The notes beneath the pieces are model-generated. The model made no database searches. It saw nothing but the letters and a program-made list of their open reading frames with translations, and was not told the origin of the DNA. 64,000 nt of DNA, taken from IMG/VR virus record IMGVR_UViG_3300029922_000004, one strand, 5' to 3'. Source of the stretch: a virus. This document shows, piece by piece, positions 1-64,000 of this stretch. A program made the translations under genes and the position numbers. Within the stretch, counting starts at the first letter, position 1. Every line of letters begins with the position of its first letter.

Positions 1-6
1 GCTCCT

Positions 7-3000
7 TTGATGAGAATGCATCAGGGAGACTCACAAGAAAAATGGTACATTTATAAATACTGCCTTGGATTCAATAGTTATGGGAGTTGCACTGGGTGCG
101 GTTATCAAAGCGGGTTGTATAACTGGACTGGATGGAAATTCGCCCCGGCGACATTAACAATTCCGCCGAAAAGTCTTATTTCAATTAATATGAACCCAAA
201 AATGGGTAGTGGGGAAATTTTAAATCGCGTATTGAATCTGGATAATTATCAGAATATAGATTCGAGTATAACTTCCCCTTATTTAAGCGCATATGATTCT
301 GGTGACGGGGTATTGACTTGCGATGCTTACGTAGGCCCCCCGCAACTTAATGGACAATCTACGATGCCGGGATTTGTTTTTTATCAAACGTTTGATAGCT
401 ATAATTTTCCAAACACAGGAACAAAAGCAGCCGTAAAAATAAGGGCTGCGGTTGAAAATTCCGATAGGAGTTTTACTATCTCGTCTATTGATTTGGCTTC
501 TGGATTAGACCCGACTAACCATCTCGTCGGTGGGGGTCACGCAAGCGCGAGCATCATTAAAGTTATCAATTCTTCTGGTCAGTCAGATGACGTTTTACAA
601 AGCTGTTTGACCATTGGAAATAATTTCGGCAATGTCGCCAGCGGGACTTCTTCACTAGAATCAAACGCGGGATTCTTATATACTGGCTATACTTATTACA
701 TTAGTGGAAATCCAGTCAATATCTTTGACTTAATGCAGTCTGACTCTTCTACTGTCGGTTCTAAATATTCTCAACTAAAATACGTCGGTGGATATGCAAG
801 CGGTGTTACTAATTTTTCAATCAGCGACCAATATGCCTTTATAGTCACCGGCGATACTCAAACTGGTATAAACTACACAGGTAAATTATTTTATTATTCT
901 TATTTTAATGATGGGGTTTTGGGAGCTATGAATACAGGATGGACGGGAAATTTTGCTCCGATTCCAGATGTAGTCGCTAATAATTTACCATACTTCAATC
1001 CTAATTATACGACCCAGCCTGTAGAGAACTATTTACCGCGATATTCAACTGGACCATATCTAACTTATAATAATAAATTCTTATATCCTAATGCCAACTT
1101 TTTCGCTAATTTATACGACTCTAATACTAATGGATTCCCAGTGTCGGTCAATTATGTTATCACTATTAAAGAGGAGACTGTAAGAGAAATTTGTTTGACT
1201 TCTGGATTCGGCGGACAGGTCAATAATAGTTATGTAGTTAGAGCGTCTGCTGCAAGTAATCCGTCTGGCATAGGTACTTTAATGGCTACACCGTTTATTC
1301 CCAACGATTCACTTTATACATATACTTACGATTTTACGCGAAACCAGACGCTTTATCCTGAAAATGGAAATTTTATAAATGAGGCTAATCTAGGAGTGAA
1401 TTTAGTTAATAAAAACTACGTTCCTGATACTAATGGCTGTCCTCAAACAAATGTCAATTCTACACAATATAATTCTAATAATTTATTGTTTAACGCGGGA
1501 GTAAGATATACTGGCCAATTGATAGCTCGAAATATCTATACTGGTACTGCTGGTCAAACCGTAACAGTCAGTGTTTCGGAACCGATAGGCAATGGATTAT
1601 ATTGGGGATATAACGGCTCGCAGATTAGCGGTACTCTTTTATACGCGCCGCCAGTATTCGATTTAGAGACCTACTCTATTAGTCCTTCTAATAATTTGAA
1701 TACTTCGATGATTTTGAACAACATGTATTTAACTAGCCCCGTTTTTTCCAATAATGGTTCTATTAGATATGGCAGTCTTTATGACGGGAACGGAAACTAT
1801 AATGGAAAAGACCCTATATTTTACCAGTATGTCGGGGGGAGAAGCGGAACCAACTCTCAATCCGAGGGGGGTTATCATAGCAGTGGGATAATTGGTGACG
1901 CTTGGTATAACTTTAATGATGTAAATTGGGGTAATAATTATTATTACTGCAATGATGGGAGAAGTTATGTTCGTTGGCCAGAAAGCGACCAGTCTTTATT
2001 TTTAACAGCATTAACTTCTGGCGGGTTAAATGTATTTGCTAGGAACATGAATTATTATCCTTACTACCTTAATTGGAAGTATAATCCATATACTCTAAGC
2101 ACTCTCCCGACGTATCCGGGGGTATCTGTCACGCCAAGAAAGCTTGGAAGCCAATATTTCTTTGATTTTAACCTAAAAAATAACTTTCCTTTACAAACTG
2201 GGATTGGTGCCGGACTTAACATCGGTCCATTTGATAGGGATATTGAGTTGTGTATTACGGGGCAAAATTCCATAATTCCTAGTGGATACCTGATTATAGA
2301 TGGGGAAATATTAACAGACCCGTCTGCCAATGGGGATGGTTGCGCCTCTAATAACGTGGAGGGCTTTAAAATTAATAGTGGGATAATCCCCAATCAGGGA
2401 AACAGGAATGTCTTTACTACTTTCAAGTTAGTACCATCTGGAAGTATTAGTAATATTAACATATCTGGAACTGGAGTAATTGGTTTGAATTATAACTCTA
2501 TAGTAACTATCAGGCCAAGAACATGTTTCGGCGCGGTTGATTATAGCGCAATTCCTTCGGATTCCCTTCTGTCGGGCGATGTCGGCGTGATGGACAATTT
2601 CTTGTATATTACTAACGGCACAGAAAGCTTGTTTAATTTTCCGATGACTAATAATATTAGTTCGTTAGTTGGCTCAAAAATTGCCTTAACTACTGTTCCG
2701 CGAATAGAGGTTTTGTTTCCGGTGCCGGGGAGTGATTTTGATACGATTCTTAATCCCACGATTGATTCTTTCGGTAATAAGACTTATAGACAAGCTAATC
2801 CCACCCAATATTATTGGTCTCAAAAAACTCCGGGCGCAATGTATAGCGGATTACGAGAAACTACGCGAGTTTATCTTCATATTGACTCCCTATCGGCAAA
2901 CATAGGACAGACACCATACCAAGCCTACCAAACCATTATTCCATCGGGTTCATGCACTATTAGCGGAACTTTTGCTTATACTGGTCAGGCTGAGAGTTCA

Positions 3001-3603
3001 ATATTGACTGACGGAATAGTTTTGTCGGGAATATCAGGAGCGAGTTCACTGACTGGAATATTTACCCCAATTTACGTTTCTGACGTAATGCAAAGATTAC
3101 CGAGCGGGATAGAAGTTCTGCCTTCAGGAAGTGGTATAAGTCCGGTGTTATCTGCGCCGTCTTATATGAAGAAGAGGAAGAATTATTTTCAAATTACGGG
3201 CGGGGACGCTTATATAGAGACCTCACCTGTTCCTACTGGATTTTCGTATTACTACAACGCCTTCTTATGGCCAGCGTGGAGCGATTTAGCCCTGTTAAAT
3301 CCTAATATAGTATATGAGGCGATGCCGCCGGACGACGGGAATACTTTTTTGGGTAGTTATCTAACTTTTAGTGCGTGTCAAGGGCAAAATGTGGGAACAG
3401 GTTATAATCCTATTGAGAATGTAACTTATGGAGTTACTAGTCAGTGGGCGTTTTTGGATGGTATTTCAACTAATGCTCTTTATAATACGGGTAAGTGTAT
3501 ATTTTCGGGAGCGGCGGGGCAGACTACTTTAACCAGTGGAAATCTTTCGGGAATATTAACGGCACAGGGAAATTCGTTGACGATGGCTATTAATTTAAGA
3601 TAA
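7..3603 (+). CDS. Large G/N/S/Y-rich virion/tail-associated protein, probably 5'-partial
   Basis: 1198-aa ORF, frame open to the window edge; beta-rich low-charge composition typical of tail/adhesin proteins; no catalytic motif recognised. Confidence 0.55.
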   Translation: MMRMHQGDSQEKWYIYKYCLGFNSYGSCTGCGYQSGLYNWTGWKFAPATLTIPPKSLISINMNPKMGSGEILNRVLNLDNYQNIDSSITSPYLSAYDSGDGVLTCDAYVGPPQLNGQSTMPGFVFYQTFDSYNFPNTGTKAAVKIRAAVENSDRSFTISSIDLASGLDPTNHLVGGGHASASIIKVINSSGQSDDVLQSCLTIGNNFGNVASGTSSLESNAGFLYTGYTYYISGNPVNIFDLMQSDSSTVGSKYSQLKYVGGYASGVTNFSISDQYAFIVTGDTQTGINYTGKLFYYSYFNDGVLGAMNTGWTGNFAPIPDVVANNLPYFNPNYTTQPVENYLPRYSTGPYLTYNNKFLYPNANFFANLYDSNTNGFPVSVNYVITIKEETVREICLTSGFGGQVNNSYVVRASAASNPSGIGTLMATPFIPNDSLYTYTYDFTRNQTLYPENGNFINEANLGVNLVNKNYVPDTNGCPQTNVNSTQYNSNNLLFNAGVRYTGQLIARNIYTGTAGQTVTVSVSEPIGNGLYWGYNGSQISGTLLYAPPVFDLETYSISPSNNLNTSMILNNMYLTSPVFSNNGSIRYGSLYDGNGNYNGKDPIFYQYVGGRSGTNSQSEGGYHSSGIIGDAWYNFNDVNWGNNYYYCNDGRSYVRWPESDQSLFLTALTSGGLNVFARNMNYYPYYLNWKYNPYTLSTLPTYPGVSVTPRKLGSQYFFDFNLKNNFPLQTGIGAGLNIGPFDRDIELCITGQNSIIPSGYLIIDGEILTDPSANGDGCASNNVEGFKINSGIIPNQGNRNVFTTFKLVPSGSISNINISGTGVIGLNYNSIVTIRPRTCFGAVDYSAIPSDSLLSGDVGVMDNFLYITNGTESLFNFPMTNNISSLVGSKIALTTVPRIEVLFPVPGSDFDTILNPTIDSFGNKTYRQANPTQYYWSQKTPGAMYSGLRETTRVYLHIDSLSANIGQTPYQAYQTIIPSGSCTISGTFAYTGQAESSILTDGIVLSGISGASSLTGIFTPIYVSDVMQRLPSGIEVLPSGSGISPVLSAPSYMKKRKNYFQITGGDAYIETSPVPTGFSYYYNAFLWPAWSDLALLNPNIVYEAMPPDDGNTFLGSYLTFSACQGQNVGTGYNPIENVTYGVTSQWAFLDGISTNALYNTGKCIFSGAAGQTTLTSGNLSGILTAQGNSLTMAINLR

Positions 3604-3910
3604 CTTCTCCCTTGATAATTGTAAAATGAGCGGGGCAAGATTTTTCTTTTCTTGATACGGGATGGTCTTTAATACTTGGCTCAATCGAAACTAAGTCATA
3701 AGCATTTAAAGCATTTCCCTCTGGAGGGAAGGTCCACTTCCAGACCGCTAAAAGCGGTTGTGCTTGTTCGTTTAACAGGGCATGGATAGCGATAAGTTTC
3801 CCACAAACGGGACAGTCAAAAGCGATAGTATGACAACGATTTAAAGGTTCGGGTAAAAGATTATTAGTCCAGCCGCCGAGAATAGATGGATTTAATTGAG
3901 AAAATTTCAT
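3590..3910 (-). CDS. Small Cys/His protein (DUF6527-like)
   Basis: CPVCG ... SIEPSI ... CPAHFTIIKGEV pattern; overlaps neighbours in an operon. Confidence 0.5.
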   Translation of the reverse strand: MKFSQLNPSILGGWTNNLLPEPLNRCHTIAFDCPVCGKLIAIHALLNEQAQPLLAVWKWTFPPEGNALNAYDLVSIEPSIKDHPVSRKEKSCPAHFTIIKGEVILN

Positions 3911-4140
3911 TTAATTGGTTTTCCCGTCTCCCAATCCAGTTCTCTTCCTTTGGAGTCATAATAATATTCTGGATATGCTTTTTGACCGCATTTTTCATGC
4001 CAAGGACAATCCATATGAATTTCGGAGGTTTGTTTGGGGACATATTCTTCAAGATATTCTCGCTCGAATAGTGAAGTTCGAGGACACCCTTTATGAAGGC
4101 AACGTATTTTTACAAAGTTTTTTCTCCAATTATTTTTCAT
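3907..4140 (-). CDS. Hypothetical protein
   Basis: 77-aa ORF coupled to the dnaE-C stop and the next gene. Confidence 0.55.
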   Translation of the reverse strand: MKNNWRKNFVKIRCLHKGCPRTSLFEREYLEEYVPKQTSEIHMDCPWHEKCGQKAYPEYYYDSKGRELDWETGKPIK

Positions 4141-4142
4141 AA

Positions 4143-5363
4143 TTATTTAATATCCTTAAGGTCACTTAATTTGTCGTAGATTGAATTTTGTTGCGAGGCC
4201 ACTGAATCCGCGAATAAACTATCATCGGCTGTTTTTGACCCGCTTACTATAACTACCGAACCTTCGGGCGGAATACCGTTATTCATCGTTTTACAATCTT
4301 CTAGCTTATTAGGACGCCATTTGGTTTCCTTAGTGTTTTCGCCGAGGCCGAATAACATCACCTTTATAGACCCGCTTTCGTCGGAGATTTGAAAATTCGC
4401 GTAGGGAGTTCCGGCTTTGGACTTGGTAACTTTAACTTCGTCAATCTTGCCGATGAAGTCGCAGTGGTTCTTTTCTTCTAGTTTTTTCACTTCGGAGATT
4501 GGAATTAGGGTGGACTTTTTGTGGAGGAAGATGTCGCGGAGTTTTTTGCCGGTATTGTAACCGAGGAGTTTTTCGGAATAAAAATAATTTGCAAAATCAA
4601 GGCTAATTTTGTTTTTGTTATAAATTTCCTTGTATTTTTGTGAATTCCGCTTAATTGTTTCAAAACGAGAAGGTTTAATCAAAGGTTTGCCCTTTTCATC
4701 CTTGACTACTTCTACTAATGCTTTAACTGTCTTGGCTACATTGTCTTCGTAGTTTTTGGCGTATTTGGCGACGTTGAGTTTTTCATGGTCTTTTAAAAGA
4801 TTCCAAAGTTGAGCTTCGTAGACGAGTAGGACGCGATTCTTACCGAGAGAGTCTAAACATCCCGCCTGAATGATTGCGCTGATTATCCCAATACCTAAAC
4901 CCGCTTTTTTGGCGGAAGAGAATAACTCAAATTTACTAGCATATTGACGTTGGAAATTATTGAATTTTTCCATTGTTTTTTCGCTGATACCCTTGATAGA
5001 CGCCAGACCGAAACGAATATTCTTATCTTCAATTGCGAAGTCCATGCCGGATAAAGTCAAACTCGGCGGAAGTAATTCCACCCCAAAAGACGACATCTCT
5101 TTATGAATTTTAGAAATTTCGCCAATCGGGTCAGGCTCATTGCGAGTCATTTTTAATAGAGAAAGATAGAATTGAGTTGGATAATTGAACTTGAGGTAAA
5201 CGGTTTGAGCGGTAAGGATAGAATATGCAAAAGAATGGCTATTGCTAGTCACCATGCCTTCAGCATAGAAGTTATGGTCTTTGTGGTCAACTTCTAAATC
5301 AATTGTAGGCTTAACCCCAATCGGTTTGATAGAAATGATTTTTTGTTTTTTTACAGTTTTCAT
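4143..5363 (-). CDS. dnaE: DNA polymerase III alpha, C-terminal part, with N-terminal C-intein
   Basis: Begins with a 41-aa IntC ending HNFYAEGMVTSN, then SHSFAYS; LLPP, IRFGLASIKG HhH and OB-fold motifs. Confidence 0.92.
   Translation of the reverse strand: MKTVKKQKIISIKPIGVKPTIDLEVDHKDHNFYAEGMVTSNSHSFAYSILTAQTVYLKFNYPTQFYLSLLKMTRNEPDPIGEISKIHKEMSSFGVELLPPSLTLSGMDFAIEDKNIRFGLASIKGISEKTMEKFNNFQRQYASKFELFSSAKKAGLGIGIISAIIQAGCLDSLGKNRVLLVYEAQLWNLLKDHEKLNVAKYAKNYEDNVAKTVKALVEVVKDEKGKPLIKPSRFETIKRNSQKYKEIYNKNKISLDFANYFYSEKLLGYNTGKKLRDIFLHKKSTLIPISEVKKLEEKNHCDFIGKIDEVKVTKSKAGTPYANFQISDESGSIKVMLFGLGENTKETKWRPNKLEDCKTMNNGIPPEGSVVIVSGSKTADDSLFADSVASQQNSIYDKLSDLKDIK
5241..5363 (-). other. Split intein C-fragment (IntC, 41 aa)
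   Basis: TIDLEV block F, HNFYAEG, terminal Asn followed by +1 Ser. Confidence 0.9.
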
Positions 5364-5371
5364 AAATTTAT

Positions 5372-5377
5372 GTGTAA
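5372..5377 (+). promoter_or_regulatory. GTGTAA box (putative late promoter), representative of about 14 copies
   Basis: GTGTAA ends 11 nt before the ATG at 5388; same motif recurs at similar spacing before many starts. Confidence 0.6.
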
Positions 5378-5387
5378 TATATATTGA

Positions 5388-6236
5388 ATGAATAACATTA
5401 TTGATTTAATAGGCCAAGATAAAGAAATAACCACACTAACAGATATCGTATATCATACGTTCCCGTTAAAGGATTTTGGTTCTTTAAGAGAGATTCGGGC
5501 TTTTTTACATAAAAATGGAGGTATTTATTCTTGGTTTGATTCAGAGACGCGAAAAATATACATAGGCAGCAGTAAAAATTTATGGAGACGATTTCTTTCA
5601 TATAAAAATTCCTTCTTTTATGGTAAAACAAAAAGAGTAAATATTAAATTGCTTCATAGGGTTGAAAAAGTAGGAATTAAAAATATCAAATTCTTTGTAT
5701 TGGAGCTTTTTAATAAAGAAGAGCTAGAACTTAGAAAACTAGAGCAGGAATATCTTGATAAATGTCTACCATTTGGTAAAAATGGATTTAATATACGTAA
5801 AAGCACCATTGTATATAAACCCAAACTCTTACCACAAGAAGTAATTGATAAGATAATCGAAACCCACACTGGGGAAAATTCTTCAAATGCTATCTTGACT
5901 AATGATGCCGTTTTATTAATAAAAAAACAATTAATTAGCGGCGTAAAACTTAAACCCATCTCCAAAGAATTTAAAGTATCAACTACGGTCATTAGTAATA
6001 TCAAAAGAGGCCTTACTTGGTCGCATATAAAATTATCCGAAAAAGAAGAAGAGCAATTAAAATTACTCGTCGAGCGCGATAAACGGCTCAATCTTCCACG
6101 CGAACTCATAAAATCCATTAAACGAGACATAAAATCTGGTATAAAAATGAATTTACTTGCTAAAAAATATAATTTAGGATACACTTGTATAACTGGTTTA
6201 AAATATGGTTCTTTTTATAAAGAAATCAATCCGTAA
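5388..6236 (+). CDS. Free-standing GIY-YIG homing endonuclease, antisense between the dnaE halves
   Basis: GGIYSW...IYIGSSKNLWRRF motif, conserved E and N, C-terminal HTH-like repeats. Confidence 0.9.
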   Translation: MNNIIDLIGQDKEITTLTDIVYHTFPLKDFGSLREIRAFLHKNGGIYSWFDSETRKIYIGSSKNLWRRFLSYKNSFFYGKTKRVNIKLLHRVEKVGIKNIKFFVLELFNKEELELRKLEQEYLDKCLPFGKNGFNIRKSTIVYKPKLLPQEVIDKIIETHTGENSSNAILTNDAVLLIKKQLISGVKLKPISKEFKVSTTVISNIKRGLTWSHIKLSEKEEEQLKLLVERDKRLNLPRELIKSIKRDIKSGIKMNLLAKKYNLGYTCITGLKYGSFYKEINP

Positions 6237-8046
6237 GTATTCTATATTGTTTTTCTATAATTTCTTTTAAGGGGCGCATAACTTTATCTTCGCATAATAA
6301 TTTATGTTCTAATGAGACGCGCAAGGTTCGTCCATCCTCGATGGTTATTTCATAAAGTTCTTTACTGCCAGCGATGACATCTATAACCTCTACAAAATGA
6401 TTTAGGTCATTTGTTACGTTATAAGCTTTGACTTTATCGCCGACTTTAACGTCTTTCAGCATAATCTTCCCCCTCGTTTCTTCCTGAACCGTCTCTTCTT
6501 CAAAGGCGCATTTATTGAAACTGTATCCGCCGCTATCCTCAATAATTCGCCAAAAAACCTCTCCTACATCTTGTGGTAATTTATTTTCAATAATTTTATC
6601 CTGAATCTTCTTTTCCCAAGACTTAATCTTTTCTAGGTCCTTTTTTCCAATTGCGCGTCGAAGCTGCTCTGATTCGTCAAGCGTAAAACCAATCTTATTA
6701 GCCATTTTAAGAGCCTGTTCTTGATAAAGGCATAAATTTCCGGTCTCGTGCAGAACGTCATCAAAAAATGGATGAATGGAATCAACAACCCCAGTATTAG
6801 AATATGTTGCAAATTTTTCTGTAAACTGAAGCGCTCCGGGTCTGGCTATAGCAAGAACGGCGCTTATTTCTCCTAAATTTTTTGGTTTAACTTTTTGTGT
6901 GACATTGTATCCTACCAAGGTTTCAATTTGGAACAGTCCATGAGGACTCTTTAAATCCTGCAAAGCCCTATAAATAGACAAATCATTAACATTAATGTCT
7001 GTTGGTTTGATACCAAGAGATTTGCAACAGTCCTCAATAACAGATACGCTTCTTAACCCAAGAACATCTAATTTTACTGCGAAAGACGCTACATCATTCA
7101 TACTATAACTTGATACCAAATCTTTATCGGAAGATAATTGGGTGGGGCAACAATCTTCAAGTAAATCAAATGAAATCAATAGGCCCGAAGGGTGTACTCC
7201 GAAATTCTTATTTAAATTATTTAATTTAAGTGAAGTTTCATATATTAAGGGATTTTTATCGCACCATTCTTTGAGTTCGGGAACGGGTTTGACCTTCCAT
7301 TCCCCATTCTTGTCCTTCAAGCCGTTGACTGCATCAGTAATCTCTTCAACGATTCCGTGAGATTTGGGAATCATGCTAGTCACCATAGTCATTTCGTCTT
7401 CGGCCTTCATCCCCAAGACTTTACCAACCTCTTTAATTAGTAGTTTAGAAGAAAGGGTATTTAAGGTGAGAATTTTGCAGGTTCGACCAAGATATTTAGT
7501 TTCAATATACTTTAAAACTTCGCCTCTTCGATAGAATTCGGCGTCAAAATCCACGTCAGGCGTCAGAGTTCCATCAAGGTATGTCACTCCGTCAATAATG
7601 GTTTTTTTGGCTCTGCTTTTTGATACAAATCTCTCGAAGTAGAGACCATGCTTAATGGAGTCGATTTTAGTTACCCCTATAAGGAATAATACCAAACTTC
7701 CAGCGGCAGAACCTCTGCCCGGACCTGTTGAAATATTATTTTCGTGGCAGAAGTTCAAAACATCCCATACTAATAGAATGTAATCTGTAAATCCCAATTC
7801 ATTCAAAGTATCCAATTCGTATTTTATTCTAGCAGTATATTCATCGTATTCTTTGGTTCCTTTTTTGAGATTTAGCGCGAGGAAGCCTTTTTTACATAAG
7901 GCACGGAGAAAGTCGAAATTGGAAGTTTCCTTGGGAAGATTGAGTTCTTTGAGATATTTTTCTTCCAGTTGAATAACTGGTAAGCGAACTCCCAAAACTG
8001 GGTTAGCAATGGGGGAAAATTGTGATATGAAATCGGCGGGATTCAT
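6226..8046 (-). CDS. dnaE: DNA polymerase III alpha, catalytic part (no PHP domain), with C-terminal N-intein
   Basis: GPGRGSAAGSLV, PDVDFD, HPSG, KLDVLGL, YQEQ, GYSFNK followed by CAFEEE. Confidence 0.93.
   Translation of the reverse strand: MNPADFISQFSPIANPVLGVRLPVIQLEEKYLKELNLPKETSNFDFLRALCKKGFLALNLKKGTKEYDEYTARIKYELDTLNELGFTDYILLVWDVLNFCHENNISTGPGRGSAAGSLVLFLIGVTKIDSIKHGLYFERFVSKSRAKKTIIDGVTYLDGTLTPDVDFDAEFYRRGEVLKYIETKYLGRTCKILTLNTLSSKLLIKEVGKVLGMKAEDEMTMVTSMIPKSHGIVEEITDAVNGLKDKNGEWKVKPVPELKEWCDKNPLIYETSLKLNNLNKNFGVHPSGLLISFDLLEDCCPTQLSSDKDLVSSYSMNDVASFAVKLDVLGLRSVSVIEDCCKSLGIKPTDINVNDLSIYRALQDLKSPHGLFQIETLVGYNVTQKVKPKNLGEISAVLAIARPGALQFTEKFATYSNTGVVDSIHPFFDDVLHETGNLCLYQEQALKMANKIGFTLDESEQLRRAIGKKDLEKIKSWEKKIQDKIIENKLPQDVGEVFWRIIEDSGGYSFNKCAFEEETVQEETRGKIMLKDVKVGDKVKAYNVTNDLNHFVEVIDVIAGSKELYEITIEDGRTLRVSLEHKLLCEDKVMRPLKEIIEKQYRILTD
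6229..6510 (-). other. Split intein N-fragment (IntN, 94 aa)
   Basis: Cys1 (CAFEEETV), VKVGDKV, block B VSLEHKLL, ends at the stop codon. Confidence 0.9.
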
Positions 8047-8696
8047 TATTTTTCAATTTGGAACTTCATCTTATCAAAGATTTGCTTGTTGATTTTTAAA
8101 TCGTAAAGCGCGGAATGCATAAAATTCTCTTCGGCTGGGATTCCATATTCTTTGGCTAAAAGCGTTAGGTTTGTTTTAATTCCCTTAACTACTGAATTGC
8201 TAAGTCTATACTGGTATTCTAACCAATTATCTGTATCTGGACGATAAGGTTGATTAAGTTTTAATCCTTGGGCAATTGACTTGGTATCTATGATTTTATC
8301 CATTATCCATTTCCAATCTACACCCATCCATTCCGCATATCCTTTTAATAAATAGGCATCAAATCTAAGCAGATTATGACCCACCACAAAATCCGCCCAT
8401 TGTAATACCGGCCAGAACTTTTCAAAGGCGGTTTTGGGATTAATGCATTTTGCATCAAAGGTTTTTTGGTTAAATTGTGTAACTCGCGCCGCGCCTTCGC
8501 CAATTTTAAATTTGCAGTCTTCCCATTTTATGAAGACCTCGATTTCTTCTAAAATTTGCTCTCCTTCGACTTTTAGTACAGCAACAGACCACGGTCTATT
8601 GATTTGGAAATTTTGTGAAAGATTAAATGTCTCACAATCCAAATAACATATTTTAGCCTTTTTATTAAATCTTAGCCAATTTTCTTCTGATGCCAT
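8046..8696 (-). CDS. DEDDh 3'-5' exonuclease (DnaQ-like)
   Basis: YLDCET, VGHNLLRFD, HSALYD motifs. Confidence 0.88.
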   Translation of the reverse strand: MASEENWLRFNKKAKICYLDCETFNLSQNFQINRPWSVAVLKVEGEQILEEIEVFIKWEDCKFKIGEGAARVTQFNQKTFDAKCINPKTAFEKFWPVLQWADFVVGHNLLRFDAYLLKGYAEWMGVDWKWIMDKIIDTKSIAQGLKLNQPYRPDTDNWLEYQYRLSNSVVKGIKTNLTLLAKEYGIPAEENFMHSALYDLKINKQIFDKMKFQIEK

Positions 8697-8701
8697 ATTT
8701 G

Positions 8702-8731
8702 ATTATAAACTACTTTTCCGAAAACGTCAAG
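8702..8731 (-). promoter_or_regulatory. Sigma70-type promoter
   Basis: cTTGACG-17-TATAAT with TTTTCGGAAAA in the spacer. Confidence 0.75.
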
Positions 8732-9188
8732 GGAATATATCAACTTTGAGACAAAATGGCTCAAGAACTTCGCGGCTAATCGCATAACCCTCAGCCGTCC
8801 AAAACTTATTATTTATTGTTTTAATCTTGTATTTGTTACTTGCAATCAATTTTTCGAGTTCGCCGCATAGGGTTTCGGGGCTGAACCAAAAGTAAACCTT
8901 ATTTCGGGGGAAGGAATACACAAAGTAATCCACCTTATCTTGGAGTGCGCGGAATGGACCGCCAAGTTTTCCGTGACTTAAAGTTTCCATGAAAAAGTTT
9001 TCCGTTCGTGACATTTCGTAATCGTCACTTTTGAGTTCGAGGCTTTTGCCGTCTTTAAGATGAAAATCAATCGCGCGGTCTTTACTTTTAACTGGCTCTA
9101 AATCCCTGTAGAATTCGCAAAAGAGCCGCTCGCCCTTGTCGCCGACGGCTAACTGGTCTTTCATATTGAAGGTTTTCTTGTATTGCAT
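8727..9188 (-). CDS. Hypothetical protein, possibly PD-(D/E)xK-like
   Basis: GERLF...IDF...LELKSD pattern. Confidence 0.55.
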   Translation of the reverse strand: MQYKKTFNMKDQLAVGDKGERLFCEFYRDLEPVKSKDRAIDFHLKDGKSLELKSDDYEMSRTENFFMETLSHGKLGGPFRALQDKVDYFVYSFPRNKVYFWFSPETLCGELEKLIASNKYKIKTINNKFWTAEGYAISREVLEPFCLKVDIFP

Positions 9189-9191
9189 AAA

Positions 9192-9620
9192 TCAGTAATG
9201 TATCATCGCAAATGTCGGTCTGTTATCTTCTAGGTTATCGAGAGCCATGTATATTAGCCAAGGCAAGTTTTCGACCATCTCCCCGCGCAGTTTACTTATG
9301 TCCGCGACTTTTATAATCTCAACAGGCTCGTCGGTTTTTGCTTTTACGTCAGTTAAACATCCGGTCGCAACGAAACAATCCACGCGAAATTCGGCGTTGT
9401 CCATCGCGGCGTAATAGAGCCATCTAATTTGGGCGTTGATATGAGATACTTCTTCGTCGAATTCGCGGGAAATACATTCTTCCGGCTCTTCACCCTCTTC
9501 CGTATGCCCTCCGCAACCATTTAGTTTTAGACGCTGCCAAGAGGGCCTATTTTTTCTAATTAGGAGGACGTTCTCATGGGTTTTGTCAAAGAGGAAACCG
9601 AGAGTATAGTAGGTTTTCAT
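9192..9620 (-). CDS. Nudix hydrolase
   Basis: GGHTEEGEEPEECISREFDEEV Nudix box. Confidence 0.85.
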   Translation of the reverse strand: MKTYYTLGFLFDKTHENVLLIRKNRPSWQRLKLNGCGGHTEEGEEPEECISREFDEEVSHINAQIRWLYYAAMDNAEFRVDCFVATGCLTDVKAKTDEPVEIIKVADISKLRGEMVENLPWLIYMALDNLEDNRPTFAMIHY

Positions 9621-9621
9621 T

Positions 9622-10029
9622 TTATGATTTTAATAAGTCTGGAGTTTCACAGATATTACCTAAAAGAGTAATGGGGTCTGGTAGCCCGACGCCAGAATAC
9701 TTATGTTGTTTAAATCTCTTGGTAAATCCCCGAAATCCCGTATGTTTATCGCACCAATCCACAAAATACACTACATCAAATCCAATTTCATCATTCCAAT
9801 CGTCATAGCATTTGACAGAAACGATATCACCCTCATAAATTTCTACCCCGTTTTTATCTTTTAATCCAGTAAATTGTTGGGGGTAATTTTCCCCGACTTC
9901 CAACGGCGCTCCATCAATATTCCATACGAATCCCATAGTAGGAACGTATTCGCAATAACGAAATCGTTTTTCTTCTGGAATCCAGACGCGGAATTTAATT
10001 GCTCGGTTAGATGATGGTTGGATTGTCAT
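9622..10029 (-). CDS. YopX-family protein
   Basis: IKFRVW, QFTGLKDKNGVEIYEGDIV, LGNICE. Confidence 0.85.
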   Translation of the reverse strand: MTIQPSSNRAIKFRVWIPEEKRFRYCEYVPTMGFVWNIDGAPLEVGENYPQQFTGLKDKNGVEIYEGDIVSVKCYDDWNDEIGFDVVYFVDWCDKHTGFRGFTKRFKQHKYSGVGLPDPITLLGNICETPDLLKS

Positions 10030-10784
10030 TTATTCCTTTCTAGCCATCGGTCATAACAGAATCCGTCGCTACAAAAATGACTTAGTTCAGGCTTTTCTAT
10101 CGTCGTCCTCTCGTGAATACATCTGAAAGTCGCGAACGCAATAAAATCTTCCTTACTCTTGTAATAAATACTCTGCGCTTCCAGCGTCTCCAAACCGTTT
10201 TTCGCGGCGTAGTCTATAGCCTTGGCGCGGAGTAAGTCGTCAAACGGCAAACCATTGTCCTCTAAAAATACCGTTGGTTTTATATCCCCAAATTCGGGTA
10301 CGTGAAAGTGTCCTTCCAGCGAGTTAAGATGCAGGAATGAATCGTAGAATGGAATCGCCAAAGTCAAACTGTCATTCCAGAATTTTTTGAGATTTTTAAA
10401 GTCTATACAGGCATTATAGTAGAAGCCTTGGTTGGCGGCAAAACTCCAAATTTTTATAAGTTGTTTATAGCCCGCGTTATTCTTGGCGAAGATGACGTAT
10501 TTGGCGCGATTTTTAAGGGATTTTTCGTCTTGGTTTTCAATATTATTGGTGAATTCCAAGCGAAGACCGAAATTTAAATTAAGTTTGTTAGCAATACATC
10601 CTTCGACGGCTTCAATATACCCAGTCATACAATCTTCTACGAGACACAGCGACTTTTCTCCAGAATGTAAGACTAAATCAAAAATTGAAGGAGGATAATA
10701 GTCTATTTTGCCTTTTACTTTTCCGAGTGTGATGATACTTTTCCCGATGGAAAAGTGGGATTTATAACAGGCTAAAATTTTCAT
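10026..10784 (-). CDS. Stand-alone PHP domain of DNA polymerase III alpha
   Basis: KSHFSIGKS, FGLRL, IFAKNNAGYKQLIKI match the DnaE PHP domain. Confidence 0.8.
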   Translation of the reverse strand: MKILACYKSHFSIGKSIITLGKVKGKIDYYPPSIFDLVLHSGEKSLCLVEDCMTGYIEAVEGCIANKLNLNFGLRLEFTNNIENQDEKSLKNRAKYVIFAKNNAGYKQLIKIWSFAANQGFYYNACIDFKNLKKFWNDSLTLAIPFYDSFLHLNSLEGHFHVPEFGDIKPTVFLEDNGLPFDDLLRAKAIDYAAKNGLETLEAQSIYYKSKEDFIAFATFRCIHERTTIEKPELSHFCSDGFCYDRWLERNK

Positions 10785-11809
10785 ACGCGATTTTTCGGAG
10801 GAAGAGAGTTTTGTTTAATTTCAAAGATTCCATTTCCGATTGCTTCCGTGAGAGTAGAATATCCGCTATAACTAACATAGGATGCGATTCCAGACCATAA
10901 ATCTTCCACCAATTCCTTGAGGGGTTTAAGTTCGCGGATTTCATTAATCTCCTTGCCCTCAGAGTGTCTTACTATTTTGCCGTGAGTGAGAATTTGCTGT
11001 TTGTGACTAGCCCCGCCCCAATATGCACCATCTCCATTCAGATTAGATTCCGCTTCCAAAGCGTTCATAAAATACCCGCCTAGCATGATGTAGTCTGCGC
11101 CCGCCGCTAAAGCCTTGCAAGCAGAACTTCCTTTGTGAATCCCGCCGTCTGCACAGATATAAGACTTTAACTGACTCCAATTATCATTACTAGACTTGCC
11201 TTCAACGCACTCCATGATTTCCGTAATCTGCCCGCGATTTACCCCAACAACATCAGAAGTAGAACAAGGGCGACCATTTGCGATACCAACCCTGACAATC
11301 AATTCGGGGATTTCCAAGTCTTTGCAAATTTCCGAGAGATAATAAAAACCCTCTAAGGAGTGAATATTCCCAATAACTAAAGACTCAATCTCAGTCATAT
11401 CTAGCATTTTAGAAAGACTTTCCTTAATTTGGGGCATGTAACCATTAGCACAATCTAAACACCATTTTCGGGGACTGCTAAAATTCGTCAGGTATCCTAT
11501 CCTATCTGCGTCGTCTAAACCAACCGAACAATAAACATTTTGAGTGTTATATTTGTTACCCCAATCATGGTCTATTTTTTCGTAGATATCGCGTTGTGAT
11601 TCGGGTGTTCCAAAACGATGAAGACAAACTGTAAGTCCTAATTTCGCGGCGGCAACGGCGAACTTTTCTCCTACTACTGCCATCATTGGACTGACGATAA
11701 TTCGGCGGAGTTCTTTCGGAACGTCGGCGCGGGATTTAACTTGGCCGACCTGTGCTATAAGATTAACGTCGGGATAGTAAAGGCTTTTGGTTTTTAAAAT
11801 GGTCGCCAT
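10781..11809 (-). CDS. guaC: GMP reductase / IMPDH-family protein
   Basis: SPMMAV, LHRF, RVGIANGRPCST, ADGGI, MLGG, SYVSYSG; no CBS domains. Confidence 0.75.
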   Translation of the reverse strand: MATILKTKSLYYPDVNLIAQVGQVKSRADVPKELRRIIVSPMMAVVGEKFAVAAAKLGLTVCLHRFGTPESQRDIYEKIDHDWGNKYNTQNVYCSVGLDDADRIGYLTNFSSPRKWCLDCANGYMPQIKESLSKMLDMTEIESLVIGNIHSLEGFYYLSEICKDLEIPELIVRVGIANGRPCSTSDVVGVNRGQITEIMECVEGKSSNDNWSQLKSYICADGGIHKGSSACKALAAGADYIMLGGYFMNALEAESNLNGDGAYWGGASHKQQILTHGKIVRHSEGKEINEIRELKPLKELVEDLWSGIASYVSYSGYSTLTEAIGNGIFEIKQNSLPPKNRV

Positions 11810-11810
11810 G

Positions 11811-12203
11811 TTATTTGTTAAATATATTCCCTACTACTGTCTTTCGAAACAAATCTACGAGCCTTAAGACTCGCCCGCCACAGCGTGTATTTTCCAGTGT
11901 GACAAACGAGCCTCGCGCAATATCTACTGTGACCGCGCCGCGATATTTTAGGAGAACTTTGGTGACCGTGGGAGGATTTTTATCCCAATTGATTGGTTCT
12001 TTCCATTCAATAATGTCACCGTCGTAAATTTCTTTATCGTTAATATCAAGGAGACCGGTGAATTGTTGAATGATATAATCTTTATTGAAAATCTTATTTA
12101 AATCAATTATCCCGCCGCTTACTCCTTGAATTCCAAATCCTGTAGTGATTGGAAGCCAAGTTTTTTCCTTAATATCCCAAAGCCTGAATTTAAGTTTATT
12201 CAC
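11811..12203 (-). CDS. YopX-family protein
   Basis: KFRLWD, QQFTGLLDINDKEIYDGDII, VVGNIF. Confidence 0.85.
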   Translation of the reverse strand: MNKLKFRLWDIKEKTWLPITTGFGIQGVSGGIIDLNKIFNKDYIIQQFTGLLDINDKEIYDGDIIEWKEPINWDKNPPTVTKVLLKYRGAVTVDIARGSFVTLENTRCGGRVLRLVDLFRKTVVGNIFNK

Positions 12204-12209
12204 CTCTCC

Positions 12210-12239
12210 AATATATCAGAGTTTTCGGGGAAAGTCAAG
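12210..12239 (-). promoter_or_regulatory. Sigma70-type promoter
   Basis: cTTGACT-17-TATATT with CCCCGAAAA in the spacer. Confidence 0.7.
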
Positions 12240-13310
12240 CTAAAATAAATCATCCAACACATTAGAAGTATCAAAATTCTTGATTTGAGTCTCTGGGAGG
12301 TCGTTAATCACATTACGGAACTTTGGGCAACCAGAATATGTCCTCTTTTCAATGGTTTCTCCATCGGCGGGATGTAATTCTTCACTTTTGAAGGCTGATT
12401 TTATGATTTTATTATCTTTTATTAAAACGTGATAAAAAAATGCTAGTTTAAAGGGGCATTTCCATTTGAGAGTTCCGTCCTTCTTCAATTCGCCGTGTTT
12501 GTTTGAAAACCCGCACATTAATTTTCCAGAAAAGCCCTCCTTTGGCATTCCCTTATCCGCCGCGAAATTAGAGTAGGCATCTTTCTCGGTAAAATTATCA
12601 ACCGTTTCTTGTGTCGCTGCTAGATAATGTTCAAACCCCTTTAGAGTATCGTCAGAAAATTTGACTTCTTGAACTGGGTTTTCCGGGAATTGCAAAAAGA
12701 TAAATCTTACAATCGGAGTCTTATCGGGGTATAACTTCTTGACCGCGAGAGAATACATCAGGGCTTGGATGGAAGAATGCTCGTCAGAACCCGAAAATTT
12801 CATTTTGGAACTTTTATAGTCTTGGATGATAATAAATTCGTCCTTGAGGGCTATAACGTCCACTGTTCCATAAATGTTGTATTTAGGAGATTCGTTCTTA
12901 ATCTTGAAACGATATTCCCGCCCGATTATTTTGCTGCCTTTAATGAAGAAGTCTGTATTTAATCCAACTAGAATCATGGCATCAATCTTATCAAAAATTT
13001 CTTTATCTGGAGGGAGATGGTTTTTTTTGATTAGTTTCTTGACTAAGCGTTCGGTAGCGGGATGGGCGCAGACTGTTTTAGCTTTGACGATGGGTTTAAA
13101 GAAGTGTTTGTGACGCGGATTAAGTAGACACTCGAAGAACGAATGACAGCAATTACCCTGCAATGCGCCTCTGTTATCTTCCTGTGGTAAATCAAGAACG
13201 TATCGACAATAGTAACTCCAGCTACATGACTCTAAAGTTTTTAGGGCTGAACTACGCTGATAGTTATCTCCGTCAGAAACATAAAATGAAGCATCTGTTT
13301 CTATCTTCAC
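12240..13310 (-). CDS. PD-(D/E)xK exonuclease (RecB/Cas4-like)
   Basis: SALKTLESC, GTVDV, IQDYKSS, QALMYSLA; conserved Cys residues. Confidence 0.8.
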   Translation of the reverse strand: MKIETDASFYVSDGDNYQRSSALKTLESCSWSYYCRYVLDLPQEDNRGALQGNCCHSFFECLLNPRHKHFFKPIVKAKTVCAHPATERLVKKLIKKNHLPPDKEIFDKIDAMILVGLNTDFFIKGSKIIGREYRFKIKNESPKYNIYGTVDVIALKDEFIIIQDYKSSKMKFSGSDEHSSIQALMYSLAVKKLYPDKTPIVRFIFLQFPENPVQEVKFSDDTLKGFEHYLAATQETVDNFTEKDAYSNFAADKGMPKEGFSGKLMCGFSNKHGELKKDGTLKWKCPFKLAFFYHVLIKDNKIIKSAFKSEELHPADGETIEKRTYSGCPKFRNVINDLPETQIKNFDTSNVLDDLF

Positions 13311-14191
13311 AGATATTTTTCCTTATACTCTAAAATCTCGGCGGAAGTCATCATTCCAAAATCATTCTTCGGCGGGAGAGCGATTACTACTTGGCTTTCG
13401 TCAAAATAGTTTAGTAACTCCTCTTTAATATCTTCCGCAGCGCGGTTTCCCACGAAGTTATTTTCGAAGTCATTATTTGTGGCTATGATAATTTTGCCCA
13501 CGTCTAATTTGAGGAGATGTTGGATAATTTTAGTGCTGAGATTTACGCCGAAGAGAACGATGACGTTTTTTATACCGTTGTCGAAAAGTTGCAAAAAATC
13601 TCCAATCGATTCTACCAAAAGTACTGAGTTATTTTGCTTGATGTATTGAGTAAACTGAGGAAAGACCCACGAGCTTTTTACTCCGAGGTGCTTCCAGCGG
13701 ATGTCGGCGTCTGTAATTGACCGTCCTGATAAGCCTATTAAATCATCCCCCTCCCAGATTGGGAAAACGTATCGGCCATTCATCCTGTTTTTGACTGCAA
13801 CCCCGCCGCCGAATACATCTAAAGTAGCATTTGATACCCCGCGAGAGTTCCAGTAAGAATTGTCTTTAATTAGCTTTAGAAGTAGGGTTTTATCGAATTT
13901 CTTGGTTTCTGTCAGTTCTGTGCATTCCCCGTTGTAAATGGAGATGGGTAAGTCCTTCAAATACGCGGCGGAATCGCTCAGGCTTGGCAGTTTAAGCGTT
14001 ATTTGCACGAGTTGGGCTAAAGTCCCGCCTTTTCTCTCTACGAAGTCAAACCAAAAACCCGTGGTCTTATTTATGGAAATCGCGGTATTGTTATCTCCGT
14101 CGCGGTAAATTGCCCTAGTAGACCATTCGTGGCCGCAATCCGTCAGGTTTGTATAGCCGATTTCGTGGAGGATGGAGAGAATGTCGGTCAT
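13307..14191 (-). CDS. dnaG: DNA primase (Toprim)
   Basis: FPIW...GRSI, LLVESIGD, ATNND; start placed at the ATGA overlap with the upstream gene. Confidence 0.82.
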   Translation of the reverse strand: MTDILSILHEIGYTNLTDCGHEWSTRAIYRDGDNNTAISINKTTGFWFDFVERKGGTLAQLVQITLKLPSLSDSAAYLKDLPISIYNGECTELTETKKFDKTLLLKLIKDNSYWNSRGVSNATLDVFGGGVAVKNRMNGRYVFPIWEGDDLIGLSGRSITDADIRWKHLGVKSSWVFPQFTQYIKQNNSVLLVESIGDFLQLFDNGIKNVIVLFGVNLSTKIIQHLLKLDVGKIIIATNNDFENNFVGNRAAEDIKEELLNYFDESQVVIALPPKNDFGMMTSAEILEYKEKYL

Positions 14192-15051
14192 ACGTATTCC
14201 CATTTGAAACCGCCAGAAGTTTTGGCTTTTCCCTTACAGACCTTCACAATTCCACCGGCTTCTATATTTAATGCTTTTGACGCTATTCTAATTCCATCCC
14301 ATATTTTTATAATTTGGCCAGTCTTTTTATCTATTTGTTTAACAGACTTTCTTTTGTCTTTGTTATTGTTACTTAATTTGGATTTGCACGTGGCTTTGAT
14401 TTTTAATTTTATATGCTCTGGCATAATTCTACCGACATTATATTTGTTCCCCATATTAGCTTTAGAGATTCTTTCTCTAACTTTTTTAGAGTGTGTCTTC
14501 CCAAAAAACGGATTATCTTCTCCTAGTCTGGTATTTTTAAGTGAACTTGATATTTTATTTTTTGTGTCTATAGATAGTTTCTTGCCCTCGTGGGAATGAG
14601 AGATTTTATTACGTATTTTTTTTGAAAGGTGTTTTCCGAAACCCTTATGGTTTTTCCCGCTTCTTGATGCGTATATTCTTTTCTTTTCTTCTCCAGAAAA
14701 AACTCTCAAATTAAAATTTCTACCGATTAGACATACATTATATCCGTGTCCAAACTCTGTTAATGATTTATAGAAGTCAATAAACGCTGTTTCCAACGCA
14801 ACCACCTCCAAAATATCTACGTTCTTATCATCAAAGAAGTGAAGGATTTCTATTTTAAAATTATCTTTACCATATTTAATCATTGCATGATTAATTGGAT
14901 TGTTTGGATGATTTTTGTAATAATATGCTGCAATGCGTCTTTTTAAATTTGTACTCATGCCAACATATCTTTTATTATCTATGATATTTGTGAATAAATA
15001 TATACCCGGTAATTTCGGAATAGTATCTTTGATTTTAGTATAAAAGTTCAT
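14188..15051 (-). CDS. GIY-YIG homing endonuclease with NUMOD3 repeats and NUMOD1-like HTH
   Basis: PGIYLF...YVGMS; KHLS/NPFFGKTHS repeats; C-terminal GFKWEY. Confidence 0.9.
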   Translation of the reverse strand: MNFYTKIKDTIPKLPGIYLFTNIIDNKRYVGMSTNLKRRIAAYYYKNHPNNPINHAMIKYGKDNFKIEILHFFDDKNVDILEVVALETAFIDFYKSLTEFGHGYNVCLIGRNFNLRVFSGEEKKRIYASRSGKNHKGFGKHLSKKIRNKISHSHEGKKLSIDTKNKISSSLKNTRLGEDNPFFGKTHSKKVRERISKANMGNKYNVGRIMPEHIKLKIKATCKSKLSNNNKDKRKSVKQIDKKTGQIIKIWDGIRIASKALNIEAGGIVKVCKGKAKTSGGFKWEYV

Positions 15052-15053
15052 TT

Positions 15054-15144
15054 CTATCCTATGGTAACGCAGTCAGGGGTAAGCCTAGAAGTCCCTTCTA
15101 AGGGGAACATAGGATAGTAAAATTTCTTACCGTTTGCTGCGTTA
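15054..15144 (-). ncRNA. Pseudoknotted leader RNA upstream of the GIY-YIG gene
   Basis: Perfect 8-bp, 6-bp and crossing 10-bp helices, directly after a GTGTAA box (15152-15157). Confidence 0.55.
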
Positions 15145-15172
15145 AAATATATTACACCTAATTTCATAAAAG

Positions 15173-16654
15173 TTATAAAGTTTCTTCAACTATTTCGGGT
15201 TTATCCGAAACTAAAAACTGAGCATTAGCACGAGCGATTGAATCTTTTAACGAGCCACATTCAGTTACTTTAAAATTCTTAATATCAAAATTTACAAAGT
15301 TATTTATATACTTTTTCTTTCCATCGGGAAAGACGCGTAAAATTTTGTCCTGATGGCCAGCGGCATCGCGCCCGCAGAATCTGTTGACCAAGCAAATTAA
15401 TTTGTGTGAACCTGATTCAATAGTGTCTAAAACTATTTCTTCCGAGACTCTCCTTCTTAAAATCCAAACTCCGCTAGAATACCATGTGATTCTGTCACTG
15501 ACCGCCACCGAACTCTCATCATCGTTTAAATCTTCTACGCTTTTATTACTCGTAATTCCTTGTCTGTTTGACTGCACAGCAGAAAGGACTGGACACTGTA
15601 ATTCTTCTGCGAGTTTCTTAAGGGCGTCGACTTTTTCGCCCATAAGGGCAAACTCTGATTGGTTGTAGCCTAATTTATCCAAAGCTTTAATATAATCAAA
15701 ACAAATCAAACATTTATTACCTCGACCCACTTTTTTTAAATACCATCTGCGGGCTATAGAAATTACTTGTTCTATCTTTTTATTGCCAATGGCGTAGTGG
15801 GTAACATTATATTCTGTTTTAATACCTTTTAAGGTGTCTCTTACTCTTTTAAGATAATCGGGATTCTTTCTAAAGTTCCCAGTTTCTATGAACCACATTG
15901 GAACTCCACTTTTTGCGGCTATCGTTCTAAATTGGACTTCTTCTGTCGATAATTCGGTGTCTAAAATTAGGACCGGACATTTATGCATCTTACTCATCTC
16001 ACTCGCTGTTTCGTCAATCCAATTACTTTTACCAGCCTTGGCTCTTGCAGCGATAATATATAGATTTCCGGCACGTAGACCCCCATACAATCTATTAAAT
16101 TCCGGGTATGGCGTCTGTAGGCCCGTTTCTTCAACGGGATTATTTCCCCTTTCCTCGACCAAATCTTCCATCCCATCAAACAAATCAACTTCACCATCTT
16201 CTACTGCAAATGAATTAATTTTTGCTCCGTAGATTCCATCAATTTCGGTTATCGTAGCTTCAAGCTCTTGGTTGACTGATTTTTTAATGTGGGATTGAAT
16301 CTCATTGCAAGTCCCATCTATTTCCCTTAAAACGCGGAGCTTGACTAATTCCTTACAAGCCTTAATCGTAGCGTCTTTTGTAAGAGGTGTAAAAGTTATG
16401 CTTTCGAGGTAAGAGAAAATATCAATTTCTCCTTTGAACGCTATCCCCAAATTCTTAATTTTCTGTGCCAGTAAAACCTTGTCAATTTTCTCATTTGCGA
16501 GATAAGAAGATTTTAGGACACTATAAATCGTACTATGCGGTTGAGCCACGAAGTCTTTCTCAGACATGAAAGATTCGACTTCTGCCAAGATATCGGGATT
16601 ATTTACAAGTCCAGAGAGAGCGTGGCGTTCAACTTGAATCGAAGATAGTGACAT
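15173..16654 (-). CDS. dnaB: Replicative DNA helicase
   Basis: N-terminal helical domain, Walker A ARAKAGKS, FDYIK, QSNR, NRF. Confidence 0.9.
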   Translation of the reverse strand: MSLSSIQVERHALSGLVNNPDILAEVESFMSEKDFVAQPHSTIYSVLKSSYLANEKIDKVLLAQKIKNLGIAFKGEIDIFSYLESITFTPLTKDATIKACKELVKLRVLREIDGTCNEIQSHIKKSVNQELEATITEIDGIYGAKINSFAVEDGEVDLFDGMEDLVEERGNNPVEETGLQTPYPEFNRLYGGLRAGNLYIIAARAKAGKSNWIDETASEMSKMHKCPVLILDTELSTEEVQFRTIAAKSGVPMWFIETGNFRKNPDYLKRVRDTLKGIKTEYNVTHYAIGNKKIEQVISIARRWYLKKVGRGNKCLICFDYIKALDKLGYNQSEFALMGEKVDALKKLAEELQCPVLSAVQSNRQGITSNKSVEDLNDDESSVAVSDRITWYSSGVWILRRRVSEEIVLDTIESGSHKLICLVNRFCGRDAAGHQDKILRVFPDGKKKYINNFVNFDIKNFKVTECGSLKDSIARANAQFLVSDKPEIVEETL

Positions 16655-16663
16655 TTCCTAATA

Positions 16664-16693
16664 ACTATATCAGGATTTTCGGGAAAAGTCAAG
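16664..16693 (-). promoter_or_regulatory. Sigma70-type promoter
   Basis: cTTGACT-17-TATAGT with TTTTCCCGAAAA. Confidence 0.72.
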
Positions 16694-16695
16694 GA

Positions 16696-16989
16696 TTAAG
16701 CTTCCTTAAATTCTTCTTCCCCGTCTTCCGGCGGTTCCATACCCATCATAAACTCGGCCTTTTGACTTTCAACGCCCAAGTCTGAAATGGCTTTACTCCA
16801 CGCTCCGATGTGTTGTTGTAATGCCAAACAATGAGCGGGGGAATCAAAAGTAACGGCCTCTTCGGGATGCCCATGCTCCGAGTTAAAGTAGAAAACGATA
16901 AATCCGCCGACACAATGCTCGTTCAACTGGTCAAGAACTTCCTCTGGAATTCTGCCGTCGTTTTGCGGGGCTTGTTGTTCTTCTTTCAT
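16696..16989 (-). CDS. Hypothetical protein
   Basis: 97-aa acidic ORF in operon context. Confidence 0.65.
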   Translation of the reverse strand: MKEEQQAPQNDGRIPEEVLDQLNEHCVGGFIVFYFNSEHGHPEEAVTFDSPAHCLALQQHIGAWSKAISDLGVESQKAEFMMGMEPPEDGEEEFKEA

Positions 16990-17049
16990 ACTAATAATTA
17001 CACTTTATTATAGCAGAAAATATTCAGAAGTTATGGCGTAATTTACTCT

Positions 17050-17463
17050 TTACAAAGTAATATCAAATTTTTCTTTGAAGAAGGCGGGGGAAAGTTTGTC
17101 TACCTCATCATAATTGATTCTGACCAACTGAAATTCGTTCTTCTCAAGCCAAGCGTCTTTTTTTATATCATTTTTAATTGCGGCGAGATACTTAGAGGGG
17201 CTGTTGTTATGAAACCATCCCATCTCATTATGTTGCTGGCCGTCAATTTCAACTGCTATCTTTAGGGTAAGATTAACGATATCTACCTTCAATAAAGACC
17301 CGAAGGCAGGGAATTCTTCGTAGCAAAGCATATTAGACCAAAATGGCTTAAGAAATTGCTTCACATTAAACTGTAACTTCGACCGACTCTTACCGTCCCA
17401 ATCAATCAAATATTGGGAGACATTTTTATTAACTAATTTACCGTATGTATTATAGAGCCTCAT
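17050..17463 (-). CDS. Vsr/DUF559-like endonuclease
   Basis: VD...IAVEIDGQQH...D..K pattern. Confidence 0.75.
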   Translation of the reverse strand: MRLYNTYGKLVNKNVSQYLIDWDGKSRSKLQFNVKQFLKPFWSNMLCYEEFPAFGSLLKVDIVNLTLKIAVEIDGQQHNEMGWFHNNSPSKYLAAIKNDIKKDAWLEKNEFQLVRINYDEVDKLSPAFFKEKFDITL

Positions 17464-19633
17464 TTGAAGTTGCTCCGGCCACTAATTTTTTAATTTTAGT
17501 ATATAGAAACTGTGATACTTTTGGGTTGGCTTCAAAAAGTTTTACGCATTTATCTTCGCCCTGTATCTTTTCGGGGAAATCGGGGTTAATCTCTCGAATT
17601 TCTTTAAGAACGGATGAATCAAATTCAATCCAAGAACCCTTGCTTTTTAACATTTGATAAAACAAACCCAAATCATACAATTCTTTTTCAACCCATATTG
17701 AGTTTCCGGCTTCACGCCCATAGATAATAGGATACCTTACTGTCTCTCCCGTTGTCTCGTTGGTCGTTTTTTGTAGTCGTATAATGCAGTTATGTCCAAT
17801 CTTTTTGCTTTTATACATTTCGCCGTCCCAAAACATGTCAATCTGACCATTCTGAACTGGTAGAAATTCAAAAGCCCAAGAAGCGGCGTGTTCAAGACTC
17901 CTTCCGCCGGAGGTCTTCATTTGTTTCCAAGCGGCTTGCTGTTTCCCAATTTGAACTGTATCTCGAAATTGAGAAATCATTATGGTCGTGTGGCCAAGTC
18001 GCGGCAATAAGATATTAAAACATTTAAAAAAATGTGAAGTAATAGCCGTAATTCCGCCTTTTTGAGAAGACTCTCCAAAGTCAACGTCGAAAGCCGCTCT
18101 AGGGGCAAAATTATCCATCGAGTCCAGAACAAAAATGTATTGTTTATCTGTAAAATATTTTCCGCCTGAACCGATTAATCCTTTAATTGTGTTGCAAACG
18201 GTCTCATATTCGCGGGTACGAATAATATAACAGGTCCCATCTTCCCAATCCTCTAGTTTATCCACAAATTTTACCCCACATCTTTCAAGAAGGTTTTCGC
18301 TAAGGTCTTTATCTGAAAGAAAGTAAACTCCACGCCGATTTTTTTCTGAAAGAAATATTTTAGCGACATTTAGGGAAAATGAAGTATTATGGGTAAGATT
18401 AAATCCCTCGGTTAGGTAAAGATTATCTGGTGAGTCAACTTGAATACAGACGCATTCTTTTTCTCCGGCGGGTTGGATGTCTACTATCAGTTTTTCGGAT
18501 TCAAAAATTCTATTTTGATAGAGATTTTTTTTGCGTTCGAGAATAAAGGGACAAAAATTTGAAAAACTCATTCTAACTCTGTAACTTATATGACCTTTCT
18601 TTTTGATTCCTTTATGAGTAAAGGATGTAATTCTGCTTTTGTAAGTGGCTCGCCCTCCTAAACTTCTTACTAAAAAGACTACTTGTTCTGCTAATTTAAT
18701 GGATGTCGAAGAAAATTCCGCTCCACTATTTTTATCTGGCCGAGTATTATTGCCATCGGTATCCATTAATCCCTGTAGAATTTTTTTTCTGTTGAGAATA
18801 GAGGAGTATAAGTAAGTTTCAGGAATAAACTTATCATAAGACAACTTACCCCATAATCCCATCTCGGTAAGGGTATTTCTTAATTTCGGGGAATAGATAT
18901 AATATTCGTATCTCCTTGTTTTTCCTATTTTTTTAATTCTTTTATCAGAGAATTTAAGTCTCTTGTCTATCTCGTTCAACAATTGTTGGTCAGCCGTAGT
19001 ATATGAAACCTCATTCTTCCTTCTAAAAGAACCGTCTCCAAGCAATAACCCTAATACATATGGGTCTATTGGTAGTTTTTCATTTTGGGTTTTAAACTCG
19101 ACAGCCTTAACATAAGGAATGGAATGATTTTTATGGTCGCCTATTTTTAACGTTTGCTTAAGAAAGCCGGTCGTCTTTACTGAACCTTTTTTATTTCGCT
19201 CTCTGTCATTTTGGTTTCTGGTCAGCCACAGATGCTCATCGCAACAATAAACCTCTGTATAGTCTTCAAATATAACCTTATTAATTTTTTTTATCCCTTG
19301 GGGGAAAATATTAAGAACTTGTTTTGCTTTCCCATCGGAACCAATAACAAGACAGCTCTGTTTCAAATCCCCGATTGATTTCCATCCATAGGGGGTCATT
19401 ACTTTACTATCAATCGGCTGTGCTTTACCTGCTTCGGCTGGACCCGCGCAACGGACAATGGTGTTATGCAACCCCCCGCCGAGTTGTAGGTCGAATTTAA
19501 GGCTACCAGTTGATATTTCGTATGACTGAGGCTCAATGTCGTTGAAGTGGCCGTTTTTGTCGAGAACGGCTTGCATCCTTGCTTGTTGTGAATCTGTTTT
19601 TTCTTCTGGTTTTTGTATTTTTTCTTTTGCCAT
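17450..19633 (-). CDS. recA: RecA/UvsX recombinase with intein
   Basis: STGSLKFDLQLGGG, Walker A GPAEAGK|TS split by the intein, VLDS, ISQFR, GGRSLEH. Confidence 0.88.
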   Translation of the reverse strand: MAKEKIQKPEEKTDSQQARMQAVLDKNGHFNDIEPQSYEISTGSLKFDLQLGGGLHNTIVRCAGPAEAGKAQPIDSKVMTPYGWKSIGDLKQSCLVIGSDGKAKQVLNIFPQGIKKINKVIFEDYTEVYCCDEHLWLTRNQNDRERNKKGSVKTTGFLKQTLKIGDHKNHSIPYVKAVEFKTQNEKLPIDPYVLGLLLGDGSFRRKNEVSYTTADQQLLNEIDKRLKFSDKRIKKIGKTRRYEYYIYSPKLRNTLTEMGLWGKLSYDKFIPETYLYSSILNRKKILQGLMDTDGNNTRPDKNSGAEFSSTSIKLAEQVVFLVRSLGGRATYKSRITSFTHKGIKKKGHISYRVRMSFSNFCPFILERKKNLYQNRIFESEKLIVDIQPAGEKECVCIQVDSPDNLYLTEGFNLTHNTSFSLNVAKIFLSEKNRRGVYFLSDKDLSENLLERCGVKFVDKLEDWEDGTCYIIRTREYETVCNTIKGLIGSGGKYFTDKQYIFVLDSMDNFAPRAAFDVDFGESSQKGGITAITSHFFKCFNILLPRLGHTTIMISQFRDTVQIGKQQAAWKQMKTSGGRSLEHAASWAFEFLPVQNGQIDMFWDGEMYKSKKIGHNCIIRLQKTTNETTGETVRYPIIYGREAGNSIWVEKELYDLGLFYQMLKSKGSWIEFDSSVLKEIREINPDFPEKIQGEDKCVKLFEANPKVSQFLYTKIKKLVAGATSNEAL
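18386..19423 (-). mobile_element. Class 3 intein with LAGLIDADG endonuclease (346 aa)
   Basis: Ala1 (AQP), HLW in block B, CVCIQV in block F, THN|T end; LGLLLGDGS and LQGLMDTDG motifs. Confidence 0.88.
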
Positions 19634-19636
19634 AAA

Positions 19637-19861
19637 TTAATATTGTATCTTTGTATGTTTATGCGGCGGATTTTCGTAAAGTAACTCTTCAATACGCGAT
19701 AGTCTCTCTTCGGGAGTCAGGCCCTTTAAACCGGACAAAAACTGACGCTTGGCTTTATTGTATTTCTTCCAGCGACAGTCTTGACAGACTCCGCTTCCAT
19801 CAACAACCTCGTATTTGTCTTTTTCGCATTCCAAGCAGGTCAATGTTGTGATTAGAGCCAT
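19637..19861 (-). CDS. Small Cys-containing hypothetical protein
   Basis: CxxC...CxxC, operon spacing. Confidence 0.6.
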   Translation of the reverse strand: MALITTLTCLECEKDKYEVVDGSGVCQDCRWKKYNKAKRQFLSGLKGLTPEERLSRIEELLYENPPHKHTKIQY

Positions 19862-19864
19862 AAA

Positions 19865-20254
19865 TTACATTACCGATGTCTGATACATGCCAAGAAAATC
19901 CTTCAACGTGCGCGGCTTTTTCTCAATTATAACGTCTTCGCCGATTTTGGTGTTTTCGAGGGGGATGGATTCAATTTTCGGGGAGAAATCACTTGTTGAT
20001 TTTTTATAATTATAAAACGCTTCCTGTAGGTATTGCTGGCCGTAATCCGCGATGAAATATGCGAGAGACGGAACCCTTTTGCCGTAGGGTGGAATCGCCG
20101 CCAATAAAAACTGCAAATCGTAAGTCTTAATGAGCTTTGAAGCAATTTTCATTTCGCGAGGCCAGAACCCCTTGTCCGAAAAACGCTCAGAATCAACGAA
20201 TTTGTTGATTAGAATTTGCGGGTTGCTGAGTTTGCGACCGGATTTGCTTAACAT
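19865..20254 (-). CDS. Hypothetical protein
   Basis: 129-aa ORF just downstream of a TTGACA...TAATAT promoter. Confidence 0.65.
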   Translation of the reverse strand: MLSKSGRKLSNPQILINKFVDSERFSDKGFWPREMKIASKLIKTYDLQFLLAAIPPYGKRVPSLAYFIADYGQQYLQEAFYNYKKSTSDFSPKIESIPLENTKIGEDVIIEKKPRTLKDFLGMYQTSVM

Positions 20255-20275
20255 ACCTCTAATATTAGGGTATTT

Positions 20276-21337
20276 TTAAGATTTTGTCAAGTTAAAAACG
20301 TCGGGGCGTTTGGGATTTAACCCTTGTTCAAGCTGATAGTCAAAATCACACATGAGGTCAATGTGCTGTTTGAACGAGATTCTTTCGGGAATCCAGCCGA
20401 GTTTTTGTTGGGCTTTGGTTGAATCCGCGACAAGACGAACCACTTCATTTGGCCGAAGCAGCGTTTTATCAAATTCAACATAGTCATGCCAATCAAGATT
20501 AAAATGTTTAAATGCCAAATCTACATAACTGGTTCCCCAATTCGCGATTCCATTGCCTAGGACGTAATTTTCTGGTTTCTCTTGCTGTAACATTTGCCAC
20601 ATACCCTCACAAGAAAAGTCCGCCCAACTTTCGTCTCTAGCCCACTCTAAATGTCCTAGTTTTAGTTTATCCTGCTTTCCGAGCGCAATTCTAGCTGCTG
20701 TATTGGTAATTTTTTTGACAGCAAAGTCCAGAGTTCTTTCACAATTGGAGTGATTCCCCAAAATACCCACACAACAAAACATACCTATATCGGTAGAATC
20801 GCGATAGAAATTCATCCATCTTGCCCCTAACTCTTTCCCAATTGAATATGCACTTCTAGGATTCCAAGGGGTATTTTCATTAAATGACCCGCTTTCTATC
20901 CCGCCAATTAGTTCGCTGGTTCCCGCGAAATACGTTCGAGTGCTGGGGCTAAAATTCTTAAGACATTCAAGAAAAAAATATACGCTCTGACCATTAACTA
21001 AAATACATAATTCTTTATTTTTGAAAGACTCTCCGACGTGTGAATTGGCTGCAAGAAGATATAACTCATCAATCCTACTGTGTCTTTTAAGTGTTGACTT
21101 AAGACATTCATTGACGCTATTCTGGTCAGAGATGTCACATGGCTCAAAATATAGTTCGGAATTTGGATATTTAGTCAACTCATCTTGAAAAAGAGATTTC
21201 ATTTTACTGATATCCCAATATGTGCTACGCCTATAGGTTAAAATAACTTTATAATCTTTACTTAACAAAAGTCTTGTTAAAGCTTTCGCGTCCATACCAT
21301 TTGCACCAGTTATAAGGGCTATATTATTCATTTTCAT
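20276..21337 (-). CDS. gmd: GDP-mannose 4,6-dehydratase
   Basis: ALITGANGMD, LAANSHV, TSEL, YSIGK, RDESWA, LLRPNEV. Confidence 0.88.
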   Translation of the reverse strand: MKMNNIALITGANGMDAKALTRLLLSKDYKVILTYRRSTYWDISKMKSLFQDELTKYPNSELYFEPCDISDQNSVNECLKSTLKRHSRIDELYLLAANSHVGESFKNKELCILVNGQSVYFFLECLKNFSPSTRTYFAGTSELIGGIESGSFNENTPWNPRSAYSIGKELGARWMNFYRDSTDIGMFCCVGILGNHSNCERTLDFAVKKITNTAARIALGKQDKLKLGHLEWARDESWADFSCEGMWQMLQQEKPENYVLGNGIANWGTSYVDLAFKHFNLDWHDYVEFDKTLLRPNEVVRLVADSTKAQQKLGWIPERISFKQHIDLMCDFDYQLEQGLNPKRPDVFNLTKS

Positions 21338-21348
21338 GTATCATTATA

Positions 21349-21963
21349 TTAGACGATTAGAGGGATTTTATCCAAAAAACTTTTATTTACATACCAATCC
21401 TCAAACGGAAGTCCTCGCGGGTCTTTTGCATCATCAACAATTCTCATAAATCCCCTGTTAGTTAGTAGTTCGAAAAGCTGGTTCTTCTTTTCGGGGCCGT
21501 CTTTGTAAGAGTTGTGCTCAATCGTAAGCAGGGTTACGTTCCACTTATTAAACGGAAAATCTTTCAAGGCTCGGTATTCACAACCCTCGATATCCACGGA
21601 CATATAATCAATATTTAGGGGCGCGTTATTGGCCGTCAGAAGGTTATCCAAGGTATCGCAATCTACGAGATGACGGTTAGGAGTTTCAGAAACGGTGTCT
21701 TCCCCGAAGTAAATCGTTCCCTTATAATCCATCACCGCGACTTTAAGATTGACGCTTTTGCGGTTGGCGGCGAGTTTGTCAAAGATGTGAGGCGCGGGTT
21801 CGATGCAGATACCCTTCCATCCGAGTTCTTTTTCGACGAAGTAAGTGTTGCTGGATTCTATTCCGTCATACGCGCCGATTTCAACGAAGTATCCGTCTTT
21901 CTTAAAGTCAAGAATTTCGCATACCCACTTATCTTGTTCGGCCTGTGAGTAGTATTGTGTCAT
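21349..21963 (-). CDS. FkbM-family methyltransferase
   Basis: YSQAEQD, FVEIGAYDG, SVDIEGCE. Confidence 0.85.
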   Translation of the reverse strand: MTQYYSQAEQDKWVCEILDFKKDGYFVEIGAYDGIESSNTYFVEKELGWKGICIEPAPHIFDKLAANRKSVNLKVAVMDYKGTIYFGEDTVSETPNRHLVDCDTLDNLLTANNAPLNIDYMSVDIEGCEYRALKDFPFNKWNVTLLTIEHNSYKDGPEKKNQLFELLTNRGFMRIVDDAKDPRGLPFEDWYVNKSFLDKIPLIV

Positions 21964-23186
21964 TGCTTTCCAATAATCTGAAATTCGGGACAAGGTATGA
22001 TAAACTTGCCACCCCTATCTAAGAACTCCTTTTCTCGTTCGACGAATTCCTTGACGAACGGCCAAGCAATCATTAAAAGATAGTCCGGCTTTCTCGCGCG
22101 AGCTTCATCTTCGGAGATAATCGGAATGTTTGACCCGACTGTAACCAAGCCATATTTATAAGGAGAACGTTCAGCGATGAAATCAATCAAAGTTTCATCC
22201 AAGCCGTAAACTTGTAACATGGTGTTACCCTTTGTACTTGCTGCATACGCGCCAACAATTTTCCCCTTGGCTCTTTCGGCTTTAATAAATGAAACTGTTT
22301 CATGTTTTAATTTTTGGATTTGGTCTCCAAACTTCTTCCATGAGTCAAGATTAGTCATGTCAGCATGGGTATTTTCGTAAGTAATGAGGGAATCAATGCG
22401 ATAATCATAAACTGCTCGTGCGGGCGCGGTAGAAAACGAGGTAACATTACGTTCTTTTCTTTGAAAATAAACTCGAACACTGCCGCCATTAACGTCATTT
22501 AAGTTCGCATCAACAATGACCATTCCGTGTTTTTCGAATAATTTTTTTAAACTATTTAAAGAATAGTAATAATAATGCTCCATTCCAATATTGTCATAGG
22601 CCATTTGTTGAAGCATTAGCGGAGAATACGATAATTGTATAATAAAAACGCCATCATCTTCCAAAATTTTCTTAATTTCTTCAATAAAGTCACCCGGCTT
22701 TTGCAAATCATAAAACATAGCAATACAAGTAATAACCTTTGCTTTTTGACTATATCCTGCTTTGGCGTAGATATCTGCACTAAAATAATCTTGAATAACT
22801 TTATCTGCTACTTTTGAAGACTCTGCCAGATAGGTGTCATCGGCGGGGTCGACACCAATTTTAATAAATTCACTTGGAATAAATTTAAACATCGTTCCAT
22901 CGTTGCAAGCAATATCCAGCCATATATCGCCTTTCTTATATTTAATCCTACTGCAAATTTCATCGACAATATTCTTAAGGGCGTCTCTCATTGTCTGATT
23001 AATACCGGACCTATACCAATATTCTCCCCACATTTCGCTGGCTGGCGGCTGTTCTGTAAGATGCGCGGCTCCTATTTCTTCGTCCAATACCAAGTCGTAA
23101 GAGTATTTCGGCCAGTTGATATAATCCGCTTTGCTCTTTACGAAGCCAGAGTTGTAAAATTTGCCGAGTTCAAGAAGTTTTTTCAT
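21960..23186 (-). CDS. NDP-sugar C-methyltransferase-like protein
   Basis: DIACNDGT, EHYYYYS, YAASTKGN, AWPF C-terminal domain. Confidence 0.85.
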   Translation of the reverse strand: MKKLLELGKFYNSGFVKSKADYINWPKYSYDLVLDEEIGAAHLTEQPPASEMWGEYWYRSGINQTMRDALKNIVDEICSRIKYKKGDIWLDIACNDGTMFKFIPSEFIKIGVDPADDTYLAESSKVADKVIQDYFSADIYAKAGYSQKAKVITCIAMFYDLQKPGDFIEEIKKILEDDGVFIIQLSYSPLMLQQMAYDNIGMEHYYYYSLNSLKKLFEKHGMVIVDANLNDVNGGSVRVYFQRKERNVTSFSTAPARAVYDYRIDSLITYENTHADMTNLDSWKKFGDQIQKLKHETVSFIKAERAKGKIVGAYAASTKGNTMLQVYGLDETLIDFIAERSPYKYGLVTVGSNIPIISEDEARARKPDYLLMIAWPFVKEFVEREKEFLDRGGKFIIPCPEFQIIGKQ

Positions 23187-23193
23187 GCTATTA

Positions 23194-24120
23194 TTATATT
23201 CTTTCAAGGACATTTTCAATATGTTTTGTGAAATTTTCATGGCTCCAAGCGTCGTAGAGCGGTTGAAGCGGCGCGAAACCATTTTTAATTATTTCCTTAA
23301 GGGGTGTTTCTTCCACACAAATCGAGGGTTTTACGCGATTTATATGGGAAAACATGCTGCTTTTACAGATGGCGATTGGCTTTCTTACTGATAAAAAGTA
23401 ATCCGTCACACCGGAAATTCCGTTGTAATTATCGTAATACTGGTAGAGGTAAATATTTAAATCATTCCCCGCCAAAAACGTCAAAAGCCCATCGTCATCC
23501 AAAAATTCTTCACTGAAAACGAGATTGATATAGGGTCTAGTGATGAGGCTGCGACACTCGGCTTTAATCTCTTCCAGTTCGTTCTTATTGGGAATAAAAT
23601 GCGAAAGAGTCATATGCATTTTCAAATCCACGGGTTCATAAATTTGCGCGTTTACTAATTTACAAATATCCTGAAAACGCTTCACCTTAAATCCGAAACC
23701 GAAGGTTCCTATGGTTAATTTGCCATTCGGCGGGAGAGTTTTATCCCACTTAAATAAAGGTCGCGGGAGCGCGTAATTATTTCCATTTTCCGGGTATTCG
23801 GGGATTTGATGTAAGTAAAAATCGAAGACGTGAGCGTATCCTACATTGTGAACTAATAGTCCTTGCTTAATACCTTTCGCGCGGCAGTAGTTTAACTCAT
23901 AAGCCCCGAACCAAGGCATAGTATCAGGGAGATAATTGTAGATTATAATGTCGGGTTTGAGTTCATTAACTTGAGTTCGAAAGTTGAGTTTGTCGTATGG
24001 CTCATAATAGAATCCGCGATAATTGACTGAGGTTTTGGCAAAAATATTTCCTACCCTTTTTCCGAATTGATACACTCCACACGCTTTTTCGCGATGGTTA
24101 ATAAAAAGTACTGTTTTCAT
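23194..24120 (-). CDS. Glycosyltransferase-like protein
   Basis: CGVYQFG start, GTFGFG, GT-B-like C-terminal half; island context. Confidence 0.65.
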   Translation of the reverse strand: MKTVLFINHREKACGVYQFGKRVGNIFAKTSVNYRGFYYEPYDKLNFRTQVNELKPDIIIYNYLPDTMPWFGAYELNYCRAKGIKQGLLVHNVGYAHVFDFYLHQIPEYPENGNNYALPRPLFKWDKTLPPNGKLTIGTFGFGFKVKRFQDICKLVNAQIYEPVDLKMHMTLSHFIPNKNELEEIKAECRSLITRPYINLVFSEEFLDDDGLLTFLAGNDLNIYLYQYYDNYNGISGVTDYFLSVRKPIAICKSSMFSHINRVKPSICVEETPLKEIIKNGFAPLQPLYDAWSHENFTKHIENVLERI

Positions 24121-24869
24121 GCTAAATTTCCACTCCCATATTTAGTTTTTCTCTTAGGATAATATTCTGTAAATTGATGAACGAGGGGACAATTCGTATT
24201 AACCCAATTAGGATTACGATTACATTCTACGATGTCGGGGTTAAAAGTTTCAGATTCTCCTATTAAAGAAAATATGGAGGGAAGTAAAACATCATGCGCG
24301 AACATAGCATAAAATGCCGCGCACATTTCGTCAAGAATAGTAGGGTATTTGTTTAAGATTTCCATCGCTTGCAAAAACTTAAACGCATTGAAAACGCAGG
24401 GCGTTGCTCCCCACTTGTCAATCGGTTTTCCGCCGTACTTTAATAAAACTTGATTAAGTTTATCTAATTGCCCTTGATTAACATTTATTCGCGAGCCAAG
24501 CAACGCCACTCCGTCAGGAATCGTCAATTGTCCGCGAACTAAAGCATCAGGGTCTAACATAAGAATATAGTCAGAATTTAAGAAGGGAATAGCAGAATTC
24601 AGCCGATTAATTACGTCCAATGTTGCTCTTTTAACTGCTCCGGGGTGAAAAGCATCTACTTTGCCTTTAAGGGCTACGCTTAAATGGTCTTCTTCTTTAG
24701 TTGCTAAGAGATTCATTGTCTCTGTCTCTAAGAATTTGAAATTTATATTTCCTTCGTAGAATAACCGAATTGGAATTCCGGGGTAGACCCGTTTTAAATA
24801 GAAGATTGAAACTCGCGTGGCTTCAAGTTCGTCAAAACATGTAAAGTAGACTCCTAGTTTATTTTTCAT
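24117..24869 (-). CDS. GT-A-like glycosyltransferase
   Basis: YILMLDPDALV DxD motif. Confidence 0.6.
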   Translation of the reverse strand: MKNKLGVYFTCFDELEATRVSIFYLKRVYPGIPIRLFYEGNINFKFLETETMNLLATKEEDHLSVALKGKVDAFHPGAVKRATLDVINRLNSAIPFLNSDYILMLDPDALVRGQLTIPDGVALLGSRINVNQGQLDKLNQVLLKYGGKPIDKWGATPCVFNAFKFLQAMEILNKYPTILDEMCAAFYAMFAHDVLLPSIFSLIGESETFNPDIVECNRNPNWVNTNCPLVHQFTEYYPKRKTKYGSGNLA

Positions 24870-25812
24870 TCAGGTAGCTATTATACTTCGCGGCGATATT
24901 TTTCCAATCAAATTCGGCGGCATAATCTACTATTTCTTGCCGATGACTGACTGAATAAAGCCCATTTTCATGTATGGTATATTGTATAAAATCATAATTG
25001 TTTAATTGACTATCCGGTATAACGGATATGAACTTCTTCGATAAATCAAGGTTTTCAATGCAAGCCTCTGAGATAACTAAACCAAGGCTAGATGCCAAGG
25101 CTTCGAGACATACTAAAGGTTGTAATTCAGATTCAGACAAAAGAATTAAATTAGTAAAATGGGGGAGTTTATTATAAACATCTTCCCTTGACCATTCCCC
25201 AAGATAATTCCTATCTTTGATGTCAAAATCAGGAGATTCGTTTTTCCCAGCGAAGAATAATTGAGGTATTTTTGCTTTTTGGAGTTGGGCTTGTCTTTTC
25301 CGGGCGTCTATTTTCCCTAAACAGATACTGTTGCCGAATATAAAGTCATTCCCGCCGGTTTTTTTTGTAAGGTTTATCCAAGGTTTAAAATCTGATATAC
25401 TGACACCGTTGGGGAGTATTTTGATTCTATTAGGTGATATACCGAGTTTAATTAGGAAATCTTTCTCGAACTTGGTGAGACTAAAAAATTCGCAATCATA
25501 GAGGTATTTTCTAACTACCATTTCGTGAAGTCTAATCGAGTGTTTATAGCTTCCGTCGTGACACGTGACAATTTTCCTGCATCCAAAATGTGGTAAAATT
25601 TCATAATGACAGCCATAGTGGAGGTGGATTACGTCAGGATTCACCGACTCAACTTTATCATAAGTGGCCGCAGCAGTCTTTTCATTAATGATAATCGTTT
25701 CGTGACCGAGTGTTTTTAATTGCTCGCTTTGATTATAAACCACGGTTTCCAAAGCTCCCCATGAACGAGGAGGAATTTCGATTTGACCCGGTGCTATAAA
25801 ACAGATTTTCAC
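24859..25812 (-). CDS. GT4-family glycosyltransferase
   Basis: IPPRSWGALE, LPNGV, RKRQ, ELQPLVCLEA. Confidence 0.82.
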   Translation of the reverse strand: MKICFIAPGQIEIPPRSWGALETVVYNQSEQLKTLGHETIIINEKTAAATYDKVESVNPDVIHLHYGCHYEILPHFGCRKIVTCHDGSYKHSIRLHEMVVRKYLYDCEFFSLTKFEKDFLIKLGISPNRIKILPNGVSISDFKPWINLTKKTGGNDFIFGNSICLGKIDARKRQAQLQKAKIPQLFFAGKNESPDFDIKDRNYLGEWSREDVYNKLPHFTNLILLSESELQPLVCLEALASSLGLVISEACIENLDLSKKFISVIPDSQLNNYDFIQYTIHENGLYSVSHRQEIVDYAAEFDWKNIAAKYNSYLNEK

Positions 25813-26034
25813 TTAAATTAATGTTAGTTTATAATAAAAAGACGGATGACAAATCAGTGAATCGTTGCCTATATAATATGCTGTAGGATTATAAACAAAG
25901 TTCTTTTCTTGTTTGGCCCACTTATTGCGGATGCGCTTCTTTTTTGTCCTTGGAAAACGATTCTGTCTTCGTTCCATACAAAGGTCGGATTGGATAATCT
26001 TTATGCCTAAAAAATTAGGAATTATAGAGTCCAT
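25813..26034 (-). CDS. Hypothetical protein
   Basis: 73-aa ORF with KKKRIRNKW motif, abuts neighbours. Confidence 0.55.
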   Translation of the reverse strand: MDSIIPNFLGIKIIQSDLCMERRQNRFPRTKKKRIRNKWAKQEKNFVYNPTAYYIGNDSLICHPSFYYKLTLI

Positions 26035-26989
26035 TATATTTCTCCAATACCCTCTTAAGATATTCCATTTGATTTTCTACATCCAATATAAGACCGGCAA
26101 AATTCTTCTGTTTCTCTATTAGTTCGGCGGCAGAAAATTCAAAATACATAGCCAATTCATCAAAATTATTAAAATGTTGGATTATACTATCTTTACAAAG
26201 GGTAGGTAGGATTCTTTCTTTTAGGATAAATGGATGATACCAGCTTACTTGATTGCATAGGCTTGACTGTAAATGTATTAGTAGACTATTGGAGTTCATA
26301 GCCCAAGGGATTCGGTCGAAAGAATTTGTATTTCCGTCAATATTTAAAATGTATTTATATTTAAGTTGCTCTTGGATGCTGCAATAATGACTCCCAATTA
26401 AATCCATATCAATTCCGCGATTGCCTAACATTTCTTTGTTAAAGTGAACAAAATTTGTAACCTTGGCGTAGATTCGGGGGTGAAGGTCTGGGGCGTGGCA
26501 AAAATCTATGCGTTGATTGGTTAGATTATCGTTAATAGCCCCCGTGTCAGAGCCTACAAAGATTAATTTATCTTGTTTGTTTTTAAAGGACAAGGTATCA
26601 ACAATTTCGGGGTTGTTAATATATCTAAAAATGTGAGGGTCAGGAATTTGTATGTGATTTGAATCGGGCGCGGCAGAGAAGCAAAGGCGCGTATATTTTT
26701 CATCAGGAGCGACTCCATCCCCGGCGGAAATTATAATCTTGCAGTCCAGATTTAAATTATGTTTCTTAATGACTTCGGTGAATAATCCCCAAACGAAGCC
26801 TACCCTTAATTTATCTTGAGAATTACTAGCCCCGATTATTTTCATCGTCTGACCCTTTATTTCCAAAGCAAATTCCAAGTCGCGGAGAGGCCAATTTTCG
26901 CGGCAACGTAAATGCCGGATACAATTATGTTCGAAATTCTTTTCGAGGCAAAAATCTATGAGTTCTTTACTTGTGTATGAAGTAGACAT
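26015..26989 (-). CDS. GT90/CAP10-like glycosyltransferase
   Basis: FVGSDTG, KYKYILNIDGN..S.R motif. Confidence 0.75.
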   Translation of the reverse strand: MSTSYTSKELIDFCLEKNFEHNCIRHLRCRENWPLRDLEFALEIKGQTMKIIGASNSQDKLRVGFVWGLFTEVIKKHNLNLDCKIIISAGDGVAPDEKYTRLCFSAAPDSNHIQIPDPHIFRYINNPEIVDTLSFKNKQDKLIFVGSDTGAINDNLTNQRIDFCHAPDLHPRIYAKVTNFVHFNKEMLGNRGIDMDLIGSHYCSIQEQLKYKYILNIDGNTNSFDRIPWAMNSNSLLIHLQSSLCNQVSWYHPFILKERILPTLCKDSIIQHFNNFDELAMYFEFSAAELIEKQKNFAGLILDVENQMEYLKRVLEKYNGLYNS

Positions 26990-27710
26990 CTTTCCTTTCT
27001 AGTTCGTAGTTTTTGAAGCGGCTCGTAAAAGGTTCCCCGATAAGCAGTTTTTTATCAGCTAGTAAATGGCGGAATGTATAATTACCCGTCCAAATGTCAG
27101 AATTAAACGTAGGTGTACCAATTTTGATACGTTCTCGACAGAGGGTATTAAGAAAAAGCATAGTATTTTCGTAATTACCGCCGATTACGCCCATGTTTAT
27201 CAACTCCCATTCGTATTGGTTGACGAAAAATGACATGTAATTCTCCCATCCGACCTTTTGATGGAATTGTAAATATGGAAATTGGAAAAGTTTAATGCTG
27301 TCCTTGCAGATGAAGTAATCCATTTCGGGGAAATCTTGTAGGATTTGGGAGGGGTCTTTTACTACTGTAACGTCCGAGGAGTCCGTCATAAAGACTGAAT
27401 CAAATTTATTGTTTTCGAGATAATTGCGGTAATAGAAAAAACGTCCGTCGTTATATGAGTAGGGCGAGTCTTCTACATAAATAAATTGAATACCGGGCGT
27501 GGTATATTTTACAACAAATTCAGGGGTAAGGTTGTCGTAGAAAATGCGAACTTGTAAATTGAGATTTTTAACTGATTCGTAAAAACCGCCGATGTAAGAA
27601 ATATCGTTTTGTTTTACGCGCCCATCTTCTGCCATTCCCTTCAAATCAGGGTCTCCCATTTGGGGGTGTTGGCGTTTGCTGAAATATGTGGTAAGAATAA
27701 CTGATGACAT
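26967..27710 (-). CDS. Putative glycosyltransferase
   Basis: NDGRF, VFMTDSSDV, NMGVIGG; island context. Confidence 0.6.
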   Translation of the reverse strand: MSSVILTTYFSKRQHPQMGDPDLKGMAEDGRVKQNDISYIGGFYESVKNLNLQVRIFYDNLTPEFVVKYTTPGIQFIYVEDSPYSYNDGRFFYYRNYLENNKFDSVFMTDSSDVTVVKDPSQILQDFPEMDYFICKDSIKLFQFPYLQFHQKVGWENYMSFFVNQYEWELINMGVIGGNYENTMLFLNTLCRERIKIGTPTFNSDIWTGNYTFRHLLADKKLLIGEPFTSRFKNYELERKDVYFIHK

Positions 27711-27712
27711 AA

Positions 27713-27907
27713 TTATTCTCCGAAAACATCATCTATTAATTCAAAGGGGCATTGATTATATTTCTTTTGAAATTTTTTGGTCAAGGTAAGAAGACCCATG
27801 GAATACTGGCCGCGAGATTTAATGGATTTTAATTTGTTTATTTTTTGAATAAGTTTGATTATCTCAAACAAATCCTGACCCTTTTGAGTTTTACTAAAGG
27901 CATACAT
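27713..27907 (-). CDS. Hypothetical protein
   Basis: 64-aa ORF just after a TTGACA...TAATAT promoter. Confidence 0.5.
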   Translation of the reverse strand: MYAFSKTQKGQDLFEIIKLIQKINKLKSIKSRGQYSMGLLTLTKKFQKKYNQCPFELIDDVFGE

Positions 27908-27945
27908 AAGATAATATTAGCCTACATTTCGTAAAATGTCAAGGA

Positions 27946-28308
27946 TTAAATGAGGAATTTTTCTTGCTTCTTACGATGGGGATGTTTCGCGCCCTTAGTT
28001 TTTTCAGAATACTTTTGTTCAGCCTTGACGCGGACTTCATCTACGCCGGACATTCCCTCTCGTTTCTCGGAACACTCCTGACTAAGTGACCAAAGTTCTC
28101 CTAAATTGTAATTTTTGCCGCGCGTTTTATCGACGAATGACTTTTTATCGTTTGGGTCTATGACGGAATTAATTGCTACTTGGGGGTTTACAAATTGTCT
28201 CTCCCATACAACTCCCTTTTCATCAGTAAAGATATGCTCTTCGCTCATCCTCTGAACGACTTCCTTTACCTCTTTGGTAACTGGGTGTTGGAACGTGTAG
28301 AGTGGGAT
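27946..28308 (-). CDS. FmdB-like protein; start codon uncertain (ATC/ATT)
   Basis: PLYTFQHP N-terminus and KHPH C-terminus; no ATG at the expected position. Confidence 0.6.
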   Translation of the reverse strand: MPLYTFQHPVTKEVKEVVQRMSEEHIFTDEKGVVWERQFVNPQVAINSVIDPNDKKSFVDKTRGKNYNLGELWSLSQECSEKREGMSGVDEVRVKAEQKYSEKTKGAKHPHRKKQEKFLI

Positions 28309-28312
28309 AATA

Positions 28313-28492
28313 TTACTTGGAGTAACTAAAACGAATCTTGGCGGGGTCAAATGGAACCCACTTATTGTCCTTATTTAAAACTTCTGTTTTGATATCGGCG
28401 GGTGTCGCGGTGATGTTTTCTACCTTGAGGGCGGCGACGATAAGGTCGACGGTCTCTGTTCCTAGTTGTTCAGCATTTATCTTGATTTGCAT
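28313..28492 (-). CDS. Hypothetical protein (59 aa)
   Basis: MQIKINAEQL... open frame read by hand, fills the gap in the operon. Confidence 0.55.
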   Translation of the reverse strand: MQIKINAEQLGTETVDLIVAALKVENITATPADIKTEVLNKDNKWVPFDPAKIRFSYSK

Positions 28493-28561
28493 ATATGTTT
28501 TGTTTTTGTGTCTTTTTTGATTTGAAAATACATTTTTTCTATCCTTGGCTCTCTAATATCA

Positions 28562-28780
28562 TCAAGGATTATTCATGTCGGGAAATTCTTCGGGTTTAAC
28601 GGTCTCAGGTTCTCCAGAGTTTACTTTAATATGGCATGAGCATAAATTACCAGAACCCGGTTTATCCCAAAGTCCGAGGTTATTTGCTAGAAAACGCTTA
28701 ATAGATTTTGATATCTTCCTGAATAAAATTTTCTTTTTAGTCTTAATCTTCGCCCTTGGAATTACGTGAATGTTACCCAT
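28562..28780 (-). CDS. Hypothetical protein
   Basis: 72-aa ORF, co-oriented with the island. Confidence 0.4.
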   Translation of the reverse strand: MGNIHVIPRAKIKTKKKILFRKISKSIKRFLANNLGLWDKPGSGNLCSCHIKVNSGEPETVKPEEFPDMNNP

Positions 28781-28793
28781 ACTTATTATACGT

Positions 28794-29522
28794 TTATTCT
28801 ACAAAATTATCTGATAGACTCTTCTTTGAAGCCCAGAAAAGTACCCTGTCTTGGTTACTAGGAACGCTGCCGGGAATGTCTTGATTCCAAACCTTGGTCG
28901 GCGGGGCTGATTTAAAATTCGAGAAACCTTTTAAACTCATTTGTTTCTTGAAATCCAATAATTGTTCGTCAGTCACCGTAATCTCGCCGCAGCAAGCCTC
29001 CACGTTCGTTTCTAGCGACTTTGATGCTAAAAGTATCTCCCGCTCGGCATATCCAATCGCGAGCTTTAAAATGTCAATCTGCTCGTTAAAACAGTAGTTT
29101 TGGAGGATTGTATCAAGGGTTTGGCATTGACAAGGATAAAAATTGCCGTCTTTAACAGTAGAAAGGCCAATATTCGCGTGGTCAAAATACAACCCGTCAA
29201 ACAATTGCGGAGGGGCGAATTCTCCCAAAATTGAGTGAGTATAAACGCCGATTTGGTAAGGCGTGACTTTGCCCGCAAAATTCGGGGTATAGACGTTTTT
29301 GAGGAGAACGGCAAAGTTATCTATAAATGGCTCCAGACAATATACTTTTCTCGCCCCAAGAGAAAGCGCGGTAAAAACGAAGTAGCCAGCATGGGAACCG
29401 ATGTCTACAACTATGGGGTGGGTTTCTTTGTGGCCTTTGAGATTATAGCGATTATTGAAGAATACGTCTTCGAAGACTTTGGAATCGTTAGAAAAACTTC
29501 TAGTTATGATTTCGGGGGTCAT
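28794..29522 (-). CDS. FkbM-family methyltransferase
   Basis: VVDIGSHAGYF, LEPFIDN, IDILKLAIGYAE. Confidence 0.8.
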   Translation of the reverse strand: MTPEIITRSFSNDSKVFEDVFFNNRYNLKGHKETHPIVVDIGSHAGYFVFTALSLGARKVYCLEPFIDNFAVLLKNVYTPNFAGKVTPYQIGVYTHSILGEFAPPQLFDGLYFDHANIGLSTVKDGNFYPCQCQTLDTILQNYCFNEQIDILKLAIGYAEREILLASKSLETNVEACCGEITVTDEQLLDFKKQMSLKGFSNFKSAPPTKVWNQDIPGSVPSNQDRVLFWASKKSLSDNFVE

Positions 29523-29704
29523 ATATCATCAAGAGCGTCTCTGATTTCGTCTTTATCGTCAGACAACTCTTCAAACTTACGCGAAGTATGACTGCGGTTT
29601 CCATCAATATAACCGCCTGCGCCCGGAATCGCATCCTTGACTAAGGAGATGGGTGAAGTTGCTATATCAAGGCCAGTTTTAAGTATTTTACCGAAGAGTC
29701 CCAT
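29519..29704 (-). CDS. Hypothetical protein
   Basis: MGLFGKIL... 61 aa, coupled to neighbours. Confidence 0.6.
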   Translation of the reverse strand: MGLFGKILKTGLDIATSPISLVKDAIPGAGGYIDGNRSHTSRKFEELSDDKDEIRDALDDI

Positions 29705-29705
29705 A

Positions 29706-30803
29706 TTAGTTAAACGTCGCCAATACTGCATCCACAAATTTTTCCTTTGAGAAGTCGGTTTGTAACTTTAATCCGGCGTGGTTGATACGGTCTTTTTGGA
29801 CTCGTTGAATGGCTGATTCGCAACCAGCGATGAAGGCGTCTTCGGTGAACGAGAAAATATTACCAAGATTATAATTTCCAGTAGGCTGAAAAAACATACC
29901 ATCAACCGCTGACTCCATACCAGAAGGTTCGACTAATACCGAATTTTCGGGGGTTGCCCATTCTTTGTGACCGTTGCAATTTAGAATAACTGCGTGTTTC
30001 CCCATGCCTACTGCATGGAAAGCTGGAAGGCTCCACGATTCCGTACCAAGGCTCACAATAATATTACAAGAATTTAAAAATTCATTATATAATTGATTCT
30101 GGGCGAGGGGAGGATAGAAGTTGACGTTGAAGGGCTTTGGTTGTCCTTGTAACATTTGACCAATTAACTGTTGGTTCTGCTGTTCGTTTAAAAAAGGGTT
30201 ATATATCGCGCATTGCAGAGCATACTTAGGATTATTGCCGTATTTACGAATCCATGCCGGAATCGCCTTCGGAAATCCCTTCCTTTTCTCCCATTTTCCC
30301 GCGAAACAGGTTACTATTCGGTCGTCATTGTGATACTTTTTATTAATGGTTTTATAAGAGTAGTTGTCGAAACCTAACTGCAAAAATTGCGTATCTACTT
30401 CCACTGATTTAAAAACATCACAAGTATATTTTGAAGTAAAGTAAGTTTTGTTATTCCTAGCCGCGTTCCTCTCTGGAAGTGTGGGGCTATCCAATTCATA
30501 GAATGAAAGCAATGTCTGATTTTTAGAAAACGATTGAACACCGCCCGAAAGATGCCAGAGCTTTAGACATGGAATTTCGCGGGAATAATTCTCTAGTCCG
30601 TTTTGAATCTTGGATTGAATCCATTTATTAAATTCTTCGTTGGGAACTTGGTTGGATAGGTCAACGTTGCCGATGGGGAAAAAGAAGATATCGTATTTTT
30701 GACCATTTGCCTTTTCTTGCTCGAAAATAGTACGGAGAAGAAGATATCCAATATTGCCGAAGGATAAGTTATTTAGAGCTAGTTCAAATGCGATTTTTTG
30801 CAT
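29706..30803 (-). CDS. GT4-family glycosyltransferase
   Basis: GKWEKRKG, ESWSLP, GHKEW. Confidence 0.82.
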   Translation of the reverse strand: MQKIAFELALNNLSFGNIGYLLLRTIFEQEKANGQKYDIFFFPIGNVDLSNQVPNEEFNKWIQSKIQNGLENYSREIPCLKLWHLSGGVQSFSKNQTLLSFYELDSPTLPERNAARNNKTYFTSKYTCDVFKSVEVDTQFLQLGFDNYSYKTINKKYHNDDRIVTCFAGKWEKRKGFPKAIPAWIRKYGNNPKYALQCAIYNPFLNEQQNQQLIGQMLQGQPKPFNVNFYPPLAQNQLYNEFLNSCNIIVSLGTESWSLPAFHAVGMGKHAVILNCNGHKEWATPENSVLVEPSGMESAVDGMFFQPTGNYNLGNIFSFTEDAFIAGCESAIQRVQKDRINHAGLKLQTDFSKEKFVDAVLATFN

Positions 30804-30804
30804 C

Positions 30805-31086
30805 TTATGTATTTTCTTTTATAAACTTTTGGACTGCGCTCATGTCCCAGAGTTGTCCCAAGCCGTAATTCTTCCCACGGGTTTTATTAAAGTTCGCGTC
30901 AAAAACCGATTCGGCGGCGTTAGTCATATTCACCGCCAAATCCTCAGAAATCCAGCCATCCCAAAATCCCTCTTCCTCGGCGGCTTGTTCAAGAACTCCT
31001 ACAATTGCTAATTCCAATCTTGCTTTTAATTCAGTTTTCATAAAAAGTTGCGGAGCGATTTCTCGCCCCGCTCTTGGTATTGTCAC
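30805..31086 (-). CDS. Hypothetical protein containing a 16-aa segment shared with the FmdB-like ORF
   Basis: KTRGKNYGLGQLWDMS versus KTRGKNYNLGELWSLS. Confidence 0.55.
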   Translation of the reverse strand: MTIPRAGREIAPQLFMKTELKARLELAIVGVLEQAAEEEGFWDGWISEDLAVNMTNAAESVFDANFNKTRGKNYGLGQLWDMSAVQKFIKENT

Positions 31087-31100
31087 GTTTCAGCTAAAAA

Positions 31101-31412
31101 TTAGATGATTTCGTCATCTGCAACGATTTCTTGCTGGACTTCTGCAACTTTCGTTGGAGCGACCGGTTTTGTAGCTACAACAGGTTCTTTAGGTTTAGAA
31201 AGATAAACGCGAAGGTCTGGATGATTCTCTGACTTCTTAAATTTATTCGTAAAAATTACGACGTTAATTTGCTTATTAATGCCGAGCGGCACTAAATTTA
31301 GAACACCCGTTAGATATTTTTGGGTTGCACTTTTTTTCGACCATAAGGCTCCAATCTCAATTTGGTCTGACTTGGGCTTCGTGGTCGCGGGGGCGGTTGT
31401 GGTTTCACTCAT
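31101..31412 (-). CDS. DUF736-like putative ssDNA-binding protein
   Basis: IGALWSKK...YLTG...HPDLRVY with acidic tail. Confidence 0.55.
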   Translation of the reverse strand: MSETTTAPATTKPKSDQIEIGALWSKKSATQKYLTGVLNLVPLGINKQINVVIFTNKFKKSENHPDLRVYLSKPKEPVVATKPVAPTKVAEVQQEIVADDEII

Positions 31413-31552
31413 AGTTTTTTGGTATTTTAGTTAATGTTTGTTCCAATTAAGGATATTCAATCATAACCTACTTTTCAAATTTTGTCAAGAACTATTTTTA
31501 GATTCCAATCCTAGATAGAAAATTAAGGATTTCTCCAATGAATAGCCTAATT

Positions 31553-32176
31553 TTAAACCAAATTTTCCAAATGTTCACAACTTTTAAGCTCGTCTCTGAG
31601 AAGAGTAAGTCCCTTTTTATGTAAAAGCATTGCGGTTTGTGGTGTAGTTTTTAATTTGTCAGCCACGTCCTGCCAAATCATCTTGCTTCGGCCACTATAG
31701 CGCAGTTTAAAAACCCTCTTAATTCTCTTATCGGGGATTTTAGATAATATATTAAAAATGTAGTCCTTGCTACCTTCCAGATTTCTGTGAGACTCAAAAT
31801 AATTGTGGTGAGTTTGCTTGTCTTCGATGTGACCGTGGAGTTCTTCGCTTGAAGAGGGGACTATAAGTTTTCTGGCCGCAATGCTGTTAAGACAAAGATA
31901 ACGCGCGTAATTCCCAATCCAAGAGGAAAGTTTGGTTTTCTTAGAGAGCTTAAAAGTATTAACACAATGTAAAATTAAAGTATCTCTCTCATCAAAAATG
32001 TCTTTCGGGCAAATACCCGCGTTAGTTAATCTTGATGTATATTTATGAATAGTGTGATAAAAAAGATTTTCATACTTCCGACAAATTTCGCTAAAAGCTT
32101 CACTGCTCCCTTCATTCTTTACCGCTGAAATAAGTTGTTTATCCGACCATTTTGTGATGTTAGAGTTATTATTCAT
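31553..32176 (-). CDS. RNA polymerase sigma factor (regions 2 and 4)
   Basis: EAFSEICRKY, SSWIGNYARY, C-terminal HTH WQDVADKL. Confidence 0.78.
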   Translation of the reverse strand: MNNNSNITKWSDKQLISAVKNEGSSEAFSEICRKYENLFYHTIHKYTSRLTNAGICPKDIFDERDTLILHCVNTFKLSKKTKLSSWIGNYARYLCLNSIAARKLIVPSSSEELHGHIEDKQTHHNYFESHRNLEGSKDYIFNILSKIPDKRIKRVFKLRYSGRSKMIWQDVADKLKTTPQTAMLLHKKGLTLLRDELKSCEHLENLV

Positions 32177-32757
32177 GGAATATTTTATTGCTTTTATTTA
32201 TATTTCCAATTGTAGTCATATCACCATGCTCTTTGGCTATTTCCGTCGTAATCCATAGCGGCTGTTGGTTAGTATAAAAAGCGGCCTCTAAATTTTCTTC
32301 TATTTTTACTATATTCTGAATGCTGTTTACGATGGCTTTCTCTATATTTCTTCTGATTAATTCTTATTTTAATTTGGTTCTTAGAGGTATATTCTTTATT
32401 TCTAACTGCTATTGATTCAGTATTTTGACGGTAATAATCATTACTCTTCTTCTTAAGCCTTTCTTTATTATTAGAATAAAACTGTTTACGGTAAGCAGAT
32501 AATTTATCTTTGTTAGCCTCCTTGTAAATTTGATAATTGGCGTCTATTTTGATTTTATTTTTCTTTCTATAGTTTTTGTTATTTGTCAAAATCTTCTCTT
32601 TATTATTTAAAAAATACTGGCGGCTTTGGGGAATCCTACAAGTTTTACAACGACAAGAAAGACCGCTAGATTGCCGTTTGTCTTTATGATAATCTGTAAG
32701 AGACTTATCTTCTCCACATTTCGTACAAATTTTAGTATTCAATAATCCTTCGCCCAT
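32169..32757 (-). pseudogene. HNH endonuclease pseudogene (internal deletion with frameshift)
   Basis: CxxC/CKTC and Lys-rich N-half; the C-terminal FYTNQQPLW...NKSNK lies in another frame; catalytic DHI core missing (compare 39391..40101). Confidence 0.7.
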
Positions 32758-32875
32758 ATAGATTAGAGTAACTAGGCGGGAAAAAGTTCAAAATTACTTA
32801 TAAAATTTATTAAAACTTCGTTTAGGACGCTCCGCGTCGTCCTTCGGACTACTGCTACTAGATATATTTTCAGGG

Positions 32876-32924
32876 AAAAATAAGAAAAAGAACCCCCTAA
32901 AAACTAATTTCTTAGCTTTAGGGG
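32876..32924 (-). terminator. Rho-independent terminator
   Basis: CCCCTAAA/TTTAGGGG stem followed by a long U tract. Confidence 0.7.
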
Positions 32925-33240
32925 TAACTAGAATCTTTTCGGAGGGGCATTTAGTTGTTTAATACTCGCAAGCCACACGAAGAAAAAATAGAGGCGAATC
33001 ACACGCCTGACGACTACCATTGCTGGTGATGAGAGAGGTTCCTGAAACTCATTTACGCCGCCGAACACTAACGTCGGGTCAACTCGCATTTTATTGCAAA
33101 CTCTTTTTATTTACAGCTATTACTGTAGCCCTTTTCCTTATTACTTGTTCCGTTCGGCATACGGAATCTCCCGCGATGGGGTAACTTGGCGACCTTATTC
33201 GATTATTCTCGACAGGCTTAAGGCACTCCTACCTTTTGTA
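32925..33240 (-). ncRNA. Candidate structured ncRNA at the strand-switch point
   Basis: Lies between a consensus promoter and a terminator; several hairpins; no credible ORF. Confidence 0.45.
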
Positions 33241-33247
33241 TTGTCCT

Positions 33248-33277
33248 ATTATAACATCATTTTTCTTAATTTGTCAA
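33248..33277 (-). promoter_or_regulatory. Sigma70-type promoter
   Basis: TTGACA-18-TATAAT. Confidence 0.75.
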
Positions 33278-33300
33278 GGTAAATTTTCATATAATAACCC

Positions 33301-33648
33301 ATGACATATCTTTTATTTGTTTTTTGGCTCATTTTGGCGTCCTACATCCTCTTTGAAACAACGGCTTTTATTGAGTATATGCGACTTTTGCGGATAAAGT
33401 TTTTTAAGTATGAAGAATTTGACCGAAAGCAGGAAATTTTTGGAAATATTAATTATCCCACCTTCATTCGCGGGGAGTATCCGAATTTTCTGGGAAAGAT
33501 GTTGACGTGTAAGGAGTGTTTAATCGTCTGGGCGAATATCGTGTTTTTTGCGGTAGTCGGCGGGTGGGGATGTTTTGGTCTGGTGGCAGTATTTTCTCTA
33601 ATAGGGAGTGCGTTTTTGAAGTGGGTATTAAATAAATTTTATAATTAA
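33301..33648 (+). CDS. Membrane protein (DUF1360-like)
   Basis: TM segments and GKMLTCKECLIVW. Confidence 0.6.
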   Translation: MTYLLFVFWLILASYILFETTAFIEYMRLLRIKFFKYEEFDRKQEIFGNINYPTFIRGEYPNFLGKMLTCKECLIVWANIVFFAVVGGWGCFGLVAVFSLIGSAFLKWVLNKFYN

Positions 33649-33665
33649 AGTTTGGCTAAACCCGT

Positions 33666-34142
33666 ATGAACTTCGTGGAACAGCGCATTTTAAAAGAAAA
33701 CCAGCAAAGGATGTCTCATCCCCCAATCCCCGCGCCGATTTCTCAGCCCGTCATTGAATCGCCGGTAATCCCGCCACATATTTTAAAAGAGAAACTCCTT
33801 GAAAAACTCAACCCCAAGCCGAAGATTATCCAAAATCCCAATTTAAAATCTGAAATTGAAGTAGTCCATTTTGCCACACTTTTTGAATTCGCGCACTGGT
33901 ATAGCGAAAACAAGGCTAAATTTTCAGAACTGCAACAAAAACCCCTCGACACTTTAATCGAGGCAAAAAACCTCACAATCGGCGGCTGTAATTGTGACCG
34001 AGAGAAGCGAAGATTCATCGCCGAGGATTATTTCCGCAAATTTTGGAGTAATAACAAGGCAACCGACCTTCCTGCTACACTTTTAAAAGTCCTCAATGCA
34101 AAAAAAGTTCTGTTTGGTGATTTTTTTAGTTTCCCCGCTTAA
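33666..34142 (+). CDS. Hypothetical protein
   Basis: 158-aa ORF with Pro-rich N-terminus and GGCNC. Confidence 0.65.
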   Translation: MNFVEQRILKENQQRMSHPPIPAPISQPVIESPVIPPHILKEKLLEKLNPKPKIIQNPNLKSEIEVVHFATLFEFAHWYSENKAKFSELQQKPLDTLIEAKNLTIGGCNCDREKRRFIAEDYFRKFWSNNKATDLPATLLKVLNAKKVLFGDFFSFPA

Positions 34143-34214
34143 TTAGTTGTAATTATACTTGTAGAATCTTCTTGCTATTTTGGGAAAAATAGGGTAGAAT
34201 TTAATTGAATAATT

Positions 34215-37151
34215 ATGGATAAAATGAAATTTAACGCCTTGGAAGAAATGGCGAACTTTACCTTTACCTCAAAATATGCAAGATATGATGAAAAAAAACT
34301 CCGTCGGGAGACATGGGAAGAAACAATTAGCCGCGTTGAGAAGATGCACCTCAAGAAATTTAAGTTTTTATCAGAACCAGACAAACAAGAAATAATTAAG
34401 GCTTTTGATTTTGTTAGAGAAAAAAAGGTAAGCCCCTCAATGCGTTCGGCCCAATTTGGTGGTAAAGCCATTGAGCAACATAACGCCAGAATCTACAATT
34501 GTGGGGTTAGACATATTGACTCTATACGTTCTTTTGCTGAATCATTTTATATTCTTCTATGTGGAACTGGAATTGGATTTGGTTTGAATAAATATTTTCT
34601 TGGTCGTCTCCCCGACCTAGTAAATGAAAATGACAAAACTGGCTCTGTTCTTACTTATCCCGTCCAAGACTCAATAGAAGGATGGGCTGATTCTTTAGAG
34701 GCTTTATTAAATTGTTATTTTAAAAACACAGCCTATTCTGGAAGGAAAATCGTTTTTGATTATAGCAAAATCCGTCCGCGCGGCGCACCGCTTAAAACTG
34801 GCGGTGGGAAAGCCCCCGGATATAAGGGTTTGAAAAATGCTCACAAGAAAATCAAAATACTTTTGGACGCTATTATAGAGGATAAACATCAAACCCGCCT
34901 TAAAACCATTGATGCTTATGATATTTTAATGCATATGAGTGATGCAGTTTTATCGGGCGGTATCAGACGTTCTGCTTGTTCTGTTATTTTTGATGCTGGA
35001 GATGAGGATATGATGAACGCCAAAACTGGTAATTGGTTTAAGGATAATCCTCAACGAGCCAGAAGTAATAACTCTGCAATTATCATTCGTGGCAAAACAA
35101 CCCTTAAAGAATTTAAAACGCTTATAGGAAAAACAAAAGAATTTGGAGAACCGGGATTTATTTATGTGGAAAACGAGCAGCAATTATTAAATCCATGTCA
35201 GCCAAAATGGGCAAAACTTTTGACCCAAAATGGTATCAAAGAATTAAAAGATGTTAATATTGGAGATGAAATTTGGTCTTCTGAGGGTTGGACTAAAATT
35301 GTCAAAAAATGGTCAACTGGTGTTAAAAAGGTCTACGAGTATAGAACGACAGCGGGAGTTTTTTATGGAACCGAAAATCATAAATTAATTTCTAATGGAC
35401 AAAAGATTGAAGCCAAAGATTGCGAATCTATTGATATTTTAAGTGGAGAATATAAGTCAATCTGTGTTTTAGATACTCAAGATATTATGGACGGACTGGT
35501 TTTTGGAGATGGGTCGGTGCATGAGGCAAGTAATAATTTAGTTCATTTGTGCTTGGGAGAAAATGACCACGACTACTTTAAAAGTGAGGTGGCGGATTTT
35601 ATCATAAAACACAGACCGGGATTACACGATTTTGCTTATCAAGTCAAAACTACCATTACTCACGATGAAATTCCAAAAACCTATAATCGTAGTATCCCAG
35701 ATAGATTTTTTTATGGTAGTTATACCAAAAGGTGTTCATTTTTACGAGGGCTTTATTCTGCCAATGGGAGCATTTGTGGAAATAGAGTTACACTCAAGGC
35801 ATCGTCTTTTAAAGTTATTGAACAGGTTCAAACAATGTTATCTTCTCTTGGAATCAAATCATATTATACGACTAATAGACCAACCCAAGTTGAATTTTCA
35901 AATGGTATTTATGAGTGCAAACAGAGTTACGATTTAAATATTTCGACTGACCGAGCGAAGTTTCAACAAAATATAGGTTTTATACAGGGATATAAAAACG
36001 AAAAATTGTCGAAAATCATCAATTCGACTACTCTAAAAAATAAAGTAAAAAATAATTATGATGTTGTTTCTATTAATTTGGTCTCGGAAGAGGAAGTTTT
36101 CGATATCACCGTAGATAATCCATCTCATACTTATTGGACGCAGGGTTGCAATGTATCAAACTGCTACGAAATTTCATTCATTCCAGTAACATCAGACGGA
36201 AGAACTGGATACCAGTTTTGTAACCTGACTTCTATTAATGGAACTAAAATAACATCCCTACAAGATTTTAAAGACGCTTCTTGGGCGGCTTCTTTAATAG
36301 GAACTCTGCAAGCCGCTTATACTTCATTCCCATATCTAGGACACACCTCTGAAGAACTGTCTCGTGAAGAAAGCCTTTTGGGAGTGAGTATAACAGGAAT
36401 GTTTGACTCGCCGGAAATACTTTTTAATGAAAAACATCAAAAAGAAGCCGCTAAAGTAGCGGTTGATACAAATAAAACTTGGGCTAAAAAAATCGGCGTC
36501 AATCAAGCCGCTAGAGTAACGTGCGTTAAACCAGAGGGAACAAATAGCATAGTATTGTCGGCCTCTTCTGGAATTCATGCCCATCACGCTAAGAAATATT
36601 TCCGCCGGATACAAGTTAATAAAGATGATAATATTTTTAAATTTTTTAAACTATACAATCCGCACGCTTGCGAAGAAAGTCAGTGGAGCGCAAATAAAAC
36701 CGACGAAGTAATTACTTTTCCTATTGAAGTCCCCGCAACTTTTAAGGTCAAAAAAGATTTGACCGCCATCGAACATCTCAAATTAATAAAACTTACCCAA
36801 GAAAACTGGGTTCAGACTGGGACGACAGAAGCGAATAAAAAACCACTTCATCATAGCGTATCTTGTACTGTAATGGTAAAAGATAATGAATGGGAAGAAG
36901 TAACCAAGTATCTTTTCGAAAACCAAAAAGACTTTACAGCCGTTTCATTATTACCTTATTCTGGCGATAAGATTTATAAACAAGCACCAATGGAAGAAGT
37001 ATCGACCCCAGAAGATGAAATTAAATTTAATGAATTAATCAAAAATTGGACTCGTGTGGATTATAAAAAATTGCAGGAGGAAGACGATGCGACATTACAT
37101 TTGGCAGAGGCATCATGTCAAAATGGAGCGTGTGAATTAACCAAGATTTGA
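34215..37151 (+). CDS. nrdJ: Class II ribonucleotide reductase with intein
   Basis: PSMR, YNC, GGIRRSA, NP|CYEI, FCNLT, KPEGT, C-terminal CQNGAC. Confidence 0.92.
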   Translation: MDKMKFNALEEMANFTFTSKYARYDEKKLRRETWEETISRVEKMHLKKFKFLSEPDKQEIIKAFDFVREKKVSPSMRSAQFGGKAIEQHNARIYNCGVRHIDSIRSFAESFYILLCGTGIGFGLNKYFLGRLPDLVNENDKTGSVLTYPVQDSIEGWADSLEALLNCYFKNTAYSGRKIVFDYSKIRPRGAPLKTGGGKAPGYKGLKNAHKKIKILLDAIIEDKHQTRLKTIDAYDILMHMSDAVLSGGIRRSACSVIFDAGDEDMMNAKTGNWFKDNPQRARSNNSAIIIRGKTTLKEFKTLIGKTKEFGEPGFIYVENEQQLLNPCQPKWAKLLTQNGIKELKDVNIGDEIWSSEGWTKIVKKWSTGVKKVYEYRTTAGVFYGTENHKLISNGQKIEAKDCESIDILSGEYKSICVLDTQDIMDGLVFGDGSVHEASNNLVHLCLGENDHDYFKSEVADFIIKHRPGLHDFAYQVKTTITHDEIPKTYNRSIPDRFFYGSYTKRCSFLRGLYSANGSICGNRVTLKASSFKVIEQVQTMLSSLGIKSYYTTNRPTQVEFSNGIYECKQSYDLNISTDRAKFQQNIGFIQGYKNEKLSKIINSTTLKNKVKNNYDVVSINLVSEEEVFDITVDNPSHTYWTQGCNVSNCYEISFIPVTSDGRTGYQFCNLTSINGTKITSLQDFKDASWAASLIGTLQAAYTSFPYLGHTSEELSREESLLGVSITGMFDSPEILFNEKHQKEAAKVAVDTNKTWAKKIGVNQAARVTCVKPEGTNSIVLSASSGIHAHHAKKYFRRIQVNKDDNIFKFFKLYNPHACEESQWSANKTDEVITFPIEVPATFKVKKDLTAIEHLKLIKLTQENWVQTGTTEANKKPLHHSVSCTVMVKDNEWEEVTKYLFENQKDFTAVSLLPYSGDKIYKQAPMEEVSTPEDEIKFNELIKNWTRVDYKKLQEEDDATLHLAEASCQNGACELTKI
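35196..36161 (+). mobile_element. Intein with LAGLIDADG endonuclease (322 aa)
   Basis: Cys1 CQPKW, TENH block B, VFDITV, VSN|C; GLVFGDG and LRGLYSANG motifs. Confidence 0.9.
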
Positions 37152-37355
37152 TATGTATAAACAACTCCAATTTAAGTTCAAAGACGTTAATCAATTGGAA
37201 TTTGAATGTTTGCATTTACCTTTGATTGAATGGTGTCGGCATCGGGATGATATTATGAAAGAATGGTTCTATGATATGGTCGTTCGGACTTTCAGGGGAG
37301 AATTTGGGCTTGACAAATAGGGAAATTTAGTTTAATATAGTGTAATAGAATTTAT

Positions 37356-37730
37356 GGGGCCGAAAGGTTTCGACATTCGTTATTTGAAATATGGAGCAAG
37401 TCTGAGTGTTGGTGGCTCAGTAAAAACCAACAAAAAACTTAATTGCCAACGCAATCAAGAGTCTGGCCTTCGTCGCTTGTATGAGCTTCGACCGGCAAGA
37501 AGTCATGGCGTAAACTACGCCGTCCGTTCTACTCTGGAAGTCTGATAAAGAAATAGAGCGTAATCATTGGACAAAAAACATTATTATCCGTTGAAATGTT
37601 AAAAAATAATGGATTATGGGTGGTGAATTTTTCAATTAGTATATCCATCCGAAATAAAAAGTTGATAAACTTGTAGTTGCCGTATTTAGGATAAGGTCTG
37701 CACCCCGCTTCGATGCGGGCGGCTCCATCA
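37356..37730 (+). ncRNA. ssrA: tmRNA
   Basis: GGGGCCG/CGGCUCC-A acceptor with G3-U70, 5' GGUUUCGAC, 3' T-arm-like hairpin, tag ORF resuming at GCC AAC (37445). Confidence 0.88.
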
Positions 37731-37774
37731 TCTTTTCTTTTGAACTTTATCGTTGCTGGCGACTCTAATGTATA

Positions 37775-38065
37775 ATGACTAAAACTACTCAAGACGCCGA
37801 CCTAAAAAATCAAATGGTAGAGGAGGCTTTACTAATTCTAAATTCTGTCGGTTTCCTAGAGAAACAAATCAATGACAAATTCAGTCTTCTTGATGAGGCA
37901 ATTAATAATAAATTATATAAAGAAGCCGAAATCCTCGAACGTCAAATCCGCGCCCTAGTGAAGAAAATCGGGCGGGAAAACATTAATATGGACATCTTTA
38001 TGCTAAAATACACTACTATAGTGCATGAAAAAGAAAAATTGGTATATCATAGTGAACGCGCATAA
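37775..38065 (+). CDS. Hypothetical coiled-coil protein
   Basis: 96-aa ORF downstream of a TATAAT. Confidence 0.6.
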   Translation: MTKTTQDADLKNQMVEEALLILNSVGFLEKQINDKFSLLDEAINNKLYKEAEILERQIRALVKKIGRENINMDIFMLKYTTIVHEKEKLVYHSERA

Positions 38066-38173
38066 TTCATTTTTGTATGGCTCATTCCCCCGCACCAAGG
38101 ACGGTAAAACGGCGGCAGTAGCGTATAAGGACGAACTTAAGAAGAAAAATAAAAGTTTAAAACTCGTAATAAA

Positions 38174-38389
38174 ATGAACCACAACGTCAAAGCCCGTGCC
38201 CGGATACAAATTACCGTGGAGATAGATTCAGAGTCCCCTTGGGGAGCGACATCGGTTATAGGTCAATTGTATGACCAAGCGAGTAAGGAAGCGGTAGAGA
38301 AACTGATGGGTGTAATACGAAAACAAATTCCTACCGCCAAAATCATTGGAGACCCGAAGGTTATTAGCGTTATCACAGACCCAGTATGA
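38174..38389 (+). CDS. Hypothetical protein
   Basis: 71 aa, coupled to the next ORF. Confidence 0.6.
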   Translation: MNHNVKARARIQITVEIDSESPWGATSVIGQLYDQASKEAVEKLMGVIRKQIPTAKIIGDPKVISVITDPV

Positions 38390-38589
38390 GTTGCTCCTGT
38401 AACCCCGAAAACCCCCAAAAGAAAGCAGCCTTGGAGTTGATTAACCAAATTATCATCCTTGCCCAGATTGAAGACAAAGCCTTCCGCGACTTAAAGAGGC
38501 AGGGAAACAATAATAATGTATTACCCGCCGGAATCTCGCCGGTGGAGTTTCATTTAAAGAGTTTGAAGGAGTTAGTGGAGAAAATATGA
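38386..38589 (+). CDS. Hypothetical protein
   Basis: 67 aa, ATGA overlap. Confidence 0.55.
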   Translation: MSCSCNPENPQKKAALELINQIIILAQIEDKAFRDLKRQGNNNNVLPAGISPVEFHLKSLKELVEKI

Positions 38590-38870
38590 TTAACGTTTCC
38601 TATATAAAATCCTTATTTTTTATTCATCAGTCGCTTAAAGTCCCTATTACAGCGTCCATTCATTGCTCCCTTTTTAAATACAAAATCGACACAGAAATCA
38701 AGGATGGCGTCTTAGAAATTTTTTATAACGATTATAAAATCTGGCGGGAGTCACTCGTCGCGGAGCCAAACTTTTTTGGCGTTGAAACTTGCAGCGAAAT
38801 CGCGAGGATTGTATCGATGATAGACGCGGGGGATATGCAATGGAAGTCTCGGTGTAGATTTGAGGTTTAG
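38586..38870 (+). CDS. Hypothetical protein
   Basis: 94 aa, ATGA overlap. Confidence 0.55.
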   Translation: MINVSYIKSLFFIHQSLKVPITASIHCSLFKYKIDTEIKDGVLEIFYNDYKIWRESLVAEPNFFGVETCSEIARIVSMIDAGDMQWKSRCRFEV

Positions 38871-38873
38871 TTT

Positions 38874-39431
38874 TTGCTTGACATTTTAAGAAGAATCTCT
38901 TATACTGGTTATGTGGAAAATACGGAATTTACGATAAAAATAGAAGGGGCTTCGCAAAAAGCCCGCGCCTACCTCGTCTCCCACTTCAAAATCAATGATA
39001 ATGACCTTGACGATATTATCCAGCAATCCACAATGAACGCCCTTAAAAATCTCCCCGCGTTTTCGGGGAAAAGCCATTTTGATACATGGTTCCTCTCCAT
39101 CTGCAAGCACGAAACCTCAAAAATGTTGAGGAATAATGCCCGATTTTCGGGGATGGAAAACGTGGATTTCGGCGGACATGAACCAGAAGTATTTCAAAAA
39201 ATACATACCGACGACTGCGTTAAACTCATTCATAACGCGATGAAATCCCTGAGCGAGAAGCATCACGCTATTATCAAAATCGTCTTGGAGAATTCATCCT
39301 CCTATAAAGAAATCGCCGACGTTCTTCATATTCCAATTAACTCCGCAAAAACCCGCCTTTTTTACGCCAAAAAACACTTGCGAAATATTATTGAGCGCGA
39401 GAACAACATTCCTGATTATGTATATTATTAA
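38874..39431 (+). CDS. ECF-type sigma factor (true start possibly GTG at 38912)
   Basis: DDIIQQ, FSGKSHFDTW, SYKEIADVLHIPINSAKTRLFYAKK. Confidence 0.85.
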   Translation: MLDILRRISYTGYVENTEFTIKIEGASQKARAYLVSHFKINDNDLDDIIQQSTMNALKNLPAFSGKSHFDTWFLSICKHETSKMLRNNARFSGMENVDFGGHEPEVFQKIHTDDCVKLIHNAMKSLSEKHHAIIKIVLENSSSYKEIADVLHIPINSAKTRLFYAKKHLRNIIERENNIPDYVYY

Positions 39432-40101
39432 AAATAAAGGAGGAATTTTTTCACAAGAGCAGTCGGCATTTATAGAAGAGCATTATACTCATAAGGGTTC
39501 TCTTTTTTGTGCTACACAATTAGGTTTTACTCCACAACAAATCTGTACGAGGGCGCATCTTCTTGGGTTAAAAAAGATTTGGTTTGACGAAAAGGGTAGG
39601 AAGATTTGCGGACATTGCAAGAAATATAAAAAACCTAAAGATTTTCCAATGAGGGATTCTAAAAAAGGTAAAATATCTGCTCGTTGCCGTAAGTGTTGTA
39701 CAGAATGTACGAGAGAATATCTAAAAATTCCAGCAAATAGAGAAAGGTTAAATCGCAATCGGCGTGATGCACTGAGAAAAAATCCCAGTTTTCGTATGGG
39801 AATGTTAATTTCTTGTAAAATTAGAGAAGCTATTAAGGGGCAGACTGGGGAGAAAAACAAGAATTATGCAGAAGCTCTTTTAGGTATTCCTATTATGGAA
39901 TACAGAGAGTATATTAAAGATAAGTTTATAAAGGGGATGGCTTGGGAAAATTATGGTGAATGGGACATCGACCACATAAAGCCCTTATCATCGTTTGATT
40001 TAACAGACCCAGAACAACAAAAAATCTGTTTTTATCATACTAATACACAACCGCTATGGGAAGAGGATAATCAAAAGAAAGGGGCAAAAATTGTTCTCTA
40101 A
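39391..40101 (+). CDS. HNH endonuclease
   Basis: CxxC, WENYGEWDIDHIKP, YHTNTQPLWEEDNQKKG. Confidence 0.85.
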   Translation: MSARTTFLIMYIIKNKGGIFSQEQSAFIEEHYTHKGSLFCATQLGFTPQQICTRAHLLGLKKIWFDEKGRKICGHCKKYKKPKDFPMRDSKKGKISARCRKCCTECTREYLKIPANRERLNRNRRDALRKNPSFRMGMLISCKIREAIKGQTGEKNKNYAEALLGIPIMEYREYIKDKFIKGMAWENYGEWDIDHIKPLSSFDLTDPEQQKICFYHTNTQPLWEEDNQKKGAKIVL

Positions 40102-40654
40102 CGACACATATAACTTCCTACGAATAGAAAACGTAGATAAGATTCCATTCCCCTCACAGATAAAAGACAATCTCGCGGGATATGACTGGTCTAATCATAC
40201 TTGGAATACTTTTGGACTTCCGGCATTTCATAGTACCTTTACTATCACCGGCGACCAATTATATTTTGAAAAAGACGCCGACGATAACATGGCTCTGCGG
40301 AAAGAAGATTGGAGTGGTCAAATTTTAGCCAGTTGCGTAATCCCGAATCCCAACAACTGCGGGGAGGTTTATTTTTTAACATTTGAACTTACATTTTGCC
40401 ACGGAACTTTAAGTGCGGCGACCCTCAAAGAATTCAAGACTCAACCCAAAGTAGATTACGATACGGGTCTGGTAAAGTTCCAAACCAAACTCGCCAAGAG
40501 CATAAAACTCCGCAATTCGTGGTATTTTAAGTGGTTATATCTGCCGTACTTTTACCTTCTGAAATGGATATCTGTGGGGGTTGTTTTTGTTGTGGAATTT
40601 ATATTGAGGGTATTTTGTTGGATTGTAGATTTGTTGTTGCCGATAAAGATATGA
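40091..40654 (+). CDS. Hypothetical protein with C-terminal hydrophobic segment
   Basis: 187-aa ORF. Confidence 0.6.
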   Translation: MFSNDTYNFLRIENVDKIPFPSQIKDNLAGYDWSNHTWNTFGLPAFHSTFTITGDQLYFEKDADDNMALRKEDWSGQILASCVIPNPNNCGEVYFLTFELTFCHGTLSAATLKEFKTQPKVDYDTGLVKFQTKLAKSIKLRNSWYFKWLYLPYFYLLKWISVGVVFVVEFILRVFCWIVDLLLPIKI

Positions 40655-40821
40655 ATGAAGAATTTGAGCGTTGTTGTCTACAGTGGAATCCCAATATAGA
40701 AGCAATACATTGGGGTTTAAAAATGGCAGCAATGAATGGAACTCCTACTAAATTTGATAAATTTGTTTACTGTCCTTGGTGTGGCAAGAAATTGAGTGAA
40801 AGAAAGCCCTTTAAACCATGA
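40651..40821 (+). CDS. Small Cys-motif protein
   Basis: RCC...YCPWCGKKL. Confidence 0.55.
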   Translation: MNEEFERCCLQWNPNIEAIHWGLKMAAMNGTPTKFDKFVYCPWCGKKLSERKPFKP

Positions 40822-41168
40822 AATTAGCAATCATAGGCTCTCGGACTTTTAATGACTATTATGCCGCCGAACAAGTTTTTCTTAAAGAATTTCAAGGTCA
40901 AGACATAACAGAAATAGTCAGCGGCGGGGCTGTTGGAGCAGATTTAATAGGCAAAGATATAGCAGTTAATTTTAAATTAAAATATAAAGAATTTATCCCC
41001 GACTGGCAAAAATATGGTAGAAGCGCGGGTTTTAGACGTAATCAACTTATTATTGACTACGCTGATATAGTGCTGGCATTTTGGGATGGGAAATCCAAGG
41101 GGACTTCAAACTCAATAGACATAGCAACGAAACAGGGAAAGAAAGTAATAACTCATTTATTTAGTTGA
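40818..41168 (+). CDS. DUF2493/YspA-like SLOG-family protein
   Basis: IIGSRTF, VSGGAVGAD, AGFRRN, AFWDGKSKGT. Confidence 0.85.
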   Translation: MKLAIIGSRTFNDYYAAEQVFLKEFQGQDITEIVSGGAVGADLIGKDIAVNFKLKYKEFIPDWQKYGRSAGFRRNQLIIDYADIVLAFWDGKSKGTSNSIDIATKQGKKVITHLFS

Positions 41169-41195
41169 ATTTTCTTAATTTTAATATAATACTCT

Positions 41196-41480
41196 ATGTC
41201 ACCAGCACCACTAAATTACGGAGATGGGTCTACAGCTACCTATTTATGGGACGCTCCCGAACCCGAAGATTCAAAACATATTGACATGGGTATAGTCAGG
41301 AATATACAGTTAAAAGTTGATATTACTGATGCTTGCAATAAAGCCTGTCGAGAAAATGTATCTAATACCCCAGATTTTATCCTAGCGGAATACATAATGG
41401 CCGCACTTGACGCTTTTGAAAAAGCCAGTATCGCGCGGGAAAAGTGGTATGGTAAATCTTTAAGTATCGGCGGAAATTAA
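41196..41480 (+). CDS. Hypothetical protein
   Basis: ENVSNTPDFILAEY motif common in phage small ORFs. Confidence 0.6.
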   Translation: MSPAPLNYGDGSTATYLWDAPEPEDSKHIDMGIVRNIQLKVDITDACNKACRENVSNTPDFILAEYIMAALDAFEKASIAREKWYGKSLSIGGN

Positions 41481-41483
41481 TTT

Positions 41484-41705
41484 ATGCAAACAGAAAACCA
41501 ACAAGCCCTAATCAATAAAATCATCGCAGAATCGCCCAATAAGAAATGCGCGGGATGTGGGCATGAATACTTTATCCGAGCCACGATTCAAAAGGAAGTC
41601 TCTGCCGTTTTGAGCGGTACAGGCAAGCCAGAAGTTCTCCTAGCGGAAATATTACTTTGCCAAAAATGCGGGGAAAAGTCAGAACAGAATAAGATTATTT
41701 CCTAA
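41484..41705 (+). CDS. Zinc-ribbon protein
   Basis: CAGC...CQKCG. Confidence 0.6.
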   Translation: MQTENQQALINKIIAESPNKKCAGCGHEYFIRATIQKEVSAVLSGTGKPEVLLAEILLCQKCGEKSEQNKIIS

Positions 41706-41875
41706 TATGCAAGCTAAGACGAAAAAACAATCCCGCCGAGACGCGAAAATCAATAAAATAGTTGTTCAAGCTCTCCAAGATTTATGGAGAAGGGATTTAA
41801 TAGAGATTGAGCGGCAAATGAAAACTCATCTTGACTGCGTTGCGGGAGAAGGTTGTAAGTCCTCGTCCGAAACAC

Positions 41876-42379
41876 TTAGTCGGTAGTTTTCTTCTGCTCC
41901 GCTAGAGGCTCGGAGTTCGGCTTGACGCTAGAAGCCTCGTTCGCGGTTTTATTCAGGGGAAGATTATGTTGGAAAGCGGGCGGGACATTTTTCAGTTCTG
42001 GCCAATTTTTAAGAATTTCCTCTTCGCTAAACCAGCCTTTGCCGTCCCATTCATCAAGTGATGTGTCGCGGTTTTCTGGAGCCACATTATCATTCAGATA
42101 AAAATCGGAAAGTGTGTTTAGTTTTAGAAGCGGGGTTTCGTCGTGACCATCAGTGTTGGCTTTTGAAACTTTAGACGCCCAGTGGTTAGGCAAATATTTT
42201 GGGCCGGGATTGTTTAAGTCGGTGGCGTTGCTATCAAAATCAACTCTCACCACGCTGCCGTCCGCAGCCTCCGCGTAGACTGCAAAGGCTTTCGGCCCCT
42301 TGGATTTAAACGGGCGGTGAAGAAATTTATCCTTCTTGGCTTTAGCGATACTCTGTGAAAAGTCGACGGTGATATTCAT
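41876..42379 (-). CDS. Hypothetical protein (DUF6321-like segment)
   Basis: LHRPFKSKGPKAFAVY...VRVDF; preceded by a GTGTAA box. Confidence 0.55.
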   Translation of the reverse strand: MNITVDFSQSIAKAKKDKFLHRPFKSKGPKAFAVYAEAADGSVVRVDFDSNATDLNNPGPKYLPNHWASKVSKANTDGHDETPLLKLNTLSDFYLNDNVAPENRDTSLDEWDGKGWFSEEEILKNWPELKNVPPAFQHNLPLNKTANEASSVKPNSEPLAEQKKTTD

Positions 42380-42396
42380 AATATGGATAATTACAC

Positions 42397-43119
42397 CTAT
42401 TTTTGCGACTTGGAGGCTTTTTCTTCCAAATGCTTCTGGAGCAAGTCGCCGAGATTATTCAGGGGTTTCTTCGCGCCAAGTCCGGGTTGCATCCCGCCAT
42501 CATCGTAGCGTTGACCGTCCCATGCCGAAAGTTGGAAGGGGGGCGGCGTAAAACCGGAATCGAAGCTTTCCTTTGATAAGTAATTGTCCCCGACAGGATT
42601 AATTTTTGCTCCAGCCTTCTCTTCTAATTGTAGAGAGTCAACAACCCCGCCGTCATAACGAAAACCGCCTTTGTGGTCGCCGGATAAAATAGAGGTAGGG
42701 TTTTGTGCCATTGAAATCGGGCTGCTACGTCCACTCGGAAATTCTATGAGGAACGCACTATTGGGGTCGACTGCCATTTTCTCCGAAGCAAAATCTGCGT
42801 TTCGGTGGTAACTTTGGTCGAAAATATCGACTCGAATCCTGTCATTGTCAACTGTAGCCCCACTTTGAGCAAGTGTCTCTTTCGGTAGAAAATCGCGCGT
42901 CATATCCTGTGTTGCTTTAAAAAAATCTTTACTTTCTTCGTGTAAATCGCGGGGTTTGAGAATCGTTTTAACAGAACCACTTACACTCGCGGAGTTGATT
43001 TCTTGTGAAATTTTGTCAACAACGTCGGGGTTGGCTAAACGCTGTTTCCAATATTGACGGGTAAAATCACCGGGTTGCCCGTCTGCAAAAAGGTCAAGTG
43101 GCTCTCGTGAAAATCCCAT
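42397..43119 (-). CDS. Hypothetical protein
   Basis: 240-aa ORF preceded by a GTGTAA box. Confidence 0.65.
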   Translation of the reverse strand: MGFSREPLDLFADGQPGDFTRQYWKQRLANPDVVDKISQEINSASVSGSVKTILKPRDLHEESKDFFKATQDMTRDFLPKETLAQSGATVDNDRIRVDIFDQSYHRNADFASEKMAVDPNSAFLIEFPSGRSSPISMAQNPTSILSGDHKGGFRYDGGVVDSLQLEEKAGAKINPVGDNYLSKESFDSGFTPPPFQLSAWDGQRYDDGGMQPGLGAKKPLNNLGDLLQKHLEEKASKSQK

Positions 43120-43178
43120 ATTGTTATATTACACAAAATTGTCCTTTATACTTTCTCTTATTTCTACTATAATACTCA

Positions 43179-43505
43179 ATGAAAAAAATCCTAATCTTGT
43201 CTGCTATCGTTTTGTCAGTTTTCGCGGTATCTGCGATTGCCCAGACCAATACCGTCCCCGCAGGAACAAACGCGCCTGTAGTGACGCATAACGTCGAATC
43301 TGACGCCATCCAGTTGGTCTCTGATATCGCGCCGAATGTTGGCTGGAAGAATCTTGCGGCTCTAATTTTGAGCGTCAATCTTTTGGCTCAAGGTATTAAC
43401 AACTACTATCTCAAACGCAATCCGAAGGCTCAAAACAGCACTTTAGGCAAGTTAGTGGCTCATGTCGCGGTTGACCCGATTACAGTTCCCGCAAATAAAG
43501 TGTAA
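43179..43505 (+). CDS. Exported/membrane protein, holin-like C-terminus
   Basis: Signal peptide plus hydrophobic helix. Confidence 0.6.
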   Translation: MKKILILSAIVLSVFAVSAIAQTNTVPAGTNAPVVTHNVESDAIQLVSDIAPNVGWKNLAALILSVNLLAQGINNYYLKRNPKAQNSTLGKLVAHVAVDPITVPANKV

Positions 43506-43520
43506 TTTTAGAAAATAATA

Positions 43521-43550
43521 CTTGACATTTTCCGAAAAGTATGCAATAAT
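43521..43550 (+). promoter_or_regulatory. Sigma70-type promoter
   Basis: cTTGACA-TTTTCCGAAAA...AATAAT. Confidence 0.65.
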
Positions 43551-43557
43551 TAGTTAT

Positions 43558-43998
43558 ATGAAAAAAATCCTCATTTCTCTCTCGTTTGCCCTGATGCTGG
43601 CGGCTGTTGGTTTTGGAATCGCGGGGTGTGCGACGAATGCTAATTTGGCTCCTAACGGCGCTTATTCGAATGACGCCTTCCTCTACAACGTAGATTCTGT
43701 AGTAATTTCCTCATATTCGTCCATCGATGCGTTTTTGGTTTTTGAGACTGCGAATGAAAATTATTTCAAAACGAATTCTCCCGCAACATTTGCTTTGGCC
43801 AATACGATTCGTGCTAAGACTCCAAAAATCCTCTCTGATATTAATATTGCCAGAACCGCTTATGTCAAATACTTTTCAGAAACGAATGCATCGTTTGCAG
43901 ATTTGCAGTCAGCTAGTAACACGCTATCTTCCGCTTTAACAGAGATTACATCTGAGGCGACTAGCACATCAACCGTTTCAACAAACATTACCCAATAA
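43558..43998 (+). CDS. Lipoprotein
   Basis: Signal peptide with IAGC lipobox. Confidence 0.7.
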   Translation: MKKILISLSFALMLAAVGFGIAGCATNANLAPNGAYSNDAFLYNVDSVVISSYSSIDAFLVFETANENYFKTNSPATFALANTIRAKTPKILSDINIARTAYVKYFSETNASFADLQSASNTLSSALTEITSEATSTSTVSTNITQ

Positions 43999-44002
43999 AT
44001 TT

Positions 44003-44290
44003 ATGGCAACAACTACACAAACAACAATCGCGGTCGGAGCTAATGACCTCAGTGCAGCAGTCAACGCGCTGCTACCCGTTTTATCCGCATATATTCCGGC
44101 GGTTGCTTCGAATGCCCAATTAGTTACGTTAGGTACATCTGCACTAACGAGTTTGGCTACACTGATTGCTAATTTGCCAATTTCTACTGGGACTATTAGT
44201 GTGGCCCAACAGAGCGCTTTGCTCGCTCAGATTTATACGATTCTTTCCGGCTCGGAATTGGCTGGAAAAGAGTGGGTCGTTCAAACATAA
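44003..44290 (+). CDS. Small hydrophobic protein
   Basis: Ala/Leu/Thr-rich, 95 aa. Confidence 0.65.
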   Translation: MATTTQTTIAVGANDLSAAVNALLPVLSAYIPAVASNAQLVTLGTSALTSLATLIANLPISTGTISVAQQSALLAQIYTILSGSELAGKEWVVQT

Positions 44291-44312
44291 TTTAAACTTT
44301 AGTGTTCATAGA

Positions 44313-44344
44313 GACTCCAAGTATTAATTTATTTGGAGTTTTTT
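44313..44344 (+). terminator. Rho-independent terminator
   Basis: ACTCCAA/TTGGAGT stem followed by a T tract. Confidence 0.6.
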
Positions 44345-44357
44345 CGTATAATAAACA

Positions 44358-44849
44358 ATGAAACTCTTTAATTTGATTATTTTAATTCTATTGATGGGTT
44401 TTTCCTGCTTTGCTCAAACCAACGCCTTTTCTAATCTCGAACTCAAATTAGAGCAGCCCTTTACGAATCGTGAATATACAGTGGAAGTCGGGGGTCTGTA
44501 TGGTTTCTCCACTAGACAAGTCGGCGGTTTTGTAGATTTATATACACCTATTGGTGCGACAAATTCCGCGTTTGGAATCGGTACTTCTATAGCCTACATG
44601 GGTAGTTTTTACAACGCCAATATCAACGGCAAAATCGGTGTAGAGATTCCGCGAACGAGCCTTTATGCTTATGTTGAATCAGGCGGGGGCTTGGATTTAA
44701 AAACTTCTACACTTATTAACCAAGACTTCGCTGGACTTATATATAAAAAACAATTCACCAAAAGAATACTCACGGGGGGCGTGGCTATTGGGAAAATTTC
44801 TAATTATAATGGATGGATTTTGGCATTTGGCGCGAGTTGGACTTTTTAG
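44358..44849 (+). CDS. Putative small outer-membrane beta-barrel protein
   Basis: Signal peptide, alternating amphipathic strands, C-terminal FGASWTF. Confidence 0.55.
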   Translation: MKLFNLIILILLMGFSCFAQTNAFSNLELKLEQPFTNREYTVEVGGLYGFSTRQVGGFVDLYTPIGATNSAFGIGTSIAYMGSFYNANINGKIGVEIPRTSLYAYVESGGGLDLKTSTLINQDFAGLIYKKQFTKRILTGGVAIGKISNYNGWILAFGASWTF

Positions 44850-44866
44850 TTAGTGTAATTAGTTGG

Positions 44867-45754
44867 GTGAAGAAGTCGAAAACTAAATACATTCTAATAA
44901 TTTCGGGAGGTGGCTGCAATGGCGAGTTACCAACACACCTAATCAAAGAAATTGAACGGGTTAGCGGTAAAAAATGTTGTGATATATTTTCGATGATTAG
45001 CGGCACTAGCATCGGGGCGATTGTCGGAGGGCTTTTATCTATTGGAATTCCTAGTCAAGACTGCCTCCAATTCTTTTCTGATAATGCTCCTGTAATTTTT
45101 CATAGAGAATGGTATGATTTCGGCTTGTTTTCTCCAAAGTATAAAGCTGGTATTATAGAAGGAATTCTTAAAGGAAAATTCGGGAACAAAACCCTCAAAG
45201 ATTGCAAAACAAAATTACTTATCCCGACTTTTGACCTCGTTTCAGAAGACCCTTTCTTTTTTAAGAGTTTTGACGGCAAAGATTATCCTCTTTGGGTAGC
45301 GACTCGTGCCAGCAGCAGCGCCCCACTATATTTTCCTGCGTTCAAACACGACGGTCATGTATTTTTTGATGGTGGATTGTTCGCGAACAACCCTGAAGTT
45401 TGCGCTTTGGCCGAAGCTGTTAAGTTGGGTTGGGATTTAAAAGACATTAAAATTCTTTCTCTAGGATGCGGCGATGTCCCCGCAAAAGATAATCCAGAGC
45501 AGTATATCAACTGCGGTGCTTTAAAAAATTTAATTAAAGTATTCTCAATTCTCTTTACGGGCGGAACAGAAGATTCAGATTATCAATGCAAACAAATCCT
45601 CGGAGACAACTATCTTTCCATTAACCCAAAAGTAAAAAATCCTCTGGGACTTGATGACACTTCTCCTAAAGCACTTCAACAACGCGACGAACTTGGCCGC
45701 GAATGGGTCAAAAACCACTTCTGGCAGATAGAAGAGTTTCTCAATTTAAAATAA
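44867..45754 (+). CDS. Patatin-like phospholipase
   Basis: SGGGCNG, GTSIG nucleophile, DGGLFANNP; GTG start after a GTGTAA box. Confidence 0.88.
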   Translation: MKKSKTKYILIISGGGCNGELPTHLIKEIERVSGKKCCDIFSMISGTSIGAIVGGLLSIGIPSQDCLQFFSDNAPVIFHREWYDFGLFSPKYKAGIIEGILKGKFGNKTLKDCKTKLLIPTFDLVSEDPFFFKSFDGKDYPLWVATRASSSAPLYFPAFKHDGHVFFDGGLFANNPEVCALAEAVKLGWDLKDIKILSLGCGDVPAKDNPEQYINCGALKNLIKVFSILFTGGTEDSDYQCKQILGDNYLSINPKVKNPLGLDDTSPKALQQRDELGREWVKNHFWQIEEFLNLK

Positions 45755-45821
45755 TCCCCGTACTTCTACTAATAGTACAACACCTAATCAGGTCTTAACC
45801 TAATTTTTGTGTAAATAAAGG

Positions 45822-46637
45822 ATGATTATACCTATATCGTCCGCCGAGCCAGTGTATTACATCGTGGGGATTATTACCGCCGCCGTGACATTTATACCAC
45901 TTGTATTTCATAAATTTATGAAACTTATACGGGCTATCAAATCTAAATTCCTCTATTACGAAGAAATGCAATCTAAAATTGAAAAAATCTTCCTCGAAGT
46001 CACTCCAAATCACGGAACTTCAATCAAGGACAAAATCAACAAATCTTTTGAACAGTTAGCCAAGAATACAGAATTGACAGAAAAAATCTTCTACCGCCAA
46101 AGATGGATGTTAGATAACCAAGATGTCGCCATTTTCGAGAGTGACGCCGAAGGAAAATGTGTTTGGGCTAATACCGCGTATCTTGCCTTGGTTAAGAGGG
46201 ATTTGGCATTTGTGTTGGGAGATGGATGGAAAAATATTGTAGAAAGCAATGATAGGGAGCGCGTGATACATAATTGGATTGCTTCGGTAAAAGACGGAAT
46301 TAACGCCGAAGACACTTATAATATCGTAGATGGAGAGGGGAAGATAATAAAAGTATTTTGCGCGGCCTGTAAAACCGAAAAAACAGGGTACATTGCTTCT
46401 ATTAGGTTGATTAACTCAACTGACGCGATTAAATACGCGATTAAAGACGCGGCTCAATTAATTACTACTGCCAGCGAAAAGGCTTCTAAAGATATTGAGA
46501 TAGCGGCAGATACCGCTTCGAAAATACTTACGAAACACGCCAACGAAGCAATAGAAACACTTTCTAAACGCGCCCAGATTGCTGCTGAATTGTTGAAAAC
46601 GAACGCCGAATCGTTAAAAAAAGCAAATAATTCTTGA
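45822..46637 (+). CDS. Membrane-anchored PAS-domain protein
   Basis: N-terminal TM, EVTPNHGTSIKD, AIFESDAEGKCVWAN...GDGWKNIV..DRERV, helical tail. Confidence 0.8.
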   Translation: MIIPISSAEPVYYIVGIITAAVTFIPLVFHKFMKLIRAIKSKFLYYEEMQSKIEKIFLEVTPNHGTSIKDKINKSFEQLAKNTELTEKIFYRQRWMLDNQDVAIFESDAEGKCVWANTAYLALVKRDLAFVLGDGWKNIVESNDRERVIHNWIASVKDGINAEDTYNIVDGEGKIIKVFCAACKTEKTGYIASIRLINSTDAIKYAIKDAAQLITTASEKASKDIEIAADTASKILTKHANEAIETLSKRAQIAAELLKTNAESLKKANNS

Positions 46638-46662
46638 CTTTTCCCGAAAAATACCCTACTAT
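46633..46662 (+). promoter_or_regulatory. Sigma70-type promoter
   Basis: cTTGACT-17-TACTAT with TTTTCCCGAAAA. Confidence 0.72.
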
Positions 46663-46936
46663 TGGGTATGCCAAAGTCGTTTTTTACCCAGTTTTCAGAG
46701 TGTCGCGCCAAGTGTCTAAATAAAAAGACCAAATTTTTCTCTTTTAAAAAGAACCCCGATTTACTCCCTGCGATTCCTTCTCCCAAAATGTTCCAACTGA
46801 TAAAATCAAACAAATGGCAGGGCGTGACTTTATTGAGATGTTTTAAATTCGGCGGGATTTGTTCGGGCGGGAACGTAAAGTGTCGAGCAATGCGTGGTCT
46901 TCCCGCAAGAGAAGTCGATAAAAGGTTTCAATAATT

Positions 46937-47197
46937 ATGGACAAATACAATCCCGGTCGAGCAGCGAAACGCGCGGAACTAAAACGCCGCCTAGTGGAAT
47001 TCCACGGCGGGGCCTGTCAAGAGTGTGGCTACAAAAAATATTTGGGAGCTTTACAATTCCACCACAAAGACCCCGCGAAAAAGAAATTCGGCCTAGGCGA
47101 ATGGCTGTGTCATAATTTTGAGATTCTGAAAGAGGAGTTTAAAAAATGTAATTTACTCTGTGCAAATTGCCACGCGGAAGAAGAGGCTGGAATATGA
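46937..47197 (+). CDS. Small HNH endonuclease
   Basis: CQECG...LQFHH...CNLLCANCH. Confidence 0.85.
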   Translation: MDKYNPGRAAKRAELKRRLVEFHGGACQECGYKKYLGALQFHHKDPAKKKFGLGEWLCHNFEILKEEFKKCNLLCANCHAEEEAGI

Positions 47198-47451
47198 GTG
47201 ATAAAGAATACGCCGTCGAATACGCGAAAGATAACGTCAAAAACGCGGAATCACGCCTTCGCGAAGCTAAGAAAAATTTGGAAGAGGGGTATAAAAAGTC
47301 CCAAGCACAAGTTGAACAGGCTAAGTCCGATGCAGAACGCGAATATACGCGACTCAAGGAAGAAGTCACCCGCGCCCAAAATTCAGTTGATATTAATAAC
47401 AAATATTTACAATCCCGCGAGGCTGACTTAGAGAATGGTTTTGACAAATAA
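47194..47451 (+). CDS. Coiled-coil hypothetical protein
   Basis: ATGA overlap, heptad-rich. Confidence 0.6.
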   Translation: MSDKEYAVEYAKDNVKNAESRLREAKKNLEEGYKKSQAQVEQAKSDAEREYTRLKEEVTRAQNSVDINNKYLQSREADLENGFDK

Positions 47452-47703
47452 TTTATGAGAACCCAACAAGACGAACAAATTTCGGAAATTCTCGATGATA
47501 TCCGCGACGAACTTGAAAACGCCAATAGCCACAACCAAGTAAATTTACCTTGGGATTTTTATAATGCAGTCCGGCATTTGGTAAAAGAGGAGGACAGGGT
47601 GGAACTTATGGCAAAGAAGTGATTTTTACAAATACTCAATGTAAATTAATTTATTTAAATAATTTTAAAATAGAAGAGCAATAGTATCGTGTAAATATGA
47701 GAA

Positions 47704-47895
47704 ATGTCCCTCTCATTTACCCTCAACCAAATAGAATATTTTATTGAGTTTCTAGAAAATGGCAAGATACAATTTTACTCCTTTACCCTCCAAAAAGTGG
47801 TTGCGTGTTATCCCATCAACATCGCTCGCGAGGATTTCGCACAATGGCCGGAGGAGATAAGAGAAGGAATAAAGGGATTTTTGTGGTTGAAATGA
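47704..47895 (+). CDS. Hypothetical protein
   Basis: 63 aa after a GTGTAA box. Confidence 0.5.
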   Translation: MSLSFTLNQIEYFIEFLENGKIQFYSFTLQKVVACYPINIAREDFAQWPEEIREGIKGFLWLK

Positions 47896-47980
47896 TTGAA
47901 TTTGTTAAGGAAAATGAGAAAATTGAAATATTTGAATTATTTGCTTGTTATTTTGTGAAGTTCAGTGTAAGATATAACAG

Positions 47981-48310
47981 TTAAATGAAATTTAGTACGA
48001 CAATTAGTATGCAGCGCGAACCCCTCATAAAGGGTTATTCGCCGTCATTACAACATAATTGTTGGGCGGGGGATAGAAAATAAATGGGTGACTAGGATTT
48101 AGAGAAAATAAGTAATAGTCGCCCTCGAAAAGAAGTTTTCGGGGATTTTTAGTTTTTGGGTAGTTTTTTCTGATAAAAGCTGCAAGATGGAATAAAATCC
48201 GTGAAATTCGGACGTAGAGGCAGAGTGTCAAATCACAGAGCCGGTAGCAGTCGGACTCTCGAAGCAGCACTGACTATCACCAACGAGAGGTCATTATGAT
48301 GGGTTGAAAG
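47981..48310 (+). ncRNA. Candidate large structured ncRNA preceding the tRNA cluster
   Basis: Nested helices closed by GCAGC/GCTGC, a 9-bp GGGTGACTA/TAGTCGCCC helix, and a 3' pseudoknot. Confidence 0.5.
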
Positions 48311-48342
48311 ACTTGTTGTTTTTGAATTTAATTTTTAATTTT

Positions 48343-48419
48343 GCGGAGATGATGTAAATGGGTAAACATAGAAAATTCCAAACTTTCCTATCAGGACTCC
48401 CAAGCCTGTCTCCGCGCCA
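48343..48419 (+). tRNA. tRNA-Trp(CCA), degenerate T-loop
   Basis: 7-bp acceptor, G73, CCA end, intact D arm; T-loop CUCCCAA. Confidence 0.7.
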
Positions 48420-48501
48420 TTTTATATCTGAAAAATAAGGGTAAGTTATCATTGTTAATGAGTGAAGAGAAATTCCGCTTATCAAACTTTTTCTTGAATT
48501 T

Positions 48502-48580
48502 GGGGAATGGGATTGCCTTGGCGTGGTCGCCGCACTTGCAATGCGAATACAGACGAGTTCGACGCTCGTATTCTCCACCA
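48502..48580 (+). tRNA. tRNA-Ala(TGC)
   Basis: G3-U70, TTCGA T-loop, CCA end. Confidence 0.88.
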
Positions 48581-48581
48581 T

Positions 48582-48666
48582 CGTAGTTTGAGATAGCGGC
48601 AATTCTAGTACGCTGTAAACGTACCGCCTTCGGGCTTCACTCGTTCGAGTCGAGTAACTACGACCA
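48582..48666 (+). tRNA. tRNA-Tyr(GTA) with C1:G72
   Basis: Full cloverleaf, long variable arm, A73, CCA end. Confidence 0.9.
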
Positions 48667-48724
48667 CTTTTCGCAAGAGGATAGAATCGCTTGCCCGACG
48701 CAAGGAATTGCGTCTCTCTTTTAT

Positions 48725-48800
48725 CAGGTGCGTATAATAACGGCTAATTTCTCAGTTTGTGAAACTGACTAACCGAGGTCGGCACTCGGCCACCTGACCA
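48725..48800 (+). tRNA. tRNA-His(GTG), atypical
   Basis: Perfect anticodon arm; A73 opposite U-1; T-loop GUCGGCA; CCA end. Confidence 0.75.
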
Positions 48801-48915
48801 TTTAAAATTTGTCGCATGGTTGCGGTACGACAAAGCGGAGAAGTAAGTTAGTCGCGGTGAGAGGTTTACTGGTTTAGTCCCAGAAAAATCAGCGATTTCC
48901 GGTGTAATTCTTCCT

Positions 48916-49056
48916 ATGGAATATACGCCCAATACCCCCGAACAAAACGCGGAATATTTTGAAAGCCAAGACCATAAGACATGGCAGAAATTGGCCGGAT
49001 TAAACGACTACTCCCCCGATGGGATTCAGGAAACTGAACCACACTACGCAGAATGA
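48916..49056 (+). CDS. Hypothetical protein (46 aa)
   Basis: After a GTGTAA box, ATGA overlap with the next gene. Confidence 0.5.
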   Translation: MEYTPNTPEQNAEYFESQDHKTWQKLAGLNDYSPDGIQETEPHYAE

Positions 49057-49490
49057 GGGCTGAGAAAACTCGGCTGATACATGCTGGCTCCGATGACGAT
49101 TGGAAATGGGGTGATTTAGTTTACGGGTTTTTAATGGCCGACTTTAAAACACAACCGCTCGAAAGTTTTTTAGAGAATCAGGAGAGTTTAAACTTCACGC
49201 TGGGAGTAGTTAGCCGTTTTGAATGTCCTGATTACGACGTTTTGAAAATCGAGTCAAATTGTGACGCCGCGCAGCAGTTACATTATAATTTAAAAAATAA
49301 TTTCCGCGATTCGATAGCGACCAGTTTTCCGATTTATCACCCACATTGTACGCTTGGTTACGTTAAAAAAGGCGCACACCCAGAATTAGATGGGCATTCG
49401 GCCTTCGCGGGGAAGAAGTTTTCTGTAAGCTCTCTTCTCTACTCCCCGCCGGATAGGGCTGGAAGAAAATATTTGAAATTAAGAAAATAA
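49053..49490 (+). CDS. 2H phosphoesterase (Acb1/gp57B-like) with a single HxT motif
   Basis: YDVLK...SFPIYHPHCTLGYVKKG. Confidence 0.65.
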   Translation: MRAEKTRLIHAGSDDDWKWGDLVYGFLMADFKTQPLESFLENQESLNFTLGVVSRFECPDYDVLKIESNCDAAQQLHYNLKNNFRDSIATSFPIYHPHCTLGYVKKGAHPELDGHSAFAGKKFSVSSLLYSPPDRAGRKYLKLRK

Positions 49491-49505
49491 GTGTAATATA
49501 ATCGT

Positions 49506-49895
49506 ATGGAAATCTCAACCGCGAAAATAATCTGTCAGTGTGATTCATGTAAGGCGACTTTGAAAAAAGACGACGGCGACCAAGATAAGTTTATCAAAGC
49601 CACTCTCGAAAATGGTCGCGGAAAGAATCAGGATTATTTCTACTGTGATGAGGAATGTTTACGGACTCATCTTAATGCTCGCGCGAAAAGAAATCGTTCC
49701 CGCGCCTCTATTATTGAAATAGAGTTCGATATTCCCGCAAAATTAAAAGCTACAGCCTCACTCGCAAAATGTTCCAGATGTGGAACTATTGCCAACATCG
49801 CCACCCAACCAGAAATTTGCATGGGCGCGGTCAAGTGCGAAAAATGCGGCAATCCCGTAACGCAAGCAACGGCATTGGAAACTAATCCTCGATAA
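49506..49895 (+). CDS. Multi-Cys zinc-binding protein
   Basis: Three CxxC-type clusters. Confidence 0.65.
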   Translation: MEISTAKIICQCDSCKATLKKDDGDQDKFIKATLENGRGKNQDYFYCDEECLRTHLNARAKRNRSRASIIEIEFDIPAKLKATASLAKCSRCGTIANIATQPEICMGAVKCEKCGNPVTQATALETNPR

Positions 49896-49902
49896 TTTTT
49901 AT

Positions 49903-49977
49903 AGATGCTTGATGTAGCGGCTCTGCATGGTTCTCTTTGAAAGAACACGTTTTGGCTCGACCCCAAAAGCATCTTCC
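49903..49977 (+). tRNA. tRNA-Gln(TTG)
   Basis: AGATGCT/AGCATCT acceptor, perfect anticodon stem, CCA end; T-loop CUCGACC, U73. Confidence 0.82.
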
Positions 49978-49982
49978 ATTTC

Positions 49983-50058
49983 GGACTTATGGTGAAAATG
50001 AATATCGCGCTAGGTTTCTACCCTTGAGTTTCTGGTTTAATTCCAGATAGGTCCACCA
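49983..50058 (+). tRNA. tRNA-Arg(TCT)
   Basis: Cloverleaf with CCA end; T-loop UUUAAUU. Confidence 0.78.
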
Positions 50059-50110
50059 TTTGCACCAATTTCTCCTTGACAAATCCCGAAAACTCCTTTA
50101 CTATTGAATT

Positions 50111-50257
50111 ATGAAAGAAACAGCAACAGAACTTGAATATTTGTCGTGGTTCCGCTGTAACGCCGATTTCGGCCCCGCCGACCAAGATGTAATTGATGAC
50201 ATGAATCGCCAGTTCAAAGAGGAAACTGGCAAGGAACTCCCAGAAGGATGGGAATGA
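50111..50257 (+). CDS. Hypothetical protein (48 aa)
   Basis: Directly after the TTGACA-17-TACTAT promoter at 50075-50104. Confidence 0.6.
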   Translation: MKETATELEYLSWFRCNADFGPADQDVIDDMNRQFKEETGKELPEGWE

Positions 50258-50261
50258 TTTA

Positions 50262-50342
50262 CAACGAGTGACCTTATTGCGAACGGCACAGCATACGGAT
50301 TTAAACCCCGTGGTTTTGGGAGTCCGAGTCTCCTCTCGTTGA
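50262..50342 (+). tRNA. Degenerate tRNA, probably Leu(TAA)
   Basis: Perfect acceptor and T stems; poor D arm; no long variable arm; CCA not encoded; anticodon register ambiguous (UAA or UUA). Confidence 0.5.
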
Positions 50343-50347
50343 CTTTT

Positions 50348-50436
50348 GGAAAATGAACCAAGCAGGGTCTTGGAACGCATTGCTAATGCGATTGCTCCTT
50401 AACTGGGGTTGCCTTCGAGTGGTACTTTTTCCGCCA
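50348..50436 (+). tRNA. tRNA-Ser(GCT)
   Basis: Long variable arm, G73, TTCGA T-loop, CCA end. Confidence 0.82.
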
Positions 50437-50479
50437 TCTTTTTTCTTGACATTCCACGAAACTTCTGGTAAAGTTGGGT

Positions 50480-50665
50480 ATGGAATATCTCAAACACTCC
50501 GACCTCCACTTGGTTAAACCGCGCTTTCGTCACCTCGTCGAAGATTCTTGGCGGGCGGGGCATGAAGTTCCCTACGGCGTCATCTATTTGAGTGACAAGC
50601 CCCTTTGCCAAAAAGAGATAAAACACGCAAAGAAAATTATTAAAAAATATAAAATTTCGGACTAA
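50480..50665 (+). CDS. Hypothetical protein
   Basis: After a TTGACA...TAAAGT promoter. Confidence 0.55.
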   Translation: MEYLKHSDLHLVKPRFRHLVEDSWRAGHEVPYGVIYLSDKPLCQKEIKHAKKIIKKYKISD

Positions 50666-50666
50666 T

Positions 50667-50743
50667 GGTGCTGTCGCCTAATTGGAATGGCTCTCCCGTC
50701 CTAAGGGAATACAATGCAAATTCGATTTTTGCCTGCACCACCA
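50667..50743 (+). tRNA. tRNA-Arg(CCT)
   Basis: Cloverleaf, TTCGA T-loop, CCA end; G at position 32. Confidence 0.82.
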
Positions 50744-50747
50744 ATTT

Positions 50748-50841
50748 GGATAAGTTAGCCATCCGGCGATGGCCTCTGTCTTGAAAACAGGTGATTCGTG
50801 CTAATACCACGGATAGAGGTCGGCACTTTACTTATCCGCCA
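50748..50841 (+). tRNA. tRNA-Ser(TGA), atypical T-loop
   Basis: Perfect acceptor, long variable arm, G73, CCA end; T-loop GUCGGCA. Confidence 0.82.
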
Positions 50842-50938
50842 TTGTTGATTCGATAGTTCAAAAATAAAAGGGTCATTCCCTAGAATATCTGGTCGTTATC
50901 CAGAAGATATTGGTTTAAATCCATAAGAATCGCCATTT

Positions 50939-50972
50939 AATCCCACCGAATACCCTTTGGTGGGATTTTTTA
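50939..50972 (+). terminator. Rho-independent terminator ending the tRNA cluster
   Basis: AATCCCACC/GGTGGGATT stem followed by a T tract. Confidence 0.75.
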
Positions 50973-51019
50973 TCTTTTTTTTGTAAAAGGTGGCTTTTTT
51001 GCGTGTAATAGATATTACT

Positions 51020-51472
51020 ATGGCAAACTCAACAACCGCATTTACGACAGGCACATCTTTTACGTTCAATCCGAACGGGCAAATCGGCATTAATAACACC
51101 AATCCGCAATATACGCTTGACGTTTCCGGCGTGTTAAACTTGAATACTGGCGGCGGCATTAACAATTTGGGGACTTACATCAATCCGCCCCTTATCCTTG
51201 CTTCGGGCGGGAATTTGACGGGTCTAGCTAGTAATTATTCTTACGTCGTGAGTAGTGGTTCTTTAGCTACTACTGGTTATCTACCTCCAGTTTCTCCTAG
51301 CAATCTAGGACAGGAGATTTCATTTACAAGTAAGGGCGCTGGTTTGACAATCACTGGTACCGCTGCTGGCGTTATATTTTTCAATACTGGCGCTTTGGTC
51401 TCTGGATTTAGTATCCCCTCTGGAACAACTAGATTCGGGTTCGGGGACGGTACGCATTGGAACTTTCAATAA
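51020..51472 (+). CDS. Small tail-fibre-like protein
   Basis: GQIGINNTNPQYTLDVSG motif; GTGTAA box upstream. Confidence 0.65.
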   Translation: MANSTTAFTTGTSFTFNPNGQIGINNTNPQYTLDVSGVLNLNTGGGINNLGTYINPPLILASGGNLTGLASNYSYVVSSGSLATTGYLPPVSPSNLGQEISFTSKGAGLTITGTAAGVIFFNTGALVSGFSIPSGTTRFGFGDGTHWNFQ

Positions 51473-51496
51473 AATCCAATTAATTTCAACAAATTC

Positions 51497-51526
51497 AACC
51501 CTGCAATTCATTTTGCGGGGTTTTTG
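51497..51526 (+). terminator. Rho-independent terminator
   Basis: AACCCTGCAA/TTGCGGGGTT stem followed by a T tract. Confidence 0.65.
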
Positions 51527-51582
51527 CTTTATACGTAGAACACCCCATTTACTTCTTCCTAAGTTTGTGTTAATATTAAACT

Positions 51583-51696
51583 ATGAAAATCAATATAACT
51601 CAACTTCTTCTCGTTCTTATCCTCGTCCTTACGGCATTGTCTCTCACTGGATGCTTCGTCGGTTTTGGTCACGGACACGGTGGGTTCCACCACTAG
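51583..51696 (+). CDS. 37-aa lipoprotein precursor with His/Gly-rich tail
   Basis: MKINITQLLLVLILVLTALSLTG|CFVGFGHGHGGFHH; below the ORF-track cutoff. Confidence 0.65.
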   Translation: MKINITQLLLVLILVLTALSLTGCFVGFGHGHGGFHH

Positions 51697-51753
51697 CCGA
51701 CCTGATAGTATAACACCCCACAATATTTCCTTGACAAAATCCTTACAATAAGA

Positions 51754-52059
51754 ATGATTCACCACTTAAATAAAATTCGACTTTTCAACCCAACCAGCAA
51801 TTTATATCGCTACCCCGACCAAACGGGTCATTTTTACGTTCATCACGTTGGAAAACTTTTGGTTTGGGATAATGTGGATGTTTGGAGGTATCCATACGAG
51901 TTCAAATACGTCACAGCTACGATACAGCATTTCTTGGGGAAAATAGACGGAAAAGGTCAGGAGGTGTGGGAGGGCAATATTTCAATTTTAGAGATTTCAA
52001 ATTTATCTTTAGAACGGACTCTTTGGTTGAGAATGTCATTATTGTGTGACAGTGATTAA
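51754..52059 (+). CDS. Divergent or degenerate YopX-like protein
   Basis: QHFLGKIDGKGQEVWEGNI resembles QFTGLKDKNGKEIYEGDI. Confidence 0.5.
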   Translation: MIHHLNKIRLFNPTSNLYRYPDQTGHFYVHHVGKLLVWDNVDVWRYPYEFKYVTATIQHFLGKIDGKGQEVWEGNISILEISNLSLERTLWLRMSLLCDSD

Positions 52060-52076
52060 GGTTTGTGAATTTTTAA

Positions 52077-52106
52077 CTTGACTTTCCCCGAAAAATGCTT
52101 TAATAT
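52077..52106 (+). promoter_or_regulatory. Sigma70-type promoter
   Basis: cTTGACT-17-TAATAT with CCCCGAAAA. Confidence 0.72.
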
Positions 52107-52112
52107 TGGTGG

Positions 52113-54017
52113 ATGGATTTCAAAGACATTCAAGCCAAGCGTCAAAAACTTGCTGACGCCAAGGTTTATCTTAAATCATTATTTATTGGTCTCGACGACA
52201 TAATTGACCAGATTATTGACAATATGGAGGCGTGGTATTTAATGCCTGACATGATTAACCGTCCCATTATCATAAATCTTTGGGGCCTGACTGGCGTGGG
52301 TAAAACCGATTTGGTTCGCAAACTCGTTAAATTCTTCAAATTCACGGATAAGTATCTCGAAATTCAAATGGATACAAAATCTACCTACCACAAGTCAATC
52401 AAGTCAATTCTTTTAGACAGCAATATCGAAGAAGGAGAGGCGGGGGTTATTCTATTGGACGAAATTCAGCGTTTTCGCTCTATTGACGACACTGGCAAAG
52501 AAATTTTTGATAAAGATTTCCAAGATGTCTGGATGCTTCTCTCCGACGGAAAGTTTAGCGGCACCAGCGCAAAATCAGAACTCATTGAAGAAGTAATGAA
52601 TATGATGTATTCTAAAGAACTTAAATTAAATGGCAATAACGACGAAGAGGATGAATTGACTGGTATTAAGAAACAGAATACCGGCAAAAAACTCAAACCC
52701 CACAAATTGAAATTCAAAATGGGGATTTACCGCGCGAAACATTTAAAGAAACTTGCTCGCCTAAAGGAAAGCGTCGAAGAGATTATGGGCTGGAATGAAG
52801 ACATTGTTTTAGACAAACTCACCGACTTAATCAAGAATGGTTCAAATTCAGACTTTGAAGTGGACTATAGCAAGTGTCTTATTTTTGTCAGCGGGAATAT
52901 TGACGAAGCCTATGCGATGTCAAATATGGTCGAAGACGCGGATATTGACGCGAATACTCTTCACGCCCATTCTAAAAAAATCAACGTCATTAACATCAAA
53001 AAAGCCCTTCAAAAACGCTTCAAACCCGAACAAATTGCCCGCTTCGGCAATACTCATATTCTATATCCCTCCCTTAGTTCGGAGAATTATCGGACTCTTA
53101 TCAATAAATGCCTCAAGGAAACACTCGTTTTTGCTAGTAACTATTTGAAAATTAGCAAGGTTGAATATGAGGATAGTATTGTTGATTTCATTTACAGGAA
53201 CGGCGTCTATCCCGCGCAGGGAGTTAGGCCAGTTTTTAGCACAGTGAATAGCATATTTAATAATACGATACCCAAGATTATCCTTTATAGTAAAGAAAAT
53301 AATCTCCGCGCGGTGAAACTTGCGATTATTGATAAAACCATTCTCGTTATTGAGGGAACGAACTTTAGACTTTCGCTCAATGGAGTCTTGGATAATATTA
53401 AACGGGACATTAATGATGACAAGAAAACGTTAATCAGTGTTCACGAATGCGGCCACGCGATTGTTTATGCGTATTTATTTGGCGTCGTCCCGCAAGAAAT
53501 AAAAAGCTCAATATCTTCATTTGAGGGCGGTTATACACTTAGCAATAAACTAATCGGTTCCAAGCAGCAAATATTAAATAATACTGTTGTTCGTTTGGCT
53601 GGTCAAGCGGCGGAAGAAATCGTTTTCGGGGAATCCTACAAAAGCAACGGAGTGGGAAGCGACATTAACAAGGCCACGTCTGATATAATGACGATGTTGC
53701 GTAGGCATGGATTGGGGAAAAATATATCCCTTACTGTTTCTGCCAACCACGAGGAATCGTCAACAGCAAATGTAAATGCCGCAACATCAGAACGCGAATG
53801 CGAAAAACTCTTAATCAAGGCTCGGACACAGGCCATCAAGATTCTCCGCTCATTCGGACGATTACTCAAAGAGACCTCTACCGAACTTTTCGATAAAGGA
53901 AGCATTGAACCAAACAAATTTCAATCACAACTCGCCAAGCACGGAATTAATGCAAAAATTGTAAGCCCCGAAGTGGAATTGACCGTGGATTATAAAGGCT
54001 TATTGAAGAGATTTTAA
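52113..54017 (+). CDS. AAA+ ATPase fused to an M41 (FtsH-type) peptidase, no TM segment
   Basis: GLTGVGKT, LLDEIQ, IARFG; HECGHA, LAGQAAEE, SDINKA. Confidence 0.82.
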   Translation: MDFKDIQAKRQKLADAKVYLKSLFIGLDDIIDQIIDNMEAWYLMPDMINRPIIINLWGLTGVGKTDLVRKLVKFFKFTDKYLEIQMDTKSTYHKSIKSILLDSNIEEGEAGVILLDEIQRFRSIDDTGKEIFDKDFQDVWMLLSDGKFSGTSAKSELIEEVMNMMYSKELKLNGNNDEEDELTGIKKQNTGKKLKPHKLKFKMGIYRAKHLKKLARLKESVEEIMGWNEDIVLDKLTDLIKNGSNSDFEVDYSKCLIFVSGNIDEAYAMSNMVEDADIDANTLHAHSKKINVINIKKALQKRFKPEQIARFGNTHILYPSLSSENYRTLINKCLKETLVFASNYLKISKVEYEDSIVDFIYRNGVYPAQGVRPVFSTVNSIFNNTIPKIILYSKENNLRAVKLAIIDKTILVIEGTNFRLSLNGVLDNIKRDINDDKKTLISVHECGHAIVYAYLFGVVPQEIKSSISSFEGGYTLSNKLIGSKQQILNNTVVRLAGQAAEEIVFGESYKSNGVGSDINKATSDIMTMLRRHGLGKNISLTVSANHEESSTANVNAATSERECEKLLIKARTQAIKILRSFGRLLKETSTELFDKGSIEPNKFQSQLAKHGINAKIVSPEVELTVDYKGLLKRF

Positions 54018-54019
54018 TT

Positions 54020-54049
54020 CTTGGCAAATCCCGAAAATCCAATTAAAAT
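54020..54049 (+). promoter_or_regulatory. Native promoter orphaned by the IS insertion
   Basis: cTTGGCA-17-TAAAAT with CCCGAAAA, 5 bp from the IS right end. Confidence 0.6.
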
Positions 54050-54086
54050 AGGTAGTGATTACTCCCCAGAATAAATTCTGGGGCTT

Positions 54087-55163
54087 CTAGGCTTGCACCA
54101 AAGACGCTAATCCACGTCTTAAAATATTACGAGCCGCGTTAATGTCACGGTCGATTTTGTTTCCACATCCACAATTCATCATTCTATCGTCCAGCGACAG
54201 ATTGTGGATTTTTCCACACGAATTGCACGTCTTGGAAGTATTGCTTGGATTCACGCGGATGAGTTTCCTACCGGCACTTGCAGCCTTGTAGGACAGCATC
54301 TGCGCGAATTGCGCCCAAGATACGTCGTTATACGTTCTATTGATATTCCGAATGTCACCACTGGAAAGTTTTTTAATGTCCAAATCCTCGATTACAACTA
54401 TGCCATTTTCGGCGATGAGACGGTTGGAAAGTTTGTGGTTGAAGTCGAGACGTTGGTTAGTGATTTTGCGAAAAATATTACCGACGACGCGGCTGCGTTT
54501 TTTTCTGGCAAGACTGCCCTTTTCTTCTTTATCGCGCCTAGACGCGGCTTTCTTTATTCGTTTTAGGTTAAGGCGTAGAAATTTCGGAGACTCAAACTTT
54601 TCTCCTGCGGAAGTTGTAACGAAAGTTTTCAGCCCGAAATCCAATCCGATTGCGTCTTTACTGGGCGTATAAATCTTCATAGGTGCGTCAACCGTAAAAC
54701 TTGCGAAGAATTGCCCGCTTTGATATTTTACAGTGACGCGGGAATATTTTGTCAGAGTTCGGTGAGAAATCATTGGGATATTACCGACGTGCTGGATGTA
54801 AAGTTTGGAGCCTATCGCCTTTGCCCCGTCACCCGCCGCAAATTCTATTGACGAAAGCATTTTTTTGAAGCGCGGGAATCCGGGTTTCTGTCCCAATTTT
54901 ACGCGGCGGAAGAAATTTTGGAAGGCTTTATCCAAGCGTCTTACCGTTTGTTGCAATGACGAGACATTGGTCTTGTCTTTAAATTTCGGAACGTTGGCTT
55001 TAATCTGGTCTATCGCTGACGGTGAAGATTTGGTTTTCTCATAAACGTCAATTCGTTCTTGTCGGCAAAAATTGTAGAGTTCACAATGCTTTGCCATTTG
55101 CCGGAAGAGTTCACGTTTCTGATGCTTCGACGGATAAATACGAAATTTTATTACGGACTTCAT
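54087..55163 (-). CDS. tnpB: TnpB RNA-guided endonuclease
   Basis: FRIYP HTH, GLDFG, IEDL, CxxC zinc finger, DRDINAARNIL; catalytic D-E-D present. Confidence 0.93.
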   Translation of the reverse strand: MKSVIKFRIYPSKHQKRELFRQMAKHCELYNFCRQERIDVYEKTKSSPSAIDQIKANVPKFKDKTNVSSLQQTVRRLDKAFQNFFRRVKLGQKPGFPRFKKMLSSIEFAAGDGAKAIGSKLYIQHVGNIPMISHRTLTKYSRVTVKYQSGQFFASFTVDAPMKIYTPSKDAIGLDFGLKTFVTTSAGEKFESPKFLRLNLKRIKKAASRRDKEEKGSLARKKRSRVVGNIFRKITNQRLDFNHKLSNRLIAENGIVVIEDLDIKKLSSGDIRNINRTYNDVSWAQFAQMLSYKAASAGRKLIRVNPSNTSKTCNSCGKIHNLSLDDRMMNCGCGNKIDRDINAARNILRRGLASLVQA

Positions 55164-55549
55164 CGGCTCTTCTGATTTTCGATATACATTTTTACGACGG
55201 AATCAGAGACACTTCCAACCGTTCCTACATAATAAGACGCCGCCCATAGGTGAGGTAGTCGCGTAAGCTGCGGATATTTTTCACGCAGGAAACGAGCGGT
55301 TGCTCCTTTAAGCCTTTTGACGATAATATGCGGACTTAACTTCGGCGGGGAACTTACGAAAGCGTGAACGTGGTCTGGCATTATTGCCAACGACAAAACT
55401 TCAATTTGGCTATTCGCAGCGGTCGTTCTTATGATAGATTCGCAGTCGGTGGCGATTGCATCTACCAATACAGCTTTGCGTCTTTTCGGACAAAAGACGA
55501 TGTGATAATTGATATTATACGCGCAATGACTACGAATTTTCGCTTCCAT
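55160..55549 (-). CDS. tnpA: Y1 HUH transposase
   Basis: YHIVFCPKRR, PDHVH, YIENQ. Confidence 0.95.
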   Translation of the reverse strand: MEAKIRSHCAYNINYHIVFCPKRRKAVLVDAIATDCESIIRTTAANSQIEVLSLAIMPDHVHAFVSSPPKLSPHIIVKRLKGATARFLREKYPQLTRLPHLWAASYYVGTVGSVSDSVVKMYIENQKSR

Positions 55550-55589
55550 GACTATATTTACACTAAAAACGCGGCTTGTGAAAATAAAT

Positions 55590-55680
55590 CTTGACTTTTT
55601 ATGAAAAACCTGCTAACCTCGTTTCAGGTCGGATTCCCCACGGGAATAAATTCCCGTGTCCCCTCCTCGAAATTTATGGA
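55590..55680 (+). repeat. 91-bp direct repeat, copy 1 (IS left end, outward promoter, target)
   Basis: Identical to 56922-57012; contains TTGACT-17-TAACCT. Confidence 0.92.
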
Positions 55681-56320
55681 TATTAAAGAATTCAATATAA
55701 TCAAATTCCCCGCCGTCATCTTTAGTGACAGCCACACGAATTTATCTAATATCCGCCGGTTAAAGGAGTTATACCCTGATAGTCAATTTTTCTCTCTGGG
55801 AGATATTTGTCAACTTTTTGCGAAAAAGGGAGATAAAAGTAACGAACTATCCATTCAATACTTCATTGATAATAAAATTCCCTCTTTGGACTCAAACCAT
55901 GAATCACATATTTGCGGGGTGGAAGACGGAAATCATTTGTTAGTCTTGGATAAAAGCCACACGATAGATTCTGGATATGATTTGCCGAAACATCAAGTAG
56001 AGTGGTTAACGAGTCTTCCGCGCGGATTTAAACTTATCCTTCCAAATGGGAAAAACTACTACTGTTTCCATAATCAACCTCTAGACCTTTGGACTCACCC
56101 TGATAAAATTACCGAAATTGAATTTCGGGAAAAGTATATTTTTGATGACAACACGCTGGCGGTAATCTGCGGCCATTGTCATACTAATAAAATAGATGAA
56201 TTTACCCCAAAGAGAATCCTTATCGGTCAACTCGCGGGCGACGACCACCACACTAAATCCCAAAACGGCGGGAATTATCTTCTATTGACTGAGAAGGGGT
56301 TAGAATTTAAAAAACTTTAA
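55676..56320 (+). CDS. Calcineurin-like metallophosphoesterase
   Basis: SDSH, GDI, NHE, FHN, GHCH motifs. Confidence 0.85.
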   Translation: MDIKEFNIIKFPAVIFSDSHTNLSNIRRLKELYPDSQFFSLGDICQLFAKKGDKSNELSIQYFIDNKIPSLDSNHESHICGVEDGNHLLVLDKSHTIDSGYDLPKHQVEWLTSLPRGFKLILPNGKNYYCFHNQPLDLWTHPDKITEIEFREKYIFDDNTLAVICGHCHTNKIDEFTPKRILIGQLAGDDHHTKSQNGGNYLLLTEKGLEFKKL

Positions 56321-56568
56321 ATATAAAGTATCGGCGTGAATCGCCCCGAAGTCAGCTTAGAAGTAGGTAATCCGGTTTTCGTAATCTCATACCACTTAGC
56401 GGCGAACTCTTTGTTCCATTGGTATAGCAATCCAGAACTGACACCCGTATAACCCGTCGCCTCATAATAGAAATTTCCAGTCCCCGCGCCGCTCAATTCC
56501 GAAAGTCCCGTGGGTAATTGGTGAAGGCGGGTTTGAAAATCCCAAGAGTGTCCAGTGATGTATGCCAT
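56317..56568 (-). CDS. Hypothetical protein, possibly virion-associated
   Basis: SG/TG-rich like the tail-type ORFs. Confidence 0.55.
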   Translation of the reverse strand: MAYITGHSWDFQTRLHQLPTGLSELSGAGTGNFYYEATGYTGVSSGLLYQWNKEFAAKWYEITKTGLPTSKLTSGRFTPILYI

Positions 56569-56570
56569 AA

Positions 56571-56900
56571 TTAATTCGGGGAAAGAAAAATTCCCTTGTC
56601 CGTTTCTGGTTCTGCATTAGTTAAAACTTCCATAAATAAATCTAATTCTTCCCCTTGAAGTTCCACCTTACTTTGGAGGTTTGTAAAATCGGTTTTGAGT
56701 TGGGTTATGTTTTCGGTTTTATCGCCGAGGTTGTGGCCGACCCACTGGTTGACATTTTTAATATCGGACGTGTTTTGGTGAACCTGCCAATATGTTGTAA
56801 AAATTCCCGCGATTATACCCAAAATTGTGATGATTTGACCGCCGGTAATGACAAAATGGCGGTGTTTTTTCCAAGTTTTCTTGAATTTTTTGAGTTTCAC
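56571..56900 (-). CDS. Membrane protein with coiled coil
   Basis: One TM plus heptads; GTGTAA box upstream. Confidence 0.6.
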   Translation of the reverse strand: MKLKKFKKTWKKHRHFVITGGQIITILGIIAGIFTTYWQVHQNTSDIKNVNQWVGHNLGDKTENITQLKTDFTNLQSKVELQGEELDLFMEVLTNAEPETDKGIFLSPN

Positions 56901-56921
56901 AAGGGTAATTACACATTTTGA

Positions 56922-57012
56922 CTTGACTTTTTATGAAAAACCTGCTAACCTCGTTTCAGGTCGGATTCCCCACGGGAATAAATTCCCGTGTCCCCTCCTC
57001 GAAATTTATGGA
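56922..57012 (+). repeat. 91-bp direct repeat, copy 2 (orphan IS left end)
   Basis: Identical to 55590-55680; no adjacent right end or transposase. Confidence 0.92.
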
Positions 57013-57024
57013 ATATAATAGAGT

Positions 57025-57654
57025 ATGAATCTACTGAAACCCCATGTTCTAGTTTTGAATAATGGCTGGTTGCCAATCGGGGTGACAACATTTAAGAAGG
57101 CGTTGGTATGTCTTTGCTCTGAGGGTAATGGGTCGCTTGTCGCCAAGGCTCTTGATATTTGCTACAAAGAAATCAGTGATGGGGTCTGGGACTTTGACTC
57201 CCCTACGGCCATCAACGCGGTCCCATTTGAGGAATGGGTGAACTTGCCGGTGAGACCATTCGACCTAGCCGTAAATACGCCTAATAAACAAATTAGATTA
57301 CCTTCAATTATTGTAACTCTGCAATTTTCTAAAATGCCTATGCGGAAAGTTCGCGCCACGAGTAAGAATATCATGGAGAGGGATAATTATACCTGTCAAT
57401 ACACTGGGGTAAAACTGCCTAAGTCTAAACTTTCATTGGACCATATTCATCCCCGCGCTCTTGGCGGGAAAGAGACTTTCACAAATTTAGTGACATGCTC
57501 CAAAGAAATTAATTCAAAAAAGGGTCACAAAACTAACGAAGAAGCTGGCTTAAAATTAATTCGCCGCCCCTCAGAGCCTCTACCTATGCCAGCTTCGGCT
57601 TTAATAAAAGAAATCCGCAGCCGTGATTGGGCAATCTTTATCAACAAAAGATAA
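57025..57654 (+). CDS. HNH endonuclease
   Basis: VLVLN, RDNYTCQYTG, DHIHP...GG...NLVTC..IN..KG. Confidence 0.88.
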   Translation: MNLLKPHVLVLNNGWLPIGVTTFKKALVCLCSEGNGSLVAKALDICYKEISDGVWDFDSPTAINAVPFEEWVNLPVRPFDLAVNTPNKQIRLPSIIVTLQFSKMPMRKVRATSKNIMERDNYTCQYTGVKLPKSKLSLDHIHPRALGGKETFTNLVTCSKEINSKKGHKTNEEAGLKLIRRPSEPLPMPASALIKEIRSRDWAIFINKR

Positions 57655-57658
57655 AGTT

Positions 57659-57688
57659 CTTGACTTTTCCCGAAAACCCTGCTATCAT
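57659..57688 (+). promoter_or_regulatory. Sigma70-type promoter
   Basis: cTTGACT-17-TATCAT with TTTTCCCGAAAA. Confidence 0.72.
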
Positions 57689-57694
57689 TTCTCA

Positions 57695-57901
57695 ATGAGT
57701 AAATCAAAGAAAACCGGCCAAGACTGGAGCGAACTCCTTGAAATTCGCATCCTCTCTCCTGATGGATGGTCTAATCACAAACAATTTGCGAGCGAACTAA
57801 TTACAAAATTGGAATTCCTCAACCGCGCGGCGGTCAGCACAGTGGAAAAACGCGCCGATATTAGTCGGCGGGCGGTTGCGAAGATTTTGAAAGAAATATG
57901 A
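57695..57901 (+). CDS. Hypothetical protein
   Basis: ILSPDGW motif; directly after the promoter. Confidence 0.6.
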   Translation: MSKSKKTGQDWSELLEIRILSPDGWSNHKQFASELITKLEFLNRAAVSTVEKRADISRRAVAKILKEI

Positions 57902-58119
57902 CCTACGGCATCTTTAACATCACCAAAAATAAATGGCTCCTTGACGAAAATTTCCAAGTTGTCGTATTCGATTCTCTATCCAAGGCCAAGCGGGGACTTG
58001 ATGAAGTCAACCAAATTAAAACCCTCAGCCGCCGGACGAAAGATTACGAATACGAGATAAGGGAAGACCCCGATTTAAGTGAGTCGTTTGATTTAAACAA
58101 GTATGAGCCTCTTAGCTGA
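57898..58119 (+). CDS. Hypothetical protein
   Basis: ATGA overlap. Confidence 0.6.
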   Translation: MTYGIFNITKNKWLLDENFQVVVFDSLSKAKRGLDEVNQIKTLSRRTKDYEYEIREDPDLSESFDLNKYEPLS

Positions 58120-58381
58120 TATTAACAACGCCATTTACCACTACGTCGAAAAGAACGGCAGACAACCGACCGCTATTTCGATAGGGTCTAATGCTAGGCA
58201 GGATTTATTGGACATTTTAGACGTAAGATTGTCTAAATCCAACAATGACAAATCTTATTATCAAGAGGTAATTTATGGCTGTAAAATCAAATGGGTTAAA
58301 AGGAAAAACTACCTAGAATGTCTCCCGCGTCCTAAACGGATAAAACAATGGAAGCGCGAATATGACTGTGTTTTTACATGA
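58103..58381 (+). CDS. Hypothetical protein
   Basis: Overlapping operon ORF. Confidence 0.55.
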   Translation: MSLLADINNAIYHYVEKNGRQPTAISIGSNARQDLLDILDVRLSKSNNDKSYYQEVIYGCKIKWVKRKNYLECLPRPKRIKQWKREYDCVFT

Positions 58382-58608
58382 AAAAATCCAAACTAACTAA
58401 ATTCCAAAAATGGTGGGAAAACAAAGGCTGCTTCATGCGTCAAGGAGCCGCTGGGGACGCAATTGAAACCTCCAAAGAGTCTTGGAATGCCGCCGTTAAA
58501 CACATTTTAAAATCTCTCCAATATCGCAATCGTCAATTTGAGGGTAATTGGCAACACGAAGACATTGATTATTTAATCGAAGACTTAAAGGGGATGATTG
58601 AAAAATGA
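58378..58608 (+). CDS. Hypothetical protein
   Basis: ATGA overlap. Confidence 0.6.
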   Translation: MKKSKLTKFQKWWENKGCFMRQGAAGDAIETSKESWNAAVKHILKSLQYRNRQFEGNWQHEDIDYLIEDLKGMIEK

Positions 58609-58892
58609 AATACGGCATCTTTACTCAATACCAATACTGGTGGGATTTTTACTGTAAACAGATTATTAATGCTGGCCGGTATAAGGGTTACAAAACTCTG
58701 CCTATGATAGAGTGGACGCGAGACCGAATTCTTTTACAGGACGGGACTGATATTAGATGGATTAATACAAGATGGGATTTTCATAATAAAATCTGCGGAC
58801 TGAGATTGGATAGAATTTTTGTGGCGGATAAACTATCGGCAGAGGATATGATATATGTGAAGATGGCGTGGAACGGATATTTTAATAAATAA
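58605..58892 (+). CDS. Hypothetical protein
   Basis: ATGA overlap. Confidence 0.55.
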   Translation: MKYGIFTQYQYWWDFYCKQIINAGRYKGYKTLPMIEWTRDRILLQDGTDIRWINTRWDFHNKICGLRLDRIFVADKLSAEDMIYVKMAWNGYFNK

Positions 58893-58900
58893 TTTATGCA

Positions 58901-59443
58901 ATGTGGGGATATCAAACGGTTTGTAAAGCATGTGGGAATTTATTAGGCTCCACGTCTGGAATTGACTCTATTAATTATACAATTTGCAAAAACTGTAAAA
59001 CAACTATGAAAATCAACGAACTAAAAATAGGTGACAAAATCAAATTCAAACTCGACCAAGACGTTCACGTTACTACTATAGTAGAAATTACTGAATCTAA
59101 AATCCTCACCACACATTTAGGAAGATGGCTTCGGGGTGGCGAATTCTGGATTCGTCACGACCAAGTAATTTGCAAACTTGAATCCGTGCCAGATAAGGAA
59201 ATACCAATCGAATTTCCCGCACCGCCATTTGAATTTATGTTTCAGCCTCAAGAAGCGAGCGTTCGTAATAATATTGATGAATATGGTAATTATTACTATC
59301 CGTTAAAGCCTCGTATTATCAACACTTTTACAGAAGTAAAGGGCATTAATAATAAAAGCGAACCAGTTAGTCTTTTAATTCCGTATTCGCTGATATTCAA
59401 GTCTAATACGAATTATAAAGTTACCATCGAAGAAATTCCTTGA
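58901..59443 (+). CDS. Hypothetical protein
   Basis: 180-aa ORF. Confidence 0.6.
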   Translation: MWGYQTVCKACGNLLGSTSGIDSINYTICKNCKTTMKINELKIGDKIKFKLDQDVHVTTIVEITESKILTTHLGRWLRGGEFWIRHDQVICKLESVPDKEIPIEFPAPPFEFMFQPQEASVRNNIDEYGNYYYPLKPRIINTFTEVKGINNKSEPVSLLIPYSLIFKSNTNYKVTIEEIP

Positions 59444-59467
59444 CCCCCGCCGAAAACTCTGCTAGGA

Positions 59468-59728
59468 TTGCTTATGGACGAAATTGAAAAGCCGGAAATT
59501 AATAAAAAGTTTGACCCGATTATCGCCGCGCTCAAGAAGATTGGGTTGAAGCCGTTATTTTCTACAACTCATCCCCGCGATTACATATATGCCGTCGAAT
59601 GCCTATCCCCGCAATGCAGGGAATTCTGGCCTCCAAATTACAAACCTACACACGAAAAGACCTGTACAAATCCACACCGCAAATTAGACGAGAAAGAAAT
59701 CCAAAAGATAATGGCGAAAAATTTATGA
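59468..59728 (+). CDS. Hypothetical protein
   Basis: Follows a CTTGAC...TAGGAT promoter. Confidence 0.55.
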   Translation: MLMDEIEKPEINKKFDPIIAALKKIGLKPLFSTTHPRDYIYAVECLSPQCREFWPPNYKPTHEKTCTNPHRKLDEKEIQKIMAKNL

Positions 59729-59985
59729 AAAGTTCTAAAAATCCCTACCCCGCGATTACTGCTTTAGGCGTCAAAATTTATGATGAGCCTATCGCGCACG
59801 TTTTTCCAGAAGATATTAAAGTCGTCCTGACGAAAAAACAACAAAAATTATTTAATACTTACTTCGGAAGTCAGACGTGTCCCCTAATTGGCGATAAACA
59901 GGCTTTATATCCGTGGGATTGTGAATCGGTTATAGTTAGAATGACTAGTGGAAAATTACAAGGAAGCCAACTTTTCTGGGATTAG
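59725..59985 (+). CDS. Hypothetical protein
   Basis: ATGA overlap; YPWD motif. Confidence 0.6.
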   Translation: MKSSKNPYPAITALGVKIYDEPIAHVFPEDIKVVLTKKQQKLFNTYFGSQTCPLIGDKQALYPWDCESVIVRMTSGKLQGSQLFWD

Positions 59986-60201
59986 ATGAAACCCGCACCA
60001 CAACCTAGTCAGGGCAAAGGCTCAAAGAGTCGTATTCAGAACTTAAAATCCTACCGCGAAAACTACGATGAAATATTTAATAAGCAGCCTTTAACGACAC
60101 CCAAAGAATCTGAGGACGAAGATTTAAATTCCTGCGCGGCGTGTGGAGAATATGCGTGGGATGGTTATATTTGTCATAATTGCGGATTTAAAAAATTTTA
60201 G
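59986..60201 (+). CDS. Hypothetical protein
   Basis: GKGSKSR...YRENYDEIF; C-terminal CxxC pairs. Confidence 0.6.
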   Translation: MKPAPQPSQGKGSKSRIQNLKSYRENYDEIFNKQPLTTPKESEDEDLNSCAACGEYAWDGYICHNCGFKKF

Positions 60202-60237
60202 CCTTGACAAAAGAGGAAAATCAAGTTAATATTAGTT

Positions 60238-60828
60238 ATGGCCAGTAAAGAATTCAACATCAAAATCACCAAAGAGGGCCTTGAGACTATCATCGCGGCT
60301 CTGGAAGTCTACTCAAGAGTGGGTCTCAAACAGTGGAATTACGTTTTTGACGTTTTGCCGGAATGGTGGGATTTAGAAGTTGACCAGCGGGAATATTTAT
60401 TGAACCATTTGAGAGTTGACTTGAAAGATAATAATTACGGTATCTACCACGAAAAAGTAGCCAAATTCAACAAGGCTTTCCAGATTAAAAAACAAATTGA
60501 AAAATATGTCGCCCTAGACGAAACCGACGGAGTGATTGAACATTTATCTACCAGAACTGACGGAGCATTGAAAGATTACGATTATCTCCCGCGATTTGTT
60601 GATGAAAAAGGCGCGGCGGTGGTTCACGAAAAACGTTTTAAAATCCCCAAAGTAATGCAACACAATCTCCGCACTTTGGCGGAACAGAAAAATTGGGAGT
60701 TAATTTGGAAACTAATTGACAAAAACGTTAAATTTGGCAATCTCCGTGCTAACTCCACCCGAATTAGTGATGATTTTACAGAAGTAATTTTAAGCAAGCC
60801 CTATCTTTTAAGAAAAACACAATTATGA
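60238..60828 (+). CDS. Hypothetical protein
   Basis: 196-aa ORF after a TTGACA promoter. Confidence 0.65.
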   Translation: MASKEFNIKITKEGLETIIAALEVYSRVGLKQWNYVFDVLPEWWDLEVDQREYLLNHLRVDLKDNNYGIYHEKVAKFNKAFQIKKQIEKYVALDETDGVIEHLSTRTDGALKDYDYLPRFVDEKGAAVVHEKRFKIPKVMQHNLRTLAEQKNWELIWKLIDKNVKFGNLRANSTRISDDFTEVILSKPYLLRKTQL

Positions 60829-60980
60829 ACCACGACCACGAAATACAAGACAAATGGCAAAAAGCCCATAATCATCTCCAAGAAGAAGAAAAACAAAACG
60901 CGGCTAACGCCAAATTCCTATTTCGACTGTTCTTTTGGGGGATTGTCGGACTGTTGATATTCTGCTATTTCGCGCGATGA
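60825..60980 (+). CDS. Small membrane protein
   Basis: 51 aa, C-terminal TM, ATGA overlaps on both sides. Confidence 0.55.
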   Translation: MNHDHEIQDKWQKAHNHLQEEEKQNAANAKFLFRLFFWGIVGLLIFCYFAR

Positions 60981-61360
60981 AAGATTTAATTAAAAGGCTT
61001 CGCAGGTTTAACGCTTGGCGGCGCGGTGATGACCCGCGAACTTTTCCAGATTTGAATATCTCCCCCAAGCAAATCGGGCTGGATATTGACGCCGCTATTC
61101 GCGTCATAGAAAATTCACAATGTCTGGCAGATATTAGAAAGGATGCCATACTGGTTAATGAGAATTATCTCTACGAATTGTGTGACGCCGTTACTCAACT
61201 TGAACGTCGCGGGTATAAGTTTTGTGTTGATTTTGGCTATGATAACGCGATTGAGAAATTCAATAGTTTAACGAAAAAAGCTGAGCCACCGCCGACTCGC
61301 GACGTGAACCGCGATAGCGGAACTGACAGCGCCAACAGCGGTTGGCTCGGCGACTTGTGA
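60977..61360 (+). CDS. Hypothetical protein reading through attC1
   Basis: C-terminal ~30 aa are encoded by the repeat. Confidence 0.55.
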   Translation: MKDLIKRLRRFNAWRRGDDPRTFPDLNISPKQIGLDIDAAIRVIENSQCLADIRKDAILVNENYLYELCDAVTQLERRGYKFCVDFGYDNAIEKFNSLTKKAEPPPTRDVNRDSGTDSANSGWLGDL

Positions 61361-61363
61361 GGC
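61266..61363 (+). repeat. attC-like site 1 (R' mutated)
   Basis: R'' GTTTAAC, L boxes GCTGAGCCA/TGGCTCGGC, R' GTGAGGC; 90 bp identical to site 2. Confidence 0.72.
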
Positions 61364-61389
61364 GGATGGCTCACAACTGACATAAAAAT

Positions 61390-61533
61390 ATGAATATGAT
61401 AACTGAAATAGCGGTAACTATCTACGAACACCATCCAATCCTATTCTGGCCTTGGCTGGCTTTAGTCGTGGCTTGGCTTGTGGTGCTAATCTTATGGCTC
61501 ATAACTGCAATCCAAATACTCACACGCCGATGA
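61390..61533 (+). CDS. 47-aa membrane peptide (cassette gene)
   Basis: Single TM ORF between the two attC-like sites. Confidence 0.55.
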   Translation: MNMITEIAVTIYEHHPILFWPWLALVVAWLVVLILWLITAIQILTRR

Positions 61534-61543
61534 AACTCAATCC

Positions 61544-61641
61544 GCCTAACGAAAAAAGCTGAGCCACCGCCGACTCGCGACGTGAACCGCGATAGCGGAA
61601 CTGACAGCGCCAACAGCGGTTGGCTCGGCGACTTGTTAGGC
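61544..61641 (+). repeat. attC-like site 2
   Basis: ATCCGCCTAAC ... GTTAGGCGGAT perfect R''/R' with inner L boxes. Confidence 0.8.
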
Positions 61642-61664
61642 GGATGGACTACTTACATAAATTT

Positions 61665-61880
61665 ATGAAAAACCAATGGCAACCAATCGAAACCGCTCCG
61701 AATGATGACACCATCATAGACATCTGGACTCCATCTGACGGGCGGCTAACAAACTATCAGCGCGAACAATTAAGTCCGACAAATATATTCTACTCACCAG
61801 TCAAATCCGGCGTCTGCTGCGTCCGTAACGCAACCCATTGGATGCCTATACCGAATCCGCCTAACAATAGGAGAATATGA
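61665..61880 (+). CDS. DUF551-like protein (cassette gene)
   Basis: WQPIETAP...THWMPIP; ends on an orphan R'' GCCTAAC at 61859-61865. Confidence 0.75.
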   Translation: MKNQWQPIETAPNDDTIIDIWTPSDGRLTNYQREQLSPTNIFYSPVKSGVCCVRNATHWMPIPNPPNNRRI

Positions 61881-62287
61881 CTAACCGCGAGATTGATTTT
61901 CGAGTTTGGGCGCGGGGATGGAAACCGCCGCGATACGTTGACCACAAGTTCTTTCAAAGTTCGTATAACATTATTTTTAATAGTCCGATGTATATTGCCC
62001 AACAATTTACGGGGCTAAAAGATAAAAATGATAAAAAAGTCTACGAGGGAGACATCATAAATTTTACCGTTCGCGGGGTTACTCATGGCCCTGAAGCAGA
62101 CGAAGTTAAAAACGCCGAAGTGTGGTATTCAGAGGAGGATTTGCAGTTTGTATTCGGACGATACAAGGGAAAACTACATTCCGGCGATGAATATACTTAT
62201 TGGTATTCAATGGCGGATAGGATTGACCGAAAAAGCATTGAGGTAGTGGGGAATATATTTGAAAATAAAGATTTAATTAAACAATAA
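61877..62287 (+). CDS. YopX-family protein
   Basis: IDFRVW, QQFTGLKDKNDKKVYEGDI, EVVGNIFEN. Confidence 0.85.
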   Translation: MTNREIDFRVWARGWKPPRYVDHKFFQSSYNIIFNSPMYIAQQFTGLKDKNDKKVYEGDIINFTVRGVTHGPEADEVKNAEVWYSEEDLQFVFGRYKGKLHSGDEYTYWYSMADRIDRKSIEVVGNIFENKDLIKQ

Positions 62288-62293
62288 AATAAT

Positions 62294-63187
62294 ATGCCTA
62301 TAACATCATCTATTATCGCCGACAGTATTAACCCAAAAGGTAATCGTTTAACCTCATTCGTGTTGGAATACCCACGTTACATCCATAGCGAAATTTTAAC
62401 TCACCGCGTTTTCTCCAAGAACGCGGCCAGTTCCCGCGCTATACCTATAGAAAAGATGATTCAACAGGTTATTGATAATCCTGCCATGCCGACACATTGG
62501 GGGAAAAATCAGTCGGGGATGCAAGCGAATGAGGAATTAAGTGGTATAGATTTATACGAATGCAAGAAATTGTGGTTGCTCGCTAGGGATGAAATGGTGG
62601 AGTATGTAAAGCAACTTTCCGCCAGTAATCTACACAAACAAATAGCCAATCGCATCCTTGAGCCTTGGTTTCATATTAAAATTATCCTTTCGGGGACTGA
62701 ATTTGAGAACTTCTTTTCTTTACGCGCTCACCCCGCCGCCCATCCAGACCTTCAAAAACTTGCATATTTAATGCTTGAACAATATAATGAATCTGCTCCA
62801 AAACAACTTAACGAGGGAGACTGGCATATTCCGTTTGGAGATAAAATTACCGATGAAGGTTTAAATAAATTATTTAATGAATTCGGATTAGGATGTAATT
62901 GGGTTAAAGATAGGCAAGATGAATTTAAAATTAAGATAGCGATTGCGAGATGTGCGCGAATTTCGTATCTTAACTACGAAGGAAAAGATGATTATGCCGC
63001 TGACATTAAACTCTGTGATAGGCTTTTTGGGAATACTCCAAAACACCTTTCCCCGACCGAACACGTTGCTCAAGCACAGAACAATTCTGATTGGAGCGGA
63101 AACTATAAGGGTTTTAAACAGTATCGTAAGTTCTTCCAAGACGAAAACCTTTCTGACCCGCGAGTAATCAAAAAGTTTATTTCTTGA
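62294..63187 (+). CDS. thyX: FAD-dependent thymidylate synthase
   Basis: EILTHRVFSKNAASSRAIP, ANRILEPW, HLSPTEH. Confidence 0.82.
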   Translation: MPITSSIIADSINPKGNRLTSFVLEYPRYIHSEILTHRVFSKNAASSRAIPIEKMIQQVIDNPAMPTHWGKNQSGMQANEELSGIDLYECKKLWLLARDEMVEYVKQLSASNLHKQIANRILEPWFHIKIILSGTEFENFFSLRAHPAAHPDLQKLAYLMLEQYNESAPKQLNEGDWHIPFGDKITDEGLNKLFNEFGLGCNWVKDRQDEFKIKIAIARCARISYLNYEGKDDYAADIKLCDRLFGNTPKHLSPTEHVAQAQNNSDWSGNYKGFKQYRKFFQDENLSDPRVIKKFIS

Positions 63188-63212
63188 CTTTCCCCGAAAC
63201 CTCTGCTATTAT
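63183..63212 (+). promoter_or_regulatory. Sigma70-type promoter
   Basis: cTTGACT-17-TATTAT with CCCCGAAA. Confidence 0.72.
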
Positions 63213-63218
63213 TGGAGT

Positions 63219-64000
63219 ATGAACAGTATTTCCATAGCCAAATACGACAAACCCGATTGGATTGTCCGCAAAGAAAAATTCAACCGTTATAAGGTCTGCA
63301 ATGTCAAAAAATTTGGTTTCGGGAATAAAAATCCTCGCGGCGGGAAAGTCCTGTTCGTGTATGACTACGGCAACTCCCTTCATTTTATAAATCTCTCCTA
63401 CGGAACCCCCGTAATCGGCGCGGACAGAAAAGCCACGTTCAAGGGTAGTCAATCCAACAAATATATCCTCAAGGTTAAAAACGGGTGTTTAAATCTTTGG
63501 CGGGCGGCGATTGTAGCCGATAACCAAGGACAACACACCAAAAAAGTTATCCGAAATTTCTCCAATAGAATCAATAGTATGGATAGAGAGCTTCTTTCGT
63601 TTGGTACTAAAATGACCTATGGGAAAACGATTCCCAAAACAACTGCCCCGTCGCCAGTAGAAAATCTGTACGAAATATCCTCAATTATAGATTGTTTCGA
63701 GTGCGAAGATGGGACAAAAAAAGAAATTCTTAAAACCGAAACCCGCGCATTCAAAATCATTAACATTCGTCTTAATAAAATCCTCAGGGAATTTTTTAAG
63801 AGAAATAATATCAGCGTCAAACTTACCCCAAAGCCCTTCGATAATATCCGCGCGGGGATTTACAAAGGAACGGCGGGTTTTGCTCTTTCGGAAAATATTC
63901 TTAACTCCACCTATTCAAGACACTTTCGCCACGGCGACATTAAATATGTCATTAAAAAATGTTTCGGACATGATAGCGGGAAACTGGTAAAATTAGTGTG
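63219..64000 (+). CDS. Hypothetical protein, 3'-partial
   Basis: ATG after the promoter; frame open to the window end (read by hand). Confidence 0.65.
   Translation, partial: MNSISIAKYDKPDWIVRKEKFNRYKVCNVKKFGFGNKNPRGGKVLFVYDYGNSLHFINLSYGTPVIGADRKATFKGSQSNKYILKVKNGCLNLWRAAIVADNQGQHTKKVIRNFSNRINSMDRELLSFGTKMTYGKTIPKTTAPSPVENLYEISSIIDCFECEDGTKKEILKTETRAFKIINIRLNKILREFFKRNNISVKLTPKPFDNIRAGIYKGTAGFALSENILNSTYSRHFRHGDIKYVIKKCFGHDSGKLVKLV

Follow-up and report, generated by a model that had tools for sequence, protein, structure and literature searches.

An IS200/IS605 element at a phosphoesterase start codon in a jumbo phage carries a candidate outward promoter of the phage's own class

The window analysed in the present study is a 64,000-nucleotide stretch of viral DNA (IMG/VR record IMGVR_UViG_3300029922_000004), and its phage origin was indicated by a DNA polymerase, a DnaB helicase, a ribonucleotide reductase, five tRNAs and a tmRNA encoded on it. 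An AAA+/M41 protease gene (52113-54017) and a calcineurin-like phosphoesterase gene flank a minus-strand tnpA/tnpB pair. Three other assemblies carried the same locus, base for base, and the locus was found in peat metagenomes of many studies; a TnpB of identical sequence was also recorded on a 186 kb contig. TnpB genes are common in phages, and homologues were present in 432 cultured phage records, every one of them with less than 60% identity. Elsewhere in the window, the DNA polymerase was split into two minus-strand ORFs (4143-5363 and 6226-8046), which matched consecutive parts of one PHROG profile (323-793 and 793-1082); the approximately 860 bp between them are possibly an intron or a homing-endonuclease insertion. 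A 727-aa ORF (17450-19633, minus strand) gave mixed P-loop matches (terminase-like, UvsX-like and DnaC-like) and could contain an intein, as could the 978-aa ribonucleotide reductase (34215-37151), whose profile was matched in two stretches. A search for intron families found none within the window. The main features of the locus were as follows.

54055-55675, minus strand: complete IS200/IS605 element of 1621 bp without target duplication, its ends set by three relatives (L021, L025 and L027) and a second flank in run X3.
54055-54087, minus strand: right end, with foot GAAG, an 8-bp hairpin (54064-83, from folding), then AGTAATCAC and the cleavage site TCAC at the terminus.
54087-55163, minus strand: tnpB, 358 aa; its 3' part and the right end are the presumed omegaRNA scaffold.
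55160-55549, minus strand: tnpA, 129 aa, encoding a Y1 HUH transposase.
55620-55675, minus strand: left-end core, beginning AAATTT, with foot GGGA and an 8-bp hairpin (55639-58).
55676-56320, plus strand: calcineurin-like phosphoesterase gene, 214 aa, opening with ATGGA (55676-80), the reverse complement of the target/TAM TCCAT.

The TnpA protein matched Pfam Y1_Tnp at 6e-38, and alignment to solved TnpA structures indicated that its catalytic residues were intact, including the HVH (HUH) motif and the C-terminal Tyr. The TnpB protein matched the Pfam OrfB_IS605 and Cas12f TNB domains and retained both the RuvC Asp-Glu-Asp triad (motifs GLDFG, IEDL and DRDINAA) and the zinc-finger cysteines (CxxC...CxC). 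It matched the ISDra2 TnpB structures at 1.7e-36 and was aligned over 348 residues to a designed TnpB-like nuclease. Both ends carried subterminal 8-bp hairpins in direct orientation on one strand, with no terminal inverted repeats, and the right-end terminus TCAC read as GTGA at 54055-58 on the plus strand. The foot tetranucleotides were readable at both ends, GAAG with the cleavage site TCAC at the right and GGGA with CCAT at the left. When six relatives were compared, the right-end stem showed compensatory changes across the six elements, and a second stem upstream of it likewise covaried. Both stems lay within the last 90 nt of the element, and their covariation fits a guide-RNA (omegaRNA) scaffold; a search for an Rfam family gave no match. 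Every testable defining feature of the IS200/IS605 family was found in the element which, judged by its intact tnpA and tnpB, would be autonomous.

The ends were examined in three relatives (L021, L025 and L027; TnpB 70-75% identical), which were obtained via TnpB protein similarity and never via a DNA motif and therefore provided a fair test. The contexts compared were those of these three, with the closest TnpB relatives (P0002, P0003 and P0009-P0011) left out. In all three, the left end read TCCAT followed directly by AAAT...GGGGAC, a hairpin and GNGGAAT, and the right end read GAAGCCC, a hairpin and GGGAGTAGTCAC up to the terminus, summarised as AGTARTCAC. TCCAT adjoined the left end in 4/4 elements, the window's included, and the right flanks across the window, L021, L025 and L027 were unrelated (TACCTA, TAGAAT, TATCAG and CGTTCT). 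The relatives were 1623-1671 bp long. Because the ends and the unrelated flanks agreed across the relatives, the element in the window was delimited at 54055-55675 without target duplication. A contig of run X3 contained the identical right end, starting exactly at 54055, beside a different flank ending in AAATGTTATAATTTCC, which by its sequence is another insertion site. These results bore out the element ends and the (T)CCAT target proposed in a preliminary description of this DNA, as the same junctions recurred in relatives found by TnpB similarity. Its TnpA guide/cleavage pairs, GAAG/TCAC and GGGA/CCAT, were likewise upheld and follow the IS608 pattern.

A pattern scan for right ends terminating in TCAC returned about 240 loci or more; these were mostly tnpB-only, at most 52% identical and with a different left end, and they were left out of the left-end statistics. 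Six more distant, GC-rich left ends, retrieved with a CCAT-anchored pattern, had NCCAT flanks. Two miniature gene-less derivatives on GC-rich viral contigs, L272 (449 bp) and L274 (~300 bp), had the same left end, CCAT followed by AAAT...GGGGAC. In L027, the upstream gene read into the right end and stopped at the TGA within GTGA (3609-3612), the complement of TCAC, so the right end supplies a stop codon to the truncated gene. No excision joint was found among the contigs of four peat runs.

The start of the phosphoesterase gene was supported by nine homologues (213-227 aa; ten sequences with the window's own), all of which began at the Met of 55676. Thus, the ATG at this position is the true start, and a 239-aa gene call represented an in-frame extension into the IS end. 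The earlier claim that the target is the reverse complement of the phosphoesterase start codon agreed with these N-termini. Most homologues started with Met-Asn and the window's gene started with Met-Asp, which creates the TCCAT in this gene.

The window contained approximately 159 TCCAT sites, of which ~8 were start codons, 14 lay in other non-coding DNA and ~136 lay inside genes; start codons therefore made up ~8 of the ~22 tolerable sites, about one third. Among 11 left ends examined, three validated and three plausible cases lay at start codons, roughly the one third expected if only non-disruptive insertions survive. The distant miniature L274 adjoined the ATG of a DUF2460 tail gene with an intact N-terminus, and the insertions in L021 and L027 lay upstream of genes, not at their start codons. 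The position singled out in the preliminary description therefore required no mechanism of active start-codon targeting. What needs explanation is the tolerance of such insertions, and it is here that the outward promoter enters.

The promoters of the phage were searched across the window with the pattern TTGRCN-16/18-TANNNT and GAAA in the spacer. At least 12 phage promoters shared TTGACw, a 17-nt CCCGAAAA-type spacer (T/A-rich, then CCCGAAAA) and TAnnnT. In each of them an ATG or GTG followed 5-7 nt after the -10, so the genes look leaderless. This spacer-conserved class can be written TTGACw-wwYCCCGAAAA-N6-TAnnnT, with examples at 46634, 50076, 52078, 57660, 59440 and 63184 on the plus strand and at 8730, 12238, 16692 and 27942 on the minus strand. 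A second class consisted of GTG-TAATAT/TAATTA with the start codon 5-8 nt further on. A Shine-Dalgarno motif was absent in 70/86 crude gene calls, which suggests mostly leaderless or Shine-Dalgarno-independent expression in this phage. The promoter scans identified one such promoter on the far side of the element from the phosphoesterase gene.

54021-54054, plus strand: displaced native phosphoesterase promoter, comprising TTGGCA (54021-26), the 17-nt spacer AATCCCGAAAATCCAAT, TAAAAT (54044-49) and AGGTA up to the junction.

The displaced promoter ranked 15th in the window by a phage-promoter matrix, and its -10 ended 5 nt from the IS junction, which matches the local gap between -10 and ATG. 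Deletion of the IS in silico gave TAAAAT-AGGTA-ATGGAT, and the predicted IS-free junction joins TAAAATAGGTA to ATGGAT. The reconstruction of the empty site, in which the native promoter meets the ATG, was thus borne out in silico at the exact local promoter-to-ATG norm. The minus strand of the displaced promoter region was also the predicted 16-nt TnpB guide match (TACCTATTTTAATTGG). No empty allele was found by blastn of 53000-58000 or by tblastn against cultured phages, nor at phosphoesterase or AAA-protease loci in IMG/VR. The contigs of four peat runs showed occupied junctions only, and contigs cannot show rare variants, so this does not imply absence. Two related jumbo phages with the phosphoesterase were considered as empty sites and rejected because their gene order differs.

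The arrangement recurred in L025, whose TnpB was 75% identical to that of the window and which came from a different sample and a different gene context. Its right flank read TTGACA-17-TATACT-CTGATA, with 6 nt between the -10 and the IS, and its left flank was the ATG of a D12 adenine (Dam) methylase gene, the Pfam match of which began at profile position 1, indicating an intact N-terminus. By this reading of its flanks, L025 is a second independent case of an IS between promoter and ATG. The second flank in run X3 contained TGTTATAAT, a perfect extended -10, 4 nt from the right-end junction.

Two back-to-back promoters were recognized between the left-end core and tnpA.

55550-55582, minus strand: tnpA promoter of leaderless type, with TTCACA (55582-77), GTG-TAAATA (GTGTAA 55563-58) and 5 nt before the ATG; also in L021 and L025.
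55591-55619, plus strand: candidate outward promoter, with TTGACT (55591-96), the 17-nt spacer TTTTATGAAAAACCTGC and TAACCT (55614-19).

GTGTAA boxes were found 13-17 nt before an ORF start in 13 of 24 cases in the window, and the motif recurred in related jumbo phages. The tnpA genes of L021 and L025 had the same GTGTAAATA 5 nt before the ATG. The box before tnpA (55558-63, minus strand) was therefore present and of phage type, as previously described, but, since L021 and L025 share it, it was inherited within the IS lineage rather than acquired as a local adaptation to the phage. Because L025 and L027 have the same promoter types, the whole IS lineage may live in such phages.

For the outward promoter, a position weight matrix was built from 12 phage promoters, with the outward and displaced promoters left out of the training set. 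The two copies of the outward promoter ranked 13-14 of ~128,000 positions with 22.2 bits, and the left-end and displaced promoters were the best non-training matches but one. The spacer alone scored within the top 3e-4. These ranks indicated that the outward promoter belongs to the class of the phage. Its -10, TAACCT, was weak, with C at a position where the 12 training promoters have A, G or T, and a generic sigma-70 scan of the window did not report TTGACT-17-TAACCT. Two leaderless-type promoters in L027 used TAACCT or TATCCT. The proposal of an outward phage-type promoter thus held for the -35 and the spacer, whereas the -10 fitted poorly and the generic scan missed it. The predicted transcript would start near 55626 and have a leader of ~50 nt, which contains the left-end hairpin and an A/U-rich stretch between the hairpin and the AUG. 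The hairpin was stable and lay 17 nt before the AUG, and folding of the whole predicted leader was no better than that of shuffled sequence (z = -0.57).

In the left end of L025, an outward TTGACA-17-TATTAT was collinear with the outward promoter of the window. In the alignment, 6 nt separated the -35 from the conserved tnpA-promoter box of each element, which suggests that the outward promoter is probably ancestral to the pair and was not borrowed locally. The idea that the outward promoter is a hybrid of the -35 half of an HNH gene promoter and the IS was rejected on the same 6-nt spacing. No convincing outward promoter was found in L021 and L027, so it is not a constant of the family.

A second copy of this left end lay downstream of the phosphoesterase gene.

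56922-57012, plus strand: orphan left end, in which the outward promoter, hairpin and TCCAT recur unchanged but tnpA, tnpB and a right end are missing.

The 91 bp at 55590-55680 were repeated with 100% identity at 56922-57012, and the junction of the copy was confirmed in contigs of three runs. The copy began one base ahead of the -35 and ended with TCCAT; in the full element, its inner edge corresponds exactly to the gap separating the two back-to-back promoters. The predicted transcript start of the copy would lie near 56958. It was located just upstream of TATAAT (57014-19), AGAGT and the ATG (57025) of an HNH endonuclease gene (57025-57654), and it therefore appears to split another leaderless promoter, in the spacer of the HNH gene's own. 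No right-end-like sequence bounding the copy was found, and a minus-strand ORF ending at 56317 overlapped the phosphoesterase stop and left no room there for a right end. Either recombination or the deletion of a formerly full copy may have produced it. A 6-codon mini-ORF from the TCCAT-derived ATG of the copy ended in ATGA, overlapping the HNH start.

We propose the following mechanism for the locus. An IS200/IS605 element would have inserted into the minus strand of jumbo phage DNA, 3' of TCCAT and right before the phosphoesterase ATG, and would thereby have moved the phosphoesterase promoter, with its -10 only 5 nt from the ATG, 1.6 kb away. Most likely, the outward promoter would then transcribe across the left-end hairpin into the phosphoesterase gene and keep the insertion tolerable. 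We infer from the promoter match that the outward promoter fires and compensates, and the IS may be tolerated because it replaces the promoter that it cut off. Since the genes of this phage lack Shine-Dalgarno sites, translation from an AUG behind a leader is plausible where the context is A/U-rich. In this family, the TAM of TnpB equals the transposon target (10.1101/2023.03.14.532601). With the target serving as TAM and the right-end flank as guide, the TnpB target predicted earlier, TCCAT followed by TACCTATTTTAATTGG, follows from this published rule. During co-infection, TnpB with a guide reading TACCTATTTTAATTGG would cut IS-free copies at TCCAT. With the IS lying between promoter and ATG, we consider it probable that its outward phage-class promoter serves the phosphoesterase and that TnpB can cut IS-free copies. 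A wider version is more tentative and seems to us possible but doubtful. It describes an IS605 lineage of leaderless-start jumbo phages, whose target/TAM TCCAT lies in an immutable start codon and whose portable, phage-tuned promoter makes insertion nearly neutral. Its TnpB would convert IS-free genomes in co-infection, and orphan left ends would persist as domesticated promoters.

The locus might instead hold an ordinary tolerated insertion at a rare non-disruptive TCCAT. The phosphoesterase could be dispensable or could be reached by read-through that starts at the displaced promoter and crosses the IS, and the outward sequence would serve the IS itself, by insulation or tnpA regulation, or be inactive. 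Such an insertion needs no special explanation of its position, given the share of start codons among tolerable TCCAT sites (~8 of ~22), and it agrees with the weak outward -10 and with L021 and L027, which lack such a promoter. However, it leaves aside the spacer-specific match to the phage promoter class and the collinear -35/-10 of L025, which also lies at a junction of promoter and ATG. An orphan copy that retains exactly the promoter and the hairpin before another gene likewise speaks against it, and we regard the ordinary insertion as unlikely.

The identity of the orphan copy over 91 bp, its TCCAT flank and its location on the same strand as the right end would also suit a composite unit, in which TnpA pairs 57007, at the orphan left end, with 54055, at the right end, and moves 2.95 kb with the phosphoesterase and two small ORFs as cargo. 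Related jumbo phages, however, hold phosphoesterase homologues without any IS, the 2.95-kb unit was not seen elsewhere or excised among the contigs of four peat runs, and the reconstruction of the first site suits the promoter layout better, which makes the composite unit quite improbable. Finally, the promoter and the hairpin could be a phage regulatory cassette outside the IS, with the true IS boundary near 55590; the phage-class promoter and the recurrence of the 91 bp ahead of another phage gene, where no transposase is near, would suit this. This reading is already contradicted by sequence comparison and is very improbable: relatives in unrelated settings retained the hairpin along with its GGGGAC foot and an AAAT terminus at TCCAT, the hairpins of the two ends were alike, and the promoter was flanked by two conserved elements, the left-end core and the tnpA promoter box.

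The TnpB nucleases of IS200/IS605 elements are ancestors of Cas12, and how these elements persist harmlessly in their hosts is an active question, for which the self-splicing of IStrons is one known route to harmless insertion. If the proposed mechanism is true, promoter replacement at the one unchangeable position of a gene would be a second route, new for IS200/IS605. It would further show in what way transposons are tolerated by compact phage genomes, provide a natural TnpB with a TAM including CAT, and account for the conversion of orphan IS ends into phage promoters. Should the outward promoter be silent, the locus would be no more than a well-defined IS insertion at one of the rare tolerated sites.

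The element resembles IS608 of Helicobacter and ISDra2 of Deinococcus in its Y1 HUH TnpA with TnpB, its subterminal hairpins without inverted terminal repeats, and its insertion 3' of a short specific target without duplication. The foot/cleavage pairs of IS608 are GAAT/TCAA and AAAG/TTAC. Relative to these, GAAT/TCAA became GAAG/TCAC and AAAG/TTAC became GGGA/CCAT, with position 4 changed on both partners. Unlike IS608 and ISDra2, the element targets TCCAT with ATG in its complement, has an outward left-end promoter back to back with the tnpA promoter, and lives in jumbo phages with leaderless-type gene starts. In Salmonella, the art200 antisense RNA of IS200 overlaps and represses the tnpA mRNA. 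The left-end hairpin of IS200 together with art200 resembles the present arrangement in that signals are packed between the left end and tnpA and a promoter opposes tnpA (see also 10.1101/2024.06.26.600842). Whereas art200 overlaps the tnpA mRNA, the two promoters in the window diverge, and their transcripts would not overlap.

Outward promoters at IS ends are known from IS10 (pOUT), ISAba1, IS1, IS2 and others, and like the candidate described here they present an outward -35/-10 pair able to express the adjacent gene. Elements of the IS10/ISAba1 type activate or over-express chance neighbours; by contrast, the present element separates promoter and gene at the start codon, and the outward promoter it carries is of the resident phage's class. 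In the full-text literature, we found no description of an IS200/IS605 element that separates a promoter from a start codon and brings a replacement promoter of its own, although such silence is weak evidence. An IStron is a group I intron fused to IS605, with TnpB and omegaRNA (10.1101/2023.11.20.567912). IStrons and inteins are, like the element proposed here, selfish insertions that become nearly harmless by restoring the expression of the interrupted gene. The likeness to an IStron or intein drawn in the preliminary description is nevertheless loose and functional only: the insertion lies outside coding sequence, and whereas IStrons and inteins leave the RNA or the protein, nothing is removed here at either level, and at most the lost promoter is replaced.

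Follow-up and report, generated by a model that had tools for sequence, protein, structure and literature searches.

Arrays of attC sites and cassettes that carry no integrase (CALINs) have been described in phages, and five of six phage attC sites were recombined by IntI1 (Qi 2023, PMC9892861). IntI-catalysed insertion of cassettes at non-att GWT sites in genomes, giving rise to SALINs and small CALINs, is also on record (attG route; Loot et al., bioRxiv 10.1101/2022.09.11.507474). A canonical attC site is an imperfect hairpin of 57-141 nt with L boxes and a variable terminal structure, each arm having about 5-6 unpaired nt in a central spacer. Its extrahelical bases, at position 16 (mostly G) and position 23/24 (T), are separated by 6 bp and lie on the arm opposite AAC (Nivina 2016, PMC5027507).

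The locus described here lies in an uncultured peat jumbo phage with a genome of at least 186 kb, of which a stretch of 64 kb (the window) was analysed. Like the phage CALINs (PMC9892861), it has at least two attC sites with cassettes, no nearby intI and GTTRRRY-like motifs at the array boundaries, and it fits the idea that phages have access to the cassette pool. In contrast to them, its attC family is traceable to a donor phylum of bacteria, the Verrucomicrobiota, in which an array site has 94% identity; the two insertion junctions are readable to the nucleotide and one cassette is polymorphic at strain level. The cargo is antisense and phage-like, the phage is uncultured and the sites are known from sequence alone. 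With the attG route (10.1101/2022.09.11.507474) it shares the small two-cassette array, the possibility of cassette expression from local transcription and, as predicted, conservative insertion at a short GWT-type target outside an integron. Here, however, the recipient is a phage genome instead of a bacterial chromosome and the predicted target is a full GTTRRRY (GTTAAAC), not just GWT. The PeSL cassettes of T4-type phages also have short repeats around small accessory genes that are gained and lost among relatives, but theirs are the phage's own promoter/stem-loop repeats recombining by homology, whereas here the repeats are attC sites of a bacterial integron type with junctions at the IntI cleavage triplet. 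Both phage CALINs and attG insertion being already published, the locus is a well-resolved new example and establishes no new mechanism.

Repeat architecture and attC family

The region contains a direct repeat of 101 nt (61269-61369 and 61547-61647) whose copies are identical at 100 of 101 positions. Two 98-nt hairpin sites sit within it and a third box of 11 nt is present besides; the preliminary description had correctly recognised the two 98-bp sites and understated their similarity, at 90 identical bp. Copy 2 forms an imperfect hairpin: ATCCGCCTAAC (61540-61550) and GTTAGGCGGAT (61635-61645) are perfect inverted repeats of 11 bp that enclose 84 nt. Folded as single-stranded DNA, it reached −29.6 kcal/mol (z = −4.9), a value that none of 200 shuffled sequences attained. 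The 11-mer ATCCGCCTAAC occurs four times in the window when up to one mismatch is allowed, against 0.79 expected, with the third exact copy at 61855-61865. The GCCTAAC/GTTAGGC pair of copy 2 is the sole perfectly complementary pair of its kind in the window, and generic RYYYAAC..GTTRRRY pairs elsewhere in it occur at the chance rate. Two of these, at 11734 and 20315, were considered as further sites and rejected on account of this frequency and the lack of a covariance-model match. On the minus strand, each repeat copy also shows a weak terminator-like hairpin followed by a T-run. An Rfam scan returned nothing relevant.

In the total length of 98 nt, the 13-bp L stem and the variable terminal structure both sites conform to an attC hairpin. 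The RYYYAAC...GTTRRRY boxes are intact in copy 2, and copy 1 has GTTTAAC/GTGAGGC with one box mutated; as had been proposed, the change of GTT to GTG creates the TGA at 61358-61360 that ends the upstream open reading frame (60977-61360).

A homologous site turned up, in a scan of genomes, in a metagenome-assembled genome of the Verrucomicrobiia (G001). This genome contains 15 or more of these sites, spaced by about 330-700 bp in arrays that lie at contig ends, together with an IntI fragment (191 bits) truncated by a contig end. A covariance model (CM R1) trained on 13 attC sites of this genome, with the phage sequence excluded, matched both phage sites on the plus strand only (Table 1). For copy 2 the score of 59.4 bits compares with 14.3 bits on the minus strand, and the model found no further match across the 64 kb (next best E 0.49). 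The family hairpin is supported by nine pairs with compensatory changes, 95.9% of the cells being paired as compared to 21-44% in slid controls. A second Verrucomicrobiota genome, G175, holds a site 94% identical to the phage sequence (G175:C8:1169-1265) and, on G175:C30, a complete integron: attC sites at 581-691, 1104-1214 and 1729-1843, all in the phage-plus orientation and all matched by CM R1, and an IntI gene at 2811-3725 on the same strand (375.9 bits; TIGR02249 cut-off 265). The cassette ORFs of this contig lie on the strand opposite to the attC sites and IntI, and the arrays of G001 and G175:C8 agree with it in orientation. The attC family thus adjoins an integron-integrase gene.

The covariance-model match, the 94% identity to a bacterial array site and the IntI-adjacent relatives identify the phage sites as real integron attC sites, and both 98-nt hairpins are assigned to the attC family used by Verrucomicrobiota integrons. 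With the sedentary chromosomal integrons of G001, G175 and G355 they share the R boxes GCCTAAC/GTTAGGC, the L' core CTGAGCC, the L'' core TTGGCTC, the length class of 98-128 nt and, in some G001 cassettes, the extended R box ATCCGCCTAAC. The bacterial arrays come with IntI, forward ORFs and TA-like cassettes, and their sites have the two extrahelical bases. In the phage array, by contrast, the ORFs are exclusively antisense, base 16 has been lost and no IntI was found in the window. The sites of G001 and G175 have extrahelical C16 and T23 with a 6-bp stem, i.e. the canonical geometry with C in place of G. In both phage copies the T bulge is kept and the first extrahelical base is gone through a 1-nt deletion. 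The earlier statement that a clear extrahelical base is lacking holds for base 16 and not for the T. Likewise, the sites are atypical in their spacers, as had been stated, with 7 and 5 nt compared to 8 and 5 nt in the G001 family, so that one arm exceeds the typical size. The unusual appearance of the sites has a specific cause, the 1-nt deletion relative to the family by which base 16 is removed. The loss of this base and the 7/5-nt spacers may make the phage attC sites poor recombination substrates or relax their strand selectivity. The loss of base 16 and a G>A change at 61337/61615 are private to the phage sites and absent in more than 100 metagenome copies. Since both sites carry these changes in common, they have probably been homogenised within the phage lineage.

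The family matched 5 of 401 sampled Verrucomicrobiota genomes and none of 401 Acidobacteriota genomes. It is abundant in the same peat metagenomes, in hundreds of contigs per run, with summed contig depths of 16,000-85,000 as compared to 4-9 for the phage flanks, and more than 200 metagenome proteins match solely the attC-encoded peptide. In IMG/VR a 22-mer of the attC is absent.

Table 1. Features of the array and its surroundings, in window coordinates
Feature	Position	Strand	Description and evidence
Phage promoter-type motif TTGAC-N6-CGAAA	59440..59455	+	Head of the plus-strand gene run that holds the array; next copy at 63184
Read-through phage gene	60977..61360	+	3' end hit by the putative insertion; reads through attC (about 61272-61360), stops at TGA
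attC of cassette B (repeat copy 1)	61266..61363	+ (= bottom strand of attC)	CM R1 40.1 bits, E 5.4e-10; 100/101 identity with copy 2
Copy 1, R' box GTTTAAC (hybrid)	61266-61272		Phage target through A61271, attC from C61272
Copy 1, L' stem	61280-61292
Copy 1, L'' stem	61338-61351		Extrahelical T 61342/61343
Copy 1, R'' box GTGAGGC	61357-61363		Mutated version of GTTAGGC
Cassette B	61272..61549	-	278 bp between bottom-strand AA|C points; attC body and cargo ORF47; junction comparison, absence in P0130 strain
ORF47 (cassette B cargo)	61390..61533	+ (attC bottom strand)	47 aa, hydrophobic, single-TM-like
attC of cassette A (repeat copy 2)	61544..61641	+ (= bottom strand of attC)	CM R1 59.4 bits, E 8.5e-16; fold; 94% identity to G175:C8:1169-1265
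Copy 2, R' box GCCTAAC	61544-61550
Copy 2, spacer GAAAAAA	61551-61557
Copy 2, L' stem	61558-61570		Followed by the variable terminal structure
Copy 2, L'' stem	61616-61629		Extrahelical T 61620/61621
Copy 2, spacer GACTT	61630-61634
Copy 2, R'' box GTTAGGC	61635-61641
Cassette A	61550..61864	-	315 bp; attC body and cargo DUF551 gene; junctions
DUF551-family gene (cassette A cargo)	61665..61880	+ (attC bottom strand)	Pfam PF04448 E 0.002, C-terminal motif only
Right-hand junction box GCCTAAC	61859..61865	+	GCCTAA from cassette A, phage from C61865
YopX-family gene, right neighbour	61877..62287	+	Pfam PF09643 E 1.5e-12

Junctions, cassette units and strain polymorphism

The strand assignment of the preliminary description had to be reversed. 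The plus strand of the window is assigned as the bottom strand of the attC sites, that is, the strand recombined by IntI, and the labels R' and R'' are swapped. The box formerly called R'' is the bottom-strand R', where the crossover occurs, and the supposed orphan R'' corresponds to the right-hand recombination junction, not to a decayed site. The core TAAC recurs at all three junctions and includes the point at which IntI cuts, AA|C, equivalent to G|TT in the top strand. From left to right the junctions are phage...AGTT|TAAC-attC, then cassette...CGCC|TAAC-attC, and finally cassette...CGCC|TAAC-phage. Delimited at these points, the 278- and 315-bp units contain one attC each. The bodies of cassettes A and B have no significant overall similarity (z = −0.7), and their cargo genes have a leader of about 25 nt in common and start at an identical position after the attC, which makes the repeating unit attC, leader and ORF.

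The insertion point lies between a gene of about 100 aa, native homologues of which (P0002 and P0003) end in ...AIEKARQL at 98 and 78 aa, and the YopX gene, whose AGGAG ribosome-binding site is intact just to the right of the junction. The predicted top-strand target GTTAAAC is a perfect GTTRRRY and the predicted cut G|TTAAAC agrees with an attG-type site. With such a target the uninterrupted phage site would read ...AGTTTAAC|AATAGG..., and the empty allele in a close relative would contain ...AGTTTAACAATAGG...; a circularised cassette A or B is predicted to have the closing junction ...ATCCGCCTAA|CGAAAAAAG.... The predicted empty site TTCAATAGTTTAACAATAGGAG was not found in IMG/VR, and the contiguity of the phage flanks is thus a prediction. 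In addition, CAATAG is directly repeated in the two flanks (6 nt; 61261-61266 and 61865-61870), which allows for a duplication or microhomology reading. Under such a reading the empty site would have a single CAATAG and contain ...TTCAATAGGAG..., a sequence likewise not found in IMG/VR.

A comparison with related phages, suggested earlier as a way to detect cassette gain or loss, is provided by the protein P0130 (137 aa), encoded on an independent ENA contig across the flank, the attC and the leader of cassette A. It equals the translation of the window after removal of the exact 278 bp of cassette B, apart from four substitutions at residues 21-27, and points to a closely related strain without exactly this cassette; its junction, like those of P0002, P0121, P0122 and P0131, is deduced from the protein ends only. 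Gain or loss of cassette B would be explained equally by recombination between attC sites and by homologous recombination between the 101-nt repeats. In four peat runs (Logan) the flanks and cassette A were covered, whereas coverage of the cassette B body (61404-61537) was nil or nearly so; this gap agrees with the strain seen through P0130 and carries no evidential weight of its own. The joints seen in these runs have short sides (<30 nt) and probably come from arrays of other organisms.

No integron integrase was detected in the 64-kb window, which is part of a genome of 186 kb or more, by tblastn with three IntI proteins (all E > 0.7), in agreement with what had been reported, and within the window the array is not accompanied by the intI, attI and Pc of a complete integron. 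Two CM-supported sites at a distance of 278 bp, in a 64-kb window in which no IntI was found, correspond to a CALIN. The core of the preliminary description, integron-type attC sites with cassettes in a phage and no integrase nearby, is thereby borne out by the attC family membership, the junctions at the IntI cleavage triplet and the relative without one unit.

Cargo genes and alternative origins of the array

Each unit had been described as carrying one small promoterless ORF, a TM peptide and a DUF551-like protein. Both ORFs exist, a sigma-70 promoter scan found no promoter for either, and both have conserved homologues, those of ORF47 being 70-96% identical on contigs of up to 14 kb and one of those of the DUF551 gene carrying PF04448. 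They are, however, not canonical cassette ORFs, which are promoterless top-strand ORFs reading toward the attC: both are antisense to their own attC sites and run along phage transcription, and the units have no top-strand ORF of 30 aa or more. Genuine arrays also hold antisense ORFs (e.g. L031 16424-16873), and the antisense cargo is atypical and compatible with cassette membership. A profile search of IMG/VR gave no relatives of ORF47, and a scan of JGI metagenomes with DUF551 gave only distant homologues (at most 51% identity) and did not recover the contigs of P0121 and P0122. For ORF127, DUF551 and YopX, the relatives in IMG/VR reach only 30-52% identity and lack a neighbouring attC. INPHARED contains no close relative of the phage, the sole match being ThyX at 67-72%.

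We infer insertion by a host IntI from the junction geometry. Alternatively, illegitimate or short-homology recombination during infection could have brought a piece of a host array into the phage without IntI, the attC sites being real and mere passengers. For phage CALINs, Qi et al. consider this route too (PMC9892861), phages of this type have active recombination genes, a UvsX-like match is present in the window, and the CAATAG repeat on both sides of the insert would fit such an event. Against this, the insert begins and ends inside the TAAC core (4 nt) of an R' box; if breakpoints fell at random in units of some 290 bp, the chance of this double coincidence would by a rough estimate be (4/290)^2. 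The hybrid box on the left also matches RYYYAAC perfectly. The cargo is also unlike bulk host DNA, with a G+C content of 0.43-0.46, nearer to the phage (0.39) than to Verrucomicrobial arrays (about 0.50), and DUF551 is a typical phage gene. We consider the passenger origin unlikely.

The DUF551 gene might also be native at its position, with only attC material and ORF47 inserted upstream and the third box being nothing but DUF551 C-terminal coding sequence. DUF551 and YopX are common phage neighbours, P0131 contains a 96%-identical DUF551 adjoining another phage-type gene, and PNPPK is the terminus of native DUF551 genes from unrelated phage contigs, with at most 10/12 identity to AATCCGCCTAAC. 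The bases of the right-hand box also encode the conserved PNPP(N) end of the protein, and since the native PNPP(K) coding end itself resembles an R box, the third box is not independent evidence of an attC. The four closest homologues (79-96% identity), however, all end in ...PPN and not in PPK-stop; four different sequences follow and two of the four have no stop at the normal place, as a crossover at CCTAA|C predicts. In the window the last five codons and the stop of the gene lie in phage DNA past the junction. The tails of P0121 and P0122 may be read, by back-translation by eye, as attC read-through (N-D/E-K-L... for TAAC-GAnAAG-CTGA), and these peptides had no match in translations of the retrieved attC sequences. 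Finally, the stretch from the attC to the DUF551 start offers no place for a junction of the G|TT type, and the leader and start position in common with ORF47 also speak against a native gene. A native DUF551 is accordingly still less probable than passenger attC sites.

Mis-assembly, in which the abundant attC repeat looped host cassettes into a phage contig, is very improbable. The summed depth of the attC family exceeds that of the phage more than 1000-fold in the same samples, no Logan contig of the four peat runs bridges the whole array, and the body of cassette B is uncovered there. Distinct Logan contigs whose depth (8.6 and 8.4) is that of the phage, however, join the left flank to the attC start and the attC end with cassette A to YopX, with 0 mismatches. 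The independent ENA contig that encodes P0130 crosses flank, attC and cassette A leader, the exact read-through protein with its private TGA occurs beside cassette B on two contigs, and the lineage-private changes are present in both attC sites. A repeat of the phage's own, be it a module boundary element or, given the minus-strand hairpins with T-runs, a terminator, that merely resembles an attC is effectively refuted by its occurrence in just two copies in 64 kb, the 94% identity to a bacterial cassette-array site, the E value of 8.5e-16 with a model built from bacterial attC sites and the IntI genes adjoining the family.

Proposed origin and significance

In summary, we favour, with a probability of about 75%, the interpretation that the region is an integrase-less two-cassette array (CALIN) put into the jumbo phage by a host IntI at an attG-type site. 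Counting against it are the antisense orientation of the cargo, its G+C content close to that of the phage, the phage-gene character of DUF551, the loss of base 16 and the CAATAG repeat. In a host cell expressing an integron integrase, excised cassette circles would have been inserted conservatively into the phage, the target being the secondary site GTTAAAC (top strand) in the last codons of the gene of about 100 aa, just upstream of YopX. This gene would thereby have acquired a tail of 30 aa encoded by the attC. The cargo genes point in the direction of the phage operon beginning at the 59440 promoter, a motif that occurs 11 times in the window (0.25 expected), and would be expressed by phage read-through.

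A broader proposal, which we regard as doubtful, is that there is a pool of cassettes carrying phage accessory genes antisense to Pc and that the DUF551 cassette arose from a phage gene. The conserved ...PNPPK coding end of DUF551 would have served as a pseudo-R' (10-11/12 nt identical to the extended R' box of the family, AATCCGCCTAAC) and been joined to an attC. In their orientation such pooled genes would be useless to a bacterial Pc, and phages would acquire or swap them by means of a borrowed host IntI.

The locus provides a clean natural case of integron cassettes outside an integron, in a large phage of lytic type, with junctions at base level and gain or loss between strains. Its attC family serves as a fingerprint that links the peat jumbo phage to hosts with integrons of the Verrucomicrobiota type, a clue to the host that marker genes do not give. 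The phage-like antisense cargo, finally, raises the idea of a two-way gene flow between phages and the integron cassette pool.

The repeats and their bacterial relatives

The two attC copies of the phage form a 101-nt direct repeat with one mismatch between them. Copy 2 is an imperfect hairpin in which the arms of a perfect 11-bp inverted repeat (ATCCGCCTAAC ... GTTAGGCGGAT) lie 84 nt apart, and both of its strands folded far better than shuffled sequences (z = -4.9 and -4.4). The left arm, ATCCGCCTAAC, is present a third time in exact form; with at most one mismatch it occurs four times in the window against 0.79 expected.

A search for the 11-bp inverted repeat in one genome per prokaryote species returned four matching places, of which that in G001, a Verrucomicrobiia MAG, was homologous over the whole length. 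Three contig ends of G001 hold arrays with at least 15 such sites in total, separated by a few hundred bp, and the genome also has an IntI fragment (TIGR02249 positions 200-313, 191 bits) truncated at the end of a contig. A covariance model was built from 13 G001 sites, with the phage sequence left out, and the whole window was scanned with filters off. Exactly two hits were obtained, both plus-strand; the minus strand gave 14 bits and the next window hit had an E-value of 0.49. The hairpin of the family is backed by compensatory changes in 9 pairs and by 95.9% of cells paired, compared to 21-44% when the partners were slid. Family members were present in 5 of 401 sampled Verrucomicrobiota genomes and in none of 401 sampled Acidobacteriota genomes. 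The best match among the former, G175:C8:1169-1265 (94% identity to the phage attC), is in a genome, G175, that holds a complete integron, with three family attCs at C30:581-1843 and, beyond them, an IntI gene at 2811-3725 (375.9 bits, curated cut-off 265). In the peat runs holding the phage, the attC stretch was found on hundreds of contigs per run, at a summed depth of 16,000-85,000 compared with 4-9 over the phage flanks. For the upstream phage ORF, over 200 database proteins show a match solely within the ~30 residues encoded by the attC. With covariance hits on both copies and a homologous family in IntI-bearing Verrucomicrobiota, the attC identity first claimed from the sequence was borne out, and the phage sites are almost certainly genuine attCs.

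The G175:C8 array also contains a two-gene cassette (L045, 1921-2462) that, by eye, looks like a Phd/YefM-YoeB-type toxin-antitoxin (TA) pair. Sedentary chromosomal integrons typically carry such cassettes. In this array, several ORFs also contain ...RDKHPCG..., the reading of a second attC subfamily. In each of the four peat runs X1, X2, X5 and X7, window position 61373 was joined to 61539 on contigs of depth 22-52; there the R'' end of an attC is followed by the next R' box after only ~4 nt, and the sides are short (26 nt). These joints look like near-empty cassettes in another organism's array, an uncertain assignment.

Strand and anatomy of the sites

The attCs of G175:C30 share the phage-plus orientation and the strand of intI, and the cassette ORFs are on the opposite strand. 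This orientation recurs in the arrays of G001 and in that of G175:C8 with the TA-like cassette, where the ORFs start ~12 nt after G/TTAGGC on the strand opposite the phage-plus orientation. The window plus strand therefore corresponds to the attC bottom strand. In the published anatomy, the bottom-strand R' (RYYYAAC) is on the 5' arm and the extrahelical bases occupy positions 16 and 23/24 of the opposite arm, separated by 6 bp; spacers measure 5-6 nt and sites 57-141 nt (Nivina 2016, PMC5027507). The bacterial family, whose extrahelical bases are C16 and T23 and whose spacers measure 8 and 5 nt, fits this anatomy. In both phage copies the T bulge is retained, and a 1-nt deletion (GGCTCCGGC to GGCTCGGC) has removed base 16. 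A G>A change is likewise common to the two phage copies; neither it nor the deletion was found in the metagenome attC copies inspected.

Read along the attC top strand, each site finishes with a short, terminator-like GC hairpin and TTTTTT, which could block antisense transcription running across the array. In a genuine bacterial array of the same family (L031, G001:C20), a 149-aa lipoprotein-like ORF (16424-16873, +) on the attC bottom strand constitutes an antisense cassette ORF.

Junctions, proposed insertion and strain variation

The three boundaries of the array have a TAAC core in common, which holds the bottom-strand cleavage point AA/C, a pattern characteristic of conservative site-specific recombination. 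The predicted ancestral phage sequence, ...TTCAATAGTTTAA/CAATAGGAGAATATG, reads GTTAAAC on the top strand, a perfect GTTRRRY core. The insertion would have hit the 3' end of a phage gene, within its final codons. Native homologues of this gene (98 and 78 aa) end in ...AIEKARQL, instead of which the window version continues for 30 residues through the attC. The preliminary description of the ORFs and of the GTT>GTG change, which creates a TGA at 61358-61360, was confirmed, and so was its statement that an integrase is missing, the last by an IntI search of the 64 kb of the phage. We put at roughly 75% the probability that the two cassettes were inserted by IntI at a secondary (attG) site; IntI, absent from the window, would presumably have been supplied by the host. 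No empty site was seen in database searches of relatives and IMG/VR, and in the peat runs no Logan contig bridged the whole array.

Features of the array and its surroundings in the window
Feature	Coordinates	Strand	Size, score or sequence
Direct repeat, copy 1	61269-61369		
Direct repeat, copy 2	61547-61647		
Third exact ATCCGCCTAAC	61855-61865		
Covariance hit, copy 1	61260-61369	+	40.1 bits, E 5.4e-10
Covariance hit, copy 2	61538-61647	+	59.4 bits, E 8.5e-16
Cassette B	61272-61549		278 bp
Cassette A	61550-61864		315 bp
Junction phage to attC		+ (bottom)	...CAATAGTT/TAAC-GAAAAAAG
Junction cassette to attC		+ (bottom)	...AATCCGCC/TAAC-GAAAAAAG
Junction cassette to phage		+ (bottom)	...AATCCGCC/TAAC-AATAGGAG
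Terminator-like hairpins	61283-61298, 61561-61576	- (top)	
TTGAC-N6-CGAAA sites (among 11)	43522, 46634, 50076, 52078, 57660, 59440, 63184	+	
Transposase-like ORF	54087-55163	-	358 aa
DNA polymerase ORFs	6226-8046, 4143-5363	-	

Cassette gain or loss among relatives, a comparison suggested in the preliminary description, was observed in P0130 (137 aa), which is encoded on an independent ENA contig and is the second protein to cluster with the read-through protein at 90% identity. If one 278-bp unit is deleted from the window, its translation gives P0130, apart from only four substitutions at residues 21-27; the C-terminus of P0130 (...WLGDLLGGWTTYINL) is attC followed directly by the cassette A leader. 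It therefore represents a closely related strain without exactly cassette B. On sequence grounds, the difference would be compatible with IntI excision (attC x attC) or with homologous recombination between the 101-nt repeats.

Cargo genes and phage setting

Genes for a DNA polymerase, a DnaB-like helicase, a terminase-like protein and a ribonucleotide reductase mark the window as phage DNA. The read-through protein is encoded in exact form on a 185,976-bp contig, hence a jumbo phage, which was detected in at least 12 peat metagenome runs. One ORF matches PHROG 506 'transposase' over its full length (E 3e-88). Two others, ~860 bp apart, match adjoining stretches of a single DNA polymerase family (phrog_405 positions 323-793 and 793-1082, respectively); the polymerase gene looks split in two.

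Homologues of ORF47 (cassette B) show 70-96% identity, on contigs of up to 14 kb, and those of the DUF551 ORF (cassette A) 55-96%. The four closest DUF551 sequences all finish in ...PPN and then continue differently: the window into phage DNA, P0131 into another phage-type gene, P0121 and P0122 into two tails that would back-translate to TAAC-GAnAAG-CTGA..., the start of this family's attC. In P0131 (ENA contig, 791 nt; DUF551 96% identical to that of the window) the small phage-type gene (MKPKDQITALAELDGW...), not found in the window, follows ...NPPN directly as an in-frame fusion. More distant homologues finish in ...PPK and a stop, and the K-to-N change with varied downstream sequence agrees with the outcome predicted for a crossover at CCTAA/C. 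Native DUF551 genes on unrelated phage contigs encode a PNPPK end that agrees with AATCCGCCTAAC at up to 10/12 positions, so that the third box is partly explained by protein conservation. This opens a rival reading as well as a speculative one on the origin of the cassette.

Both cargo ORFs are antisense to the canonical cassette direction, share a ~25-nt leader and start at the same position after the attC. They run with a plus-strand gene series that has a promoter-type motif of the phage at its head (59440). TTGAC-N6-CGAAA has 11 copies in the window (0.25 expected), each on the strand of the surrounding genes, suggesting a promoter type specific to the phage. The cargo G+C of 0.43-0.46 is closer to that of the phage (0.39) than to that of the bacterial arrays (~0.50).

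Seventeen CALINs, attC clusters without integrase, have been reported in phage genomes, and IntI1 recombines 5/6 phage attCs (Qi et al. 2023, PMC9892861). The phage array matches the IntI-catalysed cassette insertion described at secondary (attG) sites with a GWT consensus, a proposed origin of SALINs and small CALINs (Loot et al., bioRxiv 10.1101/2022.09.11.507474). In view of both precedents, the array belongs to a known phenomenon, to which the present case adds base-level junctions, a traceable donor lineage, strain polymorphism and antisense phage-like cargo.
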